DNA from: Candidatus Latescibacterota bacterium
GTDB lineage: Bacteria; Latescibacterota; UBA2968; UBA8231
Direction: 5' to 3'
Assembly (NCBI GenBank): GCA_965217585.1
Contig: OZ244561.1
Location: forward strand, 4,384,001 to 4,448,000
Length of the DNA stretch: 64,000 nt
Part shown: positions 1 to 64,000 of the stretch, one piece after another
Layout of the letters: each line of letters begins with the position of its first letter
Position numbering within the stretch: the stretch's first letter is position 1
Translations under genes and position numbers: made by a program
The notes under the pieces: model-generated
What the model was told of the DNA's origin: nothing
The model's database searches: none
What the model saw: the letters and a program-made list of their open reading frames with translations, nothing else

Positions 1-2402
1 TCGAGCTGGTCTCGGTCGAAGTAGTGGATGCCCTGCGCCAAGCGCATATCCGTGGCGAATTCCGATTCGGGATACTGGTCTAGGACTCGGCCAAATACCT
101 CGACCGCTTCATCCCCCCGCCCCAAACGCGAGAGGGCGTCCCCCAAAACGAAGTACGCACGCTCTCTGAGTAGGATGGTCTGACCGGGGCCCAATTCGTC
201 GGCAAAGGACAAACCGAGCACTCGCCGGGCAAGGCGGACGGTCTGCCCGTAGTCGTCGCGCTCGTAGTACAGATCCATCATGCGGCCCAAGATTTCGGCC
301 TGCTCCTCCGGGGTCTCGGCATTGGTCACCATATCGTCGAGGACCTGTATGGCCTCGCCGCCCCGGTCCTGTTTCAGGTAGGATAGGGACAGAGCGTTTT
401 CCGCCGAGCGCACTTTCTCTGGGTCTTCGACATGGTCAATGATCCATCTGAAGTCCTCCTCGGCCAGGGAGTAGTTTTCCACGACAAAGGCCGTATTCCC
501 CCGGCTGAAGCGCAACGCTTCTTCCAGCCTGCTGCCGCCCCGGACGTGCTCGAGGGCCTGCGAAAAGTGGTCGATGGACCGCGGGTACGCCCCCTCACCG
601 CTATGCGCCTGTCCTATCAGATAGTGGAAACTAGCTCGCTGGCCAGCGTCGGCCCGCTCCAGACCCGCTATTAGGACTGGAATGGCCTCGGTTAACTGGC
701 CCTGGGTCACCAGGGTATGGCCGCTGCCCAGCCGCGCTCGGGCAAAATGGGGCGACTCTGGGTCGACGGCCAAAAGAGCCTGGATGGCTCCATCTGGATC
801 GCCCAAAGCTTGGCGAGCCAAGGCCAAGCGCATATAGGCGTCGGCGGCGTAATCGCTTTCCGGGAAGCGGTCCAACAATTGCCGCGCCCGCTGTGCTGCC
901 GCCTCGTATTCGCCGCGTCCGTAGTACAGTTCGCCCAATTGCACCAAGGCGCGCTGCACATAGCCCCGGTCGCGTCCTTCCCCGACAATGGCTTCAAAAG
1001 TGCTCTGAGCCCGGTCGAGAGCCTCCTGACCACCCTGCGACTGGTGCGCTAGGGCGCGATTGAAACGGGCGTCCAAGCCATAGGGCGAGCCCTCATCGCT
1101 CAGCACGGTATCGTATTGGGCGATGGCCCGATCGAGCAAGTCGCTGGCACCGGCTTGGTCGTCCTCGCCCAGCCGCGCCTGGGCCATCTGCTGGTACGCG
1201 CTGCCGATGCGATAGCGCACCCGTTCGAGCGAAAAACCCGCGCCGCCGGCAATATCGCCATAGCCCCGGAGATAGATGCGGTATTCCTGGATCGCCTGCT
1301 CATATTGGCCGCGGGCGAAGAGGCGCTCGGCCAAGGCATATTGAATGCGCGCCCTCAGGGTGCGATCGGTCGATTGGTCAATGGCCTCGCGGTACGTCTG
1401 CAGGGCCGTCGCCAGATCGCCCTGCTCTTGGTAGAGATCGGCCATGCGCAAATAGGCCTCTTCGACCAGACGGCGCTCCGTGCTAAAGAGGGCGATCACC
1501 CGCCGATAGGCCGCCAGCCCCTCGTCGTACCGCCCCAGCTTGGTGAAACAATTGCCCACGCGAATCTCGGCCTTGGCCGCCAGCTCCAGCGCGGTTTCGT
1601 CGACCAGACCGGCCAGTTTCTCCCGCCGCATCTGATTGAGTTGCTCTTCGGTGAGTTCCTCGATGCGCTGGCCTTTGACTAGGCGGCGGTAGTGTTCAAT
1701 GGCCTGTAAGTACTCGCCCTGTTCCTGATAGGATTCACCTATCTGAAAGAGGCTGCGGTCGGCTTGGTAACCCGTGGGATAGAGTTCGAGCAACTCTTTG
1801 AAGGCGGCAATCGCCCGGGTGTAGTTCTGCATTTCGTAAAAGGCCCAGCCCCGGTTATAATAGCCGCCCACGGCTCGCGGCTCGCCCGGATAGGCCGCGA
1901 TCATGGCGTCGGCGGCCTCAATCACTTCGAGGTAGCGCCCGGCTTCAAAGTACAGATCGACCAGCCGGCCAAAGGCCTGGACGCGCAACACCTGGTTGGC
2001 GGCCGTTTCGCTGACCTGGCGGAAGGCCCTCACCGAGCGGGCAAAGGCGCTGTCGGCCTGCGCCTGAAAGCCCTCTCGGCGCTCCGGATCGCGCGCCTCC
2101 CCGGCAAAGCGGGAAAAATCGGTGAAGAGCTTGCTGTAAGCATTGCCAATCTGGTAATTGGCGGCTTCCAGCACGGGAAAACTCTCCGATCCCACGCTCA
2201 CCGAGATCTTCTGTGTATCGAGCAAGCGGCTGCGCACCTGCAGGACTTCCTCATAGCGGACAATGGCCTGATCGTACGCGCCCTCGGCGTAAAATGCCTG
2301 GGCGTCGCGGAAGGAAGCCACCAAATCGTCCCGGTTCGGGGTGCGCGCGGCAAACTGCGTCCCGAGGACCGTGACCAGAGCTAGGACAAGGACGAGATTC
2401 AT
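1..2402 (-). CDS. Large secreted tetratricopeptide-repeat protein (3' end runs off the window)
   Basis: ATG at 2402 with GGAGG upstream; N-terminus MNLVLVLALVTVLG is signal-like; TPR-type segments at both ends of the same frame (AQAFYAEGAYDQAIVRYEEVL; EAVEVFGRVLDQYPESEF). Absent from the ORF track, consistent with no stop inside the window. Confidence 0.85.
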   Translation of the reverse strand, partial: MNLVLVLALVTVLGTQFAARTPNRDDLVASFRDAQAFYAEGAYDQAIVRYEEVLQVRSRLLDTQKISVSVGSESFPVLEAANYQIGNAYSKLFTDFSRFAGEARDPERREGFQAQADSAFARSVRAFRQVSETAANQVLRVQAFGRLVDLYFEAGRYLEVIEAADAMIAAYPGEPRAVGGYYNRGWAFYEMQNYTRAIAAFKELLELYPTGYQADRSLFQIGESYQEQGEYLQAIEHYRRLVKGQRIEELTEEQLNQMRREKLAGLVDETALELAAKAEIRVGNCFTKLGRYDEGLAAYRRVIALFSTERRLVEEAYLRMADLYQEQGDLATALQTYREAIDQSTDRTLRARIQYALAERLFARGQYEQAIQEYRIYLRGYGDIAGGAGFSLERVRYRIGSAYQQMAQARLGEDDQAGASDLLDRAIAQYDTVLSDEGSPYGLDARFNRALAHQSQGGQEALDRAQSTFEAIVGEGRDRGYVQRALVQLGELYYGRGEYEAAAQRARQLLDRFPESDYAADAYMRLALARQALGDPDGAIQALLAVDPESPHFARARLGSGHTLVTQGQLTEAIPVLIAGLERADAGQRASFHYLIGQAHSGEGAYPRSIDHFSQALEHVRGGSRLEEALRFSRGNTAFVVENYSLAEEDFRWIIDHVEDPEKVRSAENALSLSYLKQDRGGEAIQVLDDMVTNAETPEEQAEILGRMMDLYYERDDYGQTVRLARRVLGLSFADELGPGQTILLRERAYFVLGDALSRLGRGDEAVEVFGRVLDQYPESEFATDMRLAQGIHYFDRDQL

Positions 2403-2436
2403 GTGCCGATGCCTCCTGTGGAAAAGTAAAAGCTCA

Positions 2437-5400
2437 TCACTCGTATTCAAATCCCAGAATCACATTTATATAGGCGGCGATAAATTCCACATTGGCCTCG
2501 TCAGCCACATCCAGATCGTCGAACTCCTTGACGCGGCGGCGGAGACCCATATTGGTCGAGATCAGATAGCCGAAGTACTTTGAATCGTTGGTCACCATAA
2601 ACACAATATCGCTCTGCTCGAAGTCCCGGCGCGCGTCGGCCAGATCGTTCACGCTGTAGGGGAGCAGCGACCCCAGTCCCTGGACGCCGAGTTGGAATCG
2701 GGTTCGGCTGGTCAGGCGGTACTCCAGCTTGGTCAGCGGGATCAGATTGCGCTCGTGCAGGGTGGGCAACTCCAGGCTGCGTCGCCACTCTTTGAGGTAG
2801 CGGAATTTGAAACCGGCGAAAAGGGTCAACTGATCGGCCAGCGGCCAAGTATAGTCGACCTTGTGCACCATGGCCCAGCGGCTCAGACGCTCGCTCTCTT
2901 GGAAGGTGCCGTCGAAGAGTTCGCCCTCGCGCTGGGCATTGATCTCGTACTTGACTTTATTGCGCATATTGAGCCGGGGGATCGCATTCCAACGGGCGTC
3001 GGTGAAAAAGCGCAAATATCTGCTGGCCTTGAAGAGCAGTGGATCATAGCGCTCCTCTTCGACAAAGGGGGCGAGCTGGATATTGCGCTGGAAGCCCGGG
3101 AAATCGAGTTCGAATAGTTCGGCCGTGGTCAGCACCCGGTCGCTGTACACGCTCAGCGGATCCTCCACCCCGTCCTCAACTTCCTCCAGCGAGGCAACGG
3201 CAAAAAACTGGCCCACCGCCGGTACTTTGCGCCAGTAGGTCAAGCGGGTGTAGAGTACGTCGCTGGGGGCCCCGCCGGCATTCTGTGCGGCATCCATCAA
3301 GCCCACGGACCAAGTCAGACCGGGCGCTGGGTTGAACTGGCCGTACACGTGCAGCCCGCGCAAGTCGGGATCGTACGGATAATCCGGGTCGGTGTCGTTC
3401 TCGCGCGCGTCGAGGAAGTCGTTGTGGTTCATGTCGAGGTCGTAGTCGTAGACCTGGGCGTCGACATCGTACATGAGGAAGGGCTCGATATCGTCCGGCG
3501 TGCCGTTGATGTTCTTGTTCTGGTCTGGATAGCCGTCGTGGTCCTCGTCCAGGCCCGGGAAAATGCCGTCGATGTCGGACTGGCCCAGGAAGAACATGCC
3601 CGGACTGGCGTGGTTGGTGTACCAGCTATCGGGGAAGCGATCGTTGTCGTCGTTGTCCTCGACCAACCGGTGGATGAGGGCGTCGTTCTGGGTGATCAGA
3701 CTCCCCGTACAGCAACCTTCGTCGCGGCCGATAAAAGAGCGCAGCTCAGTATTGTAGTGCGGCCCGATAGAAAAGTATTCGCCGCCGAAGCCCCACAGCG
3801 GAAAGTCGCGCTTCACCGTGACGTAGAAGGCGTTGTCGCTGATAGTGCCGCGCTTGCCGGGACGCACCTCGCGGTCGAGGGCGTTGATGCTGAGCGCGTC
3901 CCTGGGCACCCGCACCCCGGGAGGACCGCTCACGTACTGGGAATAGCTGTTGCTGCGGGCGAATTCGGCGTTGATCTCAAAACCCTTGAGCACGCCGTAC
4001 ACATTGGCGCTGTACAGGCGCACCCCTGTGGGCGTGCCGGCCCGGACCCGCACCCGCTCGACCGGCTCCTGCGGCGATGGCGTGCCGTCGGCCCGCGCCA
4101 CCGTGCGGAAGAAGGAGGCATAGCGGTACTTGTCGCGGTAATTCGAGTCGGGCTCGTTGGGCTGTATACCCCCGATATCGATCTCCGACAGTTCGACGTG
4201 GTAATCGCCCGAGATGAACAGGTCGACGTCGACCGACTCGATCCACTCGCCAAAGGGCTCCAGATCGACGTAGAGAATGCCGTACTCCCGGCCGTCAAAG
4301 GCCTGCGGCAGATCGGCCCGGGTGTGCAGACCGAGAAACTGTCCATCGGGGTTTTCCGCGCTGCGCTCGGCCTCTTCGTGGGCGAACTGCTCGTGCACGG
4401 TGATGGGGTCTTCGTCCTCGCGCTCGGCGTTGATCGCGTAGTCCGGGCCGAACAACTTGAAGTCGCGGTAGTAGAGGTGGGCGATCCAGAAGGGGAACTC
4501 GTAGCCCCGGTAATAGACATCCGCGTCAAAGGCCGCGTAATTAATGTACGGGTCGTACGTGCTAGCGATGGCACCCCGGTTGATCGACTGGTAGTCGTTG
4601 CCGGTGCGGGGAAGGGGCTTGCGCTCGCCCGAACGGAGCAGATCCTGGGCGTAGGGCTGGCGCTCGGCCCCGCGCGTATCCAAGCGGACGATGAAGGGCT
4701 CGAGTTCTGGCTGTAACTCGCCGTTGACATATACGTCCACTCGGTGCAGCACCGCCCCGGTCACCCCCAGGCCGGGGGCGTCGTCGGCAATGCGGATGGC
4801 CAGCAGGGCCGGGGCGTTCTGGGCCGCCCCAGCCACCCCTTTGAAGGACAGGTCGTTGCTCGACATCAGCGGCTCGAATTGGTGGGCGTTGACAAAAGTG
4901 CCGCCAAAGTGGAGAAAACCCACTTGGCGCTCGTAGTGCGCCCCGCCGATGAGAGCACCGGGGATGACCCCGCCGCCGCCCGTGTGGCGGTTTCTCGAAA
5001 TCAGGGCCGAGAAACTGTCCCGCCCGGTGCCCATGTCGAACCGCAAACCGTCGAGATTGGCCATCTTGAAGGTCAGGGGCGTAAATTTGGTGCGAATCTC
5101 ATTGGCCCAGATGACCTTGGCCTGCCAAGCGTCGGTGCCGTCCGTGCCCACAATGACATTGTTGAACAGCCGTCCAAAGGCGACCCCGGCCTGACCGTGG
5201 CTCCCCCCTTCGCCTATGGAGGAGAATCCGCGCTGGGCGCCCAGTCCCCGGCGCTCCCGCCAGTTGACCGAGTTCGAGCCGTAGATGAGGAAATCTCCTA
5301 AATCGCTGTAATAGGGCCGCAGCGTATTGGTAAAGGGTGGCAGCCGGGGGTATTCGGCAAAGCCGTAATTCTGGTAGAGCGTCTCGTCGTAGCGCCCCAC

Positions 5401-5565
5401 AAAGCTCTGGTCGGGCATGAGCCGCTGCGGCCCCAAGGTGGGCTGCTCTGGGGTGTCTTCTGCCGACTGGGCCCCCAAACCCCCGGCCAGCAGCAGGGCC
5501 GCCCCCAGCCACGCACAGGCGAGCTTGGCCAATTGGTCAATGCCGATGATCACTTGCCGTCTCAT
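2437..5565 (-). CDS. Large secreted/outer-membrane protein of unknown function, paralogue 1 (Asp-rich TSP3-like loop, barrel-like C-terminus)
   Basis: 1042-aa ORF with signal peptide; motifs RTKFTPLT, VEDNDDNDRFPD, DGIFPGLDEDHDGYPD and RENDTDPDYPYD shared with the next two genes; alternating hydrophobic strands at the C-terminus. Confidence 0.8.
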   Translation of the reverse strand: MRRQVIIGIDQLAKLACAWLGAALLLAGGLGAQSAEDTPEQPTLGPQRLMPDQSFVGRYDETLYQNYGFAEYPRLPPFTNTLRPYYSDLGDFLIYGSNSVNWRERRGLGAQRGFSSIGEGGSHGQAGVAFGRLFNNVIVGTDGTDAWQAKVIWANEIRTKFTPLTFKMANLDGLRFDMGTGRDSFSALISRNRHTGGGGVIPGALIGGAHYERQVGFLHFGGTFVNAHQFEPLMSSNDLSFKGVAGAAQNAPALLAIRIADDAPGLGVTGAVLHRVDVYVNGELQPELEPFIVRLDTRGAERQPYAQDLLRSGERKPLPRTGNDYQSINRGAIASTYDPYINYAAFDADVYYRGYEFPFWIAHLYYRDFKLFGPDYAINAEREDEDPITVHEQFAHEEAERSAENPDGQFLGLHTRADLPQAFDGREYGILYVDLEPFGEWIESVDVDLFISGDYHVELSEIDIGGIQPNEPDSNYRDKYRYASFFRTVARADGTPSPQEPVERVRVRAGTPTGVRLYSANVYGVLKGFEINAEFARSNSYSQYVSGPPGVRVPRDALSINALDREVRPGKRGTISDNAFYVTVKRDFPLWGFGGEYFSIGPHYNTELRSFIGRDEGCCTGSLITQNDALIHRLVEDNDDNDRFPDSWYTNHASPGMFFLGQSDIDGIFPGLDEDHDGYPDQNKNINGTPDDIEPFLMYDVDAQVYDYDLDMNHNDFLDARENDTDPDYPYDPDLRGLHVYGQFNPAPGLTWSVGLMDAAQNAGGAPSDVLYTRLTYWRKVPAVGQFFAVASLEEVEDGVEDPLSVYSDRVLTTAELFELDFPGFQRNIQLAPFVEEERYDPLLFKASRYLRFFTDARWNAIPRLNMRNKVKYEINAQREGELFDGTFQESERLSRWAMVHKVDYTWPLADQLTLFAGFKFRYLKEWRRSLELPTLHERNLIPLTKLEYRLTSRTRFQLGVQGLGSLLPYSVNDLADARRDFEQSDIVFMVTNDSKYFGYLISTNMGLRRRVKEFDDLDVADEANVEFIAAYINVILGFEYE

Positions 5566-5566
5566 A

Positions 5567-8368
5567 TCAAAACAGGGGTCTCAGGCCGGCGATCATGCGC
5601 AGGAAAACGCGCGAAAAGTCGATACCCTGGTCGTGGCGCGACCGGTCCTTGAACTTGCGTGTGCTCCTCTGATAACCCACTTCGACATTGATCTGGTAGC
5701 CCGTGTACGAGGATTTGTTGGTCACCAAGGCCACGTAGTCCTCCCCGTCGAAATCCGCTCCCGGAGCCGCCTTGTTGCGATACAGGCTCTTGAGAAAGGG
5801 CAAACCCTGGGTGCCCACCTTCACGGAGGTGCGTTTCGAAATCGGGTACTCCATCCGCAAGATGGGATAGACGAAGTCCTCTTCAATCGGCAGTACTTGG
5901 CCCTCGTCGTCGAGGCGCTGGCGCAACCACTTGAACTGCAGCATCACCCCCAACTGCTTCCACGGCATCCACAGATAATCGGCCTTGAAGACCGTGGCCA
6001 GATCGGCGATGCGGTTGTCCGGCTGGAGGGGCGTGCGGCGCTGGAAGTTATTTTCCGACTTCAGGCTCACCTCGACATTGAGATTGGACACGCGGATGAA
6101 GCGGGTGCGCATATAGAAGGTATTGACCCAACTATCGCGCATCAGCAGTGGATCGACCAGCAGCCGCGATGTGCCCAGCGGATGGCGCAATTCCTCCTGG
6201 GTGGGCAGGCGCAAGGGGATTATATCCGGGGTGAAGTATATGGGATCGCGCCCCAGGCCAAAGACTTCGTCCGCAATCTCGTCCCGCACCCTCTTGAGCC
6301 GCTCGACAGCGTAGATCTCAACCAGGAAGGGCAGGCGGCGTTCGTGCTCGTAGCGGCCGTAGTACACTTCGGCCTGATCGCCGCCAAAGGGCGCCCAGGT
6401 CCGGTGGTAGCCCAGGGTCACTTTCATGCCCGAACGCGGCCGGTAGCTACCAAAGCCGTGCAGCCCTCGTCGGTCCTGGTCGTACGGGTAATCGGGCTTC
6501 AAATCGTCTTCGCGCTCGTCGATGACGCCGTTGTTATTGGTATCTTCGCCGTAGTCGTACGCGTCGGGATTGACCCCGTAGAGCAGGAAGGCTTCGTAGT
6601 AGTCTGGGATGCGGTTGTTGTTCTCGTTGATATCGGGCCGGCCATTCAAATCGGCGTCGAGTCCAGGGAAGATGCCGTCGGGATCCTCGATGAAACGCCC
6701 GCCCGCCAGGCTGGTGGTTTTACGCAGGAAAAAGGTGTCGGGGAAGGGGTCTTTGTCGTCGTTGTCGTCCACTGTATCAAATTCGAGGGTGCGGGTGGCG
6801 TCGGCCCGGTTGGGGCCGAGGAAATCCGGCAGTCTGGGCTCCTGGAAATTGGTGGGGAACTGGAAGGGGCTGTTGATCAACTGGAAATAGGTCTGGTACG
6901 AGTCATCCTGCACGGACAGGCGGGTGGTGTACTCAGCGTCTATGTTAAAGGCTTCGCCGCCCAAACTGAAGCGCCCGAGATCGCGCCGCAGTACGGCGAA
7001 CCAAGCCTGGCTCTGATCGAGCTGGTGCCGGCCCAGGGTGCCCAGCAGGGCCGGATAGGCGCGGTACGAGAAATTGCGCACGTACTCAGTCCGCAGCGAG
7101 TACCCCTTGATGTCTATATTGGCATGCACGCTAGCTAGGGTGCGCCCGGTCTCCCGGCCGTAGCGCACTCGCACTCGGCGGAAATTGTCGAGGTTGTCGG
7201 GCTTGCCCTGCGCCTGCCCGGCGGGGTAGAAATAGGTCGCGGGGTTAAAAGAGGCCCCATCGAATATCTCCGACAATTCGAGCAGATAATCCCCGGCCAC
7301 GTCGATCTCTATAGCGGCTTTGTTGACGATGAGGGTATCGAGCCCGTCGATAAAGGAGGAAGGCACCTGGAACCAGAACAGCAGCGACCCCTCGCCCCGA
7401 GTTTCATAAACTCCCTGCGGGGTCGGCTCGATGTGTGGAAAGTTGATGGCTAGGTCGTTGCTCGAGTCGCGGAAAATCGGCGGAATGATGGTGCGGTCCG
7501 GGTGTTCGGTGACCGTGAGTCGCAACGCGCCCGTGTCGAGTTTGTTGTAGGGTCCGAGCACGTGCTCCAAGCGGCGGCCGTTGAGCGCGACGCCCGCCCT
7601 GCGGACCCGCACGCCGATGGCGTCGTTGGGGTCTTGGTCGGCCACGCGCAACACCAGCCACAGGGGGGGAGCCCCGGTGGTGGGCAGGGTCCCTTTGAAG
7701 CTGTTCTCGCCGAGCGTCTTAAAACTGTCGGTGCGGTACTGGTTGACCCAGCTCACGCCCAGATCCAGGCCCGGCCGCTTGGTGCGCAGGTCGGCGCCCA
7801 GCAAATAGGTACTCCACGACGGCCTGAACTGCGAACCCTCGCGGCCGTGGACCACGAAGTCAGCATTTCTGATGGCCTCGAAAATGGGTCGATCGACGCG
7901 CGATACAGCCAGCACCAGCGAGGCGTTCTTGAAGTTGCTGTCCACCCGGAGCCCGTTCATAGCCGCCAAGTCGAGGGTCAGCGGAGTGAATTTGGTGCGG
8001 ATGCGATCGCCGATAATCAGGCGGGTGTCCACGCCTTTGTACGAGTCGTTGGCAATGACTAGGCGATTGAGAAAATCACCGTATTGCCGCTCCTTGCCGA
8101 TGATGCTTCCGGGCGTGGTCTGCAAGGTGCGGAATTCCTGCAGTTCAAAGACATTGACCCCGTTCATCACGAACTGCCCCATATTGTCGAACTGCGGCGT
8201 GCGATCGCGGCCGAATACCAGACTCTCATACGGCCGGTATCCCTCGTACGCATAGTTGCGGTACGGCTCGGTGTTGCGGATGATCAACTGGGCATCCACT
8301 GCCGCGCCGCACGCTAGGGCCAGGGCCAGGAAGGCTAGATGTCGGTTCGCGCCGCGCATATCAGCCAA
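5567..8368 (-). CDS. Large secreted/outer-membrane protein of unknown function, paralogue 2
   Basis: 933-aa ORF with signal peptide; motifs RTKFTPLT, VDDNDDKDPFPD, DGIFPGLDADLNGRPD, REDDLKPDYPYD; ends in F; start overlaps the upstream gene by 8 bp. Confidence 0.8.
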   Translation of the reverse strand: MADMRGANRHLAFLALALACGAAVDAQLIIRNTEPYRNYAYEGYRPYESLVFGRDRTPQFDNMGQFVMNGVNVFELQEFRTLQTTPGSIIGKERQYGDFLNRLVIANDSYKGVDTRLIIGDRIRTKFTPLTLDLAAMNGLRVDSNFKNASLVLAVSRVDRPIFEAIRNADFVVHGREGSQFRPSWSTYLLGADLRTKRPGLDLGVSWVNQYRTDSFKTLGENSFKGTLPTTGAPPLWLVLRVADQDPNDAIGVRVRRAGVALNGRRLEHVLGPYNKLDTGALRLTVTEHPDRTIIPPIFRDSSNDLAINFPHIEPTPQGVYETRGEGSLLFWFQVPSSFIDGLDTLIVNKAAIEIDVAGDYLLELSEIFDGASFNPATYFYPAGQAQGKPDNLDNFRRVRVRYGRETGRTLASVHANIDIKGYSLRTEYVRNFSYRAYPALLGTLGRHQLDQSQAWFAVLRRDLGRFSLGGEAFNIDAEYTTRLSVQDDSYQTYFQLINSPFQFPTNFQEPRLPDFLGPNRADATRTLEFDTVDDNDDKDPFPDTFFLRKTTSLAGGRFIEDPDGIFPGLDADLNGRPDINENNNRIPDYYEAFLLYGVNPDAYDYGEDTNNNGVIDEREDDLKPDYPYDQDRRGLHGFGSYRPRSGMKVTLGYHRTWAPFGGDQAEVYYGRYEHERRLPFLVEIYAVERLKRVRDEIADEVFGLGRDPIYFTPDIIPLRLPTQEELRHPLGTSRLLVDPLLMRDSWVNTFYMRTRFIRVSNLNVEVSLKSENNFQRRTPLQPDNRIADLATVFKADYLWMPWKQLGVMLQFKWLRQRLDDEGQVLPIEEDFVYPILRMEYPISKRTSVKVGTQGLPFLKSLYRNKAAPGADFDGEDYVALVTNKSSYTGYQINVEVGYQRSTRKFKDRSRHDQGIDFSRVFLRMIAGLRPLF

Positions 8369-11066
8369 TATACACCTTGAAAAAGTACTCTATATAGCCC
8401 GCCGACGGACGCAACGAGCCGGAGAATTCGGTAAAAGTCCGAAAAAATCCCATGAGAATGGTCAGGTCATAGCCGCTGTAATTGCTCCTGTTCTGCAGAA
8501 AACCAGTATAGGTATTTTTGCGGAAATCGCGTTCGGGGTTGGCCGGATCAATAGAGCGCTCGGGCAGCAAGGGGAAGCCTTGGACGCCCGTCTTGAGGAG
8601 GGTATTGGGCGTTATGCTGTAGTCGACTTGCAAAATCGGGATCAGCCGGCGCGTCTGGCTGTCGGGGATCTGGCGATCGGGAAATTTGCTGCGCCGGTAC
8701 GTGTGCTTAAAGCGCGGCACAATTTTAAAGCGCTGCCAGTTATAGGTGTAGTCTATCTTGTTGGCTATGGCAAAGTGTGTAATGGTCCCCGGCGATGCCA
8801 GCAGGGGATCGGCCGCGGCTTTGTCGCTCAGATCGACATGCTTGAAGGTGGCGATAGTGCGGATGTTCATCCCGGGCACGGTCCACAGGCCCCACTCGAC
8901 ATAGGTCAGATTGTCGATTGCGTCGCGGTTCTCGAGCAGATCCTGCTGCAGCGAACTCTGGTTGCCAAAGTTGAAAACCGTATTGGGGATGCCGTCTTGC
9001 ACCCACTTGATCCGGTGGTTGGCGCGCACATAACCCAGATCCTGCCAGTCGCGCTGGTACTGGCCCTCGATGTATTCGGCGTCGCTGTCCAATCCCAGGG
9101 TGGGCTGTTCCATCCGGTACGCGCCCAGGCGCAATTGGGCGTGTGAGGTCGGATTGTACCTGAGAAAAGCGTGGAAACCGCGGTGGTCGAGCGGGTACAT
9201 ATAGTCCGCGAGATTGTCGTTCTCCCTGAGGTCGGGCATACCGTTGTTGTTGAAGTCGTCGCCAAAAGACAAATCGGGCGACTCCACGTGGTACTGCAGA
9301 AAAGGCGAGCCCGAGCCCGTGGCCGCAAAATCGAGAATGCCGTCGCCGTCGAGATCTAGGCCCGGAAAAACGCCGTGGCCCACGCCTTGGGAATCGAAGT
9401 AGGGATCAAAGGGATCGTTGTGCTCCAACTCGTCGGGCCAATCGTCGAGATCGTCGTTGTCTTCGACTAGGGCAAAAGGCTGGTACAGCCTGCCGCCCAC
9501 AGTTGGCCCCGCGCCCGAGCTCTGGAATATGGGGAATTCCGTATTGTAGTCGTCCGGCATGTCGAACCACTCACCGCCCGCGTCGACCCGGTCGTGCAGA
9601 GACTTGAGCACATTGAAGTAAAAGACCGAAGAATCGCGCTCCCGGCGCTTGCCCCGGTCGGTGGGCATTTTGAGGTGGTTCGTGCTGCGGGCAAATTCGC
9701 CCTTGATCTCAAAGCCGAGGATCTGGGCATCGAAATCCAGGCCCATGATGCTCAAACCCGTGGGAAAACCGTAGCCGAAGCGCACCTGGCGCAGATTCGA
9801 TCTGTTGCTCGGATGACCCTCCGCCCGCAGAGCGTGGTGCCAATCGTAGTAGAAGTCCTCCTCGCCCGAGGCCAGGAAGGGCACCTGCACCGCGCCGACG
9901 ACATCAACGCTGTAGTCGTCGGCCAGGAGGGCTTCAAATTCGATGTCAGAGACCGTATCCGGCACAGCGAATTGGTAAAAGACCACATCGGCACCGCTGG
10001 CCCGCAGCGGCGCACCTCGGGTGGGCGGGCGCACCTCTCGGGCTATGTCTTCCAACACGGCGGCGAAAAAGGGCCGATTGCTGGCCTCAACCACGGGTTG
10101 CAGCCAGGACTGGTTGCGCCGCAGATAGTCGATTTCGTTGGGCTTGATCTGGATCGTGCTGGTCAGGTCCGGCGTTATGGTGAGCCTGTTGATGAGCTGG
10201 TCGATACGCGCCACCCGCAGCGGCTCGACCAAGACGCCGTCGGCCCGCATGACCACTTGGTGGATCTCCGCCCCTGCGAAAGAATCGTTGGGCGCGTCGT
10301 CGGCAAAGAAGACGAATACGGTTTTCAAGCCGCCCTGGACCAGCCCGGGGACCGCGCCTTTCAAGCCGTTGATCTTGTCCGAAGCTTCCGAATCAAAGCG
10401 GTGCGTATTGACAAAGGTCGTGCCGAGGCGCAAAAAATCGCCTATGCGGCTCTGCCAATGTCCGCCAAAGAGCGAGGTGCCGAAAACGCGGAAATTCTGC
10501 ACGGCGTCGTCGGGGGCCAAGGAGCCGGTGCGAAATTCGAGGGGGTTGGTCAGGTGGGCGGCGACCATGCTAAAGCTGCTCTTGCGCGACGAGCCGTCCC
10601 AGCGGATGCCGTTGAAGCGGGGCAAGTTCAGGGTCATGGGCGTGAAATATGTCCGCACGTGGTCGCCGATGATTAGGCGCGTCGACCAGCGGCCAAAGCC
10701 CTCTTCGGCCATGACGAGCTTGTTGAAAAATCCGTCGTACCGACCGCTGCGCGATTCAAAGCTGCCCCTGACTCCAGGCGCGTCGCGGCGCACTTCGCTG
10801 AATTCGAGGATATCGACGCCGTCGATGAGCAAATCGCCAAAGAGATCAAAGCGGCGGTTCTCCTCCTCGAGGTCGTAGTTCCGGTACCCGGCCCCGCCGT
10901 AGTTCTCAAATACCTCGTTGGCCCATAGCGAGCGAAAATCCCGCGACAGGAACTGGCTGCGAGCCTCCTCGGCGGTCAGGGTCAGGCAGAGCAGAAAGAC
11001 AGAGAAAGCACGCATAGGCTCGACGAATCTCTCAGTTGCGGCACCAATAGCTGTTGTACCAAACAC
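8361..11066 (-). CDS. Large secreted/outer-membrane protein of unknown function, paralogue 3 (true start may be ATG 11015)
   Basis: 901-aa ORF; signal-like MRAFSVFLLCLTLTA; motifs RTYFTPMT, VEDNDDLDDWPD, GVFPGLDLDGDG, RENDNLADYMYP; C-terminal strand YIEYFFKVYIG. Confidence 0.8.
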   Translation of the reverse strand: MFGTTAIGAATERFVEPMRAFSVFLLCLTLTAEEARSQFLSRDFRSLWANEVFENYGGAGYRNYDLEEENRRFDLFGDLLIDGVDILEFSEVRRDAPGVRGSFESRSGRYDGFFNKLVMAEEGFGRWSTRLIIGDHVRTYFTPMTLNLPRFNGIRWDGSSRKSSFSMVAAHLTNPLEFRTGSLAPDDAVQNFRVFGTSLFGGHWQSRIGDFLRLGTTFVNTHRFDSEASDKINGLKGAVPGLVQGGLKTVFVFFADDAPNDSFAGAEIHQVVMRADGVLVEPLRVARIDQLINRLTITPDLTSTIQIKPNEIDYLRRNQSWLQPVVEASNRPFFAAVLEDIAREVRPPTRGAPLRASGADVVFYQFAVPDTVSDIEFEALLADDYSVDVVGAVQVPFLASGEEDFYYDWHHALRAEGHPSNRSNLRQVRFGYGFPTGLSIMGLDFDAQILGFEIKGEFARSTNHLKMPTDRGKRRERDSSVFYFNVLKSLHDRVDAGGEWFDMPDDYNTEFPIFQSSGAGPTVGGRLYQPFALVEDNDDLDDWPDELEHNDPFDPYFDSQGVGHGVFPGLDLDGDGILDFAATGSGSPFLQYHVESPDLSFGDDFNNNGMPDLRENDNLADYMYPLDHRGFHAFLRYNPTSHAQLRLGAYRMEQPTLGLDSDAEYIEGQYQRDWQDLGYVRANHRIKWVQDGIPNTVFNFGNQSSLQQDLLENRDAIDNLTYVEWGLWTVPGMNIRTIATFKHVDLSDKAAADPLLASPGTITHFAIANKIDYTYNWQRFKIVPRFKHTYRRSKFPDRQIPDSQTRRLIPILQVDYSITPNTLLKTGVQGFPLLPERSIDPANPERDFRKNTYTGFLQNRSNYSGYDLTILMGFFRTFTEFSGSLRPSAGYIEYFFKVYIG

Positions 11067-11071
11067 ATCCG

Positions 11072-13201
11072 CTAATAGGCCAATCCCACCACTCCGGTTA
11101 CAATTTCATCGTCGGGGTCCAGATCGACGATGACGCGGTAGAGGTATAGCCCTGGCGACAACAATTCCCCGCTGTCCGAGCGCCCATCCCAGCGGCCCGG
11201 CAACGGCCTCCCCCCACTCCCGATCGGGGCGTACAGGCCGGCGTCCAACGACTGGCCGGGTAGGGTGCGCACCAACCTGCCGCCCAAATCGTACAATTCG
11301 ATATAGACTCGGCCCCCCTTAACGCGTGCCAGGGTGAAGCCCAGCACCACCTCGTCATTGATTCCATCGCCGTTGGGGGTGAACACCTTGGGATGGGCCT
11401 CGACATCGGCGAGAATGGGCAATTTGAAGTCAATGGTCACCGCGGTCAGCGAATATTCGCGTTCAGTGTCGGGATCAACGCCCTCGAGCGGCTGCACCAA
11501 AAAGGGCGAAGTGGACTCCGGGGCGAAAACCAGTCCCTGGAAATTGTGGGTAGCAGCCAGCATGCGGGTGGTGAAGGGAATGAGTAGATCGGCGTCGGCA
11601 CCGATGGGCGGGTCAAAGGCTATGATCAGGGAATCGTTAGTCGCGTACGTATTGGCCGCGTCAATGGCGGTTCTGTCCACCCCCTCTATGCCGTCCATGT
11701 CCAGGCGCGCCGGCCACGGCGTCAGGATGGCCAGACGCGACACTCCCGCGTCGTCATCGCCAAAGCGGAGCACGAGCGAATAAGTGAAGGTCGTATCTAC
11801 GCCAATGGGCACTTCCAGCGGTACCACTGCGGCCAGGGCCTCGGCTGCAGCCAAATTGCCCGTATTGAAAGACACCTCTAGGCTGTCGAGGCGCGGACCG
11901 CTGGCCAGTTCGCCGGTCGCCATGCGCACCTGGTACTGGAAGAAGCGCCGCGGTTCGGGGACATTGGGCAGAATTTCCCGCTCCCGGCTCCAGGGCGACC
12001 AATCGCTCCAAGTCTCCCCGTCGCTGCCGCTGCGGAAGCGCAGATCCATCTCGGCTTTGGGCGGGACATCCCCGTACCAGCGCACTCGCCCGAAGTCCTT
12101 GTTGTCCTCTAGGCCAAAATCCAGCGGCGGCGACAGGTACGTCCCCTGCTCAACCACACCTTCGCCGAAGACTTCGATCTCGCCTACCCGGGGGTTTGAG
12201 TTGCGATTGGCAAACTCGGTCACCACTAGGCGTACAAAGCGCACCGGCGTGGTGGGAAAGAAGACCTCGGTCTCTTGGAATTCGGTGATCTGGTTGCGCG
12301 CCGCCACATCGAGGAAGCTGACCCCATCCTTGCTCACCAAGATGCTGTACCCGCGCAACGAGTGTTCCTCCCAGGTCAGCCGCGACGGCGGCTGGGTGAG
12401 CACTCGCACCCGGTTGACCGGGAAGAGGCGGCCCATATCGATCTCGACCTCCTGCAGCAGGGCGCTGACCCCTTTGCGGAAAGTCACCGGGGTGTTGACG
12501 CTTCCGTCGACGAGCTTGGGTTCGTCCGAGAAGGTGTTGAAGGCGAGATTCTCGCCCTCCAGCGAGCGCAGTTGCAAACCGCCCCCGCTGGGATCCATAT
12601 CGCCGGGAAAACCGGCTAGACTCTGGGCCCGCGTCAGATCGAGGTCGGCAAATTCGGCAAAATCGCTCGGGTCGAGACTGCTGGCTTGGGAGGGCAACCA
12701 CCTGACCTCCAGACCGTCCTCCTCGTGTTGGGCCAGTTTGTTCTGCTTGATCTCGGTCCAATCGGCTCCTTCTTCGTTGGGCAGCGGGAAACCCGTCCAG
12801 AACCACGGCGTTATGCGATCCGTGGGCGAACTGACGAACTGCACGTCCTCTGCATCGATCACCAGGAAAAAACCGTATTCGGGCCGCGTGCCGCTGTACT
12901 CCACCGCCACCGCAATGATATTGGCCCGCCGCTTAAAAGAGGCCTCCCACGTCTCCACGGTCGTCGGATCGTCGTCAGTGCCCACCAGATCGCCATTGAG
13001 GTACAGGGCGTACTTACCGCCGGCGGCAATGCGCATCTCGCCATCTGCCTTGGCGGCGAATTCAGCGTAGCCCAGATAATAGGAAGTAGCGGGAAAAGTA
13101 CTGATGGTAGTGCGTTCTTGCGCGGCGAGATGGCCTGGCAGCATCAACAAGGCCGCTCCGACTACGAGCCACTTTAAACTCTTCGCTTGTGTTACGCTCA
13201 C
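11072..13201 (-). CDS. Secreted protein with discoidin (F5/8 type C)-like domain and C-terminal CHU_C/FlgD Ig-like domain
   Basis: Signal peptide; EIDMGRLFPVNRVRV...YSILVSKDG...VRFVRLVV...EIEVFG discoidin pattern; C-terminal PKVFTPNGDGIND...WDGRSDSGELLSPGLYLYRV. Confidence 0.8.
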   Translation of the reverse strand: MSVTQAKSLKWLVVGAALLMLPGHLAAQERTTISTFPATSYYLGYAEFAAKADGEMRIAAGGKYALYLNGDLVGTDDDPTTVETWEASFKRRANIIAVAVEYSGTRPEYGFFLVIDAEDVQFVSSPTDRITPWFWTGFPLPNEEGADWTEIKQNKLAQHEEDGLEVRWLPSQASSLDPSDFAEFADLDLTRAQSLAGFPGDMDPSGGGLQLRSLEGENLAFNTFSDEPKLVDGSVNTPVTFRKGVSALLQEVEIDMGRLFPVNRVRVLTQPPSRLTWEEHSLRGYSILVSKDGVSFLDVAARNQITEFQETEVFFPTTPVRFVRLVVTEFANRNSNPRVGEIEVFGEGVVEQGTYLSPPLDFGLEDNKDFGRVRWYGDVPPKAEMDLRFRSGSDGETWSDWSPWSREREILPNVPEPRRFFQYQVRMATGELASGPRLDSLEVSFNTGNLAAAEALAAVVPLEVPIGVDTTFTYSLVLRFGDDDAGVSRLAILTPWPARLDMDGIEGVDRTAIDAANTYATNDSLIIAFDPPIGADADLLIPFTTRMLAATHNFQGLVFAPESTSPFLVQPLEGVDPDTEREYSLTAVTIDFKLPILADVEAHPKVFTPNGDGINDEVVLGFTLARVKGGRVYIELYDLGGRLVRTLPGQSLDAGLYAPIGSGGRPLPGRWDGRSDSGELLSPGLYLYRVIVDLDPDDEIVTGVVGLAY

Positions 13202-13854
13202 GTTGGACTACCTCGTTTTTTCGGGTGAATACAGACGGACGCCGACTTTAAGCGCGACAATATCGCCCGCAGTAATGCACTCTCTCGATGAGGGCCTCAA
13301 GTTACGCTCTCGAGAAGTAGATGTCAAACAAATTTGAGGGAACGACCTAAGTACACGATAGTAATCTAAGTTGTGGTGTAGCCCCGATTTAGGTTTATTT
13401 GCAATCCTCACCCACCACCGTATCGACCTAATCAGTCAAAGCCGCTCTTTTGCGGGTAGTCTCCGAGTTTTGACAGGGAAAGGAGCATTTATACAGTGAC
13501 GGAACTGATGGGGCAGCAGAGTTATTGGCCGAAGCGTTGGACTCCTATCCGAATCGGCATCCTGAACGAGCGGGGACCTAATCTTGCGCTGGTAGGCTCG
13601 CACGCCAATCTGATCACGGCAGCGATGTTTCTCACGGGCATGGCGGCCAATCCGATGGTGGCGAAGACAGCCAACGCGGTGTTTGGCGTCACCTTTGATT
13701 GGGGAACGTGGGCACTTGGATCGTTGGTTCCGGGACTCGTCGGACTAGCTCTGTTGCCGGTATTTATCTTTTTTCTAGCAAAGCCGACACTGACGGACAC
13801 TCGTGAAGCGCAGGCGGTCGCGCAAAGGGAACTTGAGGAGATGGGTAGGTGGAG

Positions 13855-14030
13855 CAGGGGCGAAAAGATTGTAAGCCACTGTCAGCTAAAGCAGACAGCT
13901 TTCACGGACTACGCTTGAGATCCCTTCCTCTACGTTAGCGTCCGTAGGCCAGCATCTGGCCCTTTTCAAGATGTTTCTGGCCGCGTTGACATCGCGGTTT
14001 AATTCGCATCCACAGGAGCATTTGTGCACA
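13855..14030 (-). ncRNA. Predicted TnpB omegaRNA (right-end RNA); guide would be the flanking AATCTTTTCGCCCCTG
   Basis: Inferred from established TnpB biology: the scaffold overlaps the tnpB 3' end and right-end hairpin, and the guide is the sequence just outside the right end. Boundaries are approximate. Confidence 0.55.
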
Positions 14031-15204
14031 CGAACGGCCAAAGACTTCCTCGCCCAAGCATCGCATTGAGAGCACTGCTGAGAGGTGTTCTTAGGGTCAA
14101 TAGCTACAAGCTGGCAACCAGCACTTTCAGCCTTGTAACCGATCATAGCTTTGAACATCCCAAGTCCTGCATCAGCAGCGGATCGAGCGAGTGTTTTGCT
14201 TTGGGTCATAAAAGCCAGCGGCAAGTCTTCAATCGCTATCAGCGCATAGTCTTGGGTCAGCTTGTGAGTCAGCCGATGCCAAAAGTCTTTGCGCTGCTGT
14301 TTGATTTTGTCGTGCAGACGGGCGACTTCGTATTTGGACTCGTAAAAGCGATTAGAGCCTTTCTTTTTTCGCGACAGAGACCTTTGAGCGACTCGAAGTT
14401 TGGCAAGCGAACGCTTCAACCAGCGAGGGTTTTCAATGAGGGTGCCGTCCGACAAAGCCAACAGAGAATTTAGTCCCATGTCGATTCCAACGGCGAGACC
14501 AGACTTCAGCGACTTAGGCTCTTGGCCGTCGTCACCGAGAAAGCAGACATACCAACGTCCCAATCGCTGAGTAAGGACGACCTGCTTGAGCATGCTTTCA
14601 GGAATATTCCGATGCAGCTTGACCTTAATGAGGCCAACATGCTGGACGTAGAGCTTGTCGTCCGAGAGCTTGCATCCGTCCCCGTGCCGATACTCAAGGG
14701 AGCGAAAACGCTTGAAGGGCTTGAAGCGCGGAAATCCTGGCTTTTTGTCGTCTGGGTGCGGCTTTTTCAGTCTGCGAAAGAAGGCTTGCATCGCTTTGTC
14801 TTGGCGACGAAGAAGCTGTTGGACTTGAGTTGCATTCAAGAGACCAAAGTCTTCGGGCCGCTCTTTTCTGTCGGCCTTAAAGCGACTCCAGAGGGAGACA
14901 AAGTTGAGCGTTTGTCCCTTAGTCCGATAGGCTTTCTTGCGAACATCCAACGCCTCGTTGTAGAGGACGCAAGACTGGTACCGGAGGACGTTGAGAAGGT
15001 CGTCCTGCTCTTGAGTTGGATAAAGCCTAAATCGGTATGCCCGTTGCATGACTATAATGTCTAAAGTTGACACAACCGCCTCAAGAGCTAATCAATGTTT
15101 GGACGTGCTTTTTTTGGCTTTTCTTCAAGGAGCACTTCGGCCCCGTCAGAAAAGCCCCTCCTATCCCCCTGCCAGCTAAAGCAAGCAGTCCCCCGGAGAC
15201 AATT
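13871..15204 (-). mobile_element. IS200/IS605-family element carrying tnpB only (non-autonomous, IS1341-like)
   Basis: Related subterminal hairpins at both ends (minus strand CTGCTTGC-TTTA-GCTGGCAG and CTGTCTGC-TTTA-GCTGACAG); right end terminates in TTAC; no TSD; removing 13871-15204 rejoins GAA AAG ATT|ATG (EKIM) of the host gene; no tnpA. Confidence 0.85.
13886..15049 (-). CDS. tnpB: RNA-guided endonuclease TnpB
   Basis: MQRAYRFRLYPT HTH start; RuvC motifs VGIDMG, IAIEDL and NRDVNAARNI; Zn finger CSQC...CSCG. All three catalytic acidic residues are present. Confidence 0.95.
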   Translation of the reverse strand: MQRAYRFRLYPTQEQDDLLNVLRYQSCVLYNEALDVRKKAYRTKGQTLNFVSLWSRFKADRKERPEDFGLLNATQVQQLLRRQDKAMQAFFRRLKKPHPDDKKPGFPRFKPFKRFRSLEYRHGDGCKLSDDKLYVQHVGLIKVKLHRNIPESMLKQVVLTQRLGRWYVCFLGDDGQEPKSLKSGLAVGIDMGLNSLLALSDGTLIENPRWLKRSLAKLRVAQRSLSRKKKGSNRFYESKYEVARLHDKIKQQRKDFWHRLTHKLTQDYALIAIEDLPLAFMTQSKTLARSAADAGLGMFKAMIGYKAESAGCQLVAIDPKNTSQQCSQCDAWARKSLAVRVHKCSCGCELNRDVNAARNILKRARCWPTDANVEEGISSVVRESCLL

Positions 15205-15588
15205 ATGGATTGGTGGTTTGCTGACTATGGCGAGAAGCCTCAAAGAGCACGGGTTCATTGATTGGTTTGCCCAGGCTGTCGGCGCACATTGCCGCGATGG
15301 GTACTGTGTTTTTAGCGGTGGCACTAGGCGCGGGGGCACCGGCGATGCTCACGGTCGCCATATTCGCATATTTTTCTAATCTCTGTGGGTGTACAACCAA
15401 CTACTCGACGGGGCCGGTGATTATCTACTTTGGTTTAGATTATGTATCACCTAGAAGGTGGTTCGCTAACGGTTTTTTGGTGTCGCTGTATCATCTGGTA
15501 ATTTGGTTGGGTGTCGGGCTGGTCTGGTGGAAGATGCTTGGTTGGTGGTAGTTGGGATTGAGCCGCAGGGTAGAGTACCTCGACGTTC

Positions 15589-16660
15589 CTAAATCCATTT
15601 GTATTCGCTCACGTCGATATCGAATCGCTTCGCCGTCTCTCGCATGTCCGCCAGCGTCACGTGATTGAGAGGGATTCCCTTTGCACGATACTCGGCGCGG
15701 CGAATCGCTTCTAGCTCGCCCGGGGCGTACACTCGGTCAAAACCGGGAGCGAGCCGGCAGTCGTGGATCTGCTGGATGGCGGTGTCCACTCTTGACTTGA
15801 AGCGTTCGACGTCCTCGAAGGAGGCGATGTGGATAGCGGCGACGAAGTGGCCGTCTGCGCCGGGGGTTGGCCCGTCTTCGATGCTGCCCAGTTCGGTCCC
15901 GTAGCTGGCACCGGAAAGCATGGATGCAAGGATGCCCATAATCATCGACAGCCCAGCCCCTTTGAACCCTCCGATGGGGGCTAGTAGGCCGTTGATCGCC
16001 ACCTTGGGATCGGTCGTCGGCTGGCCTTCCCGGTCTAGTGCCCATCCCTCGGGCAGGCGCATCCCTTTCTGTTCGTAGATCCGAATTTTTCCGTGGGAAG
16101 ACCCGCTGAATGCGGCGTCGTACACGATGGGAGCCATCTTCCCCGCTGGTACGGAGAACGCAATCGGATTGATGCCCAAGATCCGCTCGGCACCTCCCCA
16201 GGGTGCCATCGTCGGCAGCGCATTTGTGGTGGCGATTCCGATCATGTCGTGCGGCAGCGCCATGCGGGCGAAATACGCCATGGCCCCGCAATGATTGCTG
16301 CCGCGAATGGCTCCGGCTGCGATGGCCGGTCTTCGCTGCCTTGCTAATCACCTCCCGCATGGCCCAGGTCGTGCCGATCTGGCCCATTGAATTGCGTCCA
16401 TCCACGACGACGAACGAGGGGCCTTCACCGACGACTTCGGGCTTTGCCGTTGGATTCACGCCCTGAGTGGTCAGCTTCTCCACGTACTCGGGCACCCGCA
16501 GGACGCCGTGCGAGTGAGTTCCGCACAGATCCGCGTACACGAGCGAATCGGTCAGCAGGGCGGCGTCCGCTTGCGACATACCGCACCGCTCGAAAATGGT
16601 GGCTACCAACTCCAGTAGCTCTTCTACGTCCACGCGGGTTTCTTCGTCGAATTCGTTCAT
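15589..16660 (-). pseudogene. Ldh_2-family (malate/L-lactate/ureidoglycolate dehydrogenase-like) oxidoreductase with a +1 frameshift
   Basis: N-terminal part (ADLCGTHSHGVLRV) and C-terminal part (HCGAMAYF, GINPIAF, GGFKG) are in different frames; removing one C at ~16326 restores KTGIAAGAIRGSNHCG. Confidence 0.75.
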
Positions 16661-16661
16661 G

Positions 16662-17495
16662 CTATCCTTCTTGCGCCGCTTGCGTAATCGCCGCGATTTT
16701 ATCGGCAAAGCGCACTTGGCTGTCGTCTTGAGGTGCGTAGCCGATTACGCGCCGGGCATTGGCCAAGCTCCAGAAGTTGTGCGCGTTGCCGCTGATGCCG
16801 TAGAAAATCTGGAAGGGTACGCCGTTGGCGTCGCGGATATCTTCGGTCTCAATGCTCTTGACTACCAGTTGCACTTGGTCGCGCACGCTCAGATAGGCTC
16901 CCAAGCCTCGGTGCATTTGCTGTAGATCGTTGCCGCAGCCGTCGATGTCGGTCTCGCGAGGACCGCCGATGCGCAATTGCACATTTTCCAGGGCTGGCCC
17001 TTCCTTACCGCAGGCGAACATGAAGCCCAGCAGTTCATACGAAGCCTTGGCCCAGCCGTAGAAATTGTCCGAGAGGGGCAGCATGTCGGGTGTGACGAAG
17101 TCCATGCGTCCCGACCAGATCAAATTTTCGTAGTAGTCGGCTGCGTGGTTGGAGCTGATGATCACGGCCCGCCGCACGCCTTCGTCTTGGCAGACTCGGT
17201 ACACATTGTGGGCCATGGTGATATTGTTGGTCTCATTCCAGAAGCGCTGTTCGCCCTGCCCGGTTGAGATAAAGCCACAGTGGACTACCGCGTCGGCTCC
17301 TCTGAAGTGTTCCCGATAGGCATCGCGATCTTTTTCTTCTAGATCGGCGATGTGGATTCCTGCGACTTCTTCACCTTGGCGATTGGTCGTTTTCACATCC
17401 AAGAGAACGGTTTCGTAGCGTTCCTTTAGGGCCGGCAACATGCGGCCGGCGACGTACCCGGATGCACCGGTGACGACGATTTTGCGTTTGGTCAT
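16662..17495 (-). CDS. NAD-dependent epimerase/dehydratase family protein (uronate dehydrogenase-like)
   Basis: VTGASGYVA Rossmann motif, SSNHA, YGWAK catalytic motif. Confidence 0.85.
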   Translation of the reverse strand: MTKRKIVVTGASGYVAGRMLPALKERYETVLLDVKTTNRQGEEVAGIHIADLEEKDRDAYREHFRGADAVVHCGFISTGQGEQRFWNETNNITMAHNVYRVCQDEGVRRAVIISSNHAADYYENLIWSGRMDFVTPDMLPLSDNFYGWAKASYELLGFMFACGKEGPALENVQLRIGGPRETDIDGCGNDLQQMHRGLGAYLSVRDQVQLVVKSIETEDIRDANGVPFQIFYGISGNAHNFWSLANARRVIGYAPQDDSQVRFADKIAAITQAAQEG

Positions 17496-17589
17496 GGGGT
17501 CTTCCTAAGCTGTGGGTTTAGTTGAAGGTTTTGGTTAATTGACGGCTGGCGCGGTTGATTTGGCGATATAGGTATTCAAGCGAGCGCGG

Positions 17590-18399
17590 CTACACTTCCA
17601 ATACGGGGCGGTCCAGCCGTGCGTGATAGGGCGGTTCGAGGACTTTGCGCTGCTCGTCGGTCATTAGGGCGAGCATGTCCTCAGACCAGTTGTGAGCCAC
17701 GTAGGCGAGGTTGCCCGGTGAGAAGCGGAAGAGGGCGGTGCGGCGGTCGTGGTCGGCGGTCCAAGGCAGGGTACCGTGCGTGGTGGCCTCGGTGAATATG
17801 ATGCAGTCGCCGGCGTTGCAGGTAATCGGCTTGATGAACTCGCGGTGCGCCTCGCCGCGCCGGAGCGCCATCGGGCAGGGATAGTTGCCTTTGTGGCTGC
17901 CTGGGATCAAGCACAAGCCCCCGTCGCCCTCGCGCACATCTGTTAGTTGGTAGGCAGCCACGGTCAGGCCGTTGTGCATTTTGCCGTCTTTGAAGATGTA
18001 GTACTGGTGGCGGTCAAAGCTGGGGCCAGACGATCCGTGCAGGAGGTGGCCCTCGGCTCCTTTGCGCATGGTGATGATGCCGAGATTGTGGTCGAGGCGG
18101 AAGCCTGTGCCCAAAATCTCGTGCAGGCAGCGCACCACCTTGGGGTTGACCAGCATGTCGCGGAAAGGGCGGCCGTGCGGGTCGGGCCATGAGAGAGCGC
18201 CGCCGAGGTCGCCGCGTCCGGTGCTGCCTTCGAGCGCCTTGGAGCCGGCCGACAGCGACAGCTCGCCGATGCGCTCACGGATCTGGTCAGCATGGCGGTC
18301 AATGGCCTCGTTGGCCAGCGCGATGTCCTCGGCTGACAAGACGTTGCGCACGACGATGTAGCCGTTGAGGTCGAAGAAATACTTTTCGTCTTCGTTCAT
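17590..18399 (-). CDS. Phytanoyl-CoA dioxygenase (PhyH) family protein
   Basis: FFDLNGYIVVRNVLS start; GGLCLIPGSHK; AGDCIIFTEATTHG...RR. Confidence 0.85.
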   Translation of the reverse strand: MNEDEKYFFDLNGYIVVRNVLSAEDIALANEAIDRHADQIRERIGELSLSAGSKALEGSTGRGDLGGALSWPDPHGRPFRDMLVNPKVVRCLHEILGTGFRLDHNLGIITMRKGAEGHLLHGSSGPSFDRHQYYIFKDGKMHNGLTVAAYQLTDVREGDGGLCLIPGSHKGNYPCPMALRRGEAHREFIKPITCNAGDCIIFTEATTHGTLPWTADHDRRTALFRFSPGNLAYVAHNWSEDMLALMTDEQRKVLEPPYHARLDRPVLEV

Positions 18400-19668
18400 C
18401 TACAATTCCTCTTTCCATAAAGGGCCGTCGGCCGTAACCCGCCACAGCTCCTCGAAGTGTTCGGGGTCTTTTTCTGCGTCCCAGAATTCGGTGGTGAGCG
18501 GGTTGGCGTACGAAGATGCCCGCCCGGGGATGCCCTGCTCGTGCAGGCGGTCGTGGAAGCGCAGATTGTCGGTAGAGCCGTTCGGATCGGGGTCGTGGCG
18601 CACATACGCGGTGAGACCACCTGCGGAGCGGATGCGGATCAAGAAGCGGCCTTTATCGACCGGGGCCGCACCGGCCAATTTTTCCAATTGTGCGCGATCG
18701 AGTTCGATCCCTAGACCCGCCCCTGCGGGCACGGCGACGCTGCCATCGATTACAGGCATGGGGTCTTTGACGACGTCCTCCCGCCACAGGTGGCAGCAAT
18801 TGACGTGGTCGATGGTAGCCATTTTGAAAACCGCAACTTCGTGGGCCAAGAAGGCTTGATTGATGGTGCCACCGGTCTGTTGGTACATGAGGGGCATGTT
18901 GAGCCGCTCGGCAATGGCGGCGGCTTTGATTGCACTGCCGATGGGAGCGTGCCCGGCCATGGTCCCGTCAACGTAGCGCTTGGTCATGGCTTCGGGAGGG
19001 ACATGGTGGCCGATGATGGGCAGCGGGCACTGTTCGCGCAACATGCGGTAGGCATCTTCGTCCGTGCCTTGGACTACGTCTTCAAAGCGGCCAGCGACCG
19101 GGAATTTGACCAGCTCGGCGAGAATGGTGCGCATGGTGTAGTAGTTGCTGTTGGCGTTGAAGTCGTAGTGGACCTTGAAATAGGGCGGGGCCGCCTCCTG
19201 CATGGCCTCGGTTTGGGCGATGACGTCCTGCATTTCATCGACGTGGTATTTGATCCAGTGATAGCCTCGGGCGGCGGCTTGGCGCACTTCTTCGGCCATG
19301 GCGTCCGGGGCCTGCGCCACGGTCCAAGCGGCGACCGGAATCCACGAGCGGACCTTGGGGCCGATCAGCTTCCACGCGGGAATGCCGAGGTGCTTGCCCA
19401 TCAGGTCGTAGCAGGCCATGTTCATGCCGAGGTCCTGCTCGGCGTTGATCCAGTCAAAGGGCGAGGTGCCGATGTATCTTGCGCGCAAGGCGTCGCCATC
19501 CGGCGCGTAGCCGATGTTCTCGCCGAGGCCCTCTAGGCCGTTGTCCGTGTGGACGACGAGGATGGCGCGGTGTTGGATGTGCGCGCCGTGGTAGCGGGCC
19601 AGCGACAGGGCGTTGAAGTCGCAATACGGCGGGCAGATGGTGTGGATTTCGATGTCGGTGATGTGCAT
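18400..19668 (-). CDS. Mandelate racemase/muconate-lactonizing (enolase superfamily) enzyme
   Basis: MHITDIEI...VHTDNGLEGLGE; YDLMGKHLGIPAWKLIG; KYH; DFN; VPAGAGLGIELD. Confidence 0.85.
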   Translation of the reverse strand: MHITDIEIHTICPPYCDFNALSLARYHGAHIQHRAILVVHTDNGLEGLGENIGYAPDGDALRARYIGTSPFDWINAEQDLGMNMACYDLMGKHLGIPAWKLIGPKVRSWIPVAAWTVAQAPDAMAEEVRQAAARGYHWIKYHVDEMQDVIAQTEAMQEAAPPYFKVHYDFNANSNYYTMRTILAELVKFPVAGRFEDVVQGTDEDAYRMLREQCPLPIIGHHVPPEAMTKRYVDGTMAGHAPIGSAIKAAAIAERLNMPLMYQQTGGTINQAFLAHEVAVFKMATIDHVNCCHLWREDVVKDPMPVIDGSVAVPAGAGLGIELDRAQLEKLAGAAPVDKGRFLIRIRSAGGLTAYVRHDPDPNGSTDNLRFHDRLHEQGIPGRASSYANPLTTEFWDAEKDPEHFEELWRVTADGPLWKEEL

Positions 19669-19760
19669 GGGAAGGTCCGGGGAAAGGGTGGGGTGCGTTG
19701 GCAAGTGGGTCTAGTATAGCAGTACGCAATTGCTTGGGCAACCGAGAAATGAGAGGTCTT

Positions 19761-20603
19761 ATGGACGCTGGTATAGAGGAGAAAGTGGATCAACTGCGCC
19801 GCGAGGGTTGGTGCGTCTTGGAGCGGATTATTCCGGAGGACGCTATAGACCGAGTGCGGACGCACGTGCAAGAAGCGCACGCAAAGGCACAACAGGACTA
19901 CGAGGCCATGGGCGGGCACATCGGGCGGCAGACCGGCCCCAATGGCGAGCCGGGCGTTTGCCTGATCGCGTATTTGCCGGAGTTTGCGCCCTATTTGGGC
20001 GACGAGCGTTTGTTGGGGGTGGCGCAGGCGGTTTTTGGGGGGCACGTGCGGATTGCGCAGACCGAGTTTAAGACGCAAGTGCCCAACCGCGAGGACTTGG
20101 ACTGGCGCGGCTTTCACTCGGATTGGCCACACGACCTGACCGACAGGGACTTCGCCGGCCGGGTGGCTCAGCCCTTCCCGGATGCGACCATGCAGCTATC
20201 GGTGCTGTGGATGCTGTCGCCGTTTAGCCCAGAGACGGGTGGAACGTGGGTGGTGCCGCGCAGCCACCGCGACCCGCTCAACCCGCGCAGGCACCAGACG
20301 CCCGAAGGGCTGGAGGAGCGGATCGATCAGTTCAAGCCGATTCGCGGGGAGATCCAGGTCGTCGGCCCGGAGGGCAGTGCGCTGGTGATGGACAGCCGGA
20401 TCTGGCATTCGACCGCGGCGAATCCCAGCCCAGAGCCTCGGGTGGCGATCATCACGCGCTATTGTCCGTGGTGGTTGAGCGTGGAATTTGGCGGGCGCAA
20501 CAATGCGATTGTGCCGAGGGCGGCCTACGAGGCTCTGCCGGAGGCGGTCAAGCCGCTCTATCGGCACCGGGCCGAGGGAGAGGAGAATCCGTTTCGGGGG
20601 TGA
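19761..20603 (+). CDS. Phytanoyl-CoA dioxygenase (PhyH) family protein
   Basis: HSDWPH (HxD), GGTWVVPRSH, DSRIWHS; GAGAGG upstream of ATG 19761. Confidence 0.85.
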   Translation: MDAGIEEKVDQLRREGWCVLERIIPEDAIDRVRTHVQEAHAKAQQDYEAMGGHIGRQTGPNGEPGVCLIAYLPEFAPYLGDERLLGVAQAVFGGHVRIAQTEFKTQVPNREDLDWRGFHSDWPHDLTDRDFAGRVAQPFPDATMQLSVLWMLSPFSPETGGTWVVPRSHRDPLNPRRHQTPEGLEERIDQFKPIRGEIQVVGPEGSALVMDSRIWHSTAANPSPEPRVAIITRYCPWWLSVEFGGRNNAIVPRAAYEALPEAVKPLYRHRAEGEENPFRG

Positions 20604-20619
20604 GGGGGGGGATATTTGA

Positions 20620-21633
20620 TCACGCGCTTTTAGTACCGTTAATCACAAACTTTTTTGTTGCCTCCTCAATGTGGATCATAGGAAATGCCTCATCCCGAAT
20701 TTGGTTCCACAATTTCATATATATTTTATGGCCAATAACTTGGAGGACGTCTGGAGCAGCAGTATTTTCCTTAAAACTATCTGTGCCATATCCCACAATT
20801 ACACCGCAATGATTAGACAGAACATAGCGATTATGAAAAGGATGGTTTCCTTTTTTTATTTCTATATTGTTCTCGATCTGCCACACAAAAACCTTTACAG
20901 ACTCCCCTATTGGTATTAAGTGTGTGTAGTGCTGTTTAAGGCTGTTCTCATTAATTTTCTCTGGAACATCTGGACAGCAATGAATTGTCAGTGATGGAAA
21001 AGGATAATCTGTTGTGTCATACTGTTGGGCTAAGTCTTTGATAATCTTTTTGTAATTTCTGGTAAACAAACTGTCACTATCCACGTTAAAATATCTATCG
21101 ATAAAGTGAATATTCTCAGCAATCCGAAGCATTGGCAGGATAGCCTTTACGAAATCTCCAGGACTACGAGTGATTGCAATACCACTAGGTGTATTCCAGG
21201 CTTTTACATTTCTATTGAGTTCGTCAGGATGGTATTTTCGTCTTTCATCGTCAGCTCTCTCAGCATCAGCCTCTTCGTATTCAGGGCTGACGACGGCAGA
21301 AAAAGGCTCTCGTCGGTGCTCTTTCTCTATTTCGGTAATCCAAGAAAATTGTGAAAAATCATCATAATACCAATCAGTCCAAACAGTTCCTGGTCGATCT
21401 ACCAGTTGGCCCCTCACCATGTTCAGGCGGTCTTTCAAACCTTGCGCTTTTATGGTTGGAAGGTCAAGTTCTTGAACGAGTTGATCAAAAATCGGTTTCG
21501 CATTTTTATACCACTGGCCATATGGCAAATCTGCAATTACACGTCCTTGTGATGGATGACAGTGCTCAGTGCAATATCGGAACCACTCCAAATTTCGACA
21601 TATTTCTGGATCAATAGCAAAGATACTCAGCAT
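20620..21633 (-). CDS. Hypothetical protein with C-terminal PLD/MIT_C-like motif, partner of the adjacent ATPase
   Basis: AT-rich ORF starting 2 bp after the ATPase stop; IHFIDRYF and HNRYVLSNHCGVIVGYGTD resemble the single HxR PLD-like signature. Confidence 0.6.
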   Translation of the reverse strand: MLSIFAIDPEICRNLEWFRYCTEHCHPSQGRVIADLPYGQWYKNAKPIFDQLVQELDLPTIKAQGLKDRLNMVRGQLVDRPGTVWTDWYYDDFSQFSWITEIEKEHRREPFSAVVSPEYEEADAERADDERRKYHPDELNRNVKAWNTPSGIAITRSPGDFVKAILPMLRIAENIHFIDRYFNVDSDSLFTRNYKKIIKDLAQQYDTTDYPFPSLTIHCCPDVPEKINENSLKQHYTHLIPIGESVKVFVWQIENNIEIKKGNHPFHNRYVLSNHCGVIVGYGTDSFKENTAAPDVLQVIGHKIYMKLWNQIRDEAFPMIHIEEATKKFVINGTKSA

Positions 21634-21635
21634 AA

Positions 21636-23108
21636 TTAATACCACTCCGACTCACGTTCTTCGAAAAAGCCTTCTGGCCATGGTGCATCAAAATCGCCGT
21701 TATTCGTTACAGTGAGTGGAGTGAATTTAACTCCTGCTGGCGTTAGTCGAACATAGATCACAGACAGATCGTTAGGCGTCAATTCGTGATCTGTCTGTTC
21801 TGATTCAGTGGTTTGGTATCTGCTACGACGGGTCGTTTCACGCACACGCCGTAGCAACCGCAACAGCAAGTGCTCAGAATGCGTTTCGATGAGCATGATA
21901 CGATCCGGGCTTTGTATGCCATCAATAAACAAATCGCCCAAACCTACTTGAACCGATGGATGAACATGAAGCTCTGGTTGTTCAACCGCAAACATTTTAG
22001 GGCTATGGTAACCTTGGTCTAACGCACCCACGAGAACTGGAAAGACTTGGGAAATGCCAAAACCAACATCTAAGGGATGTACCTCTATGCCGCTGTTTTC
22101 ATCCTGAAGTAGAATCGGATGTTGGCGAGGTAGCAGTTCAAGAGGTTTGAGAACTTGCTTTGTTAACCTATCGACTTCTACTCTGTCTTCATCAGAGGAG
22201 CAAATTTTTCTCAGATTTGCTATACCTTCGTTATTCCAATCAAGAGAAGATCTGTCTGACTGTAGGAAGCTATATCCAAGTGCCAACTTTTGAGCATAGC
22301 GGTTTACTTTTTCGGCCAACTCGGAGTCCCGTGCGAGTGCATCCCAAGCCTCTAACCCGGTTGCCCACCGAGATTCATTGTACATTTGGGATACAAGATA
22401 ATTGCGAGGGGGCACTTCTCGGATTGGGCCCAGATATCGGATGCCATTTAATTTTTCTCGAACGTAGCTTAATTCATCTCCTCTCATAATTTCATTGAAC
22501 TCGCTTGAGATCATATAGTCTTCTTTTGCCTCTTTTACAATTGAAGAATTCTTATTTACAAAATATCGATATCCTTTTTCGTCATGTTTGCCGTCATGTC
22601 TAGAATAACCAATACCCCACCACTGATTAAGCGGATACAGTTGTTGGCCTTTATCATGATTGGATTTTCCTTTGTCATTCAAAGCATAAAAGCATTCTTC
22701 GCCATTCAAAGCATATATGTATGACTCGACAGAAGCAATATCTTGTGTTTCGTCCCAGCTCACTACCAATTCTATCTCCGCAGAATTATATTTAAGTTTG
22801 CTTGCATATGATAGGTCAAACTCAAGGCGTATACGGATTTTTCGATTCAGGTCGTGGCGATGCACTAAGGAAGGAAAATCACCTAGATCAATAGGTATGT
22901 TTTCCAGAGGTCTGTACCCCGATCGTATATCAAATAGATAGCCTTGGTGGAAACGTAGAAATAGTTCGCGCATGTAGAGCAATGCCTGCAACACCGTTGA
23001 CTTGCCCGAACTATTTTTGCCAAACAACAAGGTGAGAGGGCGAATAGGAATGGTCACGGCGTCGCCGATACACTTAAAGTTTTCTATAGTGATAGATGCA
23101 AGAGCCAT
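21636..23108 (-). CDS. AAA_15/ABC-type ATPase with DUF3696-like C-terminus
   Basis: IENFK, Walker A GKNSSGKS, VGFGISQ signature, Walker B AVEQPELHVHP, IETHSEH, C-terminal WPEGFFEER. Confidence 0.85.
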   Translation of the reverse strand: MALASITIENFKCIGDAVTIPIRPLTLLFGKNSSGKSTVLQALLYMRELFLRFHQGYLFDIRSGYRPLENIPIDLGDFPSLVHRHDLNRKIRIRLEFDLSYASKLKYNSAEIELVVSWDETQDIASVESYIYALNGEECFYALNDKGKSNHDKGQQLYPLNQWWGIGYSRHDGKHDEKGYRYFVNKNSSIVKEAKEDYMISSEFNEIMRGDELSYVREKLNGIRYLGPIREVPPRNYLVSQMYNESRWATGLEAWDALARDSELAEKVNRYAQKLALGYSFLQSDRSSLDWNNEGIANLRKICSSDEDRVEVDRLTKQVLKPLELLPRQHPILLQDENSGIEVHPLDVGFGISQVFPVLVGALDQGYHSPKMFAVEQPELHVHPSVQVGLGDLFIDGIQSPDRIMLIETHSEHLLLRLLRRVRETTRRSRYQTTESEQTDHELTPNDLSVIYVRLTPAGVKFTPLTVTNNGDFDAPWPEGFFEERESEWY

Positions 23109-23140
23109 GATTTTCTCACAAGTTGGTGAATGAATGCTAA

Positions 23141-23210
23141 AAACGTCTGTCTGTGCGTGAGTGATAATTGCGCCAGTACGCTATCCAATTCACTCCGCAC
23201 AGACAAGTTT
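23141..23210 (-). terminator. Long imperfect hairpin followed by a T-tract on the minus strand
   Basis: TGTCTGTGCG (23148-57) pairs with CGCACAGACA (23196-205), with inner GAGTGA/TCACTC and AATTG/CAATT; GACGTTTTT follows on the minus strand. Confidence 0.5.
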
Positions 23211-23272
23211 GAAATGGGGCTTATAAATAGTGCCCAAAGCCCCCCAAATAGTTGTCTTATCCACTCAGGGTG

Positions 23273-23362
23273 CTAACGTCCTCCTTTTGAGCGACCGAGC
23301 AACACGTTCAGGATGGCGACGGCTAGTTCCGCAGCCAACCTGGCTTTGTCTTTCTTAGACAT
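23273..23362 (-). CDS. Putative 29-aa amphipathic micropeptide MSKKDKARLAAELAVAILNVLLGRSKGGR
   Basis: AAAGGAGAGG upstream of ATG; TAG stop; below the ORF-track size cutoff. Confidence 0.55.
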   Translation of the reverse strand: MSKKDKARLAAELAVAILNVLLGRSKGGR

Positions 23363-23430
23363 GGTTGCCTCTCCTTTCTGGAATTGAGTTCAGAAGGTCA
23401 TCTCCGATGAGTAGCTTGTCAAGAAAACTC

Positions 23431-23466
23431 TATCAGAGGACAGGAATTCATTCCTGCCCCCTGATA
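23431..23466 (-). terminator. Strong hairpin between the two micropeptide ORFs
   Basis: TATCAGGGGGCAGGAA pairs with TTCCTGTCCTCTGATA (two G-U pairs on the minus strand), followed by GAGTTTTCTT. Confidence 0.6.
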
Positions 23467-23479
23467 CTCGCCCAAACTA

Positions 23480-23554
23480 CTATCGCTTCTTAGACAGCCA
23501 ATGGTCTATGACGACAATAGCGACCTGAATGGCAAACGGTAACAATTTTGCCAT
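23480..23554 (-). CDS. Putative 24-aa hydrophobic micropeptide MAKLLPFAIQVAIVVIDHWLSKKR (type I toxin-like)
   Basis: Perfect SD AAAGGAGGT 6 nt before ATG; hydrophobic core, Trp and basic tail. Confidence 0.6.
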   Translation of the reverse strand: MAKLLPFAIQVAIVVIDHWLSKKR

Positions 23555-23699
23555 AGCCTTACCTCCTTTCAGATAGATTTGCGGCACTCCATCTGCTTCT
23601 CCCAAGCATCTCCGGCTCTTCCGGTTCACGGGACGGCTTCACACGCCTTTCCCGCCCGCGGCCTTCTTTGCCTCCCAACCTCGCCGCTGCCTACATAAA

Positions 23700-23714
23700 G
23701 CACATTTTGTGCCA
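23700..23714 (-). promoter_or_regulatory. Sigma54 (-24/-12) promoter
   Basis: Minus strand TGGCACAAAATGTGC matches the TGGCAC-N5-TTGC consensus with correct GG/GC spacing; lies 43 bp downstream of a sigma54 activator gene. Confidence 0.75.
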
Positions 23715-23757
23715 AACTTATCTGAAAGGCGAAATAGCTCTAGATTTTCCTCCTTCT

Positions 23758-25254
23758 TTATACCTTGTACTTCTTCTTCCAGTTGTCAAACGTCTGACGA
23801 TTAGACAGTCCCAACCGTTCTGCGGCTTCTGTTTTCGTTGTAGATTCCTCCTCGGCACGCTGAAAATAGTGTCTGATGACTTCGCTAATGAGCTCATTTA
23901 TGCTAAAACCCCCACCTAATGGGCGATTCAATATATCTTCGCCCCCCTTATCGTAGATGGGTAAGAATGCCCCTTCAATATCTTGTTTTTTGAGAATTTC
24001 GCCGTCTGTCCACACCATTGCGCGCCTAAGCGTGTTTTGCAACTCGCGTATATTGCCCGGCCAAGGGTGATTCAGGATAAGATTTTTTGCGCCAGCGGAA
24101 ATTTTTTTACGTCGGTACCCAGGCTGTTCCTTGCTCTCCTCATTGATCTGCTCGATCAAATGGTCGATCAGCAGACCCAAATCCCCCGGACGGTCCCTCA
24201 AGGGCGGCAATTTGAGATAGGCCACTGCAATCCGATAAAACAAATCCTCTCGAAATCGTCCTTCACGCACTTCCTCACTGAGCGTCCGGTTTGTTGCCGC
24301 TACAATTCGTACATCTACACTGATAGGTTTGGATGCACCGAGGCGGTCAATCTGGCCTCCTTCGAGGACGCGCAACAATTTAACCTGTATATCTTTAGGT
24401 AACTCGCCGATTTCATCCAAAAAGAGCGTACCGCCGTTGGCCAACTCAAAACGACCTTTGCGCGGGGCCTTTGCGTCGGTAAACGCGCCTTTTTCGTGCC
24501 CAAACAGTTCGGATTCCACGAGAGTTTGCGGAATTGCACCGCAGTTCACGGGGATAAATGGCTTATCTCTTCTAGGGCTGTGTTGGTGAATGGCGCGGGC
24601 AAAAAGTTCTTTTCCGGTGCCGGATTCGCCTTCTAGCAAAACGGGAACGTTCCGCAACGCGACGCGCTGCGCTCTCTCGACCAGATGAGCCATAATCGGA
24701 CTTCGGTAGTGTATGTCTGCAAAATTTGCCGACTCTATGGGTTTCTCTGCACTGACCGAGCGGAGCCGCTCGTCGGGTTTGAGCAGAAGGTCGGGCAAAA
24801 ATTCTGCCGAAATATCGAAGGGGACAGATACCGTTTGAACGCCGTATTCTCTTGAAGACTCGATCAATTCAGCGGGAAAGCGAGTTTTCGCTAAGATGAT
24901 CCACACCGCGGCCATTGCTGGCGTACCAGCACTAAGGTGAAAAGTCAATTCCACTTGATCGCGCTGTTCGCCCAAAGCCGCTGTGCAAACGCGCACCGCC
25001 GCCTCATAGATTTCGCCAAAGTGAGTCGGACTTGAAAGCTTCTCCTCATATAATTGGTATGGCGTCGAGCTCCGTTTCTTTGCCCATTCGACGTACGCGG
25101 GTACACGGTCATCGGACAGGTAGTTTGAAATCAGAAATACCTCGTCAAACCCGAGCTTTTCCACCGCCTGTGCAGTAGGACCCTCACCAACATCATCTCC
25201 TTGTGAAGCACGCAAATCTGTAGTGCTGATCCAGCACAGCAAAACTTTTTTCAT
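23758..25254 (-). CDS. Sigma54-dependent activator (bEBP) with N-terminal RtcR/CARF-like sensor domain
   Basis: GESGTGKE, ESELFGHEKGAFTDA, LFLDEIGE, WPGNIRELQN, C-terminal HTH; N-terminal LTFHLSAGTPAM is CARF-like. Confidence 0.85.
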   Translation of the reverse strand: MKKVLLCWISTTDLRASQGDDVGEGPTAQAVEKLGFDEVFLISNYLSDDRVPAYVEWAKKRSSTPYQLYEEKLSSPTHFGEIYEAAVRVCTAALGEQRDQVELTFHLSAGTPAMAAVWIILAKTRFPAELIESSREYGVQTVSVPFDISAEFLPDLLLKPDERLRSVSAEKPIESANFADIHYRSPIMAHLVERAQRVALRNVPVLLEGESGTGKELFARAIHQHSPRRDKPFIPVNCGAIPQTLVESELFGHEKGAFTDAKAPRKGRFELANGGTLFLDEIGELPKDIQVKLLRVLEGGQIDRLGASKPISVDVRIVAATNRTLSEEVREGRFREDLFYRIAVAYLKLPPLRDRPGDLGLLIDHLIEQINEESKEQPGYRRKKISAGAKNLILNHPWPGNIRELQNTLRRAMVWTDGEILKKQDIEGAFLPIYDKGGEDILNRPLGGGFSINELISEVIRHYFQRAEEESTTKTEAAERLGLSNRQTFDNWKKKYKV

Positions 25255-25426
25255 CTCAGCATACCATCTCTACACGGATATCTTTCACCAAGCCAACCGC
25301 GTGGTGTTGCTTAAAGGGCCGTGTTTATTAGCTTGTGAGAGCAAGGAATGGGCATGGTCGCCGAACCTCTTGAAGCAGCCTGTGTCTGCCCTTTGACCGC
25401 GAAGCGGAGAATTGAAGGAGGTCACC

Positions 25427-25681
25427 ATGAGCACTTCTCCATTTGAATTTACTCCTGAGCAGAAGGCGGTACTAGAGGGGCTTTCGCAAAGTACCGGGGA
25501 AGATATATGCAGCTTGATTGCTCGTGCTGTAGAAAAGTTACAAGAAGAAGAGGAGCGCAGAGTGGACGAGACAGATTACCTGCTCTCTTCACCAAAAAAC
25601 GCGGCCCATCTCCAGAAGGCACTAGAGGATTTCCAGCACGGCCAGCGCAATTTTGCTTCCCGAGACTTAATCGAGGAATGA
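25427..25681 (+). CDS. Antitoxin: YefM-like C-terminus with RHH-like N-terminus
   Basis: AAGGAGG RBS; ETDYLLSSPKNAAHLQKALED is YefM-like; ATGA overlap with the toxin gene. Confidence 0.75.
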   Translation: MSTSPFEFTPEQKAVLEGLSQSTGEDICSLIARAVEKLQEEEERRVDETDYLLSSPKNAAHLQKALEDFQHGQRNFASRDLIEE

Positions 25682-25935
25682 GACACATTAGCTTCCATGC
25701 AGACGCTTGGCAGGATTATCTCTACTGGTATCAGACTAGCAAAAGCACCTTCAAGAAAATCAACGAACTTATTCGAGATACCCAGCGCAACCCGTTTACA
25801 GGGCTTGGCAAACCCGAAGTTCTGAAACATGATTTTCAGGGATGTTGGTCCCGTCGAATTACTCGAGAACATCGTCTCGTTTACCGCATAGAGTCAGACA
25901 CCCTCTTTATCTTGTCTTGTCGGTATCACTACTAA
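25678..25935 (+). CDS. yoeB: Txe/YoeB family mRNA interferase toxin
   Basis: AWQDYLYW...KKINELI...PFTGLGKPEVLKHD...WSRRITREHRLVY...SCRYHY. Confidence 0.92.
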   Translation: MRHISFHADAWQDYLYWYQTSKSTFKKINELIRDTQRNPFTGLGKPEVLKHDFQGCWSRRITREHRLVYRIESDTLFILSCRYHY

Positions 25936-25949
25936 CTACACGACACCCC

Positions 25950-26408
25950 CTAAGCCGATATATCGAGCAGGGCCTCTTCGTCGGCTAGGGCGTAGCCCTG
26001 TTCGAGCAGGTCGGCGAGGGTTGTGCGCGATAAAATTTGATCAACGGCCTGCTGCACTTGCCCCCACAGCGCGCGCACCGAACACGCGGTGAGCGAGTGC
26101 GTGCAGCAATCCGCGCTGCCGGAGAAGTGATCGCAGAAGTCGTCGTCGAAGAGGCGACCGCCCAGCGTGACGAGCGCGTCGGCCACGGCGATTTGGTGGG
26201 GAGGCTTGGTGAGGGCGTAGCCGCCTTGCTGGCCGCGGGCACTTGCCACAAAGCCGCCTTGCCGGAGAATGCGCAAGAGCTTGGCGACGTTGTGATGGGT
26301 GATGCCCTCAGCTTGGCTGATTTCCGGGATGGTCAGGCTGCCGGGGGTCTGGCGGGCCAGTTGCAACAGGCAGCGCAAACCGTATTCTTCGCTCGAGCTG
26401 AGTTTCAT
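25950..26408 (-). CDS. Rrf2-family transcriptional regulator
   Basis: EYGLRCLLQLA, VASARGQQGGYAL, Cys cluster; last gene of the suf operon. Confidence 0.9.
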   Translation of the reverse strand: MKLSSSEEYGLRCLLQLARQTPGSLTIPEISQAEGITHHNVAKLLRILRQGGFVASARGQQGGYALTKPPHQIAVADALVTLGGRLFDDDFCDHFSGSADCCTHSLTACSVRALWGQVQQAVDQILSRTTLADLLEQGYALADEEALLDISA

Positions 26409-26499
26409 AAGAATCTCTCCACTGAGCAGAGGTCAGTAGCCAGTGGCCCCGGTAGGGAAGAGACTGGCTACCGGCCACTGATCACTAACCACTGCTTCT

Positions 26500-26838
26500 C
26501 TACATCATGCCTAGTTCGAGTTTGGCCCCTTCGGTCATCATGTCGATCGTCCACGGCGGATCCCACACGACCTCGACCAAAGTCGTGGCGATGCCCGGGA
26601 CATGGGCCTTGATTTTGTGCTCGATTTCCGGCGGCAGCGTGCCGGCTACCGGACAGGCGGGCGAGGTCAAGGTCATGGTCACGTGGACGTCCTGCGAATC
26701 GCTGACCTCAATTTCGTAGATCAGGCCGAGGGCAAAGATATCGACCGGAATCTCGGGGTCGTAGCAGGTCTTGAGCACGGCCACCACTTTGGCCTCGGTA
26801 GAGTCGGTGGGAAAGGTTTTTTCGTGCAACAGTTCCAT
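26500..26838 (-). CDS. sufT: SUF system DUF59/SufT (PaaD-like) protein
   Basis: YDPEIPVDIFALGLIY, MTLTSPACPVA, VVWDPPW. Confidence 0.85.
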   Translation of the reverse strand: MELLHEKTFPTDSTEAKVVAVLKTCYDPEIPVDIFALGLIYEIEVSDSQDVHVTMTLTSPACPVAGTLPPEIEHKIKAHVPGIATTLVEVVWDPPWTIDMMTEGAKLELGMM

Positions 26839-26866
26839 GGCGGACTCCTTTTTAGATGGCGCGTTT

Positions 26867-27319
26867 CTATTCGGTGGATGCGGGAGACGGGTTTTGTTCT
26901 ATGGCCGCTTTGGCGGCGTGCCAAGCGAGGGTCGCGCACTTGACGCGCATGGGAAACTCGCGCACCCCAGAGAAGATGGCCATCTTGCCCAAGGTTTGGT
27001 GATCGACGGGCGCGTCCGGCTCTGCGGTCACCATCTGCTGGAACTGCTGAAACAGTTCGACCGCCTCGTCGGGCCGCTTGCCCTTGAGGGCGGTGGTCAT
27101 CAGCGAAGCCGAGGCTTTGGAAATGGCGCAACCCGACCCTTCAAAGCTAATGTCGGCAATCCGCTCGTCGGCCATGTGGAGATAGATGTGCAAGTGGTCG
27201 CCGCACAGGGGATTGTAGCCCTCTTGCGTACGATTGGCCTCCGGCAGCTTGCCGAAGTTGCGCGGATTTTTGTTGTGATCGAGGATGATCTGCTGGTATA
27301 GCTCGCGAAGCTCAGTCAT
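26867..27319 (-). CDS. sufU: SUF system NifU-family Fe-S assembly protein
   Basis: LYQQIILDH, NPLCGD, GSGCAIS, RVKCATLAW. Confidence 0.92.
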   Translation of the reverse strand: MTELRELYQQIILDHNKNPRNFGKLPEANRTQEGYNPLCGDHLHIYLHMADERIADISFEGSGCAISKASASLMTTALKGKRPDEAVELFQQFQQMVTAEPDAPVDHQTLGKMAIFSGVREFPMRVKCATLAWHAAKAAIEQNPSPASTE

Positions 27320-27363
27320 AGTTGAAGTGCCTCATTGATGTTGTATAAGCCACTACCCGTTCC

Positions 27364-28593
27364 TTATCCCCCAAACACCTTCTTGACCTTGTGCAACGCC
27401 GCGACTAGGGCGTCAATTTCCGCGCGCGTGTTGTAAAAAGCCAACGAGGCGCGCACCGTAGCGGGCACTTGGTAAAACTGCATGGTCGGCTGGGCACAAT
27501 GGTGGCCGGCGCGCACGGCAATGCCCTCGGCGTCGAGGACGGTGCCGATGTCGTGCGGGTGGATGTCGCCGAGTATGAAGGAGAGGACGGCCACACGCTC
27601 GCGGGCCGTGCCAATCAGGCGCAGGCCCGGGATGGCGGCGAGAGCGGCGTCTGCGTACGCGAGCAAGTCGGCCTCGTACGCGGCGATCTGCTCCCGCCCT
27701 ACGGAGTTGACGTAATCAATGGCGGCCTCCAAGCCCATGCCGCCGGCGATGTGCGGCGTGCCGGCCTCAAAGCGAGCCGGCGGGGCGGCATACGTGGTGC
27801 CGGCAAAGCTGACCTTTTCGATCATGGAGCCGCCGCCTTCATAGGGCGGCATGGCGTGTAAAAGGGCCTGCTTGCCGTAGAGCACACCGATGCCGGTGGG
27901 GCCGAAGAGCTTGTGCCCGGAAAAGGCGTAGAAGTCGCAGTCGAGGTCCTGCACGTCCACTGGCAAGTGGGGCACTCCTTGCGCTCCATCGACGACGACG
28001 ACTGCGCCGTGCTGATGGGCCAAGGCGGCGATTTCCTTTACCGGCAGGATGGTGCCGAGGGCGTTGGAAGCGTGGGCGATGGCCACGATGCGGGTGCGCT
28101 CGGACAGCAGGCGCTCGTATTCGTCGAAGAGGAACTCGCCCGTATCGCTGATGGGCACTACCCGCAGGCGCGCGCCCTTTTCTTCGCACAGCATTTGCCA
28201 CGGCACGATGTTGGAGTGGTGCTCTAGCTGCGAGACGATGATCTCGTCGCCGGGGCCTAGCTGCGATCGGCCATAGCTGTGGGCGACGAGATTGAGCGCC
28301 TCGGTGGTGCCGCGCACGAAGACGACCTCGCTGTTTTCGCGGGCGTTGATAAACTGGCCGACTCGGCCGCGCGCTCGCTCATAGGCAAAGGTAGCCTGTT
28401 GGCTGAGGAAGTGAACGCCGCGATGGATGTTGGAGTTTTCGCGGGCGTAGTAGCGCTGGAGCGCGTAGATGACCGTCAGCGGCTTTTGGGTGGTCGCGCC
28501 GTTGTCGAAATAGACTAGATCCTTGCCGCGAATTTTCTCGCCGAGCACGGGGAAGTCGCGGCGGATTTTGGCTACGTCAAAGGAAGCGGTCAC
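27364..28593 (-). CDS. sufS: Cysteine desulfurase
   Basis: YFDNGATTQKP, FSGHK, RAGHHCAQP. Confidence 0.95.
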   Translation of the reverse strand: MTASFDVAKIRRDFPVLGEKIRGKDLVYFDNGATTQKPLTVIYALQRYYARENSNIHRGVHFLSQQATFAYERARGRVGQFINARENSEVVFVRGTTEALNLVAHSYGRSQLGPGDEIIVSQLEHHSNIVPWQMLCEEKGARLRVVPISDTGEFLFDEYERLLSERTRIVAIAHASNALGTILPVKEIAALAHQHGAVVVVDGAQGVPHLPVDVQDLDCDFYAFSGHKLFGPTGIGVLYGKQALLHAMPPYEGGGSMIEKVSFAGTTYAAPPARFEAGTPHIAGGMGLEAAIDYVNSVGREQIAAYEADLLAYADAALAAIPGLRLIGTARERVAVLSFILGDIHPHDIGTVLDAEGIAVRAGHHCAQPTMQFYQVPATVRASLAFYNTRAEIDALVAALHKVKKVFGG

Positions 28594-29882
28594 GGGGCAA
28601 CTCCGGCGGCGGCTTGGTCCAGCCGACGGTCGACTAGCTGGTTGAGCTGGTTTTTAAGGGTGGGGACGCGCACGCGGTCGAGGACCTCGCCGGCGAAGGC
28701 CCGCGTCAGCACCCGGACAGCCTCGCGGTGGCCGATGCCTCGGGAGCGCAAGTAAAAGAGGGCGTCTTCGTCGAGCTGGCCGATGGTAGCTCCGTGCGAA
28801 CACTTGACGTCGTCGGCGTAGATTTCGAGTTGGGGCTTGGTGTTGATTTGCGCCGTCTCCGAGAGTAGGAGGTTTTGGTTGGCTTGATAGGCGTCGGTTT
28901 TTTGCGCGGCTTGGTGAACGTGGATCTTGCCGCGGAAGACGCCGGTGGCGCGGCCGCCGAGGATGCCTTTGTAGAATTCGTGGCTCTGGCAGTGGGGCTG
29001 GGCGTGTTCGATGAGCGTGTGGTTATCGACGTGTTGCGCTCCGTCCTCGATGTAGAGGCCGTTGAGGGTGGAGTCAACGCCTTCGCCTACTAAGGAGGTG
29101 TGGACGTGGTGGCGGGTCAGGCGTCCTCCCAAGGTGATGGCGGTCGAGCGGAATTGGGCGGCGCGTTCTTCGCGGACGTGGGTCGCCGCGACGTGGAAGG
29201 CGGCGGCGGACTCGCGCTGGACCCGGTAGTGGTCGAGCACGACGTTGGGGCCGACGAAGAATTCGCTGACGCTGTTGGTCAGATACGGTTCTGACCCTAA
29301 ACCGACGTAGCTTTCGACTAGGATCGCTTGGGTGTTGGCTTCGGCGACCACGAGGACGCGCGGATGGGAGACGACGTTGGCGCGTTGGCCGGTGGAGACA
29401 AACAGCAAGTGGATGGGCTGCTCGACGACGGCTCCCCGAGGCAGATAGACGACCGCACCGTCTTGCAAGAAGGCGGTGTTGAGCGCGGTGAAGGCCGCGT
29501 CCTCGGTAGCGGCGGCCTGGCCTAGGGCCGCCGAGACTAGGTCGCCGTTTGAGGCGATGGCTTCGCTCAAACGCTCGACGCGCACACCGGCGGATAGGCC
29601 GTTGAGTTGGGAATGCGCGAGGGCGAAGTGGCCATCGACAAAGACCAGCCCGTTGAGGCCGTAGCGGTAGTCGTCGAGAACGACAGGTGCCGTCGTGGAA
29701 TCGGCTAGCGCAAAGTTGATCCGAGTTAGCGGGGCAATGTTCGTAAAAGCCCACTCCTCGTCTTTGGTCGTCGGAAAGCCAGCAGCGGCGAAGTGCTCAA
29801 TGGCCTTTTGACGCAGCGGCAGCAGCGCACCTGTGCCGACGAGGTCTTTAAAGCACGACTGATAATGGGCGACGCCGTTCAT
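28590..29882 (-). CDS. sufD: Fe-S cluster assembly protein SufD
   Basis: [28 protein letters not shown]. Confidence 0.93.
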
Positions 29883-30628
29883 GCCGCTTGCTCCTTGACC
29901 CAATCGTAGCCCTTTTCCTCTAGCGTCAGCGCCAATTCCTTGCCGCCCGACTGGGCGATGCGTCCCTCGTAGAGCACGTGGACGAAGTCGGGGATTATGT
30001 AGTTGAGCAGGCGCTGGTAGTGAGTAACGACGACGACGGCTTTGTCTGGAGCGTGGAGTTGATTGACGCCTTGGGCGACGATCCGCAGCGCGTCGATGTC
30101 GAGGCCGGAGTCGGTCTCGTCGAGGATCGAGAGCTTGGGTTCCAACACGGCCATCTGCAAGATTTCGTGGCGCTTTTTCTCGCCGCCGGAAAAGCCTTCG
30201 TTGACCGACCGCTTGAGGAAGCTCTCGTCCATTTCCACCAAGGCGAGCTTTTCGCGGATTAGGCCGAGGAAGTCGAAGGCGTCGAGTTCCTCCTCGCCGT
30301 TTTGCTTGCGGAGTTCGTTATAGCTTTGGCGGAGGAAGTACGTGGAGTTGACGCCGGGGATTTCCACCGGGTACTGAAAGGCGAGGAATAGCCCGGCACA
30401 CGCCCGCTCTTCCGGCGCGAGTTCGAGCAAATCTTGGCCGCAGTACGTGGCCGACCCTTCGGTGATGTCGTAGCCCTCGCGGCCGGCGAGGACTTGCGCG
30501 AGGGTGCTTTTGCCCGAGCCGTTGGGGCCCATAATGGCGTGGATTTCGCCGGGTTCTACTGCTAGATTGACACCGCGCAGGATGGGGGTGTCTTCAACGG
30601 CGACGTGGAGGTTTTCGATGTAGAGCAT
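29879..30628 (-). CDS. sufC: Fe-S cluster assembly ATPase SufC
   Basis: [36 protein letters not shown]. Confidence 0.95.
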
Positions 30629-30667
30629 GACGTGCTTTCGGTTAGGGTTGTAATGCTATGGGTTTGT

Positions 30668-31144
30668 TTAGCCCTTCAATGCTTTTGTCAGTGGCGAGCC
30701 GCATCTCACCAGTTTAATCGGCACCGGCTTCCTGCGGAAAACGACGTGGTTGACAGATTTTAGAAAACCGTCGCGCTCAATGCGGTGAAGCTCGCCGCCG
30801 TACGCTGCGACAGGGCGAAATCTGACTTGGACATTCTGCGGAAGCAGTTTATCCGCAATATCGGCACCTGCGCGTAGCTGGGGCAGGAACTTGCTGACCC
30901 GAGCGGAACTTGCGGTCAATTCTACTGGTGCAACCCACGGTGCTCTGTTTGCGTTACTGCCTCCGATGAACAAGAAATCGCAATGTGCCTGATTTGCTTT
31001 AACCGGCGCGGCCTCGTGTTCCAAGCTGATTAGGACCGATGGTTCGGGCGCGCCCTCCAGCGATAGGGAGCAGCTTCCGTCTCGGCATACAGTTGTGTGG
31101 CATCGCATATCGGTTCTTTCCCGGACGATTCTTACTATCGACAC
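30668..31144 (-). CDS. Hypothetical protein, PD-(D/E)XK-like, partner of the AAA ATPase
   Basis: CDFLF...APVELT...QL pattern; starts 5 bp after the ATPase stop. Confidence 0.55.
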   Translation of the reverse strand: MSIVRIVRERTDMRCHTTVCRDGSCSLSLEGAPEPSVLISLEHEAAPVKANQAHCDFLFIGGSNANRAPWVAPVELTASSARVSKFLPQLRAGADIADKLLPQNVQVRFRPVAAYGGELHRIERDGFLKSVNHVVFRRKPVPIKLVRCGSPLTKALKG

Positions 31145-31149
31145 TGATA

Positions 31150-32772
31150 TTACCCCTCTTGAATGCGGGCGGAAATTTCTGCCCAGCGATTGTAGAGGGA
31201 TTCAGTGACCAAGCCGAAGCCAGCCGGAAAGGTTGCCGACTCGGTATCGAGCGAAATTTCTCGCACCACGGAACCTCTCCCTTCCGAACTCGGCTCGAAG
31301 AACCACGCTCCTAATTGATCGGGACTGAGCACTATATCTGCATTATCAATGCCCTCGCGCCGCTCCTCGGGAAGTTCTGCTAAGCGAACCAGATTGGCCA
31401 ACTCTTCCAGTACCCATTCGCTGTGGGTGGTAATGATGATTCGGATACCAGACTGCACGGCTGCTGCGAGTTGACGGGTGAACTCCACCTGCATGGCCGG
31501 ATGCAGGTGGGATTCGGGTTCTTCAATGATGAGCAGGTCGCCTAGCTGAACGACATGACGTAGGTATAGCACTACAGGTGCTAACTCCGACACCATGGAT
31601 GATGCATTCATCAAGGGCAAATCTCGCTTCCAGCCATTCGGTCGAAAGACAAACGAAGGGTAGTCGATTGGCGACTGTTCGACGCGGACGGCCCCCCGTA
31701 GTAGCGTCTGTTCCAAGCGCTGTGCGAGGTTATCGTAATTTTTATGGTGTGCCCGTCGCGATGAACCGGCCAACGCAACAAGCTGTTCCATAAAGTCGCC
31801 GAGAACTCCAGAAAGTACTGGCATGGGAGAATCCGGTCGTAGCGCAGCCCGCGATGCTCTCGCTATCAAAGATCGCACGACCACTTGATGTGCGTGCATT
31901 ACACCAGCGCGGTCGGCGGGAAGGTAATGCGCGGGGCGAGACAATGGGCCGGCGATATCTGAAGCAATGTCGCTAGCAAGAGTGCAAAGCAGGTCCTCTA
32001 AAATACGTTTGGCACGTTCCTTTCCGTCCGATTCCATATTCTCCAGTTCAGTCAGCCAGTCGATATTCAGATTGGCCGTCGCCTTACTTCCCATCTTGTT
32101 AAATCCCATATTCTCCAGTTCAGCCAACCAGTCTACGTGCCAGTTCCAGAGAAGGACTGAGATATCTCCCATATTCATCTGTAAGGGCATTGTATTCGGA
32201 ATTGTAGCATCTATTTTAGCCCCTTGCTCTGTTACTTCAACTTCGTATCCGAAAGGATCATTTTGTCCTACTTCCTCTGAGTTATTTTGATACAGGGAAA
32301 GTATAGTTTTGCCATCACTTAGATGGCGAATTAAAGTTTTCGCCTTCTCCACCCCAAAGCATCTTGTGATTTCACCCTCTAAGTCTCCGCTTAAATGTGC
32401 AATATTGTTGATAATTGGACGTACTGACATCGCAACGGATTCTGGTAATTCAATTAAGTAGGACTTCTCATGTTTAGTAGTTTGTAAGTCCGAAATCGTT
32501 TCTTTAATCCAATCATAAAGACCTGAAAGATCATTTGTCGACAAATCAAGACTTTGTCGCTTTCTCAGAAGCATTGGCGAGCGAATATCATCCCTTGAGT
32601 AGGCGTTGAAAAACTTATGTAGCACGTAAATGAGGGCCGCCATGTAGGATTTTCCGGTGTTGCTCGATCCCACGAATACGGACATTGGGCGCAGTTCGAT
32701 ACTCGCCGCGGCGATTGGGCCGAAATTGGAAATCGTTAGCTCAAGGGGCTTTGCCTTGGATGTCGTAGTCAT
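31150..32772 (-). CDS. AAA_15/AAA_21 ABC-type ATPase
   Basis: ISNFGPI, GSSNTGKS, ASSMVSELAP, IIEEPESHLHP, ITTHSE. Confidence 0.85.
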   Translation of the reverse strand: MTTTSKAKPLELTISNFGPIAAASIELRPMSVFVGSSNTGKSYMAALIYVLHKFFNAYSRDDIRSPMLLRKRQSLDLSTNDLSGLYDWIKETISDLQTTKHEKSYLIELPESVAMSVRPIINNIAHLSGDLEGEITRCFGVEKAKTLIRHLSDGKTILSLYQNNSEEVGQNDPFGYEVEVTEQGAKIDATIPNTMPLQMNMGDISVLLWNWHVDWLAELENMGFNKMGSKATANLNIDWLTELENMESDGKERAKRILEDLLCTLASDIASDIAGPLSRPAHYLPADRAGVMHAHQVVVRSLIARASRAALRPDSPMPVLSGVLGDFMEQLVALAGSSRRAHHKNYDNLAQRLEQTLLRGAVRVEQSPIDYPSFVFRPNGWKRDLPLMNASSMVSELAPVVLYLRHVVQLGDLLIIEEPESHLHPAMQVEFTRQLAAAVQSGIRIIITTHSEWVLEELANLVRLAELPEERREGIDNADIVLSPDQLGAWFFEPSSEGRGSVVREISLDTESATFPAGFGLVTESLYNRWAEISARIQEG

Positions 32773-32881
32773 AGCTGATTTTTCTTAGGCTGGTGAAACG
32801 CGACTAGAAAATCAGAGGGCAGCCTGTGATCCCACATATTGATGGTGTTGAAAGCGAACTTCCATCTTACAATTCTCACGG

Positions 32882-33385
32882 TCATTCGCCGTTTTTCCAG
32901 ATCATCTTGTATCTACCGCCCATTGCGGCGTCGAGTTCCTCCCAGGTAATCTTGCCAGCTCTTAGGTCGTCCAATTGTGCCCAAGTGATCTTGCCTGCTC
33001 GTAGCGCGTCGAGTTGTTCCCAAGTGACGCCGCCGCCCTTCAGAGTGTGCAGTTCCTCCCAGGTGATTTGTTCTTTTTTTAGAGCCTCAAATTCCTCTGC
33101 GGTAATGTTGCCATCCATCAAGGCGTCCTGCATGGCCCAGGTAGTGTAGGACAGCTTGGCACCGGTAGCTTTGTACTGACGACATGCCTCGATATCTTCC
33201 GAAGTGAGATGCGGCGAGTAGTCACTGATGATATCAGCTTCGGTGCGGCCATGTTCGAGTTCGTTGGTTATGAATTCAACGGAGAGTCGGGTGCCTTTCA
33301 CTGTCGGTTTGCCGCCGAGTATTAGCGGGTCTTTGACGATTCGGTCCTGCCAAAGTGGAGCTTGGGCTTGTTCTGCGGTTGTCAT
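32882..33385 (-). CDS. DUF433 domain protein with C-terminal 13-aa repeats
   Basis: RIVKDPLILGGKPTVKGTRLSVE...LTSEDIEAC, then repeats such as ITWEELHTLKGGG and VTWEQLDALRAGK. Confidence 0.85.
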   Translation of the reverse strand: MTTAEQAQAPLWQDRIVKDPLILGGKPTVKGTRLSVEFITNELEHGRTEADIISDYSPHLTSEDIEACRQYKATGAKLSYTTWAMQDALMDGNITAEEFEALKKEQITWEELHTLKGGGVTWEQLDALRAGKITWAQLDDLRAGKITWEELDAAMGGRYKMIWKNGE

Positions 33386-33439
33386 AATGTGTTTCTCACC
33401 AAGCTAAGCTACGCGGCAACATAGAGCAGGTGTCACGTA

Positions 33440-33494
33440 TTATTGTCCTTCACGTCAGTTGATTTACAGCTTTGAGCCCAATGCCAATACGCCA
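33440..33494. repeat. 55-bp inverted repeat, left arm
   Basis: TTATTGTCCTTCACGTCAGTTGATTTACAGCTTTGAGCCCAATGCCAATACGCCA matches the reverse complement of 35519-35573 at 54 of 55 positions. Confidence 0.95.
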
Positions 33495-33555
33495 CGGAAA
33501 AGTTATAATAAGTTTGTGACTCAATAGGAGGTTTTATATATATAAGGATCTCATA

Positions 33556-34816
33556 CAGGGCAATCGCATCAAAAGTGCCCAGCGGACAATACTTTAGCCA
33601 AATAGGTGTTATCCCATCCGGCCTTGAGCCGTTTGGTCTGGACGCCGACCTTGGCCGTCTTCTCTTGCTGGAGCAGACTCACGGCAATCTGTCGCAGGAG
33701 GGCCATATTTTCCGGGGCATGGCCGGTGCGTACCCGTGAGTCATCTTCACGGAAGACCACATCCAGTATCCAGTGCAAGGAATTTTCAATGCTCCAATGA
33801 CTACGCACCGCTTCACCAAACCGCTGGGCATCGTTGTCCAGGCTGGAGATATAGTAGCGTCGTTCCACGGAGACTTGATCGCCTACCTGTCGCTGGGCTT
33901 CAACCATACCGAACAAGCCTAAGCCCTTCCAAGCGGTCCCATCGGCAAAAGCGTCGACCTGATCGGTGGTCCAGTACCGGCGGGTCTCAATGCGGCCGTG
34001 GTTTTCATCGTAGGTCTCAAACATGTCGACCGATAGATCCTGATGCAGTTGAGGCTCCCCTCGGTCGAAGACCTGACGCAGATGATGCAACAGCTTGGGC
34101 TGATTAGCCTTGACGGCCAGTACGTAGTCGCCTTGCCGGTCGATGACCTGTTCGGCCACGCTTTTGTGGCAGCCGATGGCATCGACGGTGACGATGCAGC
34201 CTTTGAGCGCCAGCACACGCAGCAGTTCGGGAATGAGGGTGATCTCGTCCAGACCGCCTTCACAGTGGAACTGGCCTAACACCAGTCGGTTTTTCACCGC
34301 CCAGGCATTGACCATATGTACGGCTGCTTTACCCGAGGTTCGGTCATAAGAGTGGCGCAACGTTTTGCCATCAATAGGCACAATCTCTTCCTCAAGCTTG
34401 GGGAGGAGGGATTGGACCCAAGCACTGAAACAGTCCTGGAAATGCTCGGGCGAGATCCGGGCGAAGACGCGGCCGAAGGTGTCATGGGAAGGAATGCCAT
34501 TGGGCAACGCCAGAAAGGTTTTTAGCCAGTCGTATTTGGATCGCCCAAACTCAGCGATATGCACCCAGTTGTCGGCCCCGCAGATCGCGCCACACACGGC
34601 AATGACCACAATATCGATGAGACGATGCCTTTGGCTGCGCTCGATACGGGGATCGGGTACCTGGGAAAAATGTTCAATCAGTGAATCAGCCGAAGGTGCC
34701 ATGGGGAAACGTTCCAAGAGAAGGGGAGAGAAGCAGCGCACCAGCGCTATCGAAAAAGACACAGAAAATATAACATAACCCTATGACAAATCTCAATTTT
34801 TGGTGCGATTGCCCTG
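33556..34816 (-). mobile_element. Complete ISAs1-family insertion sequence (1261 bp)
   Basis: TIR CAGGGCAATCGCA(T/C)CAAAA at both ends; perfect 10-bp TSD GGATCTCATA at 33546-33555 and 34817-34826. Confidence 0.95.
33569..34702 (-). CDS. ISAs1-family transposase (start 34702, or up to 34762)
   Basis: PDPR, GIPSHDTF, IDGKTLR, VTVDAIGC, HGRIETR, RSHWSIENSLHWILDV. Confidence 0.95.
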   Translation of the reverse strand: MAPSADSLIEHFSQVPDPRIERSQRHRLIDIVVIAVCGAICGADNWVHIAEFGRSKYDWLKTFLALPNGIPSHDTFGRVFARISPEHFQDCFSAWVQSLLPKLEEEIVPIDGKTLRHSYDRTSGKAAVHMVNAWAVKNRLVLGQFHCEGGLDEITLIPELLRVLALKGCIVTVDAIGCHKSVAEQVIDRQGDYVLAVKANQPKLLHHLRQVFDRGEPQLHQDLSVDMFETYDENHGRIETRRYWTTDQVDAFADGTAWKGLGLFGMVEAQRQVGDQVSVERRYYISSLDNDAQRFGEAVRSHWSIENSLHWILDVVFREDDSRVRTGHAPENMALLRQIAVSLLQQEKTAKVGVQTKRLKAGWDNTYLAKVLSAGHF

Positions 34817-35350
34817 GGATCTCATATCTAACACTTCTTCTTCTTTTACTGGGTCTGTATAGATTTCAACAAATTTTTCTCCTTTTTTATAATAACAAAA
34901 ATGAACATAACGAACATCTGATTTCCTGTCAGCATAACCAAAGGTTATACTTTGATTAGAATCAAATCTCAGCAACTGCTCAACATACGAATCTTCTTCA
35001 TAACCTTTCATAAGTTCTCTAACAAATTTTTCAAAGCGATTAAACTCTATCGTAACTATATGTCCATTTGAGCTAAGTTTTTCACCTTCTTTTCTTTTCT
35101 CGTTTTCTGCTTCAATGCTACCATACATAACAACCTCGTGCGTATCATATCTCGGCTCAAAGTATTTTATTGCCTCTTCCGCAACATACACATTCTTGTT
35201 ATCATCTTCACATTCTCCGTTTTTAGGCCTCATTTTCTTTTTCCAACGCCATGCCCTCGAATCTATCCATTTCTTTTGTATTATAGGAATAGCCATTATA
35301 GATGTTGCCACTCCTGTTATTGCTATAAAAATCGTTGTTATTGTTTCCAT
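34793..35350 (-). CDS. AT-rich hypothetical protein with N-terminal membrane anchor; last 3 codons displaced by ISAs1
   Basis: AGGAGG RBS; hydrophobic N-terminus; removing the IS gives ...VLDMRSLYI* with TAA at 33534-33536. Confidence 0.75.
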   Translation of the reverse strand: METITTIFIAITGVATSIMAIPIIQKKWIDSRAWRWKKKMRPKNGECEDDNKNVYVAEEAIKYFEPRYDTHEVVMYGSIEAENEKRKEGEKLSSNGHIVTIEFNRFEKFVRELMKGYEEDSYVEQLLRFDSNQSITFGYADRKSDVRYVHFCYYKKGEKFVEIYTDPVKEEEVLDMRSQGNRTKN

Positions 35351-35518
35351 TATTCATTTCCTCCTAAAAGCTGTGAGCCTCAGCCTCAATCCCGCCGAAG
35401 GTCCGATTGATTTACTACCGCTTCACTGTCATGGACTCAATCGTCTCCTTCAGCTCCCTCCCCTCCCTGACTAGCTAGATCATTGGGATTTACAAACTTG
35501 GTTTACATTTATTCTGTA

Positions 35519-35573
35519 TGGCGTACTGGCATTGGGCTCAAAGCTGTAAATCAACTGACGTGAAGGACAATAA
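35519..35573. repeat. 55-bp inverted repeat, right arm
   Basis: Reverse complement of 33440-33494 with one mismatch. Confidence 0.95.
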
Positions 35574-35584
35574 GATACTAAGAG

Positions 35585-35803
35585 TAGAGGTCTCAGGGCA
35601 GGACCCGGGCGATTACCTGAGAGGTAAGGGATAAGATGGGATCGTCGCTAAAAACTACAGCGAGACTAAAAGAAAGCCAGCCAATTACGACTAGGGGGTT
35701 TGTAAAACCTACAAACATCTCATACAACTTTCTCATCTGTCCACCTCCTTTCTTTTTCAGGCTACTGTAGTCCTCCCGCGCAGATCGCGCCCTGAGACCT
35801 CTA
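35585..35803. repeat. 15-bp perfect inverted repeat pair (35585-35599 / 35789-35803) bracketing a small ORF
   Basis: TAGAGGTCTCAGGGC and GCCCTGAGACCTCTA, with weaker pairing for about 12 bp further inward. Confidence 0.85.
35593..35736 (-). CDS. 47-aa small membrane protein MRKLYEMFVGFTNPLVVIGWLSFSLAVVFSDDPILSLTSQVIARVLP
   Basis: Perfect SD AAGGAGGT; one hydrophobic segment. Confidence 0.6.
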   Translation of the reverse strand: MRKLYEMFVGFTNPLVVIGWLSFSLAVVFSDDPILSLTSQVIARVLP

Positions 35804-35851
35804 AATCCTGACATTAATACGCGATACCATCTCGTAGCCACTCTCTCTCGC

Positions 35852-37315
35852 TCAGCCGACGCTGCCTTCGAGGCTGATGCCAAGCAGCTTTTGCGCCTCG
35901 ACGGCGAATTCCATCGGCAGTTCGGCGAGGACTTCCTTGCAGAAGCCGTTGACGATCATGGAGATGGCGTCTTCAGTGGAAATTCCGCGCTGGTTGCAGT
36001 AGAAAATTTGGTCCTCGCCGATCTTGGAGGTGGAAGCCTCGTGCTCGACGTGGGCGGTGGGATTGCGGACCTCAATGTAGGGAAAGGTGTGCGCGCCGCA
36101 TTGGTCGCCGATGAGCATGGAATCGCACTGGGTGAAGTTGCGGGCACCGGTAGCGTTTTTGAGCACCTGCACCTTGCCGCGATAGGTGTTTTGGCCGCGC
36201 TGAGCCGAAATGCCCTTGGAGATAATGGTGCTGCGGGTGTTTTTGCCGATGTGGTGCATCTTGGTGCCGGTGTCGGCCTGCTGCCGCTTGGAGGTGACGG
36301 CCACCGAGTAAAATTCGCCGACCGAGTGATCGCCCTGTAGGATGCAGCTAGGGTACTTCCAAGTGATGGCCGAACCGGTCTCGACTTGGGTCCACGAGAT
36401 CTTGGAGTGGTCGCCGCGACACGCGCCGCGCTTGGTGACGAAGTTGTAGATCCCGCCTTTGCCGTTTTCGTCGCCCGGGTACCAGTTCTGCACGGTGGAG
36501 TACTTGATCTGAGCGTCGCCGAGGGCTACGAGTTCGACGACGGCCGCGTGGAGTTGGTTTTCGTCGCGCATGGGCGCTGTGCAGCCTTCGAGGTAGCTGA
36601 CATACGACCCCTCGTCGGCGATGACCAAGGTGCGCTCGAATTGGCCCGTATTCGCCGCGTTGATGCGGAAGTACGTCGATAGCTCCATGGGGCAGCGCAC
36701 GCCCGGAGGCACGTACACGAAGGAGCCGTCGGTAAAGACCGCGGAGTTGAGGGTGGCGAAGAAATTGTCGGTATAGGGCACGACCGAGCCGAGGTACTTT
36801 TGCACGAGCGCGGGGTGATTGTGGATGGCTTCGGACATGGAGCAGAAGATAATGCCCAACTCGGCCAGCTTGTCCTTGAATGTGGTGGCTACGGAGACGC
36901 TGTCGAAGACGGCGTCCACGGCCACGCCGGCGAGCATCTGCTGCTCGGCGAGGGGGATGCCTAGCTTCTGGTAGGTGGCCAAAATTTCGGGATCGACCTC
37001 GTCGAGGCTGTCGAGCTCTTTCTTCTTGGGGGCCGAGTAGTAAACGATGTCTTGGTAGTTGATGTCGGGATAGTGGACCATGGCCCAGCGCTGACTCTCT
37101 TTGCGGCGCGTTGGATCCTCCATAGCCAGCCAGCGGCGATAGGCTTTGAGCCGCCACTCGAGCATGAACTCAGGCTCGTCCTTTTTGGCGGAGATGAAGC
37201 GGATGATCTCTTCGTTGAGGCCAGGTGGGGCGGAGTCGGTCTCCACATCGGTGACGAATCCCCACTCGTAGTCGCGGTTGGCAAATTGCTCTAGGGTTTG
37301 GGTGCTTTCGCTCAT
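35852..37315 (-). CDS. sufB: Fe-S cluster assembly protein SufB
   Basis: [42 protein letters not shown]. Confidence 0.97.
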
Positions 37316-37395
37316 GTTGGCTCCTTGTATCTAGGCGCGGTCTCAAGAACTTAGGAATCTGTACAAAAAAGTCAAGTTTCAGGGCGGGACGGCGG

Positions 37396-38295
37396 CTAGC
37401 CCATTTTTTTGCGCTGCGCTAGGTAGCGCGACAGGGCCACGTCAAAGGGGGTCGCCGTGTCGAGCAGGGCGTAGTCGATGCCGGCTTCGGCGCACCCGAG
37501 CCGATAGGTCTGGATCAGATCGTCCATCAGCGCGCGGTATTCGTGCTGGATGTGCCAGGGCTGGGTGGTGAGGGTTTGGTCTGGGTCTTCGAGGTCGTAG
37601 AAGCGGGTCTGGTCGCGGAAGGCGAGGTCGCGCTCGCGGGGGTCGAGCAGGTGGAAGACGATCACTTCGTGCTGCAGGTGGCGGAAGTGGCGCAGCCCTT
37701 CGAGGACTTGGTCGGGCGCGTCGAGCAGGTCGGAGAGCACGATGACGAGGCCGCGGCGGCGGATGCGCTCGGCGAGATCGTGGAAGGCTGGGGCCATGTG
37801 CGTCTCGCTGCGCGGTCGCGCTTGGTCGATGGTCTTGAGGAGGACTTGGAGGTGGCTTTGCACCGAGCGCGGCGGCACGTACGCCTCGGTCTGATGGTGA
37901 TAGAGCAACAGGCCGACCGCGTCGCGCTGCTTGAGCATGAGGTACGCCAGCGCGGCCGCCAAAGAGGCCGCGTAGCGAAATTTGCTCAGCGGTGCGCCGG
38001 CCGCAAAGTCCATAGAGCCGGACACGTCGAGCAGCAGATAGGCTTTGAGGTTGGTCTCCTCCTCGTACTGCTTGACGTACAGGCGGTCGGACTTGGCGTA
38101 TGCCTTCCAATCGAGGTCGCGCAGGGGGTCGCCCGGCAGATAGGGACGGTGCTCGGAGAATTCGACCGAGAAGCCGTGGTACGGGCTGCGGTGCAAGCCG
38201 GTGATAAAGCCCTCGACCACGAGGCGCGCAATCAGGTCGAGGCGCGTGAGGCGCGAGATGGTTTCCGGGTGGAGGTAGGAAGCGGCTTCGCTCAC
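37396..38295 (-). CDS. DUF58 domain protein (vWA-like)
   Basis: GLHRSPYHGFSVEFSEHRPYLPGD, LLDVSGSM. Confidence 0.9.
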   Translation of the reverse strand: MSEAASYLHPETISRLTRLDLIARLVVEGFITGLHRSPYHGFSVEFSEHRPYLPGDPLRDLDWKAYAKSDRLYVKQYEEETNLKAYLLLDVSGSMDFAAGAPLSKFRYAASLAAALAYLMLKQRDAVGLLLYHHQTEAYVPPRSVQSHLQVLLKTIDQARPRSETHMAPAFHDLAERIRRRGLVIVLSDLLDAPDQVLEGLRHFRHLQHEVIVFHLLDPRERDLAFRDQTRFYDLEDPDQTLTTQPWHIQHEYRALMDDLIQTYRLGCAEAGIDYALLDTATPFDVALSRYLAQRKKMG

Positions 38296-38296
38296 G

Positions 38297-39286
<990 letters not shown>

Positions 39287-39357
39287 GTACTTCCTTTCAG
39301 GACAATGGGTTGGTGAATCGGCAGAAGATACCGTCTTTGCAAGGGCCATTCAAATAC

Positions 39358-40617
39358 TCAGGTCTTGCGCTCCTTTTTCTTGGCCGCGGGGAAGAGCACG
39401 TTGTTCAGAATTAGCCGGTAGCCGGGCGAGTTGGGATGCAGGGTGAGGTTGGTCGGCGGGTCGTGGACGTGGTGCCTGTGGTCTTCTGGGTCGTGGCCGG
39501 CGTAGAAGGTGAAGGTGCCCTTGCCGACGCGGCCGTGGATGTACTTGACACTGTTGGTGCCCTCTTCTTGGCCGAGGAGGATGACCGAGTCCTTGATCAG
39601 CGACTGGCGAAAGGCCGTAGTCTGGCCGAGGAAGCCATCGACGATGTTGGTGTGGCACTGGGTGAGCATCGTCGGCACCGGGTCATATTTGGCGGAGAAC
39701 TCGAACAGCGTGAAATACTCGGCCTCGGCCGTGCGGATCCGGCGCATGTCGTTCGGCGTGGTGTCGATGTTTGAGAATTCGTACACGAGCGGGTTGGTTT
39801 CGAGCACAAAGTTATCAAAGGCCATGGTGCGGCTGAAGTCGAGCTTGGCCTGGGCGTTGGGGTCGGCCCCGTCGCCGTCGAAGACCGCGTGGCATATATC
39901 CACGTCGAGCGCGGCGAGGGCGATGTCAAAGGTGTCGGTGGCCGAGCACATGGCGAAGAGGAAGCCGCCCGCCGCCATGTACTCGTAGATTTTGACGACC
40001 ACGGCCTTCTTTTGCTCGGAGACCTTGGCGTAGCCGAGGCGGCGTGCCATCTGCTCGTACGCGGCTTGCTGTTCGCGGTACCAAACCTGATTGCCGTAGG
40101 AGCCATAGAACTTGCCGTACTGGCCGGTGAAGTCCTCGTGGTGCAGGTGCAGCCAATCGTAGTTGTCGAGCGCGCCTTGGAGCACTTCGTCGTCCCAGAT
40201 TTTTTCGTAGTCGATTTGGGCGTATTCCAGCGCGAGGGTCACCGCGTCGTCCCAGGGCTGTTTGTTGGGCGGCGTGTACACGGCGATCTTCGGCACCTTT
40301 TCCAAGCGCACGACTTCCATGTTGGACGCGTCGATCTCCGCGTAGATCTGGGCGGCTTGGGCCTCGGAGATGCGCGCGGTACTGACGCCGCGGAGGATGG
40401 CTTCGCTGGCGATGAGGGCGTGTGCTTCGACGAGGAATGCACCGCCTCGGTAGTTGAGCAGCCACTCGACCGGAATGCCGCGCTCCAAGGTCCAGAAAGC
40501 GAGGCCGTAGGCCCGCAGATGGTCGCGCTGGGAGGTGTCCATGGGCACGAGGATCCGCTCGGCGCGGGCTGGGAGGAGGGCGAGGGTGCAAAGGGCTAAG
40601 GCAAAGAGGATGGGCAT
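39358..40617 (-). CDS. Conserved secreted protein, class I glutamine-amidotransferase-like (family often auto-labelled asparagine synthetase B)
   Basis: Signal peptide; WLLNYRGG, WLHLHHEDFTGQYGKF, GGFLFAMCSATD, SPGYRLILNN. Confidence 0.7.
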   Translation of the reverse strand: MPILFALALCTLALLPARAERILVPMDTSQRDHLRAYGLAFWTLERGIPVEWLLNYRGGAFLVEAHALIASEAILRGVSTARISEAQAAQIYAEIDASNMEVVRLEKVPKIAVYTPPNKQPWDDAVTLALEYAQIDYEKIWDDEVLQGALDNYDWLHLHHEDFTGQYGKFYGSYGNQVWYREQQAAYEQMARRLGYAKVSEQKKAVVVKIYEYMAAGGFLFAMCSATDTFDIALAALDVDICHAVFDGDGADPNAQAKLDFSRTMAFDNFVLETNPLVYEFSNIDTTPNDMRRIRTAEAEYFTLFEFSAKYDPVPTMLTQCHTNIVDGFLGQTTAFRQSLIKDSVILLGQEEGTNSVKYIHGRVGKGTFTFYAGHDPEDHRHHVHDPPTNLTLHPNSPGYRLILNNVLFPAAKKKERKT

Positions 40618-40621
40618 GGGG

Positions 40622-41443
40622 TCAGCCGCTTTCGCGCAGGTGGCGGAGCCGCTCGATGCGCAGGCGCGCTTCTGGAGCGCGGGCGTCGTGCGGGTGTTGG
40701 AGGAGCGCGGTCTCGCAGGTCTTGAGGGCCTGCTCAACCGCGCCTTGGCGCTCGTAGAGCGCGGCTAAGCCCAGATGGGCGGCGACGACGTGCTCGCCTT
40801 GGGGGAAGCGGGCGATCTGGCGCTGGTACAGGGCTATGGCCTCGTCAGAACGACCTTGTTGCGCGCGCAGCTCGGCGCGGATGAGCAAGCTCCACTCCGC
40901 AAGGCCCGGGTCGGCACCATCTTCGAGGGCTGCCCAGTGCGCGTCGGCCGCCTCGCTCTGTCCTTGTCGCTCTAGCAGCTGAGCGCGGCTGAGATCGGCG
41001 AGGCCATCGGCCGTTGCGTACTCTTCGCAGACGGCCAGCAGGGCGAGGACATCGTTGGCGAGGACATGGCTCGGGTCGGCTGCACCCAGGGCGGCCAAGG
41101 CGGCGGTAGCTGCGGCGAAGTCGCCGCGGAAGTAGAGCAGCTCGGCGCGGTGATAGCGAGCCGCGTACGCAACCGGACCGCCGCGCTTTTCCAAGTCTGC
41201 CCAAAAGCGATCGGCGCGGTCCAGGTCGCCGAGGCGCAAGCTGCACTCGGCGATCAGCATCAGGGCCGGCTTGGTCCACGGGCCGCGTTGCGGAGCTTCG
41301 ACCACCGCTTGCAGAGCAGTGTAAGCGCCTTGGGTGTCGTGCTCTAGCAACAGGCGCGCTTGCTCGACTTGCGCTTGTAGGTCGGCGGCTGCGGCGACCG
41401 CGCTCCACAGGCCGAGGGCGCCGATGAGGGCGGGTATTTTCAT
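40622..41443 (-). CDS. Secreted TPR protein
   Basis: Signal peptide; TPR-like ARYHRAELLYFRGDF and AIALYQRQIARFP. Confidence 0.8.
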   Translation of the reverse strand: MKIPALIGALGLWSAVAAAADLQAQVEQARLLLEHDTQGAYTALQAVVEAPQRGPWTKPALMLIAECSLRLGDLDRADRFWADLEKRGGPVAYAARYHRAELLYFRGDFAAATAALAALGAADPSHVLANDVLALLAVCEEYATADGLADLSRAQLLERQGQSEAADAHWAALEDGADPGLAEWSLLIRAELRAQQGRSDEAIALYQRQIARFPQGEHVVAAHLGLAALYERQGAVEQALKTCETALLQHPHDARAPEARLRIERLRHLRESG

Positions 41444-44400
41444 GGGGCTTCGCGGGCTTGCAGGTCTTGGTAGATTTGGTCGTAGTAGCGACGAAGCAAG
41501 GCGCGGTACTCCTCGGGATAGGGGCCGGCGAGGGCTTGGCGCAGGGCTTCACGCCACAGGTCGGGCGTCTGCCCGCGATCTGTGGGTAGGGCGGTTGGGC
41601 CGGCGTAGGGCTGGTCGGTGGCCGTGATACTGCGCCGCTTTTCATCAAAGCCACGGCTGTGGATGGAGCGGCTGGCGTCGAGCATGCGCTGGTAGATGCG
41701 CTCCTGATTTTGCCGCGTGCGCTGGTTGAGCCGCCCGCGCTGTAAGTCGGCGAGCACGTCCCGCATCTCTTTCTGTATGGCTTGCACCCGTTGTTGCGCC
41801 CCTCGGTGCCCGCGCAGCGAACGGCTGATCTCGTCGAGCGCTTGCATGAGGCCCTGCTGTTGGGCGCTGAGGCGCGCGATTTGTTGCTGGAGTCCAGGGC
41901 CTGGCATCTGGCCCATGGCCTGCTCGGAGGCTTGGTTGAGCAGGCTCTGCTGCTCGGAGAGGCCGAGTAGCTGCTGCATGGCCTCGGCAAAGGCCGAGGG
42001 GGTCTGCGCCTTGGCGAGGTTGTCGAGACTCTCGCGCAGGAGTAGGACGGTCTCGTTGAGGTAGCGCATGGCCTTCCTCTGGGGATTGAGCGCGCCCTGC
42101 GCGTCGCGCTGGCCAAGGCGCTGAGCCGCGTCGTGCATGTGGCGCAGGGCGTAGCCGATGGTTGCGCTCAAATCGGGGGCGAGGGCCAAGGTGCGCTGGC
42201 CCACGGCGGCGATGCGCTCCACGACCTGACTAGTGCCTTGCAGGAGCGCGAATTGGTCTTGGGCACGGGCGTCGGCAAACAGGCCCTCTTGGCGCTGGGA
42301 TAGCTGGACGAGGTCGCGCATGGCGCGGCGCAGCTCGCGGCTGAGTTGGTCCTTTTCTGCGGCGAGGTACTCGTCCTGCATCTGCTGCAAGTCCTCGGCT
42401 AGCGCGTCGAGATCTGTGGCTAGCTCCTGCCCGGTCTGCTGGGCCGCGCCTTGGGATTTGGCCCGCATCTGGCGCACCATCTGGCGCATCCGCTCGGAGA
42501 GTGTCTTGCTCTCTATGTCCTCGGCGCGGTGCGCTAGCTGTTCGGCTAGCGCGGGGTTTTGCTCGGCTGTGGAAGTGCTCAGTTCTTGGAGTTGCTCGGA
42601 GAGCCGCTCGGTGTCGCGCTGCAAACTGTCTTCCTGTAGCTGTTGGCGCAGGCCACTCTGACCGTCCGCGAGCTCGCGGTTGATCTGGCTTTGGCGGCGG
42701 GCTAGTTCCGCAGCTTGCTCGACGATGGCGCGCAACTGCTGTTCGATCCGCACCTGTTCGAGCAGGGCAATGGTGCGGTCGAGCCGTTGCTGGAAGGCTT
42801 GCTGGTCTTCGTTAAAGCGCTTGAGGGCGTCGGCGAGGGCTTGGGGGTCTGGGTTGCTGGCGGCTTTTTGGAGGTCGGCGAGGGCCTGCTGCATTTCGGG
42901 GGTGGCGATGTCACCCATGAGTTCGCGGATATGGTCGAGCTTGTCGAGCAACTCTTCGGTGCCCGTGTCCTCGGCCTTCATGGAATCGATGGTTTTCTCC
43001 AATTCAGCCGCGAGTTCCTCTACGGCGCGGGCGCGCTCGGCTTCGGCCTCAAGCGTCGCTTCGAGTTCCTTTTTTTGCTCCCAGCTCAGCTCCTCGCTTT
43101 TGAGCAGCTCGCGGCGCACCCGTTCGATGTACGCCTGATGAGCCTGTCCTTCGGCTGCGAGTTCCTCCAAGGAGGATAGTTGTTCGCCCTGGGCTTGGTC
43201 GGCCTCTGAGTAGAGTTCGTACAGGGAGGGAAAACGCAGCACGTACTGGCGGCTCTGACCCTTTTGCGGGCCGGATACTTGGTTGTTGTCGAGGGCTTCT
43301 AGGTGGTAGTAGATGCGGTCTTCGGGCAAGAGGTTGGCGGCTGATAGGTCCCAAATGTGGCTGACGAGTACCTCGCGCTGAGGGCTGATGGGCAAAGTTC
43401 GGCGCTGTTCGGGGCCGTTGTTGACTCGATAGACCAAGGCGATTTCCTCGACGGAAAAGTCGTCGCTGGCCTCGGCCTTGAGCAGCACCTTGAGGGACTC
43501 GGGCAGGTCGCTGTCACGGCCGGGATCGACGAGGGCGACTTCCGGCTTCTGGTCTTCGCGCACTTGGATGGCGTAGCGGATGGGGTCGCTGTTTTGCGCG
43601 CCCTTGCGATCGACGAGGGCGATGTGGTACGCACCCGGGCGCTCAATTTGGAAGGAGACGCGGGCAGTCGCGCCGTCGAGCTGGGCGGATATAGACAAGG
43701 TGTCGTCGAGGACCAAGGCGGCCTTGGACAGGGGCTTGTTGGCCGCGATTTCGAGGGCGACGCGGGTGCCGGGCAGGCCCTGGATGTCGCCGCCTTCCTC
43801 TTCAATGCGGTCGGGTAGCCGGCTGTAGGCAGGGTACTGGTAGTGCAGGCGCAAGCGCTTGACGGCCGGGGGGTCGATGACGCGCACCTCGTATTCGGGC
43901 GAGCGGTCGTCGCCGACCGCGATGGCGTAGCGGAAGGACCGCTGGATTTGGGGAAAGGTATAAGCGACCGAGTCGGCGCGATCGACCACGAGTTCTTCGA
44001 TCTGGTAGGGTGCTTCTGCGCTCGGGCGGCGCACGATGCGGGCGCGCCGCGGCTTGTGCCCGGCAAAGTGTACTTGCAGGGTGGCGTCCTCGCCCTTGAC
44101 GATTTCGAGGTCGCCGGGCCGGACGGTGATCAGGGTGCGCGCGGGCCGCTCATATGCGGTGAGAGGATGGGCGCAGCGCTGGGCGGCTTGGGCGAGCTCG
44201 TCGCCAAACAGGACACCGCAGAGGAGGGCTAAGGCGACTGTCCCGCCGAGCAGGCGCAGGTAGGCGTAGAGCGGACCACGGTCGAGTATTTGGGACGGAT
44301 CGGCGGCGCGCAAGAGCGCGGCGGCTCGCTCGCTCGCAGCCGCAAGCAGCGCGGGAGAGTGAAGGGTTGGGTCTGCGTCGGATAGCTCTAGCGTGCTGAT

Positions 44401-44712
44401 TAGCCGCTGCTGGAGCGGGGGGCAGCGCCTTTCGACGAAGAGGGCGAAGCGGTGCTGCGAGAGGAGAACGGGCAAGTGCCGCCGCAGGGCAAACGCCAGC
44501 ACTCCCCCGGTACCTAAAAGCGCCAAGATGCCCAAGCTCGTGCGCCAGGGCGGCGAGAGGAAGAACAGAGCTTCGAGCAACACCCACAGCAGGCCGAGAC
44601 CCAGCCCGGCGGCTAGGCACAGGGCTGCTCCGGAGCCGAGGGCGAGGACGAAGGCGCGGCGGCGCAGGGCGGTTAGCGGCGCGAGTATGGATTGGAGATG
44701 TGGGTTGGCCAT
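41440..44712 (-). CDS. DUF4175-like membrane-anchored coiled-coil protein
   Basis: N-terminal TM helices, YPAYS/Ig-like region, ALDNNQVSGP, long Q/E-rich coils, YPEEYRALLRRYY end. Confidence 0.75.
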   Translation of the reverse strand: MANPHLQSILAPLTALRRRAFVLALGSGAALCLAAGLGLGLLWVLLEALFFLSPPWRTSLGILALLGTGGVLAFALRRHLPVLLSQHRFALFVERRCPPLQQRLISTLELSDADPTLHSPALLAAASERAAALLRAADPSQILDRGPLYAYLRLLGGTVALALLCGVLFGDELAQAAQRCAHPLTAYERPARTLITVRPGDLEIVKGEDATLQVHFAGHKPRRARIVRRPSAEAPYQIEELVVDRADSVAYTFPQIQRSFRYAIAVGDDRSPEYEVRVIDPPAVKRLRLHYQYPAYSRLPDRIEEEGGDIQGLPGTRVALEIAANKPLSKAALVLDDTLSISAQLDGATARVSFQIERPGAYHIALVDRKGAQNSDPIRYAIQVREDQKPEVALVDPGRDSDLPESLKVLLKAEASDDFSVEEIALVYRVNNGPEQRRTLPISPQREVLVSHIWDLSAANLLPEDRIYYHLEALDNNQVSGPQKGQSRQYVLRFPSLYELYSEADQAQGEQLSSLEELAAEGQAHQAYIERVRRELLKSEELSWEQKKELEATLEAEAERARAVEELAAELEKTIDSMKAEDTGTEELLDKLDHIRELMGDIATPEMQQALADLQKAASNPDPQALADALKRFNEDQQAFQQRLDRTIALLEQVRIEQQLRAIVEQAAELARRQSQINRELADGQSGLRQQLQEDSLQRDTERLSEQLQELSTSTAEQNPALAEQLAHRAEDIESKTLSERMRQMVRQMRAKSQGAAQQTGQELATDLDALAEDLQQMQDEYLAAEKDQLSRELRRAMRDLVQLSQRQEGLFADARAQDQFALLQGTSQVVERIAAVGQRTLALAPDLSATIGYALRHMHDAAQRLGQRDAQGALNPQRKAMRYLNETVLLLRESLDNLAKAQTPSAFAEAMQQLLGLSEQQSLLNQASEQAMGQMPGPGLQQQIARLSAQQQGLMQALDEISRSLRGHRGAQQRVQAIQKEMRDVLADLQRGRLNQRTRQNQERIYQRMLDASRSIHSRGFDEKRRSITATDQPYAGPTALPTDRGQTPDLWREALRQALAGPYPEEYRALLRRYYDQIYQDLQAREAP

Positions 44713-44766
44713 GATGCGTTAGTTGAAATTAGAACACGACGTTAACTGCCGCCAGGAACGGCAGCC

Positions 44767-46719
44767 CTACCAAGTCATCACTGCGTTGCCGCTCTCACTG
44801 GCCAAGTAGTCGATGGCGTACCAGAGGCCGGCGGTGACGAACTGGCCGAGGATTAGACCCATGAAGAGGGGCCGGGTTCTCAAGTAGAGCACCGGGCCGC
44901 CGTAGCGGAGGACGAGGGTCTTGCAGAGCCAAGCGAGGAAAACGCTGAAAAACATGGTGCCGAAGACCGCGCTGATGGGAAAGCCCAAGGGATGGAAAGG
45001 CCACCAGAACAGGTGTTGGCGAGCCGCTAGCAAAAGTCCCATGACCCCTGCGCCGAGGGCGGTATAGGCCCAGTTTTCCCAGTGCGGCCCGTCGAGGGCT
45101 TGCAGGCGGGCGGCTGCGTTGTCAAAGGGATAGCGCGCTGCGCCGCCGAAGAAGAACGAGTCGGTATTGATGCCACCGTAGCGATAGCCCAAGTCGAGGA
45201 TGGCCCAGATCGAGCTGCCGAGGGTGACGAAAATGGCGAGGAGGATGCCCCAGAAGATGAGGCGGCGGCCCTTTTTTATGGTTTCCTCGGCTAGCTTGAG
45301 GCCGTTGGCGCAGGAGGCCATGACAAAGGTGAGGATGTCGCTGGCCCACACGTACGTAAAGGCGAGGGCGGTGACGCCAGACGCGCCGATGGTGCGGGTG
45401 CCAAAGCCGGCCGCGACAAAGTCCGAGGCGATCATGGGCGCGAAGATAAAGGCAAGCCCCCCCTCGGCGACCACGCGGGTGATGCCGATGAAGAGGACAA
45501 AGGCGAAGAAGAGATAGATGGGGGTGACCCAAGCCGGCAGGCCCGACTGCCACAGCCACACGCCCATAAAGGCGAGGCTACCGGCCAGCACTAGCAGGGC
45601 CGCGCGGTAGGAGAGAATTTCTCCAGAGTCGTCGATGTCCGGCGCGCCAAAGATGGCCTTGCGCACCACGTCGCGCAGGTGGCGGCGGGCCGTCCACAGG
45701 CCGAAGAGCACCAAGGCGATGACCGCGCCAAACCCTTGGTGGACGATGATGGAGCCGGTGTACGTGCTATACGCGCCGAGCACCGGGTCGATTTTCTGCA
45801 CCCCGAAGATGTTGAAAATGCCCTGTTGGACGGTGTTGAGCAGGTAGAAGAAGCACAATCCAAAGGCGATGTCGCGGTTGACGAAGTAGGAAAAGCCCAG
45901 CATCTGAAAACTCAGGCGGAGCGGGATGTGGATGCTGTCGCGGAAGAGCGGGATCGAATGATCGAGACTGACGCGGGGGAAGTAGGGGAAGTAGTGGTTC
46001 AGCCCGTTGGCACTTTGGATGATGGCGGGTATGGCGAAGCCGATCCACAGTAGCGGATTCTTGAAAAAGGCGTTGAGTACACCCGGGCGGGTGTCGTCTT
46101 CTTGGAGCATGGCAATGGGCAGTTGGACCAGCGGAAAAATCAAGCGCTCGTTTTCGATCCACTGCTTGCGCAACACGACCATGATGGAAATCATCGCCAA
46201 GTAGAGCGCGAGCACGAAGGGCAGCCAAAAAGCTAGCGGGGGCAACCACAAGCCCCAGGGGATGCCCGCGCCTTGGGGCGCGCCCTCGTAGAAGTTCTTG
46301 ATTTGGTCGAAGTCGTGGTGCGGGATGAGCCAATCTGGGACGAGCGGATGGAGCAGTTCGGCCCAGTTGTTTTCGGGTGTGGCATAGTAGATGACGCTGG
46401 TAATATCGGGCAAGAGGAAGGCGGTAAGCCCCCACTCGGGGATGGAGGTGGCGACGATCCACATGATGTAGATCAGGGCCAGCTCGGCCCGGTTCAGCAT
46501 CCAAGAGCGGCGCACTAGGCCCAGCAGGGTGTTGACGACAAAGACGAGCAGAAAGAAGAGGATGATCGCAGCGGGCGTGTTGAAGTACGAGGCGATCCGG
46601 GAGCCGTGGAGCACCATGTTGCAATACGGGACGCCGGCGCCAATGGCCCAAGCACCGGCCGCGCCGACGAGGAGGGCGCGGAGTCCGGGCCGCTGTGCGG
46701 TAGGTGAAGTCGCGGTCAA
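44767..46719 (-). CDS. Polytopic membrane protein, DUF6785/DUF6784-like (putative transporter)
   Basis: Many TM helices; KQWIENERLIFPL, WWPFHPLG, LRYGG...PLFMGLILG. Confidence 0.75.
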   Translation of the reverse strand: MTATSPTAQRPGLRALLVGAAGAWAIGAGVPYCNMVLHGSRIASYFNTPAAIILFFLLVFVVNTLLGLVRRSWMLNRAELALIYIMWIVATSIPEWGLTAFLLPDITSVIYYATPENNWAELLHPLVPDWLIPHHDFDQIKNFYEGAPQGAGIPWGLWLPPLAFWLPFVLALYLAMISIMVVLRKQWIENERLIFPLVQLPIAMLQEDDTRPGVLNAFFKNPLLWIGFAIPAIIQSANGLNHYFPYFPRVSLDHSIPLFRDSIHIPLRLSFQMLGFSYFVNRDIAFGLCFFYLLNTVQQGIFNIFGVQKIDPVLGAYSTYTGSIIVHQGFGAVIALVLFGLWTARRHLRDVVRKAIFGAPDIDDSGEILSYRAALLVLAGSLAFMGVWLWQSGLPAWVTPIYLFFAFVLFIGITRVVAEGGLAFIFAPMIASDFVAAGFGTRTIGASGVTALAFTYVWASDILTFVMASCANGLKLAEETIKKGRRLIFWGILLAIFVTLGSSIWAILDLGYRYGGINTDSFFFGGAARYPFDNAAARLQALDGPHWENWAYTALGAGVMGLLLAARQHLFWWPFHPLGFPISAVFGTMFFSVFLAWLCKTLVLRYGGPVLYLRTRPLFMGLILGQFVTAGLWYAIDYLASESGNAVMTW

Positions 46720-46781
46720 GGGATGGGGTGGGAATCAGGGGACGGCTGCATGGGGATCGCATATTGGGAGGGTGGGCGCTG

Positions 46782-47756
46782 TCAGTTGAGCCGCACAAAG
46801 CGCGCGGTCTGGGCGGGGTCGATCACCAGTTCCACTACCGACTCTTCGTTGGTCGTGGTCCTCAGCAGCAGCTCGAAGTCGTCGAGCTGGGGCACGAAGC
46901 GTCCGGTGCCGTCTAAGACGAGGTCTTGCCCGTCGTGGGCGAGCAACTCGAACTGGCGGATAAAATCCGTCTGAAAGGGGTACTGGGGCTCGTTCTGCAC
47001 GGTGTTGCGCGGATAGAAGCGGATGCGGTTGATGCCAATGGGGCTGCCGAGATCGAGGACGATAAAGGTGCCCAAGGCCCCAAAGGCCCCCTTGCGGGCG
47101 AACGCGTCTTCGGCCCCGCCCGGCTCGATTAGCTCCAGCAGGGTCGCCTCCAGCGCAGATGCGGGCACATCCTTGATGGCCGGTGCCGTAATGCCGCCGC
47201 CCCACCCAAGGGCGCGCTGGGCCACGTTCTCGCCGCGGGCGACGTGATCCGGGCTTAACAAGACCGGCAGGATGAGTGGATCAACGCCTGCGGAACGCAC
47301 CGGCTCTAGTGCGGCGGCGACCTGCGCCACGGCCTCGTCGAGGGGAATGTCGTCCGCAAAATCAAGGTGAATCAGAGAGAGTCCCTCGCGCTGGGAAGGC
47401 GTGATCGCCGTCGTCCCCGGCAGGGATGAGACCGCGTCTAGCAGCTTTTCTTCGGCTAGGACCAGTTCGCCAGCGAGCAGTTTGGGCGGTGCTTGGATGA
47501 GGGTTTTGACCAGTACTTGGGGGCTTACCACTGCTAGGTTGGACAGGTCGATGACGTTACCCGGTACATTGCCGACCTCGGTCGAGAACCGGCTGATCTT
47601 GTATTCGGCGGGGAGCGTCTGCACGGCGGCACCGAAGGTCTGCCCGGCCCAAGAGACGTTGCCGTTGTTGCCCACCCGCAGGGTATCGAGTGCCAGCAGG
47701 TCAGTGGCGAGCGTCAGCGCCCCCCAGAGAATGCCCAACATGAGCCGATAACCCAT
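46782..47756 (-). pseudogene. C-terminally truncated paralogue of the discoidin/FlgD secreted family, containing an AcrB-porter-like insert
   Basis: Signal peptide; LDLGSPIGINRIRFYPR and ARFVRL motifs as in 11072-13201 and 47877-49841, then an abrupt stop before the expected EIEVFG. Confidence 0.6.
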
Positions 47757-47876
47757 AAAAACCTGCCTGTTAGGAATGGATCTGCTAATATAGAACCTAG
47801 CCAAAAGAGTGCATAGCGGGTTTTTTTTACTATGTTGCATCCACGCCCTCCACCCCCTAAAAGTCGAGGTCGGGAT

Positions 47877-49841
47877 ATGTTCTTTGTTGGTCTTTTGCTC
47901 GGCGCACTGGTCGCCTCGCCGGCCCTCGCTTTCAACGCGTATAAACTCGGCGGCGAGGACGGCAATGCTTGGATGGCGGCCCTGTCCTTTGAGCCGGGCC
48001 ACTACGCGGTGCTCGACAGTGCGGGCGGACCGATTGAGATGCGGCCGGTGGCTTCCAATATCGCCTATGCCACTTGGGAAGACACGCTCAACGAAATCGT
48101 CGATGTGGACGATGGGCAGTGGATGCGCCCGTTTTTCGTGCCGCCGGATTTGAACTTGGCGCACCCCGAGGTCCGCACCCGCATTGCCCGCGGCATTTCC
48201 AACAACATCACCACCAGCGGGAGCTGCAGCGACATCTCCACCCAATTGGTGCAGGTTGCCCCCATGTTCGATGGCGACCCCAACACGGCGGCGTTTTTCA
48301 ACGTCAGCACCAGCGCAAGCAGCGGGATCCAGAGTCGGTTGTACGTCCAGAATTCGATTGTCGAGTTGGGCGTCAACTACCCGATCAATCGGATCCGCTT
48401 CTACCCGCGGCTGGGCACTACCAACCCCAAAATCGACGAGCTACTCGCGCTGATGGGAGAGCCGCGACTCGCCAGAGAAGACTTGGCCGAGGAGGATTTC
48501 ACCGAGAACTTTCTGTCCTGGTACGAGGTCTCGGCGGCCAATAGCTCCAACAACTTTGCCTCCCACTGCTATTTGAGCACCTCCGCGAACCGCTGGTTTG
48601 CCTCGATAAGCAGCCGCCGCTTGGATGCGCCCAACGATTCGCGGCTGATTACCCTGAGCAAAGAAACCGAAAATTTGGACCCGATCGTCGATATCCGCTT
48701 CCCAATCCAGCAGTTCCAGTGGGTGGCCGTGCGCCCGCTCAACCCGATTGAAAACTGGGAGATCGCCGAATTTGAGATCTTTGGCGAGGGCTTTGTCGAA
48801 CGCGCCGTGTACACCACGGCCGTGCTCGACTTTGGCACGCCCATGGCGTGGGGCAAGATCCGCTGGGCCGGCGCGTTCGAGGAGGGGTCTAATGTGATTA
48901 TCCGCACTCGCTCGGGCAGCGACCCAGATCCCAATTTGTACTGGGTGCCGAGCAACATAGAGGGCGAGCCGACGCAGCTAATCCGCAAGGAGTTTGAACG
49001 CGCCGATTTGTCTGTGCGCTTTACGACCCTCGACGAAGAAAACTGGAGCTTCTGGTCGGCACCCTACGCGCTGACGGCCGGTCAGCGCGATTCTACCGCA
49101 GAGGCGACAGAGTGGAGGGACGGCACCCCAATCCTCTCGCCCGGCCCCGAGCGCTATTTGCAAATCCAAGTCATCTTCCTGTCGAGCCTGCATCAGGCCG
49201 GCGCGCTGCGCGAGTTGGAGATTCAGTTCGCGCCGCCAGCCGCCTTAGAGGTCGTCGGGGAGATTTGGCCGCAGGACGTCTCGCGCAGCGAGAGCACGAC
49301 CTTCACCTATAGCGTGCGCCCAACCTTTGCTCCAGGCGACACGGGTTTTGATCGGCTGGAAATTTTCACGCTGACCCGCGCCGAGGCCGTGCATGCCGTG
49401 CGCGTCGATGGCGTCGCCTTGGGCAGCGACTTTCCGGTCGAAATCCTCGACGACCGCATCGTCGTGGCCCTGCCCAAGCTGGCGGGTACGGACGACACGT
49501 TCAAGCTCATTGAGGTGGAGTTCGCCGCCCACGTGGTGCGCTATGGAACCCAATTTCAAGGCTGGGTCTTCGACAGCACGGGCGCGGGCGTCAAACAGCT
49601 CATCGACCCTGGGGACGCCAACATCGACTTCCCGGGCAACTCTCTGGGGGTGCGCACCGACGAGTTGGGTGCGAATCCGCTGGCGCAAGTTCGCGTCGCG
49701 CCCAATCCATTCACCCCCAATGGCGACGGCCTCAACGACGCGGGCCAGCCGGTGCCTCCGGGCCACTACATCTACCGCATCTCACTGGACACCGACGAAG
49801 AGTCGGAGAATCGAATCGGCACTATTTCACTCATTTACTAA
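47877..49841 (+). CDS. Secreted discoidin-like protein with shortened CHU_C/FlgD C-terminus
   Basis: Signal peptide; ELGVNYPINRIRFYPR, WEIAEFEIFGEG, WSFWSAPY, PNPFTPNGDGLND. Confidence 0.8.
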   Translation: MFFVGLLLGALVASPALAFNAYKLGGEDGNAWMAALSFEPGHYAVLDSAGGPIEMRPVASNIAYATWEDTLNEIVDVDDGQWMRPFFVPPDLNLAHPEVRTRIARGISNNITTSGSCSDISTQLVQVAPMFDGDPNTAAFFNVSTSASSGIQSRLYVQNSIVELGVNYPINRIRFYPRLGTTNPKIDELLALMGEPRLAREDLAEEDFTENFLSWYEVSAANSSNNFASHCYLSTSANRWFASISSRRLDAPNDSRLITLSKETENLDPIVDIRFPIQQFQWVAVRPLNPIENWEIAEFEIFGEGFVERAVYTTAVLDFGTPMAWGKIRWAGAFEEGSNVIIRTRSGSDPDPNLYWVPSNIEGEPTQLIRKEFERADLSVRFTTLDEENWSFWSAPYALTAGQRDSTAEATEWRDGTPILSPGPERYLQIQVIFLSSLHQAGALRELEIQFAPPAALEVVGEIWPQDVSRSESTTFTYSVRPTFAPGDTGFDRLEIFTLTRAEAVHAVRVDGVALGSDFPVEILDDRIVVALPKLAGTDDTFKLIEVEFAAHVVRYGTQFQGWVFDSTGAGVKQLIDPGDANIDFPGNSLGVRTDELGANPLAQVRVAPNPFTPNGDGLNDAGQPVPPGHYIYRISLDTDEESENRIGTISLIY

Positions 49842-49887
49842 TTCGTTGCCCCTTCCCTTGTTCGCCCACTTTGAACAGAAAAATTTT

Positions 49888-51564
49888 GTGCGATGTTCGC
49901 GGCTGCTAGGCTGCGTTCTGGCGTATCTAACGTCAGCCTGTATCGCTGCCGAAGACCCGGTCGTCGCCGAGGTCGGGCCACACCAGATTACGGCCCAGCA
50001 CTTGCGGGCCTTCGTCGAGCAACTCCCGGCCGAACAGCCTAGTGAGGCGGTGGACAAGCGCCAGTACCTCCAGCTGCTCATCAATCGCTACCTCCTAGAG
50101 GCAGATAACCAGAGCCTCGATACCATTCAGGTCCAGGTTTATCGACAACATCTGGAACGCGCCCTGCCGGACTCGCTGATTCAGCGGAAAAACCAGCAGC
50201 GGGGTGCGCTGTTGAGCCAGCGCGGCGGGGCCTTCCTCAAGCAGGGCCGCCTGCGCCGGGCGCTGACCGTTCTCGCCGAGGCGACCACCTATGCCCCTAC
50301 GCTGGCGCAGACCTACTTCTACATCGGGCTGGCTCATGCCCGCCTAGACGAAAACGGGCATGCCGTACCTGCCTTTGAACGCGCCGTGGCCCTCGCCCCA
50401 GACAGGGCCGACTTTCACTACGCGCTCGGCACAGCCCTCCAGCTAGAGCACCGCTACGGGGACGCAGCCACCCGTCTTCAGCAGGCCATCGCCCTGAGAG
50501 CGGACCGTCCCCATTACTACTTTCGCTTGGGGGAAGCGCACCGATCCTTGGCGTCTTTTGATCAGGCGTTGGTCGCCTACGACGCGGCCCTCGCGCTCCA
50601 GCCAGACCACGCCGAGGCCCTATACCGACGCAGCGACCTGCTGGCCCGCAGCGGCGATTTAGAGGCCGCCGCCGCCGGTTTCAAAAGCGTCTTGGCCCTA
50701 CAGCCGGAGCACGCGGGGTCCCTCATTGGCTTGGCCGGGATACATGCCAAACAACAGCGGCATACCAAAGCCGTTGCCGCTCTCGAACAGGTACTCCACT
50801 TAGACTCGTCGAACCCCCGTCCTTACTACCTGTTGAGCCAAGCCTACGCGCAGGTGGGGCAACAGGCGGAGGCGGAGGCTGCTGCGACCGCGTTCCAGCG
50901 CCTAAGTGCAGCCGAGCGGCACTATAAGCAGGGCATCAGAAATGCCAACCAGCGCTACTGGGACCGCGCTGCTGCCCTGCTGGCGCGTGCCATAGAGATT
51001 GATTCGTCCTACGTGCAGGCGCATATCCGCTTGGCGATGGTCCGCCTGTACCAGAACGCGCAGGCAAAAGGCATATCGGCCTTAGAGCGGGCCATTGCCC
51101 TTGATCCGCACAATGTGGAAGCACATTGTCTTTTGGGCGAAGCCCACGCATCTGCTGGTCGCCCGGACTCGGCGCGCTCGTTTTTTGCCCGGGCGCTGGA
51201 CTTGGACTCTACTTCCGTGCGGGCGCACCACGGCCAGGGCAAGGCGGCATACCAAGCTGGCGATTTGCCCGCGGCGGTAGCCGCCTTCCACCGCTCCTTG
51301 GCCATCGAGCCGGACCACCGCGACAGCCACTATTTCTTGGGTCAGGTGTACGTGCAGTTGGGCGAGTACCGCAAGGCGGCACACAGTTTCCAGATGTGTA
51401 TTGAAATCGAGCCCAGCGATGTGCAGGCTCGCTACAGCGCGGGGCAGTTGTCGATGCGTCTTGGCCGCGCAGACCTCGCCCGACGCGCCTTTGAAAAAGT
51501 GCTGGAATACAACCCCGACCACGCCGAGGCGCAGGAACAACTAGCACAATTGGAGAAACAATGA
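49888..51564 (+). CDS. TPR-repeat protein with SurA/PrsA-like N-terminal fragment (start uncertain)
   Basis: DPVVAEVGPHQIT start followed by many 34-aa TPR units; ATGA overlap with the next gene. Confidence 0.75.
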   Translation: MRCSRLLGCVLAYLTSACIAAEDPVVAEVGPHQITAQHLRAFVEQLPAEQPSEAVDKRQYLQLLINRYLLEADNQSLDTIQVQVYRQHLERALPDSLIQRKNQQRGALLSQRGGAFLKQGRLRRALTVLAEATTYAPTLAQTYFYIGLAHARLDENGHAVPAFERAVALAPDRADFHYALGTALQLEHRYGDAATRLQQAIALRADRPHYYFRLGEAHRSLASFDQALVAYDAALALQPDHAEALYRRSDLLARSGDLEAAAAGFKSVLALQPEHAGSLIGLAGIHAKQQRHTKAVAALEQVLHLDSSNPRPYYLLSQAYAQVGQQAEAEAAATAFQRLSAAERHYKQGIRNANQRYWDRAAALLARAIEIDSSYVQAHIRLAMVRLYQNAQAKGISALERAIALDPHNVEAHCLLGEAHASAGRPDSARSFFARALDLDSTSVRAHHGQGKAAYQAGDLPAAVAAFHRSLAIEPDHRDSHYFLGQVYVQLGEYRKAAHSFQMCIEIEPSDVQARYSAGQLSMRLGRADLARRAFEKVLEYNPDHAEAQEQLAQLEKQ

Positions 51565-53471
51565 ACCGGCTCCTATTACTTATGGCTGCTTTTTATGGTG
51601 TGGTCGCGGTCGAGGCGCAGAGCCTCAAGCCCTTGTACGTTCCCCCCGCGATCGCCGCCCCACCCTGGATGGAAGACCGCCGGGCAGGGCAACTCGCAGC
51701 GGCGGAACAATTCGACATATTTCACCAGTTTTCTTTTTTCGACCAGATAGAACAAAGCGGTATCCGCTTCCACAACCAGATTACCGATGAGTCGGGCAAA
51801 CACTGGCTGCCAATCCACTACGACCACGGCAATGGCATCGCCGTTGCCGATGTGGATGGCGACGGTTGGCACGATCTTTACCTTGCGACGCAGGCCGGAA
51901 CTAACGAGCTATGGCGCAACTTGGGCGACGGCAAATTCGAGGATATTACGACAGCCGCGGGCGTCGGCGTAGCTGCCCCGATCGGCGTTACCGCCTCGTT
52001 CGCCGATCTAGACAACGACGGCGACCCAGACCTCTATGCCACGGTCCTCCGCGACGGCAACCGCTTGTTTGCCAACGACGGTACGGGCACCTTTGAGGAT
52101 ATTTCCGCCCAATCCGGTCTCAATTACAAGGGGCACTCCTCCGCGGCCTTGTTCTTCGACTACAACAATGACGGCTTGCTCGATGGGTTCCTCGCCAATG
52201 TTGGCAACTACACTACCGACGTGGCCACCCCGGCAACCACCTATAACGCTGACCCGCAGCACGCGATCGAATACGAGTACTACATCGGCCTAGAGGACGC
52301 CTTTGCTGGCCACCTCAAACCCGAGCGATTTGAACAAAGCATCCTGTTCAAAAACGCGGGCGACAATCGCTTTGTCGATGTATCCGCCCAAACGCGGCTG
52401 CAAGATACTAGCTGGTCCGGCGATGCCTGTGCCATAGACGCCAACGAGGATGGGTGGGTCGATCTCTACGTCCTAAACATGCAGGGCCACGACCACTACT
52501 ATGAGAATGCTGGGGGCCAATACTTCACTGACAAAAGCCGCGACCTGTTTCCCCGCACTCCTTGGGGATCCATGGGCATTAAGGGGTTCGACTACGACAA
52601 CGATGGTCGTATCGACATGCTCATCACGGATATGCACTCGGATATGAGCGAGGATATTGGGCCGGAGCAGGAGAAGCTAAAAGCCGATATGCAGTACCCC
52701 GAGGATTTTCTCCTAAGCGACGGGCACAGCATTTTCGGCAATGCGTTCTACCGCAATTTGGGCGGCGGGCACTTCAGCGAGATCTCCGATCAGATCGGCG
52801 TTGAAAACTACTGGCCGTGGGGGCTTAGCGTCGGCGATCTCAATGCCGATGGCTATGAAGATGTGTTCATCACTGCGAGTATGAATTATCCCTTCCGCTA
52901 CGGCGTCAATTCCCTGCTGTTGAATGATCGGGGGCAAACTTTCCTCGACGCGGAGTTCGTCTTGGGGGTTGAGCCGCGCCGCCAGACTGCCAAACCTTGG
53001 TTTGCGCTCGACTGCGCTGGGGTGGACCGCGGGCATATCCGCTGTGCGGGTCAGCAGGGCCACGTCGAGGTCTGGGGAGCGCCAGGTTCGCGTTCTTCGG
53101 CGATCTTCGACCTCGACGGCGACGGCGACTTGGACCTCGTTACCAACGAATTCAATGGCCCACCCCAAGTATTGATCAGCGACCTGAGCGACAAAAAGGC
53201 CCTTCGCTTTCTCAAAATTGACTTGCAAGGGGTCCGCTCAAACCGCGATGGTCTGGGTGCAATCGTGCAAGTGAAGGCTGGCGCACACACCTACACCCGA
53301 GTGCGCGACGGCAAGTCGGGCTACCTCTCGCAGAGCGCATTGCCGCTGTACTTCGGTCTAGACGATGCCGAGGTGGTGGATGCTATCGAAGTGCGCTGGC
53401 CCTCCGGTCACACCCAGATCGTTCCCGGCCCGATCGCAACGAATGCGCGGTTGGTGATCCGCGAGGAATAG
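51561..53471 (+). CDS. CRTAC1-like FG-GAP/VCBS repeat protein with ASPIC/UnbV C-terminus
   Basis: Repeated DxDxDGxxDL motifs; NRDGLGA...GYLSQ...YFGL...RWPSG. Confidence 0.9.
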   Translation: MNRLLLLMAAFYGVVAVEAQSLKPLYVPPAIAAPPWMEDRRAGQLAAAEQFDIFHQFSFFDQIEQSGIRFHNQITDESGKHWLPIHYDHGNGIAVADVDGDGWHDLYLATQAGTNELWRNLGDGKFEDITTAAGVGVAAPIGVTASFADLDNDGDPDLYATVLRDGNRLFANDGTGTFEDISAQSGLNYKGHSSAALFFDYNNDGLLDGFLANVGNYTTDVATPATTYNADPQHAIEYEYYIGLEDAFAGHLKPERFEQSILFKNAGDNRFVDVSAQTRLQDTSWSGDACAIDANEDGWVDLYVLNMQGHDHYYENAGGQYFTDKSRDLFPRTPWGSMGIKGFDYDNDGRIDMLITDMHSDMSEDIGPEQEKLKADMQYPEDFLLSDGHSIFGNAFYRNLGGGHFSEISDQIGVENYWPWGLSVGDLNADGYEDVFITASMNYPFRYGVNSLLLNDRGQTFLDAEFVLGVEPRRQTAKPWFALDCAGVDRGHIRCAGQQGHVEVWGAPGSRSSAIFDLDGDGDLDLVTNEFNGPPQVLISDLSDKKALRFLKIDLQGVRSNRDGLGAIVQVKAGAHTYTRVRDGKSGYLSQSALPLYFGLDDAEVVDAIEVRWPSGHTQIVPGPIATNARLVIREE

Positions 53472-53490
53472 GGAGCGGGCCATTTTCGCG

Positions 53491-55134
53491 CTAACGCTCC
53501 GGCTCTTCTACTGCCAAGAACTGGTTAGCGGCCACATCCTCTAAGCGCTGGACGCGGCCCGAAGGCCAGTAGATTTCGATTCGCTCGGCCGTGGTGTTCG
53601 TGCCTAAGCCGAAGTGGACGCGCCCGTCGCTGTGCGAGAGAAAGCTGCCACCGCTGATCCGCTCGGCGATCTGTTCGACCCCGCCACTGACCACGGCGAC
53701 CCGCGCCCCAATGCCATCGCGGTTGGACGCGGTGCCGACCAACCGCAGGCTCAGCCAATTGAGTTGGTTGCCGCTGTCGTTGCGCAGCAGGGACGGTGGG
53801 CCGTCGAGATTGAACACCAACAGATCCACATCCCCGTCGTTGTCGTAATCTCCTTTGGCCGCACCACGGCTGACGGCGGGGAGGCTCAAATCCCCGGCTG
53901 TGACCGAGGAGAAGCGGTAGCCCGCGGTCGGTCCCTCGTTGGCGAAGAGCTGGTTGGGTTCGGCGTACCCGTCCGGGTTCAGGTGTCGTATTTGGGGATA
54001 GACGTGACCGTTGGCGACGAAGAGGTCTTGGTCTTGGTCGTTGTCGTAATCGAGAAAGCACGTGCCAAAGGCCAAGTGGGGCAGGCTCGGCTCGGTGAGG
54101 CCGGCCGCAGCGCTGGCCACGGCAAAGGTGCCGTCGCGGCGATTGCGGTAGAGGGTGTTGTAATCGTCCTCAAAATGGGTCACCAGAAAATCCCCAAACC
54201 CGTCGCGGTCGTAATCCCCATAGGCAATGCCCATGCCGGCCTGGGCTACCCCCTCGGCGCTGAGGGCCACACCTGCCGCAACGCCAATGTCGCGGAAGGT
54301 GCCGCCCTCGTTGCGGTAGAGGAAGTTGGGCGCGGAGTCGTTGGCCACGTAGAGGTCTGGATCGCCGTCGCGGTCGTAGTCGCAAAAGAGCGCAGCAAGT
54401 CCGTAGGTCGGCTCTGCTCGTTCGACCTGGGTTTGGCCGGTGACATTGCGAAAGGTGCCGTCGCCCTCGTTGCGGTAGAGCGCGTCTTGTGCACCGGCGA
54501 GGCCGAGCGGGCCGGCGAACACGAGAACCCCCTTCCACATCCCGCCCCGAGGAGGCACGCGCTCGGGCGCAAAGTGCAGGTACTGGGCCACGTAGAGGTC
54601 GAGGTCGCCATCGCGGTCGTAGTCACCGAAGGTCGCGCTGGTGCTCCAAGCGGCTAGATCGACGCCAGCCGCTTGGCCTACCTCGCGGAAGGTGCCGCCG
54701 CCCTCGTTGTGATAGAGGGCGTTGGGGCCGTAGTTGGTCACGTAGAGGTCGCTCGCGCCGTCGTTGTCGTAGTCGCCCACGGCGCAGCCCATGCCCCACT
54801 GGGCACCGCCGCCGCCGGCCGCTTGCGTGCGGTCGTCAAACGCGCCGTTGCCTTGGTTGCGATAGAGGGCGTTGGGAGGAGCAGTGCCCCCGAGTTGGGC
54901 CCCATTGACGAGATAAATGTCGAGCCAGCCATCGCCGTCGTAGTCGAGCAATGCGCCACCGCCGCCCTTGGATTCGAGGATGTAGTTTTTGACCTGCCCG
55001 CCGGAGCGCATCTCGAAGTGGAGGCCAGAGGCGGCGGCCACTTCGGCAAAGTGTGCGGGCGCGGGCGCAGGCTTGGGCGCGGGCGCGTCGCAGGCTGCTA
55101 AAAACGCGACGCAGAGCGCGGTAAGCAGGGTCAT
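53491..55134 (-). CDS. CRTAC1-like FG-GAP/VCBS repeat lipoprotein with ASPIC/UnbV C-terminus
   Basis: Lipobox-like FLAAC; DYDNDG repeats; NRDGIGA...SFLS...HFGLG...WPSG. Confidence 0.9.
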   Translation of the reverse strand: MTLLTALCVAFLAACDAPAPKPAPAPAHFAEVAAASGLHFEMRSGGQVKNYILESKGGGGALLDYDGDGWLDIYLVNGAQLGGTAPPNALYRNQGNGAFDDRTQAAGGGGAQWGMGCAVGDYDNDGASDLYVTNYGPNALYHNEGGGTFREVGQAAGVDLAAWSTSATFGDYDRDGDLDLYVAQYLHFAPERVPPRGGMWKGVLVFAGPLGLAGAQDALYRNEGDGTFRNVTGQTQVERAEPTYGLAALFCDYDRDGDPDLYVANDSAPNFLYRNEGGTFRDIGVAAGVALSAEGVAQAGMGIAYGDYDRDGFGDFLVTHFEDDYNTLYRNRRDGTFAVASAAAGLTEPSLPHLAFGTCFLDYDNDQDQDLFVANGHVYPQIRHLNPDGYAEPNQLFANEGPTAGYRFSSVTAGDLSLPAVSRGAAKGDYDNDGDVDLLVFNLDGPPSLLRNDSGNQLNWLSLRLVGTASNRDGIGARVAVVSGGVEQIAERISGGSFLSHSDGRVHFGLGTNTTAERIEIYWPSGRVQRLEDVAANQFLAVEEPER

Positions 55135-55901
55135 GGAGAGCGGGCGCAGCGGAAGCCGATATAGGGGCTGCGTTCGACGGGCAGGACCTCAAAGCGGTTA
55201 ATGCTGCGCAGCGCCGGTCCTGGGTTGATCCACGAGCCGCCGCGCAGGACCTTGAAGCGGCCGGTCTCTGGACCTTGTGGGTCTTTGGACGGTGCCGTGG
55301 CGTAGTAGTTAGCGTCGTACCAGTCGGCGCACCATTCCCAGACATTGCCGGCCATGTCGAGTGCGCCGTACGGGCTGGCTCCTGCTGGAAAAGAGCCGAC
55401 CGGGGCCAACCCAGCATAGCCGTCTTCCGGTCCCCAGAGATTGGCGCGATCAGCGGCAAATGCCGCACCCCAGGGCCAGAGGCGGCCATCGCTGCCGCGC
55501 GCACTTTTTTCCCACTCGGCTTCGGTGGGCAGGCGTCCGCCGCGCCAAGCGCAATACGCTTGAGCATCTTGCCAGCTAACATAGACGACCGGATGGCTTG
55601 GGTCGGCTGCCGAGCCGGGGCCGTGGGGCTGACGCCAGCTAATGCTGTCGGCCTTTTCAGCCCCGCGCTTTTCCGCCTCCGTCTGGTAGCCGGTGGCCGC
55701 GACGAAGGCGGCAAAGCGGGCGTTGGTAACTTCGTAGCGGTCGATGGAAAAGGCGCTCAGATAGACTTGGTGGCTGGGCTTTTCGTCGGTGGCTCGCGGG
55801 TGATCAATGCCCATGGTGAAGGGGCCGGCCGGCACGACGACCTCTTCAGCGGCAACGGGTGCCGCCAGTAGCAGGGCCAATAGGATGCGCGAAATCCGCA
55901 T
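55131..55901 (-). CDS. Formylglycine-generating enzyme (FGE-sulfatase) family protein
   Basis: FTMG, YEVTN, RLPTEAEWE, DMAGNVWEW, LRGGSW, GFRC. Confidence 0.9.
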   Translation of the reverse strand: MRISRILLALLLAAPVAAEEVVVPAGPFTMGIDHPRATDEKPSHQVYLSAFSIDRYEVTNARFAAFVAATGYQTEAEKRGAEKADSISWRQPHGPGSAADPSHPVVYVSWQDAQAYCAWRGGRLPTEAEWEKSARGSDGRLWPWGAAFAADRANLWGPEDGYAGLAPVGSFPAGASPYGALDMAGNVWEWCADWYDANYYATAPSKDPQGPETGRFKVLRGGSWINPGPALRSINRFEVLPVERSPYIGFRCARSP

Positions 55902-55919
55902 GCGCGGCGGTGGGTGTGG

Positions 55920-57593
55920 CTAGCCCTTCTGCATCCGCGCCCAAGTGTCGCGCAAGGTGACGGTGCGGTTGAAGACGGGCGCGTCCGGCGCGTGGTCCTC
56001 GCGGTCGGCGCAGAAGTAGCCGAGCCGCTCAAACTGGCAGGAGTCCCCTGGGGCCATGTCGGCGAGGGACGGCTCTAGATAGCAAGGGTTGAGAACTTTG
56101 AGCGAATCCGGGTTGAGGTTGTCCAGCCAGGTGCCTTCGGGCGGGGCTGCGAGCGGTTTTTCGACCTTGAAGAGCCGCTCGTAGAGCCGCACCTCGGCTG
56201 GGACCGCGTGGGGGACCGAGACCCAGTGCAGGGTGGCTTTAACTTTGCGGCCGTCGGGTGCGTTGCCGCCTCGGGTGGCCGGGTCGTACGTGCAGCGCAG
56301 TTCGACAACCTCGCCGTTGTCGTCTTTGACGACCTCGGTACAGGTGATGAAATAGGCGTAGCGCAGGCGGATCTCGCGGCCTGGGGCGAGGCGAAAGAAT
56401 TTGCGCGGCGGGTCTTCCATAAAGTCCTCGCGCTCGATGTAGAGGTGCCGCGAAAAGGGGATGGAGCGGGTGCCGGCGCTTTCGTCTTCCGGGTTGTTGA
56501 TGGCCGTTAGTATCTCGCTTTGACCCTCCGGATAGTTTTCAATGACGACCTTGAGCGGGTTGAGCACGGCCATGCGCCGGGGCGCGGTCTTGTTGAGCTG
56601 GTCGCGGATGCAGTATTCGAGGAGGGAGATGTCGATGTTGTTGCCGCGACGAGCGATGCCCGTTGCGGCCCAGAAGCGGCGGATGGCTTCGGGCGGGCAG
56701 CCCAAGCGGCGCAGGCCGCGCAAGGTGTAGAGCCGAGGATCGTCCCAGCCGGACACTAGCTGTTGCTCGATGAGCGGTCGGATGTATCGCTTGGACAGGA
56801 CGGTATAGGTGATGTTGCCGCGGGCGAACTCGATTTGGCGCGAGGGGAAGATGCCGAGCTGTTGGATGAACCAATCGTACAGGGGACGATTGTTGATGAA
56901 TTCGTCTGAGCACAGCGAGTGCGTAACGCCCTCGATGGAGTCGCTTTGGCCGTGGGCCCAGTCGTAGAGCGGATAGATGCACCAGGCGTCGCCGGTGCGG
57001 TGATGGGTGGTGTGCATGATGCGATACATGACTGGGTCGCGCAGGTTGATGTTGGGCGCGGTCATGTCGATTTTGGCGCGCAACACGCGGCTGCCATCGG
57101 GGAATGCGCCGTTTTTCATCTGCTCGAAGAGGTGGAGGTTTTCCTCGATGGAGCGGTCGCGATACGGGCTGTTTTTGCCCGGTTCGTTGAGCGTGCCGCG
57201 ATTTTCCCGAATCTCGTCCGCGGTCTGGTCGTCCACGTAGGCCAAGCCCCTTTTGATGAGCACGACGGCCCATTCGTAGAGCTGGCCGAAGTAATCGGAA
57301 GCGTAGTACGGCTGCGGCCCCCAGTCGTAGCCGAGCCAGCGAATGTCCTCCTGCATGGAGTCCACGTATTCTTGCTCTTCGCGCGTGGGGTTGGTGTCGT
57401 CGTAGCGGAGGTTGCACTGGCCTTGGTAGTCGGCGGCAATGCCGAAGTTGATCGAAATGGCCTTGGCACTGCCAATGTGCAGGTACGCGTTAGGCTCTGG
57501 TGGGAAGCGGGTTATGACCCTGTCGTAGCGGCCGCTTTTGAGGTCGGCGTCGATGGCTTCGCGAATGAAGTCGCGGTTTTTGTCCGTGCTCAT
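55920..57593 (-). CDS. glnS: Glutamine--tRNA ligase
   Basis: [42 protein letters not shown]. Confidence 0.95.
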
Positions 57594-57670
57594 AGCTCCT
57601 CTGTGGCTGTTGGCAGCGCAGCAAATGCAGCGAATAAAATAATAGAAGGGCAAATGGTCCTAACGGCAAG

Positions 57671-58627
57671 TTACTCGCTCTTGCGCTCCCATCCGCTCGT
57701 CTTCCAATGCCTTCCTTGTCGCTTAAAGCCAGACTCCTTGGGCGGCAGCAAGCCGCGCAGGTGTTGGCCGCCAAAGGCAAAGCCCGCTAGACCGGGGAAG
57801 CCGCGGTCCTCGTTTTCGACGCACAGCACGTAGTCGTAGCCGGATTCCCACAGCGCGCCGATGATGGTGCTCCAGTTGAGTTGGCCGCGGCCGGGAACGC
57901 GGTATTGCCACCACCAGTTGCCGATGATGCCCTGGCGGTAGAGCATCCGCTGACTGATCTCGCAGTCCTTGACATCGGCGTAGTACCAATGGCCGGCAAA
58001 GTCGCGGATGACGTCTTCGACCGGCAGGATGTGCATCCACAGCCAGTGCGAGGGATCGCAGGACAGGCCGAGGTGATCCGAAGGCACGGCGGCGAGAATT
58101 TTTTCCCACATCTCCGGGTTGCAGCCGATTTGGCCCATGCGCACGGCCACATCGAGCGCGAGCCGGACGCCGCTGTCTGCGGCCGCTTGCACCACGGGTT
58201 CGAACATGGCTTGGAAGCGGTCAACTAGCTCGTCGGAACGGTCGCTGGGGTTGCCGGGTTCGGAGGAGAACATGCCGTAGAACTGGCCGTTGCGGACGGG
58301 CGCGCCGCTGCTGGTGACGATGACTGGGCAGTCGAGGGCGCGGGCCGACGCAATGGCCTTGAGCAGCTTGGCTTGGGCGGCGCGGGCCTGTTCGCGGTCG
58401 TCGTCGAGCAGGTTGTAGTGCGCGGTGAGGGCGGCGAGGTACAGGTCGTGCTGGCGCAAGGTCGCTAGCACCGACTCTGGCCCGACCGATAGAATGTGGT
58501 CGGAGTCGAGCGCGCCGGAATCGTTCAAGCGCACGCAGTCGAAATCGTGCTCCCGCGCCCAGCGGGCGCATTCGTCGAGGCTCCAATTGTTGGTGCCGCC
58601 GGCACTGGTCATAAAACTTATATCCAC
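57671..58627 (-). CDS. Sugar-phosphate isomerase/epimerase (AP endonuclease 2 TIM barrel)
   Basis: GGAGG before GTG 58627; CDPSHWLW, DVKD, RVPGRG, CVENED. Confidence 0.8.
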   Translation of the reverse strand: MDISFMTSAGGTNNWSLDECARWAREHDFDCVRLNDSGALDSDHILSVGPESVLATLRQHDLYLAALTAHYNLLDDDREQARAAQAKLLKAIASARALDCPVIVTSSGAPVRNGQFYGMFSSEPGNPSDRSDELVDRFQAMFEPVVQAAADSGVRLALDVAVRMGQIGCNPEMWEKILAAVPSDHLGLSCDPSHWLWMHILPVEDVIRDFAGHWYYADVKDCEISQRMLYRQGIIGNWWWQYRVPGRGQLNWSTIIGALWESGYDYVLCVENEDRGFPGLAGFAFGGQHLRGLLPPKESGFKRQGRHWKTSGWERKSE

Positions 58628-58705
58628 GAGCGAGTCTCCTCCGCTTGAAATCGCGAGTCTTATGGTTAGATTTTTGTGCTCACTCTCACAAAAGAAAGCA
58701 ATGTC

Positions 58706-59932
58706 ATGGTGCATATCAACGATCATTACCTCAAGCTCAAAGCCGGTTACCTTTTTCCAGAAATCTCCCGCCGGGTTGATGCGTTTACCGCCGCTCACCC
58801 CCAAGCCGACGTGATCCGCTTGGGGATCGGCGATGTGGTCAAGGGCATCCCGCGGCCGATTGTCGATGCGATGAAAGAGGCCGTCGAGGAAATGGCCCAC
58901 GACGACACCTTACAGGGCTATCCGCCCGACCAGGGCCAGGATTTTTTGCGCGCAGCCATTGTCGAGCACGACTTTGCCGCGCGCGGCGTGCAGGTTCACA
59001 GCGACGAGATTTTTGTATCCGATGGGTCCAAGTGCGACTCGGGCAATGTGCAGGAAATTTTCGCCGGCGATTGCGTGGTCGCGCTGACCGATCCGGTCTA
59101 TCCAGTGTACTGCGATTCCAACGTCATGGCCGGCCGCACCGGCCCAGCCGACGCGAACGGTTCGTACGCCGGCTTGATCTACATGCCGTGTACAGCCGCC
59201 AATGACTTCGTGCCGGACCTGCCCGCAGGCCACGTTGATTTGATCTACTTGTGCTCGCCCAACAACCCTACGGGCGCGGTGATGACCCGCGCTGCCTTGG
59301 CCCGCTGGATCGAATACGCCCGTCGCGAGCAGGCGGTCATTTTATTTGACGCGGCCTACGAAAGCTACATCGCCGATCCGTCGATCCCGCACTCCATCTA
59401 CGAGGTCGAAGGTGCCCGAGAGGTAGCCATCGAGTTTCGCAGTTTTTCCAAGAATGCCGGCTTCACCGGCCTGCGCTGTGGGTGCATTGTGGTGCCCAAG
59501 GAGCTCAAGGGCCGCGCTGCCTCGGGCGGGGAAGTGGATTTGCATCGGCTGTGGGCGCGGCGGCACTCGACTAAGTTCAATGGCGTGGCGTATCCGGTGC
59601 AGCGCGCCGCGGCGGCCGCGTACTCGCCGGCCGGCCAGCAGGGCATTGCCGAGCGCGTTGCGTTCTACATGGAAAATGCTGCGATCATGCGCCAGCAGTT
59701 GGGGGCGGCCGGGCTTACCGTGTACGGGGGCGAGCATGCTCCCTATTTGTGGGTGGCCACGCCCGACGGGCAGGACAGTTGGACTTACTTTGACTACTTG
59801 CTCGACAAGGCCCACATCGTCGGCACGCCGGGTGCGGGTTTTGGCGCGGCTGGCGAGGGATACCTGCGCCTGTCGGCCTTCAATCACCGCGACCGGATCG
59901 AAGAGGCCATGGAGCGGATCAAACAGCTCTAG
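58706..59932 (+). CDS. dapL: LL-diaminopimelate aminotransferase
   Basis: [44 protein letters not shown]. Confidence 0.95.
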
Positions 59933-59994
59933 GGCTGCACCTCAACCTTCCTTTATTGGCACAGCTCGTTTGAGAAAATTCTGTTAAAAAATGG

Positions 59995-60045
59995 TTACAT
60001 ATATATTGACGAGTTGCAAGCGATTCATTAGATTACATATATATT
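59995..60045 (+). promoter_or_regulatory. Sigma70-type promoter overlapped by two 13-bp direct repeats (putative operators)
   Basis: TTGACG (60006-11), 17-bp spacer, TAGATT (60029-34); TTACATATATATT at 59995-60007 and 60033-60045. Confidence 0.7.
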
Positions 60046-60072
60046 AATCAAATTTTATATAATAAATATATA

Positions 60073-60279
60073 ATGTCCAAAGACCACAGTCGCCGGGCTA
60101 AGGTGCGAACCTTTTCGGCACCCGACAGGGATCACGAGATGCTCGACGCGATTGCCCGCTATCACGGCAGCAGCAAGAGCGCCATGATCGCCGGCCTCAT
60201 TCGCAAGGAATTTTGGCGCATTTTTCCCAACGGCACCGAGACCATCCCCCCCGACGAAGGAGCGCAAGTCAAGCCATGA
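60073..60279 (+). CDS. Small ribbon-helix-helix (CopG-like) protein
   Basis: VRTFS beta strand, then HEMLDAIARYHG-SSKSAMIAGLIRKE helices; ATGA overlap with nadA. Confidence 0.75.
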   Translation: MSKDHSRRAKVRTFSAPDRDHEMLDAIARYHGSSKSAMIAGLIRKEFWRIFPNGTETIPPDEGAQVKP

Positions 60280-61262
60280 CCTACTCAGAGACGCTCGCCC
60301 CAGCTGCCGGGCAGTACCACAGCGACCTGCCCGCCGAGGAGCTCATCGCCCAGATCGACCGCTTGCGCCGCGAGAAAGACGCGGTCATTCTCGCGCACAA
60401 CTACCAGATTCCGCCGATCCAAGACTTGGCCGACTTCACGGGTGATTCGCTCGGCCTGTCGGTGGAAGCTGCCAAGGCGGATGCCGAGCGCATCGTCTTT
60501 TGCGGCGTGCATTTCATGGCCGAGTCGGCCAAAATTCTCAGCCCCGACAAGCAGGTGTTCTTGCCCCATTTAGGCGCGGGCTGTTCGCTGGCCGACTCCA
60601 TCACCCCCGAAAGCCTCGACGATTGGAAAGCGGACTATCCCGATCACACGGTGGTGACGTACGTCAACTCCACGGCCGAGGTGAAGGCCGAGTCCGACAT
60701 CTGCTGCACCTCGGCCAACGCCGTCTCGGTGGTGCGCAGCCTCGATAGCGACAAGATCCTCTTTACGCCCGACCGCAACTTGGGCCGCTGGGTGGCCGAG
60801 CAGGTGCCAGAGAAAGAGATCGTCGTGTACGACGGCGTTTGCCCGACGCACGACGTGCTGCGCGCCGCCAGCGTCGAGCGCACCCGCAGCGAGTTTCCCG
60901 AGGCCGTCATCATTGCGCACCCGGAATGCCGCGAGGACGTGGTCGAAATCGCGCACGAAGTGTGTTCGACCACGGGGATGCTCAAGGCCGTAGAAAAGTA
61001 CCCCGAGGCCAAGAGCTTCATCATCGCCACGGAAAACGGCATGTTGCACCAGCTCCGGCAGCGCTTCCCGCACCAGGAGTTCGTAGCGGCTGACGGCTGC
61101 ATTGGCTGCCGGCTACACTGTCCCTACATGAAGATCACCGACCTGCAAGACGTGTACTTTTCGCTGCTCTACGAGCGCTACGAAATCAAGCTGGACGACG
61201 AGGTGATTGTGGGGGCACGGCGGGCGTTGGAGCGGATGATGGCCGTGCCGAGGGACAATTGA
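60276..61262 (+). CDS. nadA: Quinolinate synthase
   Basis: ILAHNYQ, FCGVHFMAESAK, AGCSLA, YVNS, CCTS, AHPEC, CPYMK. Confidence 0.95.
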   Translation: MTYSETLAPAAGQYHSDLPAEELIAQIDRLRREKDAVILAHNYQIPPIQDLADFTGDSLGLSVEAAKADAERIVFCGVHFMAESAKILSPDKQVFLPHLGAGCSLADSITPESLDDWKADYPDHTVVTYVNSTAEVKAESDICCTSANAVSVVRSLDSDKILFTPDRNLGRWVAEQVPEKEIVVYDGVCPTHDVLRAASVERTRSEFPEAVIIAHPECREDVVEIAHEVCSTTGMLKAVEKYPEAKSFIIATENGMLHQLRQRFPHQEFVAADGCIGCRLHCPYMKITDLQDVYFSLLYERYEIKLDDEVIVGARRALERMMAVPRDN

Positions 61263-61295
61263 GCGTAGCCCCCGTATTTCTCGCGGCGTCCTTCC

Positions 61296-62609
61296 TCACA
61301 GATAGCTATTGACGATATTCTCCAGCATTTCCTCGCGGCCACTGCGCTTTTCCGGCTCGCCGTGCTGGTGGACGTATGCCGCTAGCTCGGCGAAGTTGGT
61401 CTCGCCGCGCATGATCTTCTCGCCAATGCCGCTGCGGTACGAGGCGTAGCGCGCCTCCACAAAGGCGTCGAGCGCGCCGTCGTCGATGATGCGCTGGGCC
61501 AGCGTTAGTCCGCGGGCAAACGAGTCCATGCCGCCGATGTGGGCGTGGAAGAGATCCTCCAAGTCACAGGAACCGCGCCGCACCTTGGCGTCGAAGTTGA
61601 TGCCGCCAGGCGCGATGCCGTCTTGTTTGAGGATCACCAGCATGGCGTAGGTGGCGGAGTAGAGGTCGGTGGGGAATTGGTCGGTGTCCCAGCCGAGTAG
61701 GTAATCGCCGCGATTGGCGTCAATGCTGCCCAGTTTGCCATCGGCCGAGGCGAGCTGGAGGTCGTGTTCAAAGGTGTGGCCGGCCAAGGTGGCGTGATTG
61801 GCTTCGATGTTGAGCTTGAACTCGTCCAACAGGTCGTATTTGCGGAGGAAGCTCAAGACGGTGGCGGCGTCGTAGTCGTATTGGTGCTTGGTCGGCTCTT
61901 TGGGCTTGGGCTCCACGAGCAGGGTGCCGGTAAAGCCGATTGCCTTTTTGTGTTCGACGGCCATGTGCAAGAAGCGCGCGAGCTGGTCCTGCTCGTGGGC
62001 CATGTTGGTGTTGAGCAAGCTGGAGTACCCTTCGCGCCCGCCCCAAAACACGTAGTTGGCTCCCCCGAGCCGATGGGTGCATTCCATGGCCTTTTTGATC
62101 TGAGCCGCAGCCCACGCGAAGACGTGGGCGTCGGGGTTGGTGGCAGCCCCGTGGGTAAAGCGCGCGTGCGAAAAACAGTTGGACGTGCCCCACAGCAAGC
62201 GGACGCCCGTGTCGGCTTGCAATTGCTCGGCCAGCCCCACGATGTGGTCGAGGCGGTCGTTGCTCTCTTTGAGGGTCTCGCCTTCGGGCGCGATGTCGCG
62301 GTCGTGCCAGCAGTAGAAAGGCGCGCCGAGCTTGGTGATGAACTCAAAGGCCGCGCGCAGGGTGTCCTCGGCGCGCGGCATGGGGTCGGCGGCGCGGTCC
62401 CAGGGGCGGTCGTACACCGGAGTCGGGCCGAAAGGATCGATACCCCCGCCCTTGAAGCTGTGCCAAAAGGCGACGGAAAAGCGCAGGTGCTCGGCCATGG
62501 TTTTGCCGCCGACCAGCGCCTCGGCGTCGTAGTGCTTGAAGGCTAGAGGGTTTTTAGAATCTGGACCTTCGTAGGCAATTTTTTCGATGCCTTTAAAAAA
62601 TTCGCTCAT
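61296..62609 (-). CDS. xylA: Xylose isomerase (class II)
   Basis: WHDRDIAPEG, FWGGREGY, EPKPKEPTKHQYD, NIEANHATLAGH, GWDTDQF. Confidence 0.95.
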   Translation of the reverse strand: MSEFFKGIEKIAYEGPDSKNPLAFKHYDAEALVGGKTMAEHLRFSVAFWHSFKGGGIDPFGPTPVYDRPWDRAADPMPRAEDTLRAAFEFITKLGAPFYCWHDRDIAPEGETLKESNDRLDHIVGLAEQLQADTGVRLLWGTSNCFSHARFTHGAATNPDAHVFAWAAAQIKKAMECTHRLGGANYVFWGGREGYSSLLNTNMAHEQDQLARFLHMAVEHKKAIGFTGTLLVEPKPKEPTKHQYDYDAATVLSFLRKYDLLDEFKLNIEANHATLAGHTFEHDLQLASADGKLGSIDANRGDYLLGWDTDQFPTDLYSATYAMLVILKQDGIAPGGINFDAKVRRGSCDLEDLFHAHIGGMDSFARGLTLAQRIIDDGALDAFVEARYASYRSGIGEKIMRGETNFAELAAYVHQHGEPEKRSGREEMLENIVNSYL

Positions 62610-62637
62610 GGTTTCCCTTTCTGAGTTATGCAGTGGT

Positions 62638-63288
62638 TTACAGGAAATTCAATAGGTCCAGCGGCGCGGCGAGCAAGGCCCGGGCACCGCTTTGGCGCAG
62701 TTCGTCCCCGGAGCGAAAGCCCCACGTAGCCCCCAAGGCGTACATGCCAGCGCGAGTAGCGGTCTGCATGTCCGTATCCGTGTCGCCCAAGTAGAGGCAC
62801 TCTTCCGGGCTGTGGCCGAGGGCCGCGGCGATGTGCAGGGCCGCGGCTGGGTCGGGCTTGCGCGGGACGTCGGGCTGCGCCCCGCAGACCGGGTAAAAGG
62901 ACCAGCGCGGCAGCAGCGCATCGACGGCGAGGAGCGTAAAGGCTTGGGGTTTGTTGGAGAGGATGGCCATGGGCATCCGGCGCTCGCTCAGTGCGTCGAG
63001 TAGCTCGGGCACGCCTGCGTAGGGCTGGGTTTTGGCCTGCCAGCGCCGGCTGTACTCGGCTTCCATTGCGGCCTTGGCGCGAGCGACGGAAGCGTCGTCG
63101 CGGGCCGTGGCTGGTAGGGCACAGCGCACCAAGTTTTCAATGCCGTTGCCGACGAAGTAGCGGTACGCGTCGGTGGGATGCGGTGGGTGCCCGGCCGCAG
63201 CGAGCGCGGCGTTGGTCGAATCTGCGAGGTCGACGAGCGTGTCGAGCAGGGTGCCGTCGAGGTCGAAGATTGCGGCCGCAAAGCGCAT
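62638..63288 (-). CDS. HAD-family hydrolase (phosphoglycolate phosphatase-like)
   Basis: FDLDGTLLDT, LSNK, KPDP, GDTDTD. Confidence 0.9.
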   Translation of the reverse strand: MRFAAAIFDLDGTLLDTLVDLADSTNAALAAAGHPPHPTDAYRYFVGNGIENLVRCALPATARDDASVARAKAAMEAEYSRRWQAKTQPYAGVPELLDALSERRMPMAILSNKPQAFTLLAVDALLPRWSFYPVCGAQPDVPRKPDPAAALHIAAALGHSPEECLYLGDTDTDMQTATRAGMYALGATWGFRSGDELRQSGARALLAAPLDLLNFL

Positions 63289-63295
63289 GGGCGCC

Positions 63296-64000
63296 TCACT
63301 CTGGGGTGACGTAGGCGGCGGTGATGCCGCCATCGACGGCGAAGGTCGCGCCGGTGATGAAGGAGGCGTCGTCCGAGGCCAAGAAGACGACCGTGCGGGC
63401 GATTTCTTCAGCTTCGCCGAAGCGGCCCATGGGGATGTGGACCAAGCGGCGCTGGCGCTTCTCCTCGCTGTCGAGGTATTTCATCAGTAATTCGGTGCGC
63501 AGGGGACCGGGGCAGAGCGCGTTGACGCGGATGTTTTCGCGGGCGTGGATAACGGCTAGCTCGCGCGTCAGGGCGAGGACGCCACCCTTGCTGGCGGTAT
63601 AGGCCAATTGGGGCGTGGCCGCTCCGAGCAAGGCGACAAAAGAGGCGGTGTTGACTATTGCGCCGCCGCCGGCCCGGCGCAGGGCCGGGATGCCGTATTT
63701 GCAGCCCAAAAAGACGCCCTTGAGATTGACGGCCATGGTCAGGTCCCACACCGCTTCTTCGGTGTCGATGGCGTCGGCGTCGGCGTGGTGTGAGATGCCG
63801 GCGTTGTTGAACAGCACGTCGAGGCGACCATAAGCGGCTTCGGCTTGCTGCACCATGCGCTCGCAGTCGGCGGCGCGGGACACGTCGGCGGCGATGGCGA
63901 TGGCTTGCCCGTTGTCTGCAGCGATGGCGGCGGCCGTTTGCTCGGCTGTGGTCGCGTCGATGTCAACGGCTGCAATGTGCGCGCCTTCACGGGCGCAGTG
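63296..64000 (-). CDS. Short-chain dehydrogenase/reductase (5' end outside the window)
   Basis: NNAG, YTASKGG, NALCPG; frame is open to the window edge. Confidence 0.9.
   Translation of the reverse strand, partial: HCAREGAHIAAVDIDATTAEQTAAAIAADNGQAIAIAADVSRAADCERMVQQAEAAYGRLDVLFNNAGISHHADADAIDTEEAVWDLTMAVNLKGVFLGCKYGIPALRRAGGGAIVNTASFVALLGAATPQLAYTASKGGVLALTRELAVIHARENIRVNALCPGPLRTELLMKYLDSEEKRQRRLVHIPMGRFGEAEEIARTVVFLASDDASFITGATFAVDGGITAAYVTPE

Follow-up and report, generated by a model that had tools for sequence, protein, structure and literature searches.

We analyzed a 64,000-nucleotide stretch of DNA (the window) and found that positions 20605-25283, on the minus strand, hold a low-GC island. 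It runs from a gene encoding a sigma-54 activator (bEBP) through a leader with a sigma-54 promoter and two micropeptide genes to genes encoding an ATPase and a nuclease-like partner. The boundaries were set by alignment to empty sites and by the GC profile. The GC content is 0.39-0.53 within the island, against 0.60 or more in the flanking DNA, which bears out the AT-richer, co-oriented island of the preliminary description; every element listed there was found at its position on the minus strand. In three of the four examined congeners without the activator (G146, G134, and G142), the site is empty and the flanking genes are contiguous. Aligned against the unoccupied sites in two congeners, the island has one junction about 30 bp 5' of the bEBP ATG and the other just past the partner stop codon. 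Compared with empty sites in congeners, a single insertion of 4.7 kb accounts for the bEBP, leader, ATPase, and partner together.

The activator is a 498-aa protein (23758-25254, minus strand) with a CARF-AAA+-HTH plan, identified with Pfam, PADLOC, and CARF profiles. It matches Pfam Sigma54_activat (4e-71) and AAA_lid_14 and, over its full length (residues 2-498), the PADLOC profile RtcR_PspF2--CARF_AAA_HTH (E 5.4e-189). Residues 1-131 match separate CARF profiles (CARF4, 2e-11; Csx1/Csm6, 1e-7), and with these matches the CARF-like N-terminus proposed earlier holds; the predicted CARF domain covers approximately residues 1-175 (about 24730-25254). Its Walker A motif reads GESGTGKE, and its sigma-54-contact loop departs from the canonical GAFTGA in having GAFTDA. 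The same GAFTDA loop is found in three other loci (L115, L117, and L121); L116, the nearest relative by leader, carries GAFTGA. Our comparison set comprised 33 homologous bEBP loci, 22 from a close clade and 11 distant. The loop was non-canonical in 16 of the 22 close-clade bEBPs and canonical in all 11 distant ones; given this, some close-clade activators could have reduced activity or a different mode of action. The bEBP reading frame in the window is intact, and the protein is 83-90% identical to the bEBPs of seven other loci.

The bEBP N-domain is patchily distributed: within the phylum, 33 of 168 genomes have it, and within the genus, 10 of 30 do. The genome that carries the island also encodes rpoN. 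There are no rtc or hsd genes in the island, as had been described, and the whole 7.3-Mb genome contains no RtcB or Pfam RtcR match and no rtcA/rtcB anywhere. A YefM/YoeB-type pair adjoins the island.

A sigma-54 -24/-12 promoter, TGGCACAAAATGTGCT, was identified by its motif and conserved position at 23699-23714 (minus strand), with 43 nt between the bEBP stop codon and the T of TGGCAC; the near-consensus promoter noted at this distance is thus present. By itself, the motif is within chance in the window (1 match versus 0.4 expected, with at least one in 29 of 100 shuffles). A check for a downstream promoter in homologous bEBP loci, set beforehand, was positive, as a match lay no more than 65 bp from the bEBP stop in 22 of the 33 loci. 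Because the position is conserved across loci, TGGCACAAAATGTGCT is credible as a promoter although the motif alone is not beyond chance, and on this comparative sequence evidence the predicted promoter is shown to be real. Extra copies precede the second and third cassettes in L123, L126, L128, L129, and L131. At six distant bEBP loci, neither a promoter nor cargo adjoins the gene.

Two small open reading frames with Shine-Dalgarno sequences follow the promoter, both on the minus strand and both as first described. The first, pepC (23480-23554), encodes a 24-aa hydrophobic peptide (MAKLLPFAIQVAIVVIDHWLSKKR) behind a GGAGG Shine-Dalgarno sequence and was identified by its reading frame and orthologues. 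These orthologues were found in 12 loci, alike in length and Shine-Dalgarno sequence, so the peptide is conserved downstream of homologous bEBPs. The second, pepD (23273-23362), encodes a 29-aa peptide (MSKKDKARLAAELAVAILNVLLGRSKGGR), was identified as an open reading frame, and occurs in only one other locus, L116, with a pN/pS of 0.37 from that single pair. The small reading frames are under purifying selection (pN/pS of 0.54 for pepC over 28 pairs and 0.21 for a 52-aa protein), and this sequence signature shows the predicted genes to be coding. Neither pepC nor pepD matched any Pfam, NCBIfam, or PADLOC model.

The region between the peptides and the ATPase gene contains further conserved elements, all on the minus strand. 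A terminator-like 16-bp stem-loop, identified by folding, lies directly 3' of pepC (23431-23466) and is followed by a conserved box, TTTTCTTGACA, which combines a T-tract with a sigma-70 -35-like TTGACA (23417-23427) and was recognized by its conserved position. Of 25 such post-pepC-type sites, 17 have a strong hairpin (dG -21 to -29 kcal/mol, z -3.6 to -6.6), and a two-pair compensatory change between the window and L116 shows that it covaries. At the remaining 8 of the 25 sites, only the 3' arm is kept, directly behind the sigma-54 promoter, with no peptide gene and no intact stem before the downstream sequence. Seven of these eight fused sites are first cassettes, which retain the bEBP, promoter, and ATPase while missing the peptides, and their ATPase gene lies ~190-250 bp downstream. 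The TTTTCTTGACA box is found behind the hairpin and before every ATPase cassette examined. A -10-like hexamer occurs 16-17 nt past TTGACA in most other loci and is poor in the window. A second long stem-loop, also found by folding and followed by a T-run, lies ~35 nt before the ATPase start (23149-23204); the fold of 23100-23290 has an energy of -62 kcal/mol (z -4.3), and this stem-loop is conserved in L116. With a strong hairpin and a sigma-70-like -35 box separating it from the peptides, the ATPase in the window may escape control by the sigma-54 promoter, leaving the peptides as the only regulated output.

The ATPase (490 aa; 21636-23108, minus strand) was classified with Pfam and PADLOC as an NsnB-like ABC-type ATPase with a DUF3696-type tail. 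Of the earlier reading as a DUF3696 ATPase, the ATPase part stands (Pfam AAA_15, 1.7e-21; PADLOC PDC-M55A, 1.5e-45, NsnB, 3.6e-39, and HEC-03B, 2.6e-34), and the DUF3696 match falls below the Pfam cut-off (19.4 versus 22 bits). Among 30 homologues, the ends of the ATPase are conserved around two hypervariable inserts. The ATPases are 35-61% identical to that of the window, compared with 68-90% for the bEBPs. The NsnC-like partner (337 aa; 20620-21633, minus strand; 341 aa with the alternative boundary at 21645) starts 2 nt past the ATPase stop. No Pfam, PADLOC, or NCBIfam model matches it, and it was assigned from an AF2 model (pLDDT 86, pTM 0.84) with Foldseek and VIA-align. The model predicts a PIN-like N-domain (aa 1-150) and a PLD-fold C-domain (aa 150-333). 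PLD-superfamily chains were matched with Z up to 9.7, so the PLD-like assignment made earlier is upheld; the match to the PIN protein PAE2754 (PDB 1V8O/1V8P) has a Z of 7.2, in a range that the tool calls common. D179 and an H-N-R motif (H267-N-R269) are invariant. An open reading frame of at least 150 aa lies immediately downstream of 26 of the 30 ATPases, 22 of these 26 downstream frames contain H-x-R-[YF], and the partner clusters co-vary with the ATPase tail types.

An ATPase homologue lies downstream of the bEBP on the same strand in 20 of the 22 close-clade loci and in none of the 11 distant ones. Together with the single insertion, this argues against the ATPase pair being an unrelated insertion, which the preliminary description had left as a possibility. 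Related loci stack two or three cassettes, several with their own sigma-54 promoter. Distant activator homologues instead precede hsdR or a TerY-P-like operon; the hsdR association was found at L134, L136, L142, and L143 and on an Azotobacter plasmid. There, on pAcX50d, a type I restriction-modification (R-M) operon ends with the same ATPase-partner pair and is preceded by a CARF-bEBP and a sigma-54-like site. The pair also occurs in plasmid-borne defense islands of Methylocella (hsdRMS-ATPase-partner-SIR2-DUF87) and of Deinococcus, where it adjoins an AAA ATPase and a DUF2357 protein.

To place the island among known systems, we compared it with several of them. The RtcR-rtcBA system shares the CARF, sigma-54 AAA+, and HTH plan and a sigma-54 promoter adjoining the regulator. 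However, the window bEBP scores 334.6 on the NCBIfam RtcR equivalog, below the cut-off of 650, has no Pfam RtcR match, and precedes peptides and an ATPase/nuclease-like pair in a genome without rtcA/rtcB. According to an excerpt of Makarova et al. 2014 (PMC4012209), RtcR-like CARF-bEBPs are predicted to switch on neighboring defense genes via sigma-54. The R-M-linked members described in that excerpt belong to the same protein family as the window bEBP (PADLOC RtcR_PspF2), but the window cargo is not R-M. In Menshen, as presented in part of PMC12065111, NsnB is an ABC ATPase with DUF3696, and NsnC joins an inactive-PIN-like (inPIN) N-domain to a variable effector, one class being PB-PLD1 with a D/E and an HDR motif. 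The window pair fits this domain plan, including a match to the same PIN protein, PAE2754. Unlike Menshen, the island has no NsnA (ParB/DUF262) gene, and its partner is matched by no PADLOC profile; it adds a CARF-bEBP, a sigma-54 promoter, and peptide genes. The absence of DUF262 noted earlier is borne out in the island, with the nearest match 91 kb away. Judged from sequence and the structural model, the link to Menshen is closer than first thought, with a predicted NsnB/NsnC plan minus NsnA.

The available portion of a preprint (bioRxiv 10.1101/2024.01.29.577857) describes HEC-03, an ABC ATPase with a PIN protein, as phage-protective with both genes needed, and its expression as apparently toxic. 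HEC-03 resembles the window in having two genes, an ABC ATPase and a PIN-type partner, and is embedded in other defense systems in that portion of the source. In contrast, the HEC-03 PADLOC profile aligns for the most part with the C-terminal core of the ATPase (best stretch 339-429), the window partner has an extra PLD-fold domain, and no HEC-03 profile matches the partner.

TisB and DinQ are damage-induced small membrane toxins under LexA. Like the window, they have very short hydrophobic peptides behind a tightly shut, signal-dependent promoter. The window switch differs in being a sigma-54 activator rather than LexA, no antisense RNA was identified, and the toxicity of its peptides is only putative. 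We found no published description of the promoter position, micropeptide genes, hairpin/TTGACA element, or tandem promoter-led cassettes in a literature search whose scope left the 2020 CARF classification (PMC7498327) outside.

We consider it reasonably probable that the island is a self-contained, signal-induced, sigma-54-gated defense module. The sensing switch suggested earlier, inducing peptides and/or an ATPase-nuclease effector, is supported by the conserved promoter and peptides, the single insertion, and the CARF and PLD-like assignments. By analogy with RtcR, the CARF domain would keep the AAA+ ring inactive until it binds a ligand or partner arising from infection or RNA damage; such negative control is expected because RtcR without its CARF domain is constitutively active, as stated in an excerpt of PMC9650030. 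The active bEBP would then open the sigma-54 promoter 43 nt past its own stop. The first product would be a short mRNA that encodes the small hydrophobic peptides of pepC and, in the window, of pepD as well; these peptides may target the membrane and stop growth. On the model of Menshen, Septu, and PARIS, the ATPase could hold and then release or activate the nuclease-like partner, with its hypervariable inserts as the specificity part. In the window, the ATPase operon probably has a low-level promoter of its own, with read-through of the pepC hairpin adding to its expression; where related loci have lost the peptides and the hairpin 5' arm, the sigma-54 promoter would feed the ATPase directly.

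The alternative that we take most seriously, though still an unlikely one, is that there are two separate units, in which the CARF-bEBP and sigma-54 promoter drive only a peptide transcript ending at the hairpin, and a constitutive, sigma-70-driven ATPase-partner pair merely co-travels. This would account for the strong hairpin and T-tract behind pepC at 17 of the 25 sites, for the conserved TTGACA with its suitably spaced -10-like hexamer in most loci, and for the second hairpin before the ATPase in the window. However, an efficient terminator would be expected to have a longer T-tract than TTTCTT, eight sites have the sigma-54 promoter fused to the hairpin 3' arm, with seven first cassettes leading to the ATPase, internal ATPase cassettes have their own sigma-54 promoter, and all parts are gained and lost together. 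A role in stress response rather than immunity, with RNA or envelope damage sensed as by RtcR or PspF, protective membrane peptides, and a pair that handles damaged nucleic acid, seems improbable to us. RtcR and PspF are indeed the closest characterized relatives and control repair and envelope-stress operons (NCBIfam matches; PMC4012209, in part), but the island is accessory and patchy, its cargo diversifies fast and is stacked in arrays, the same pair occurs in R-M and defense islands on plasmids, homologous bEBPs precede hsdR, and the genome lacks rtc genes.

The defense module is also favored over two readings to which we give very little weight. A selfish addiction module, in which the shut promoter silences toxic peptides, loss of the regulator or a change of state kills the cell, and defense is incidental, would suit small, hydrophobic reading frames with basic C-terminal residues resembling type I toxins, the neighboring YefM/YoeB-type pair, and the reported apparent toxicity of HEC-03 expression in the partly available preprint. 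Against this, no antisense or cognate antitoxin gene was seen, although no dedicated search was made, and the seven first cassettes keep the bEBP, promoter, and ATPase without the peptides. Equally doubtful is a decaying switch in this genome, in which the G-to-D change in the loop, relative to GAFTGA in L116, has disabled activation, so that promoter and peptides are relics and the ATPase pair works alone. The bEBP reading frame is intact and closely similar to those of the seven other loci, the GAFTDA loop recurs in the three loci named above, and the promoter is intact, as are the Shine-Dalgarno sequence and reading frame of pepC.

We compared the surroundings of the island (20605-25283, minus strand) with those of four congeners that lack the activator. 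In three of them (G146, G134 and G142), the flanking genes suf-Rrf2-(YefM/YoeB)-PhyH-enolase-like were contiguous and shared 92-98% amino-acid identity with those of the window; in the fourth (G130), the site was rearranged and uninformative. Alignment to the empty sites placed the junctions ~30 bp upstream of the activator ATG and just past the stop codon of the partner protein. The island is one insertion, which disposes of the possibility, raised in the preliminary description, that the ATPase pair was an insertion unrelated to the activator. The AT-richer composition described earlier was also found, with a GC content of 0.39-0.53 within the island compared with at least 0.60 outside. A YefM/YoeB-type toxin-antitoxin pair (25412-25935, plus strand; Pfam YoeB_toxin, 3.4e-36) adjoins the island. 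The empty sites of G146 and G134 contain this pair and that of G142 lacks it; it is therefore a variable element in its own right at this hotspot.

The first gene of the island encodes a 498-aa sigma-54 enhancer-binding protein (bEBP; 23758-25254, minus strand). It matched Pfam Sigma54_activat at 4e-71 over residues 183-347, together with AAA_lid_14, and the PADLOC profile RtcR_PspF2--CARF_AAA_HTH spanned its full length at 5.4e-189. Further PADLOC CARF profiles matched its N-terminus, namely CARF4 (2.2e-11), Csx1/Csm6 (1.1e-7, residues 1-131) and CARF1 (8e-4), while a profile search of PDB sequences with the CARF domain gave no relevant match. On these profile matches the N-domain is assigned to the CARF superfamily, within the RtcR_PspF2 group, as the preliminary description had proposed for a CARF-like N-terminus. 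Of the 80 loci kept from a search for relatives of the whole bEBP, only 1 was full-length, and most were generic sigma-54 activators that matched in the AAA+ domain only, so we searched genomes with the N-domain instead. About 2,575 homologues of the N-domain were recovered in all. Its distribution was patchy: 33 of the 168 phylum genomes had it, as did 10 of the 30 from the genus.

We then compared 13 kb around each of 32 homologous activators, which with the window gave 33 loci, 22 of a close clade and 11 more distant. The Walker A motif GESGTGKE is kept in 30 of the 33, including the window. The sigma-54-contact loop of the window's bEBP reads GAFTDA, one change from the canonical GAFTGA. 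Such non-canonical loops occur in 16 of the 22 close-clade bEBPs (as GAFTDA, GAFTDS, DAFTGA, NAYTGA, GAFSNA, GVFTGA and GTFANA), whereas all 11 distant ones are canonical. No correspondence between loop type and the -12 promoter sequence was seen across the loci. An rpoN gene was found in the genome (E 1.6e-60).

A near-consensus -24/-12 promoter (TGGCACAAAATGTGCT, 23699-23714, minus strand) lies 43 nt past the bEBP stop codon. The motif is not significant when the window is taken alone; the evidence for this promoter is its conserved position. A TGGCAC-N5-xTGC match was found at most 65 bp from the bEBP stop in 22 of the 33 loci (the window included), and one more locus has it at +344. Among the misses, the -12 element is mutated in L115, the activators are disrupted in two loci, and the sole match in L143 lies at +455, within a downstream ORF; six distant loci have neither promoter nor cargo. 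In the window, the promoter is followed by a GC-rich stretch, pepC, a stem-loop, a TTTTCTTGACA box, pepD, a second stem-loop, the ATPase gene and the partner gene.

The two micropeptides noted earlier differed in their conservation. The hydrophobic 24-aa pepC (23480-23554, minus strand), which has a strong Shine-Dalgarno sequence, was found in 12 loci with equal length, and with its reading frame, Shine-Dalgarno sequence and charged tail kept; its pN/pS was 0.54 (28 pairs). Judged by this conservation, the short hydrophobic ORF is really coding, as would be expected of a type I toxin-like small membrane peptide. The 29-aa pepD (23273-23362, minus strand), in contrast, recurred in one other locus only. 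Other leaders carry a hydrophobic peptide of 22-28 aa, a basic 52-aa protein (pN/pS 0.21), Gly-rich membrane-type peptides or a protein of ~103-115 aa that matches GIY-YIG weakly. The leader peptides matched no Pfam or NCBIfam family. An ORF of ~103-143 aa directly 3' of internal sigma-54 promoters showed a weak GIY-YIG match (Pfam 22.2 bits, cut-off 22.6) and weak NCBIfam matches to UvrC and Cho; in bEBP-oriented coordinates, which differ from locus coordinates for the minus-strand locus L128 only, these GIY-YIG-like ORFs lie at L123 12108-12455, L129 10078-10509, L131 9205-9552 and L128 5958-6149.

A TTTCTTGACA-type box precedes every ATPase cassette examined, and in most loci a -10-like hexamer lies 16-17 nt downstream of it. 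At 17 of 25 sites, a strong hairpin stands ahead of the box (dG -21 to -29 kcal/mol, z -3.6 to -6.6); its stem sequence differs between loci. In the window, a 16-bp stem-loop follows pepC (23431-23466, minus strand). The remaining eight sites, among them the first cassettes of one genus, lack the peptide genes and the hairpin's 5' arm; here the sigma-54 promoter is joined straight to the 3' arm. There are therefore two architectures, one consisting of promoter, peptides, terminator-like hairpin, sigma-70-like promoter and ATPase, and one in which the sigma-54 promoter is followed by the ATPase. RNAalifold predicted no pairs in a consensus fold of the hairpin element on a MAFFT alignment because the alignment misplaces the arms; copies folded singly show stems. 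An Rfam search over 20000-26000 at E <= 1 gave nothing relevant, its one row being a chance miRNA match.

The ATPase gene (490 aa, 21636-23108, minus strand) encodes an ABC-type protein that matched PADLOC NsnB at 3.6e-39 over residues 3-486, as well as Pfam AAA_15. It fits an NsnB-like ABC ATPase with a DUF3696 tail, in keeping with the earlier naming of it as a DUF3696 ATPase; the Pfam DUF3696 model itself scored 19.4 bits, just under the 22-bit cut-off. Of the 22 close-clade loci, 20 have an ATPase homologue 3' of the activator; none of the 11 distant loci does. Identities to the window's proteins were 35-61% for the ATPases and 68-90% for the activators. Across 30 ATPases (408-703 aa), mean identity was 0.90 in the first 30 residues and 0.60-0.80 in the signature/Walker B region, while two inserts were nearly unalignable (0.04-0.23). 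A search of the genome for further close copies of the ATPase gave distant relatives only. In 26 of the 30 cases, the ATPase has directly 3' of it an ORF of 150 aa or more, of which 22 contain H-x-R-[YF], and the clusters of partners correspond to distinct ATPase tail types.

In the window, the partner (337 aa, 20620-21633, minus strand) begins two bases past the ATPase stop. Its structure was modelled with a pLDDT of 86 and a pTM of 0.84. Residues 150-333 of the model matched BJ-TSA-9, SauUSI and PLD3 in Foldseek (E 7.5e-5 to 1e-3) and gave VIA-align Z scores of 9.7 (PLD), 8.7 (SauUSI), 8.3 (NucT), 7.7 (Nuc) and 7.1 (MITD1). The modelled C-domain has a PLD fold, which bears out the description of the partner as PLD-like. 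For residues 1-150, the similarity to the PIN protein PAE2754 was borderline (Z 7.2). All homologues in a diverse set of 51 have H267 and R269, and D179 is invariant in a 30-member close family and kept in 90% or more of the 51-sequence set. The canonical PLD motif H-x-K-x4-D can be discounted, the partner reading H-N-R-Y-V-L-S-N instead. The partner had no PADLOC match at E <= 0.01, NsnC and HEC-03 profiles included; its family, with 440 representatives at 50% identity in a large library, is without a Pfam or PADLOC model. Across the ATPase stop and partner start (21629-21644, minus strand), the sequence reads TGGTATTAATTATGCT, which resembles a sigma-54 site. L125, L126 and L131 have this string at that junction too, and L127 has a near-identical variant; it is probably a by-product of a conserved coding junction.

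The domain plan of the pair corresponds to that reported for Menshen. The report on that system describes NsnB as an ABC ATPase with DUF3696, which fits the window's ATPase, and NsnC as an inactive-PIN-like domain joined to a variable effector, which is comparable to the PIN-like N-domain and effector C-domain of the partner (PMC12065111). One NsnC effector class described there is PB-PLD1, similar to MIT_C, with a D/E and an HDR motif, and the H-N-R motif of the partner fits this MIT_C / PB-PLD1 'HDR' variant (PMC12065111). The Menshen sensor NsnA (ParB/DUF262), however, is missing from the island. The lack of a DUF262 gene had been remarked upon before, and the nearest of nine genomic PF03235 matches lies 91 kb away. 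In HEC-03, as described in its report, an ABC ATPase and a PIN protein are both required for phage protection (bioRxiv 10.1101/2024.01.29.577857). The HEC-03 profile matched the window's ATPase at 2.6e-34 and left the partner unmatched, so the locus does not qualify as two-protein HEC-03.

The preliminary observation is confirmed, and these comparisons support the earlier proposal of a candidate defence system. As the most likely mechanism, the CARF domain would gate a burst of small membrane-type peptides in a sigma-54-dependent manner, and this burst would be linked to the Menshen-like pair of ATPase and PLD-fold effector either directly or through read-through. Most known anti-phage systems are thought to be made constitutively and activated at the protein level. 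Sigma-54 promoters are nearly leak-free, and would suit toxic products for this reason. Here, CARF, a nucleotide-sensor-type domain, appears to gate effector transcription via sigma-54. If true, the island would be an experimentally tractable case of inducible immunity, in which the NsnB/NsnC half of Menshen functions without the NsnA sensor. The conserved micropeptides would then join the candidate abortive-infection effectors, and the bEBP-plus-promoter signature could serve as a flag for finding new downstream defence cargo.

Behind other homologous activators, the cargo varied. RtcR-like CARF activators were linked to R-M, and proposed to switch on defence via sigma-54, in 2014, with the R-M-linked loci listed in Supplementary File 4 of that paper (PMC4012209). 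In the literature searched, we found no account of the micropeptides, of the promoter/hairpin anatomy or of the NsnB/NsnC cargo. In four loci with distant activators of the same phylum (L134, L136, L142 and L143), a type I hsdR gene lies downstream, and in three of the four a promoter match falls between -9 and +1 relative to the activator stop. The HsdR proteins at L142:5604-7442 and L143:4735-7452 (minus strand of the loci) carry a LexA-like Peptidase_S24 domain ahead of HSDR_N. Plasmid loci were found by tblastn. The Azotobacter plasmid pAcX50d has TGGCACGGTCCTCGCT 5 bp past a homologous activator, and then a type I R-M operon that ends with a homologous ATPase-partner pair. A Methylocella plasmid carries the pair behind hsdRMS, and on a Deinococcus plasmid it adjoins an AAA ATPase and a DUF2357 protein, which may be McrBC-like. 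On the Polaromonas naphthalenivorans plasmid pPNAP01 (L156, 8983-17383), a homologous CARF activator is followed by DUF4258, VWA, PP2C phosphatase, protein kinase and large AAA genes, with a sigma-54-like site, CGGCACGGTTCTCGCG, just before the first; this cargo presumably resembles the TerY-P defence triad. Membrane proteins without an assigned family, behind a sigma-54-like site, were further cargo. From its gene neighbourhoods, the CARF activator may be a general switch for defence cargo.

In the loci of one genus, two or three ATPase-partner cassettes stand in tandem. We examined seven promoter copies located elsewhere than directly behind a bEBP stop, six before second or third cassettes and one 344 bp past the L128 stop. 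Upstream of all seven, non-coding DNA showed significant local similarity to activator 3' ends (scores 37-60; shuffled controls had a mean of about 20 and a maximum of 28-38), and this DNA includes a block that, in the close clade, encodes part of the activator C-terminus. The partner type of the window recurs in the second cassettes (66-70% identity). The shared partner type and the activator-3'-end-like DNA before internal promoters suggest that cassettes move as units starting inside the activator gene. If the activator has its binding site here, the retained 3'-end block is the likeliest place for it; synonymous-site conservation at the bEBP 3' end showed a small rise in the last few codons only (0.97 vs about 0.8, close clade). 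In L128, a 302-aa ORF, IS-transposase-like by eye (~6533-7441, bEBP-oriented), separates the first sigma-54 promoter from the ATPase cassette.

A further proposal, which we regard as rather improbable, is that the bEBP 3' end and sigma-54 promoter form a docking and exchange point at which effector cassettes are swapped and stacked, so that one sensor fires many effectors. Each cassette would comprise a promoter, toxic micropeptides, a terminator and a diversified NsnB/NsnC-type pair, and each import would bring a decayed foreign bEBP 3' end, possibly with the activator's binding site. Such an array would be the equivalent, at the level of transcription, of type III CRISPR's CARF effectors, and the unusual GAFTGA-loop variability would reflect pressure from phage factors targeting the switch.

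We considered other identities, signals and targets for the CARF-gated switch. RtcR proper was rejected for the bEBP: the NCBIfam equivalog NF038308 gave 334.6 bits against a cut-off of 650, and Pfam PF06956 matched neither the bEBP nor any part of the genome. RtcB is absent from the whole genome (a single contig, 94.6% completeness), so there is no adjacent rtcB/rtcA operon, in line with the earlier remark that rtc genes were lacking. Cyclic oligoadenylate from type III CRISPR was rejected as an obligatory signal. Cas10/Csm1 scored above cut-off in 12 of 135 bEBP-negative genomes and in only 8 of 33 bEBP-positive ones, the window's genome among the latter, and type III CRISPR is therefore not required, although it may supply the signal here. 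The window's genome does have a Cas10/Csm1-like ORF of 503 aa (G000:C1 7138394-7139830), 2.7 Mb from the island. In this short form, which also occurs in G140, G102, G123, G125 and G037, the match is confined to the C-terminal two thirds of the model. As for targets, six other near-consensus sigma-54 promoters were found on the reverse strand (G000:C1 2761277, 3655290, 3659852, 3791326, 6842578 and 6854003). These match a related pattern and differ from the island's promoter in the conserved repeat upstream, here an inverted repeat, CCTTTAGG...CCTAAAGG, with a T-run after it; most precede ORFs with a hydrophobic, signal-peptide-like N-terminus (by eye). The six were assigned to a separate regulon and set aside. 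Elsewhere in the window, more low-GC patches were observed at 32000-32500 and 34500-35500 (0.39-0.44, compared with 0.55-0.65 for the rest of the window).
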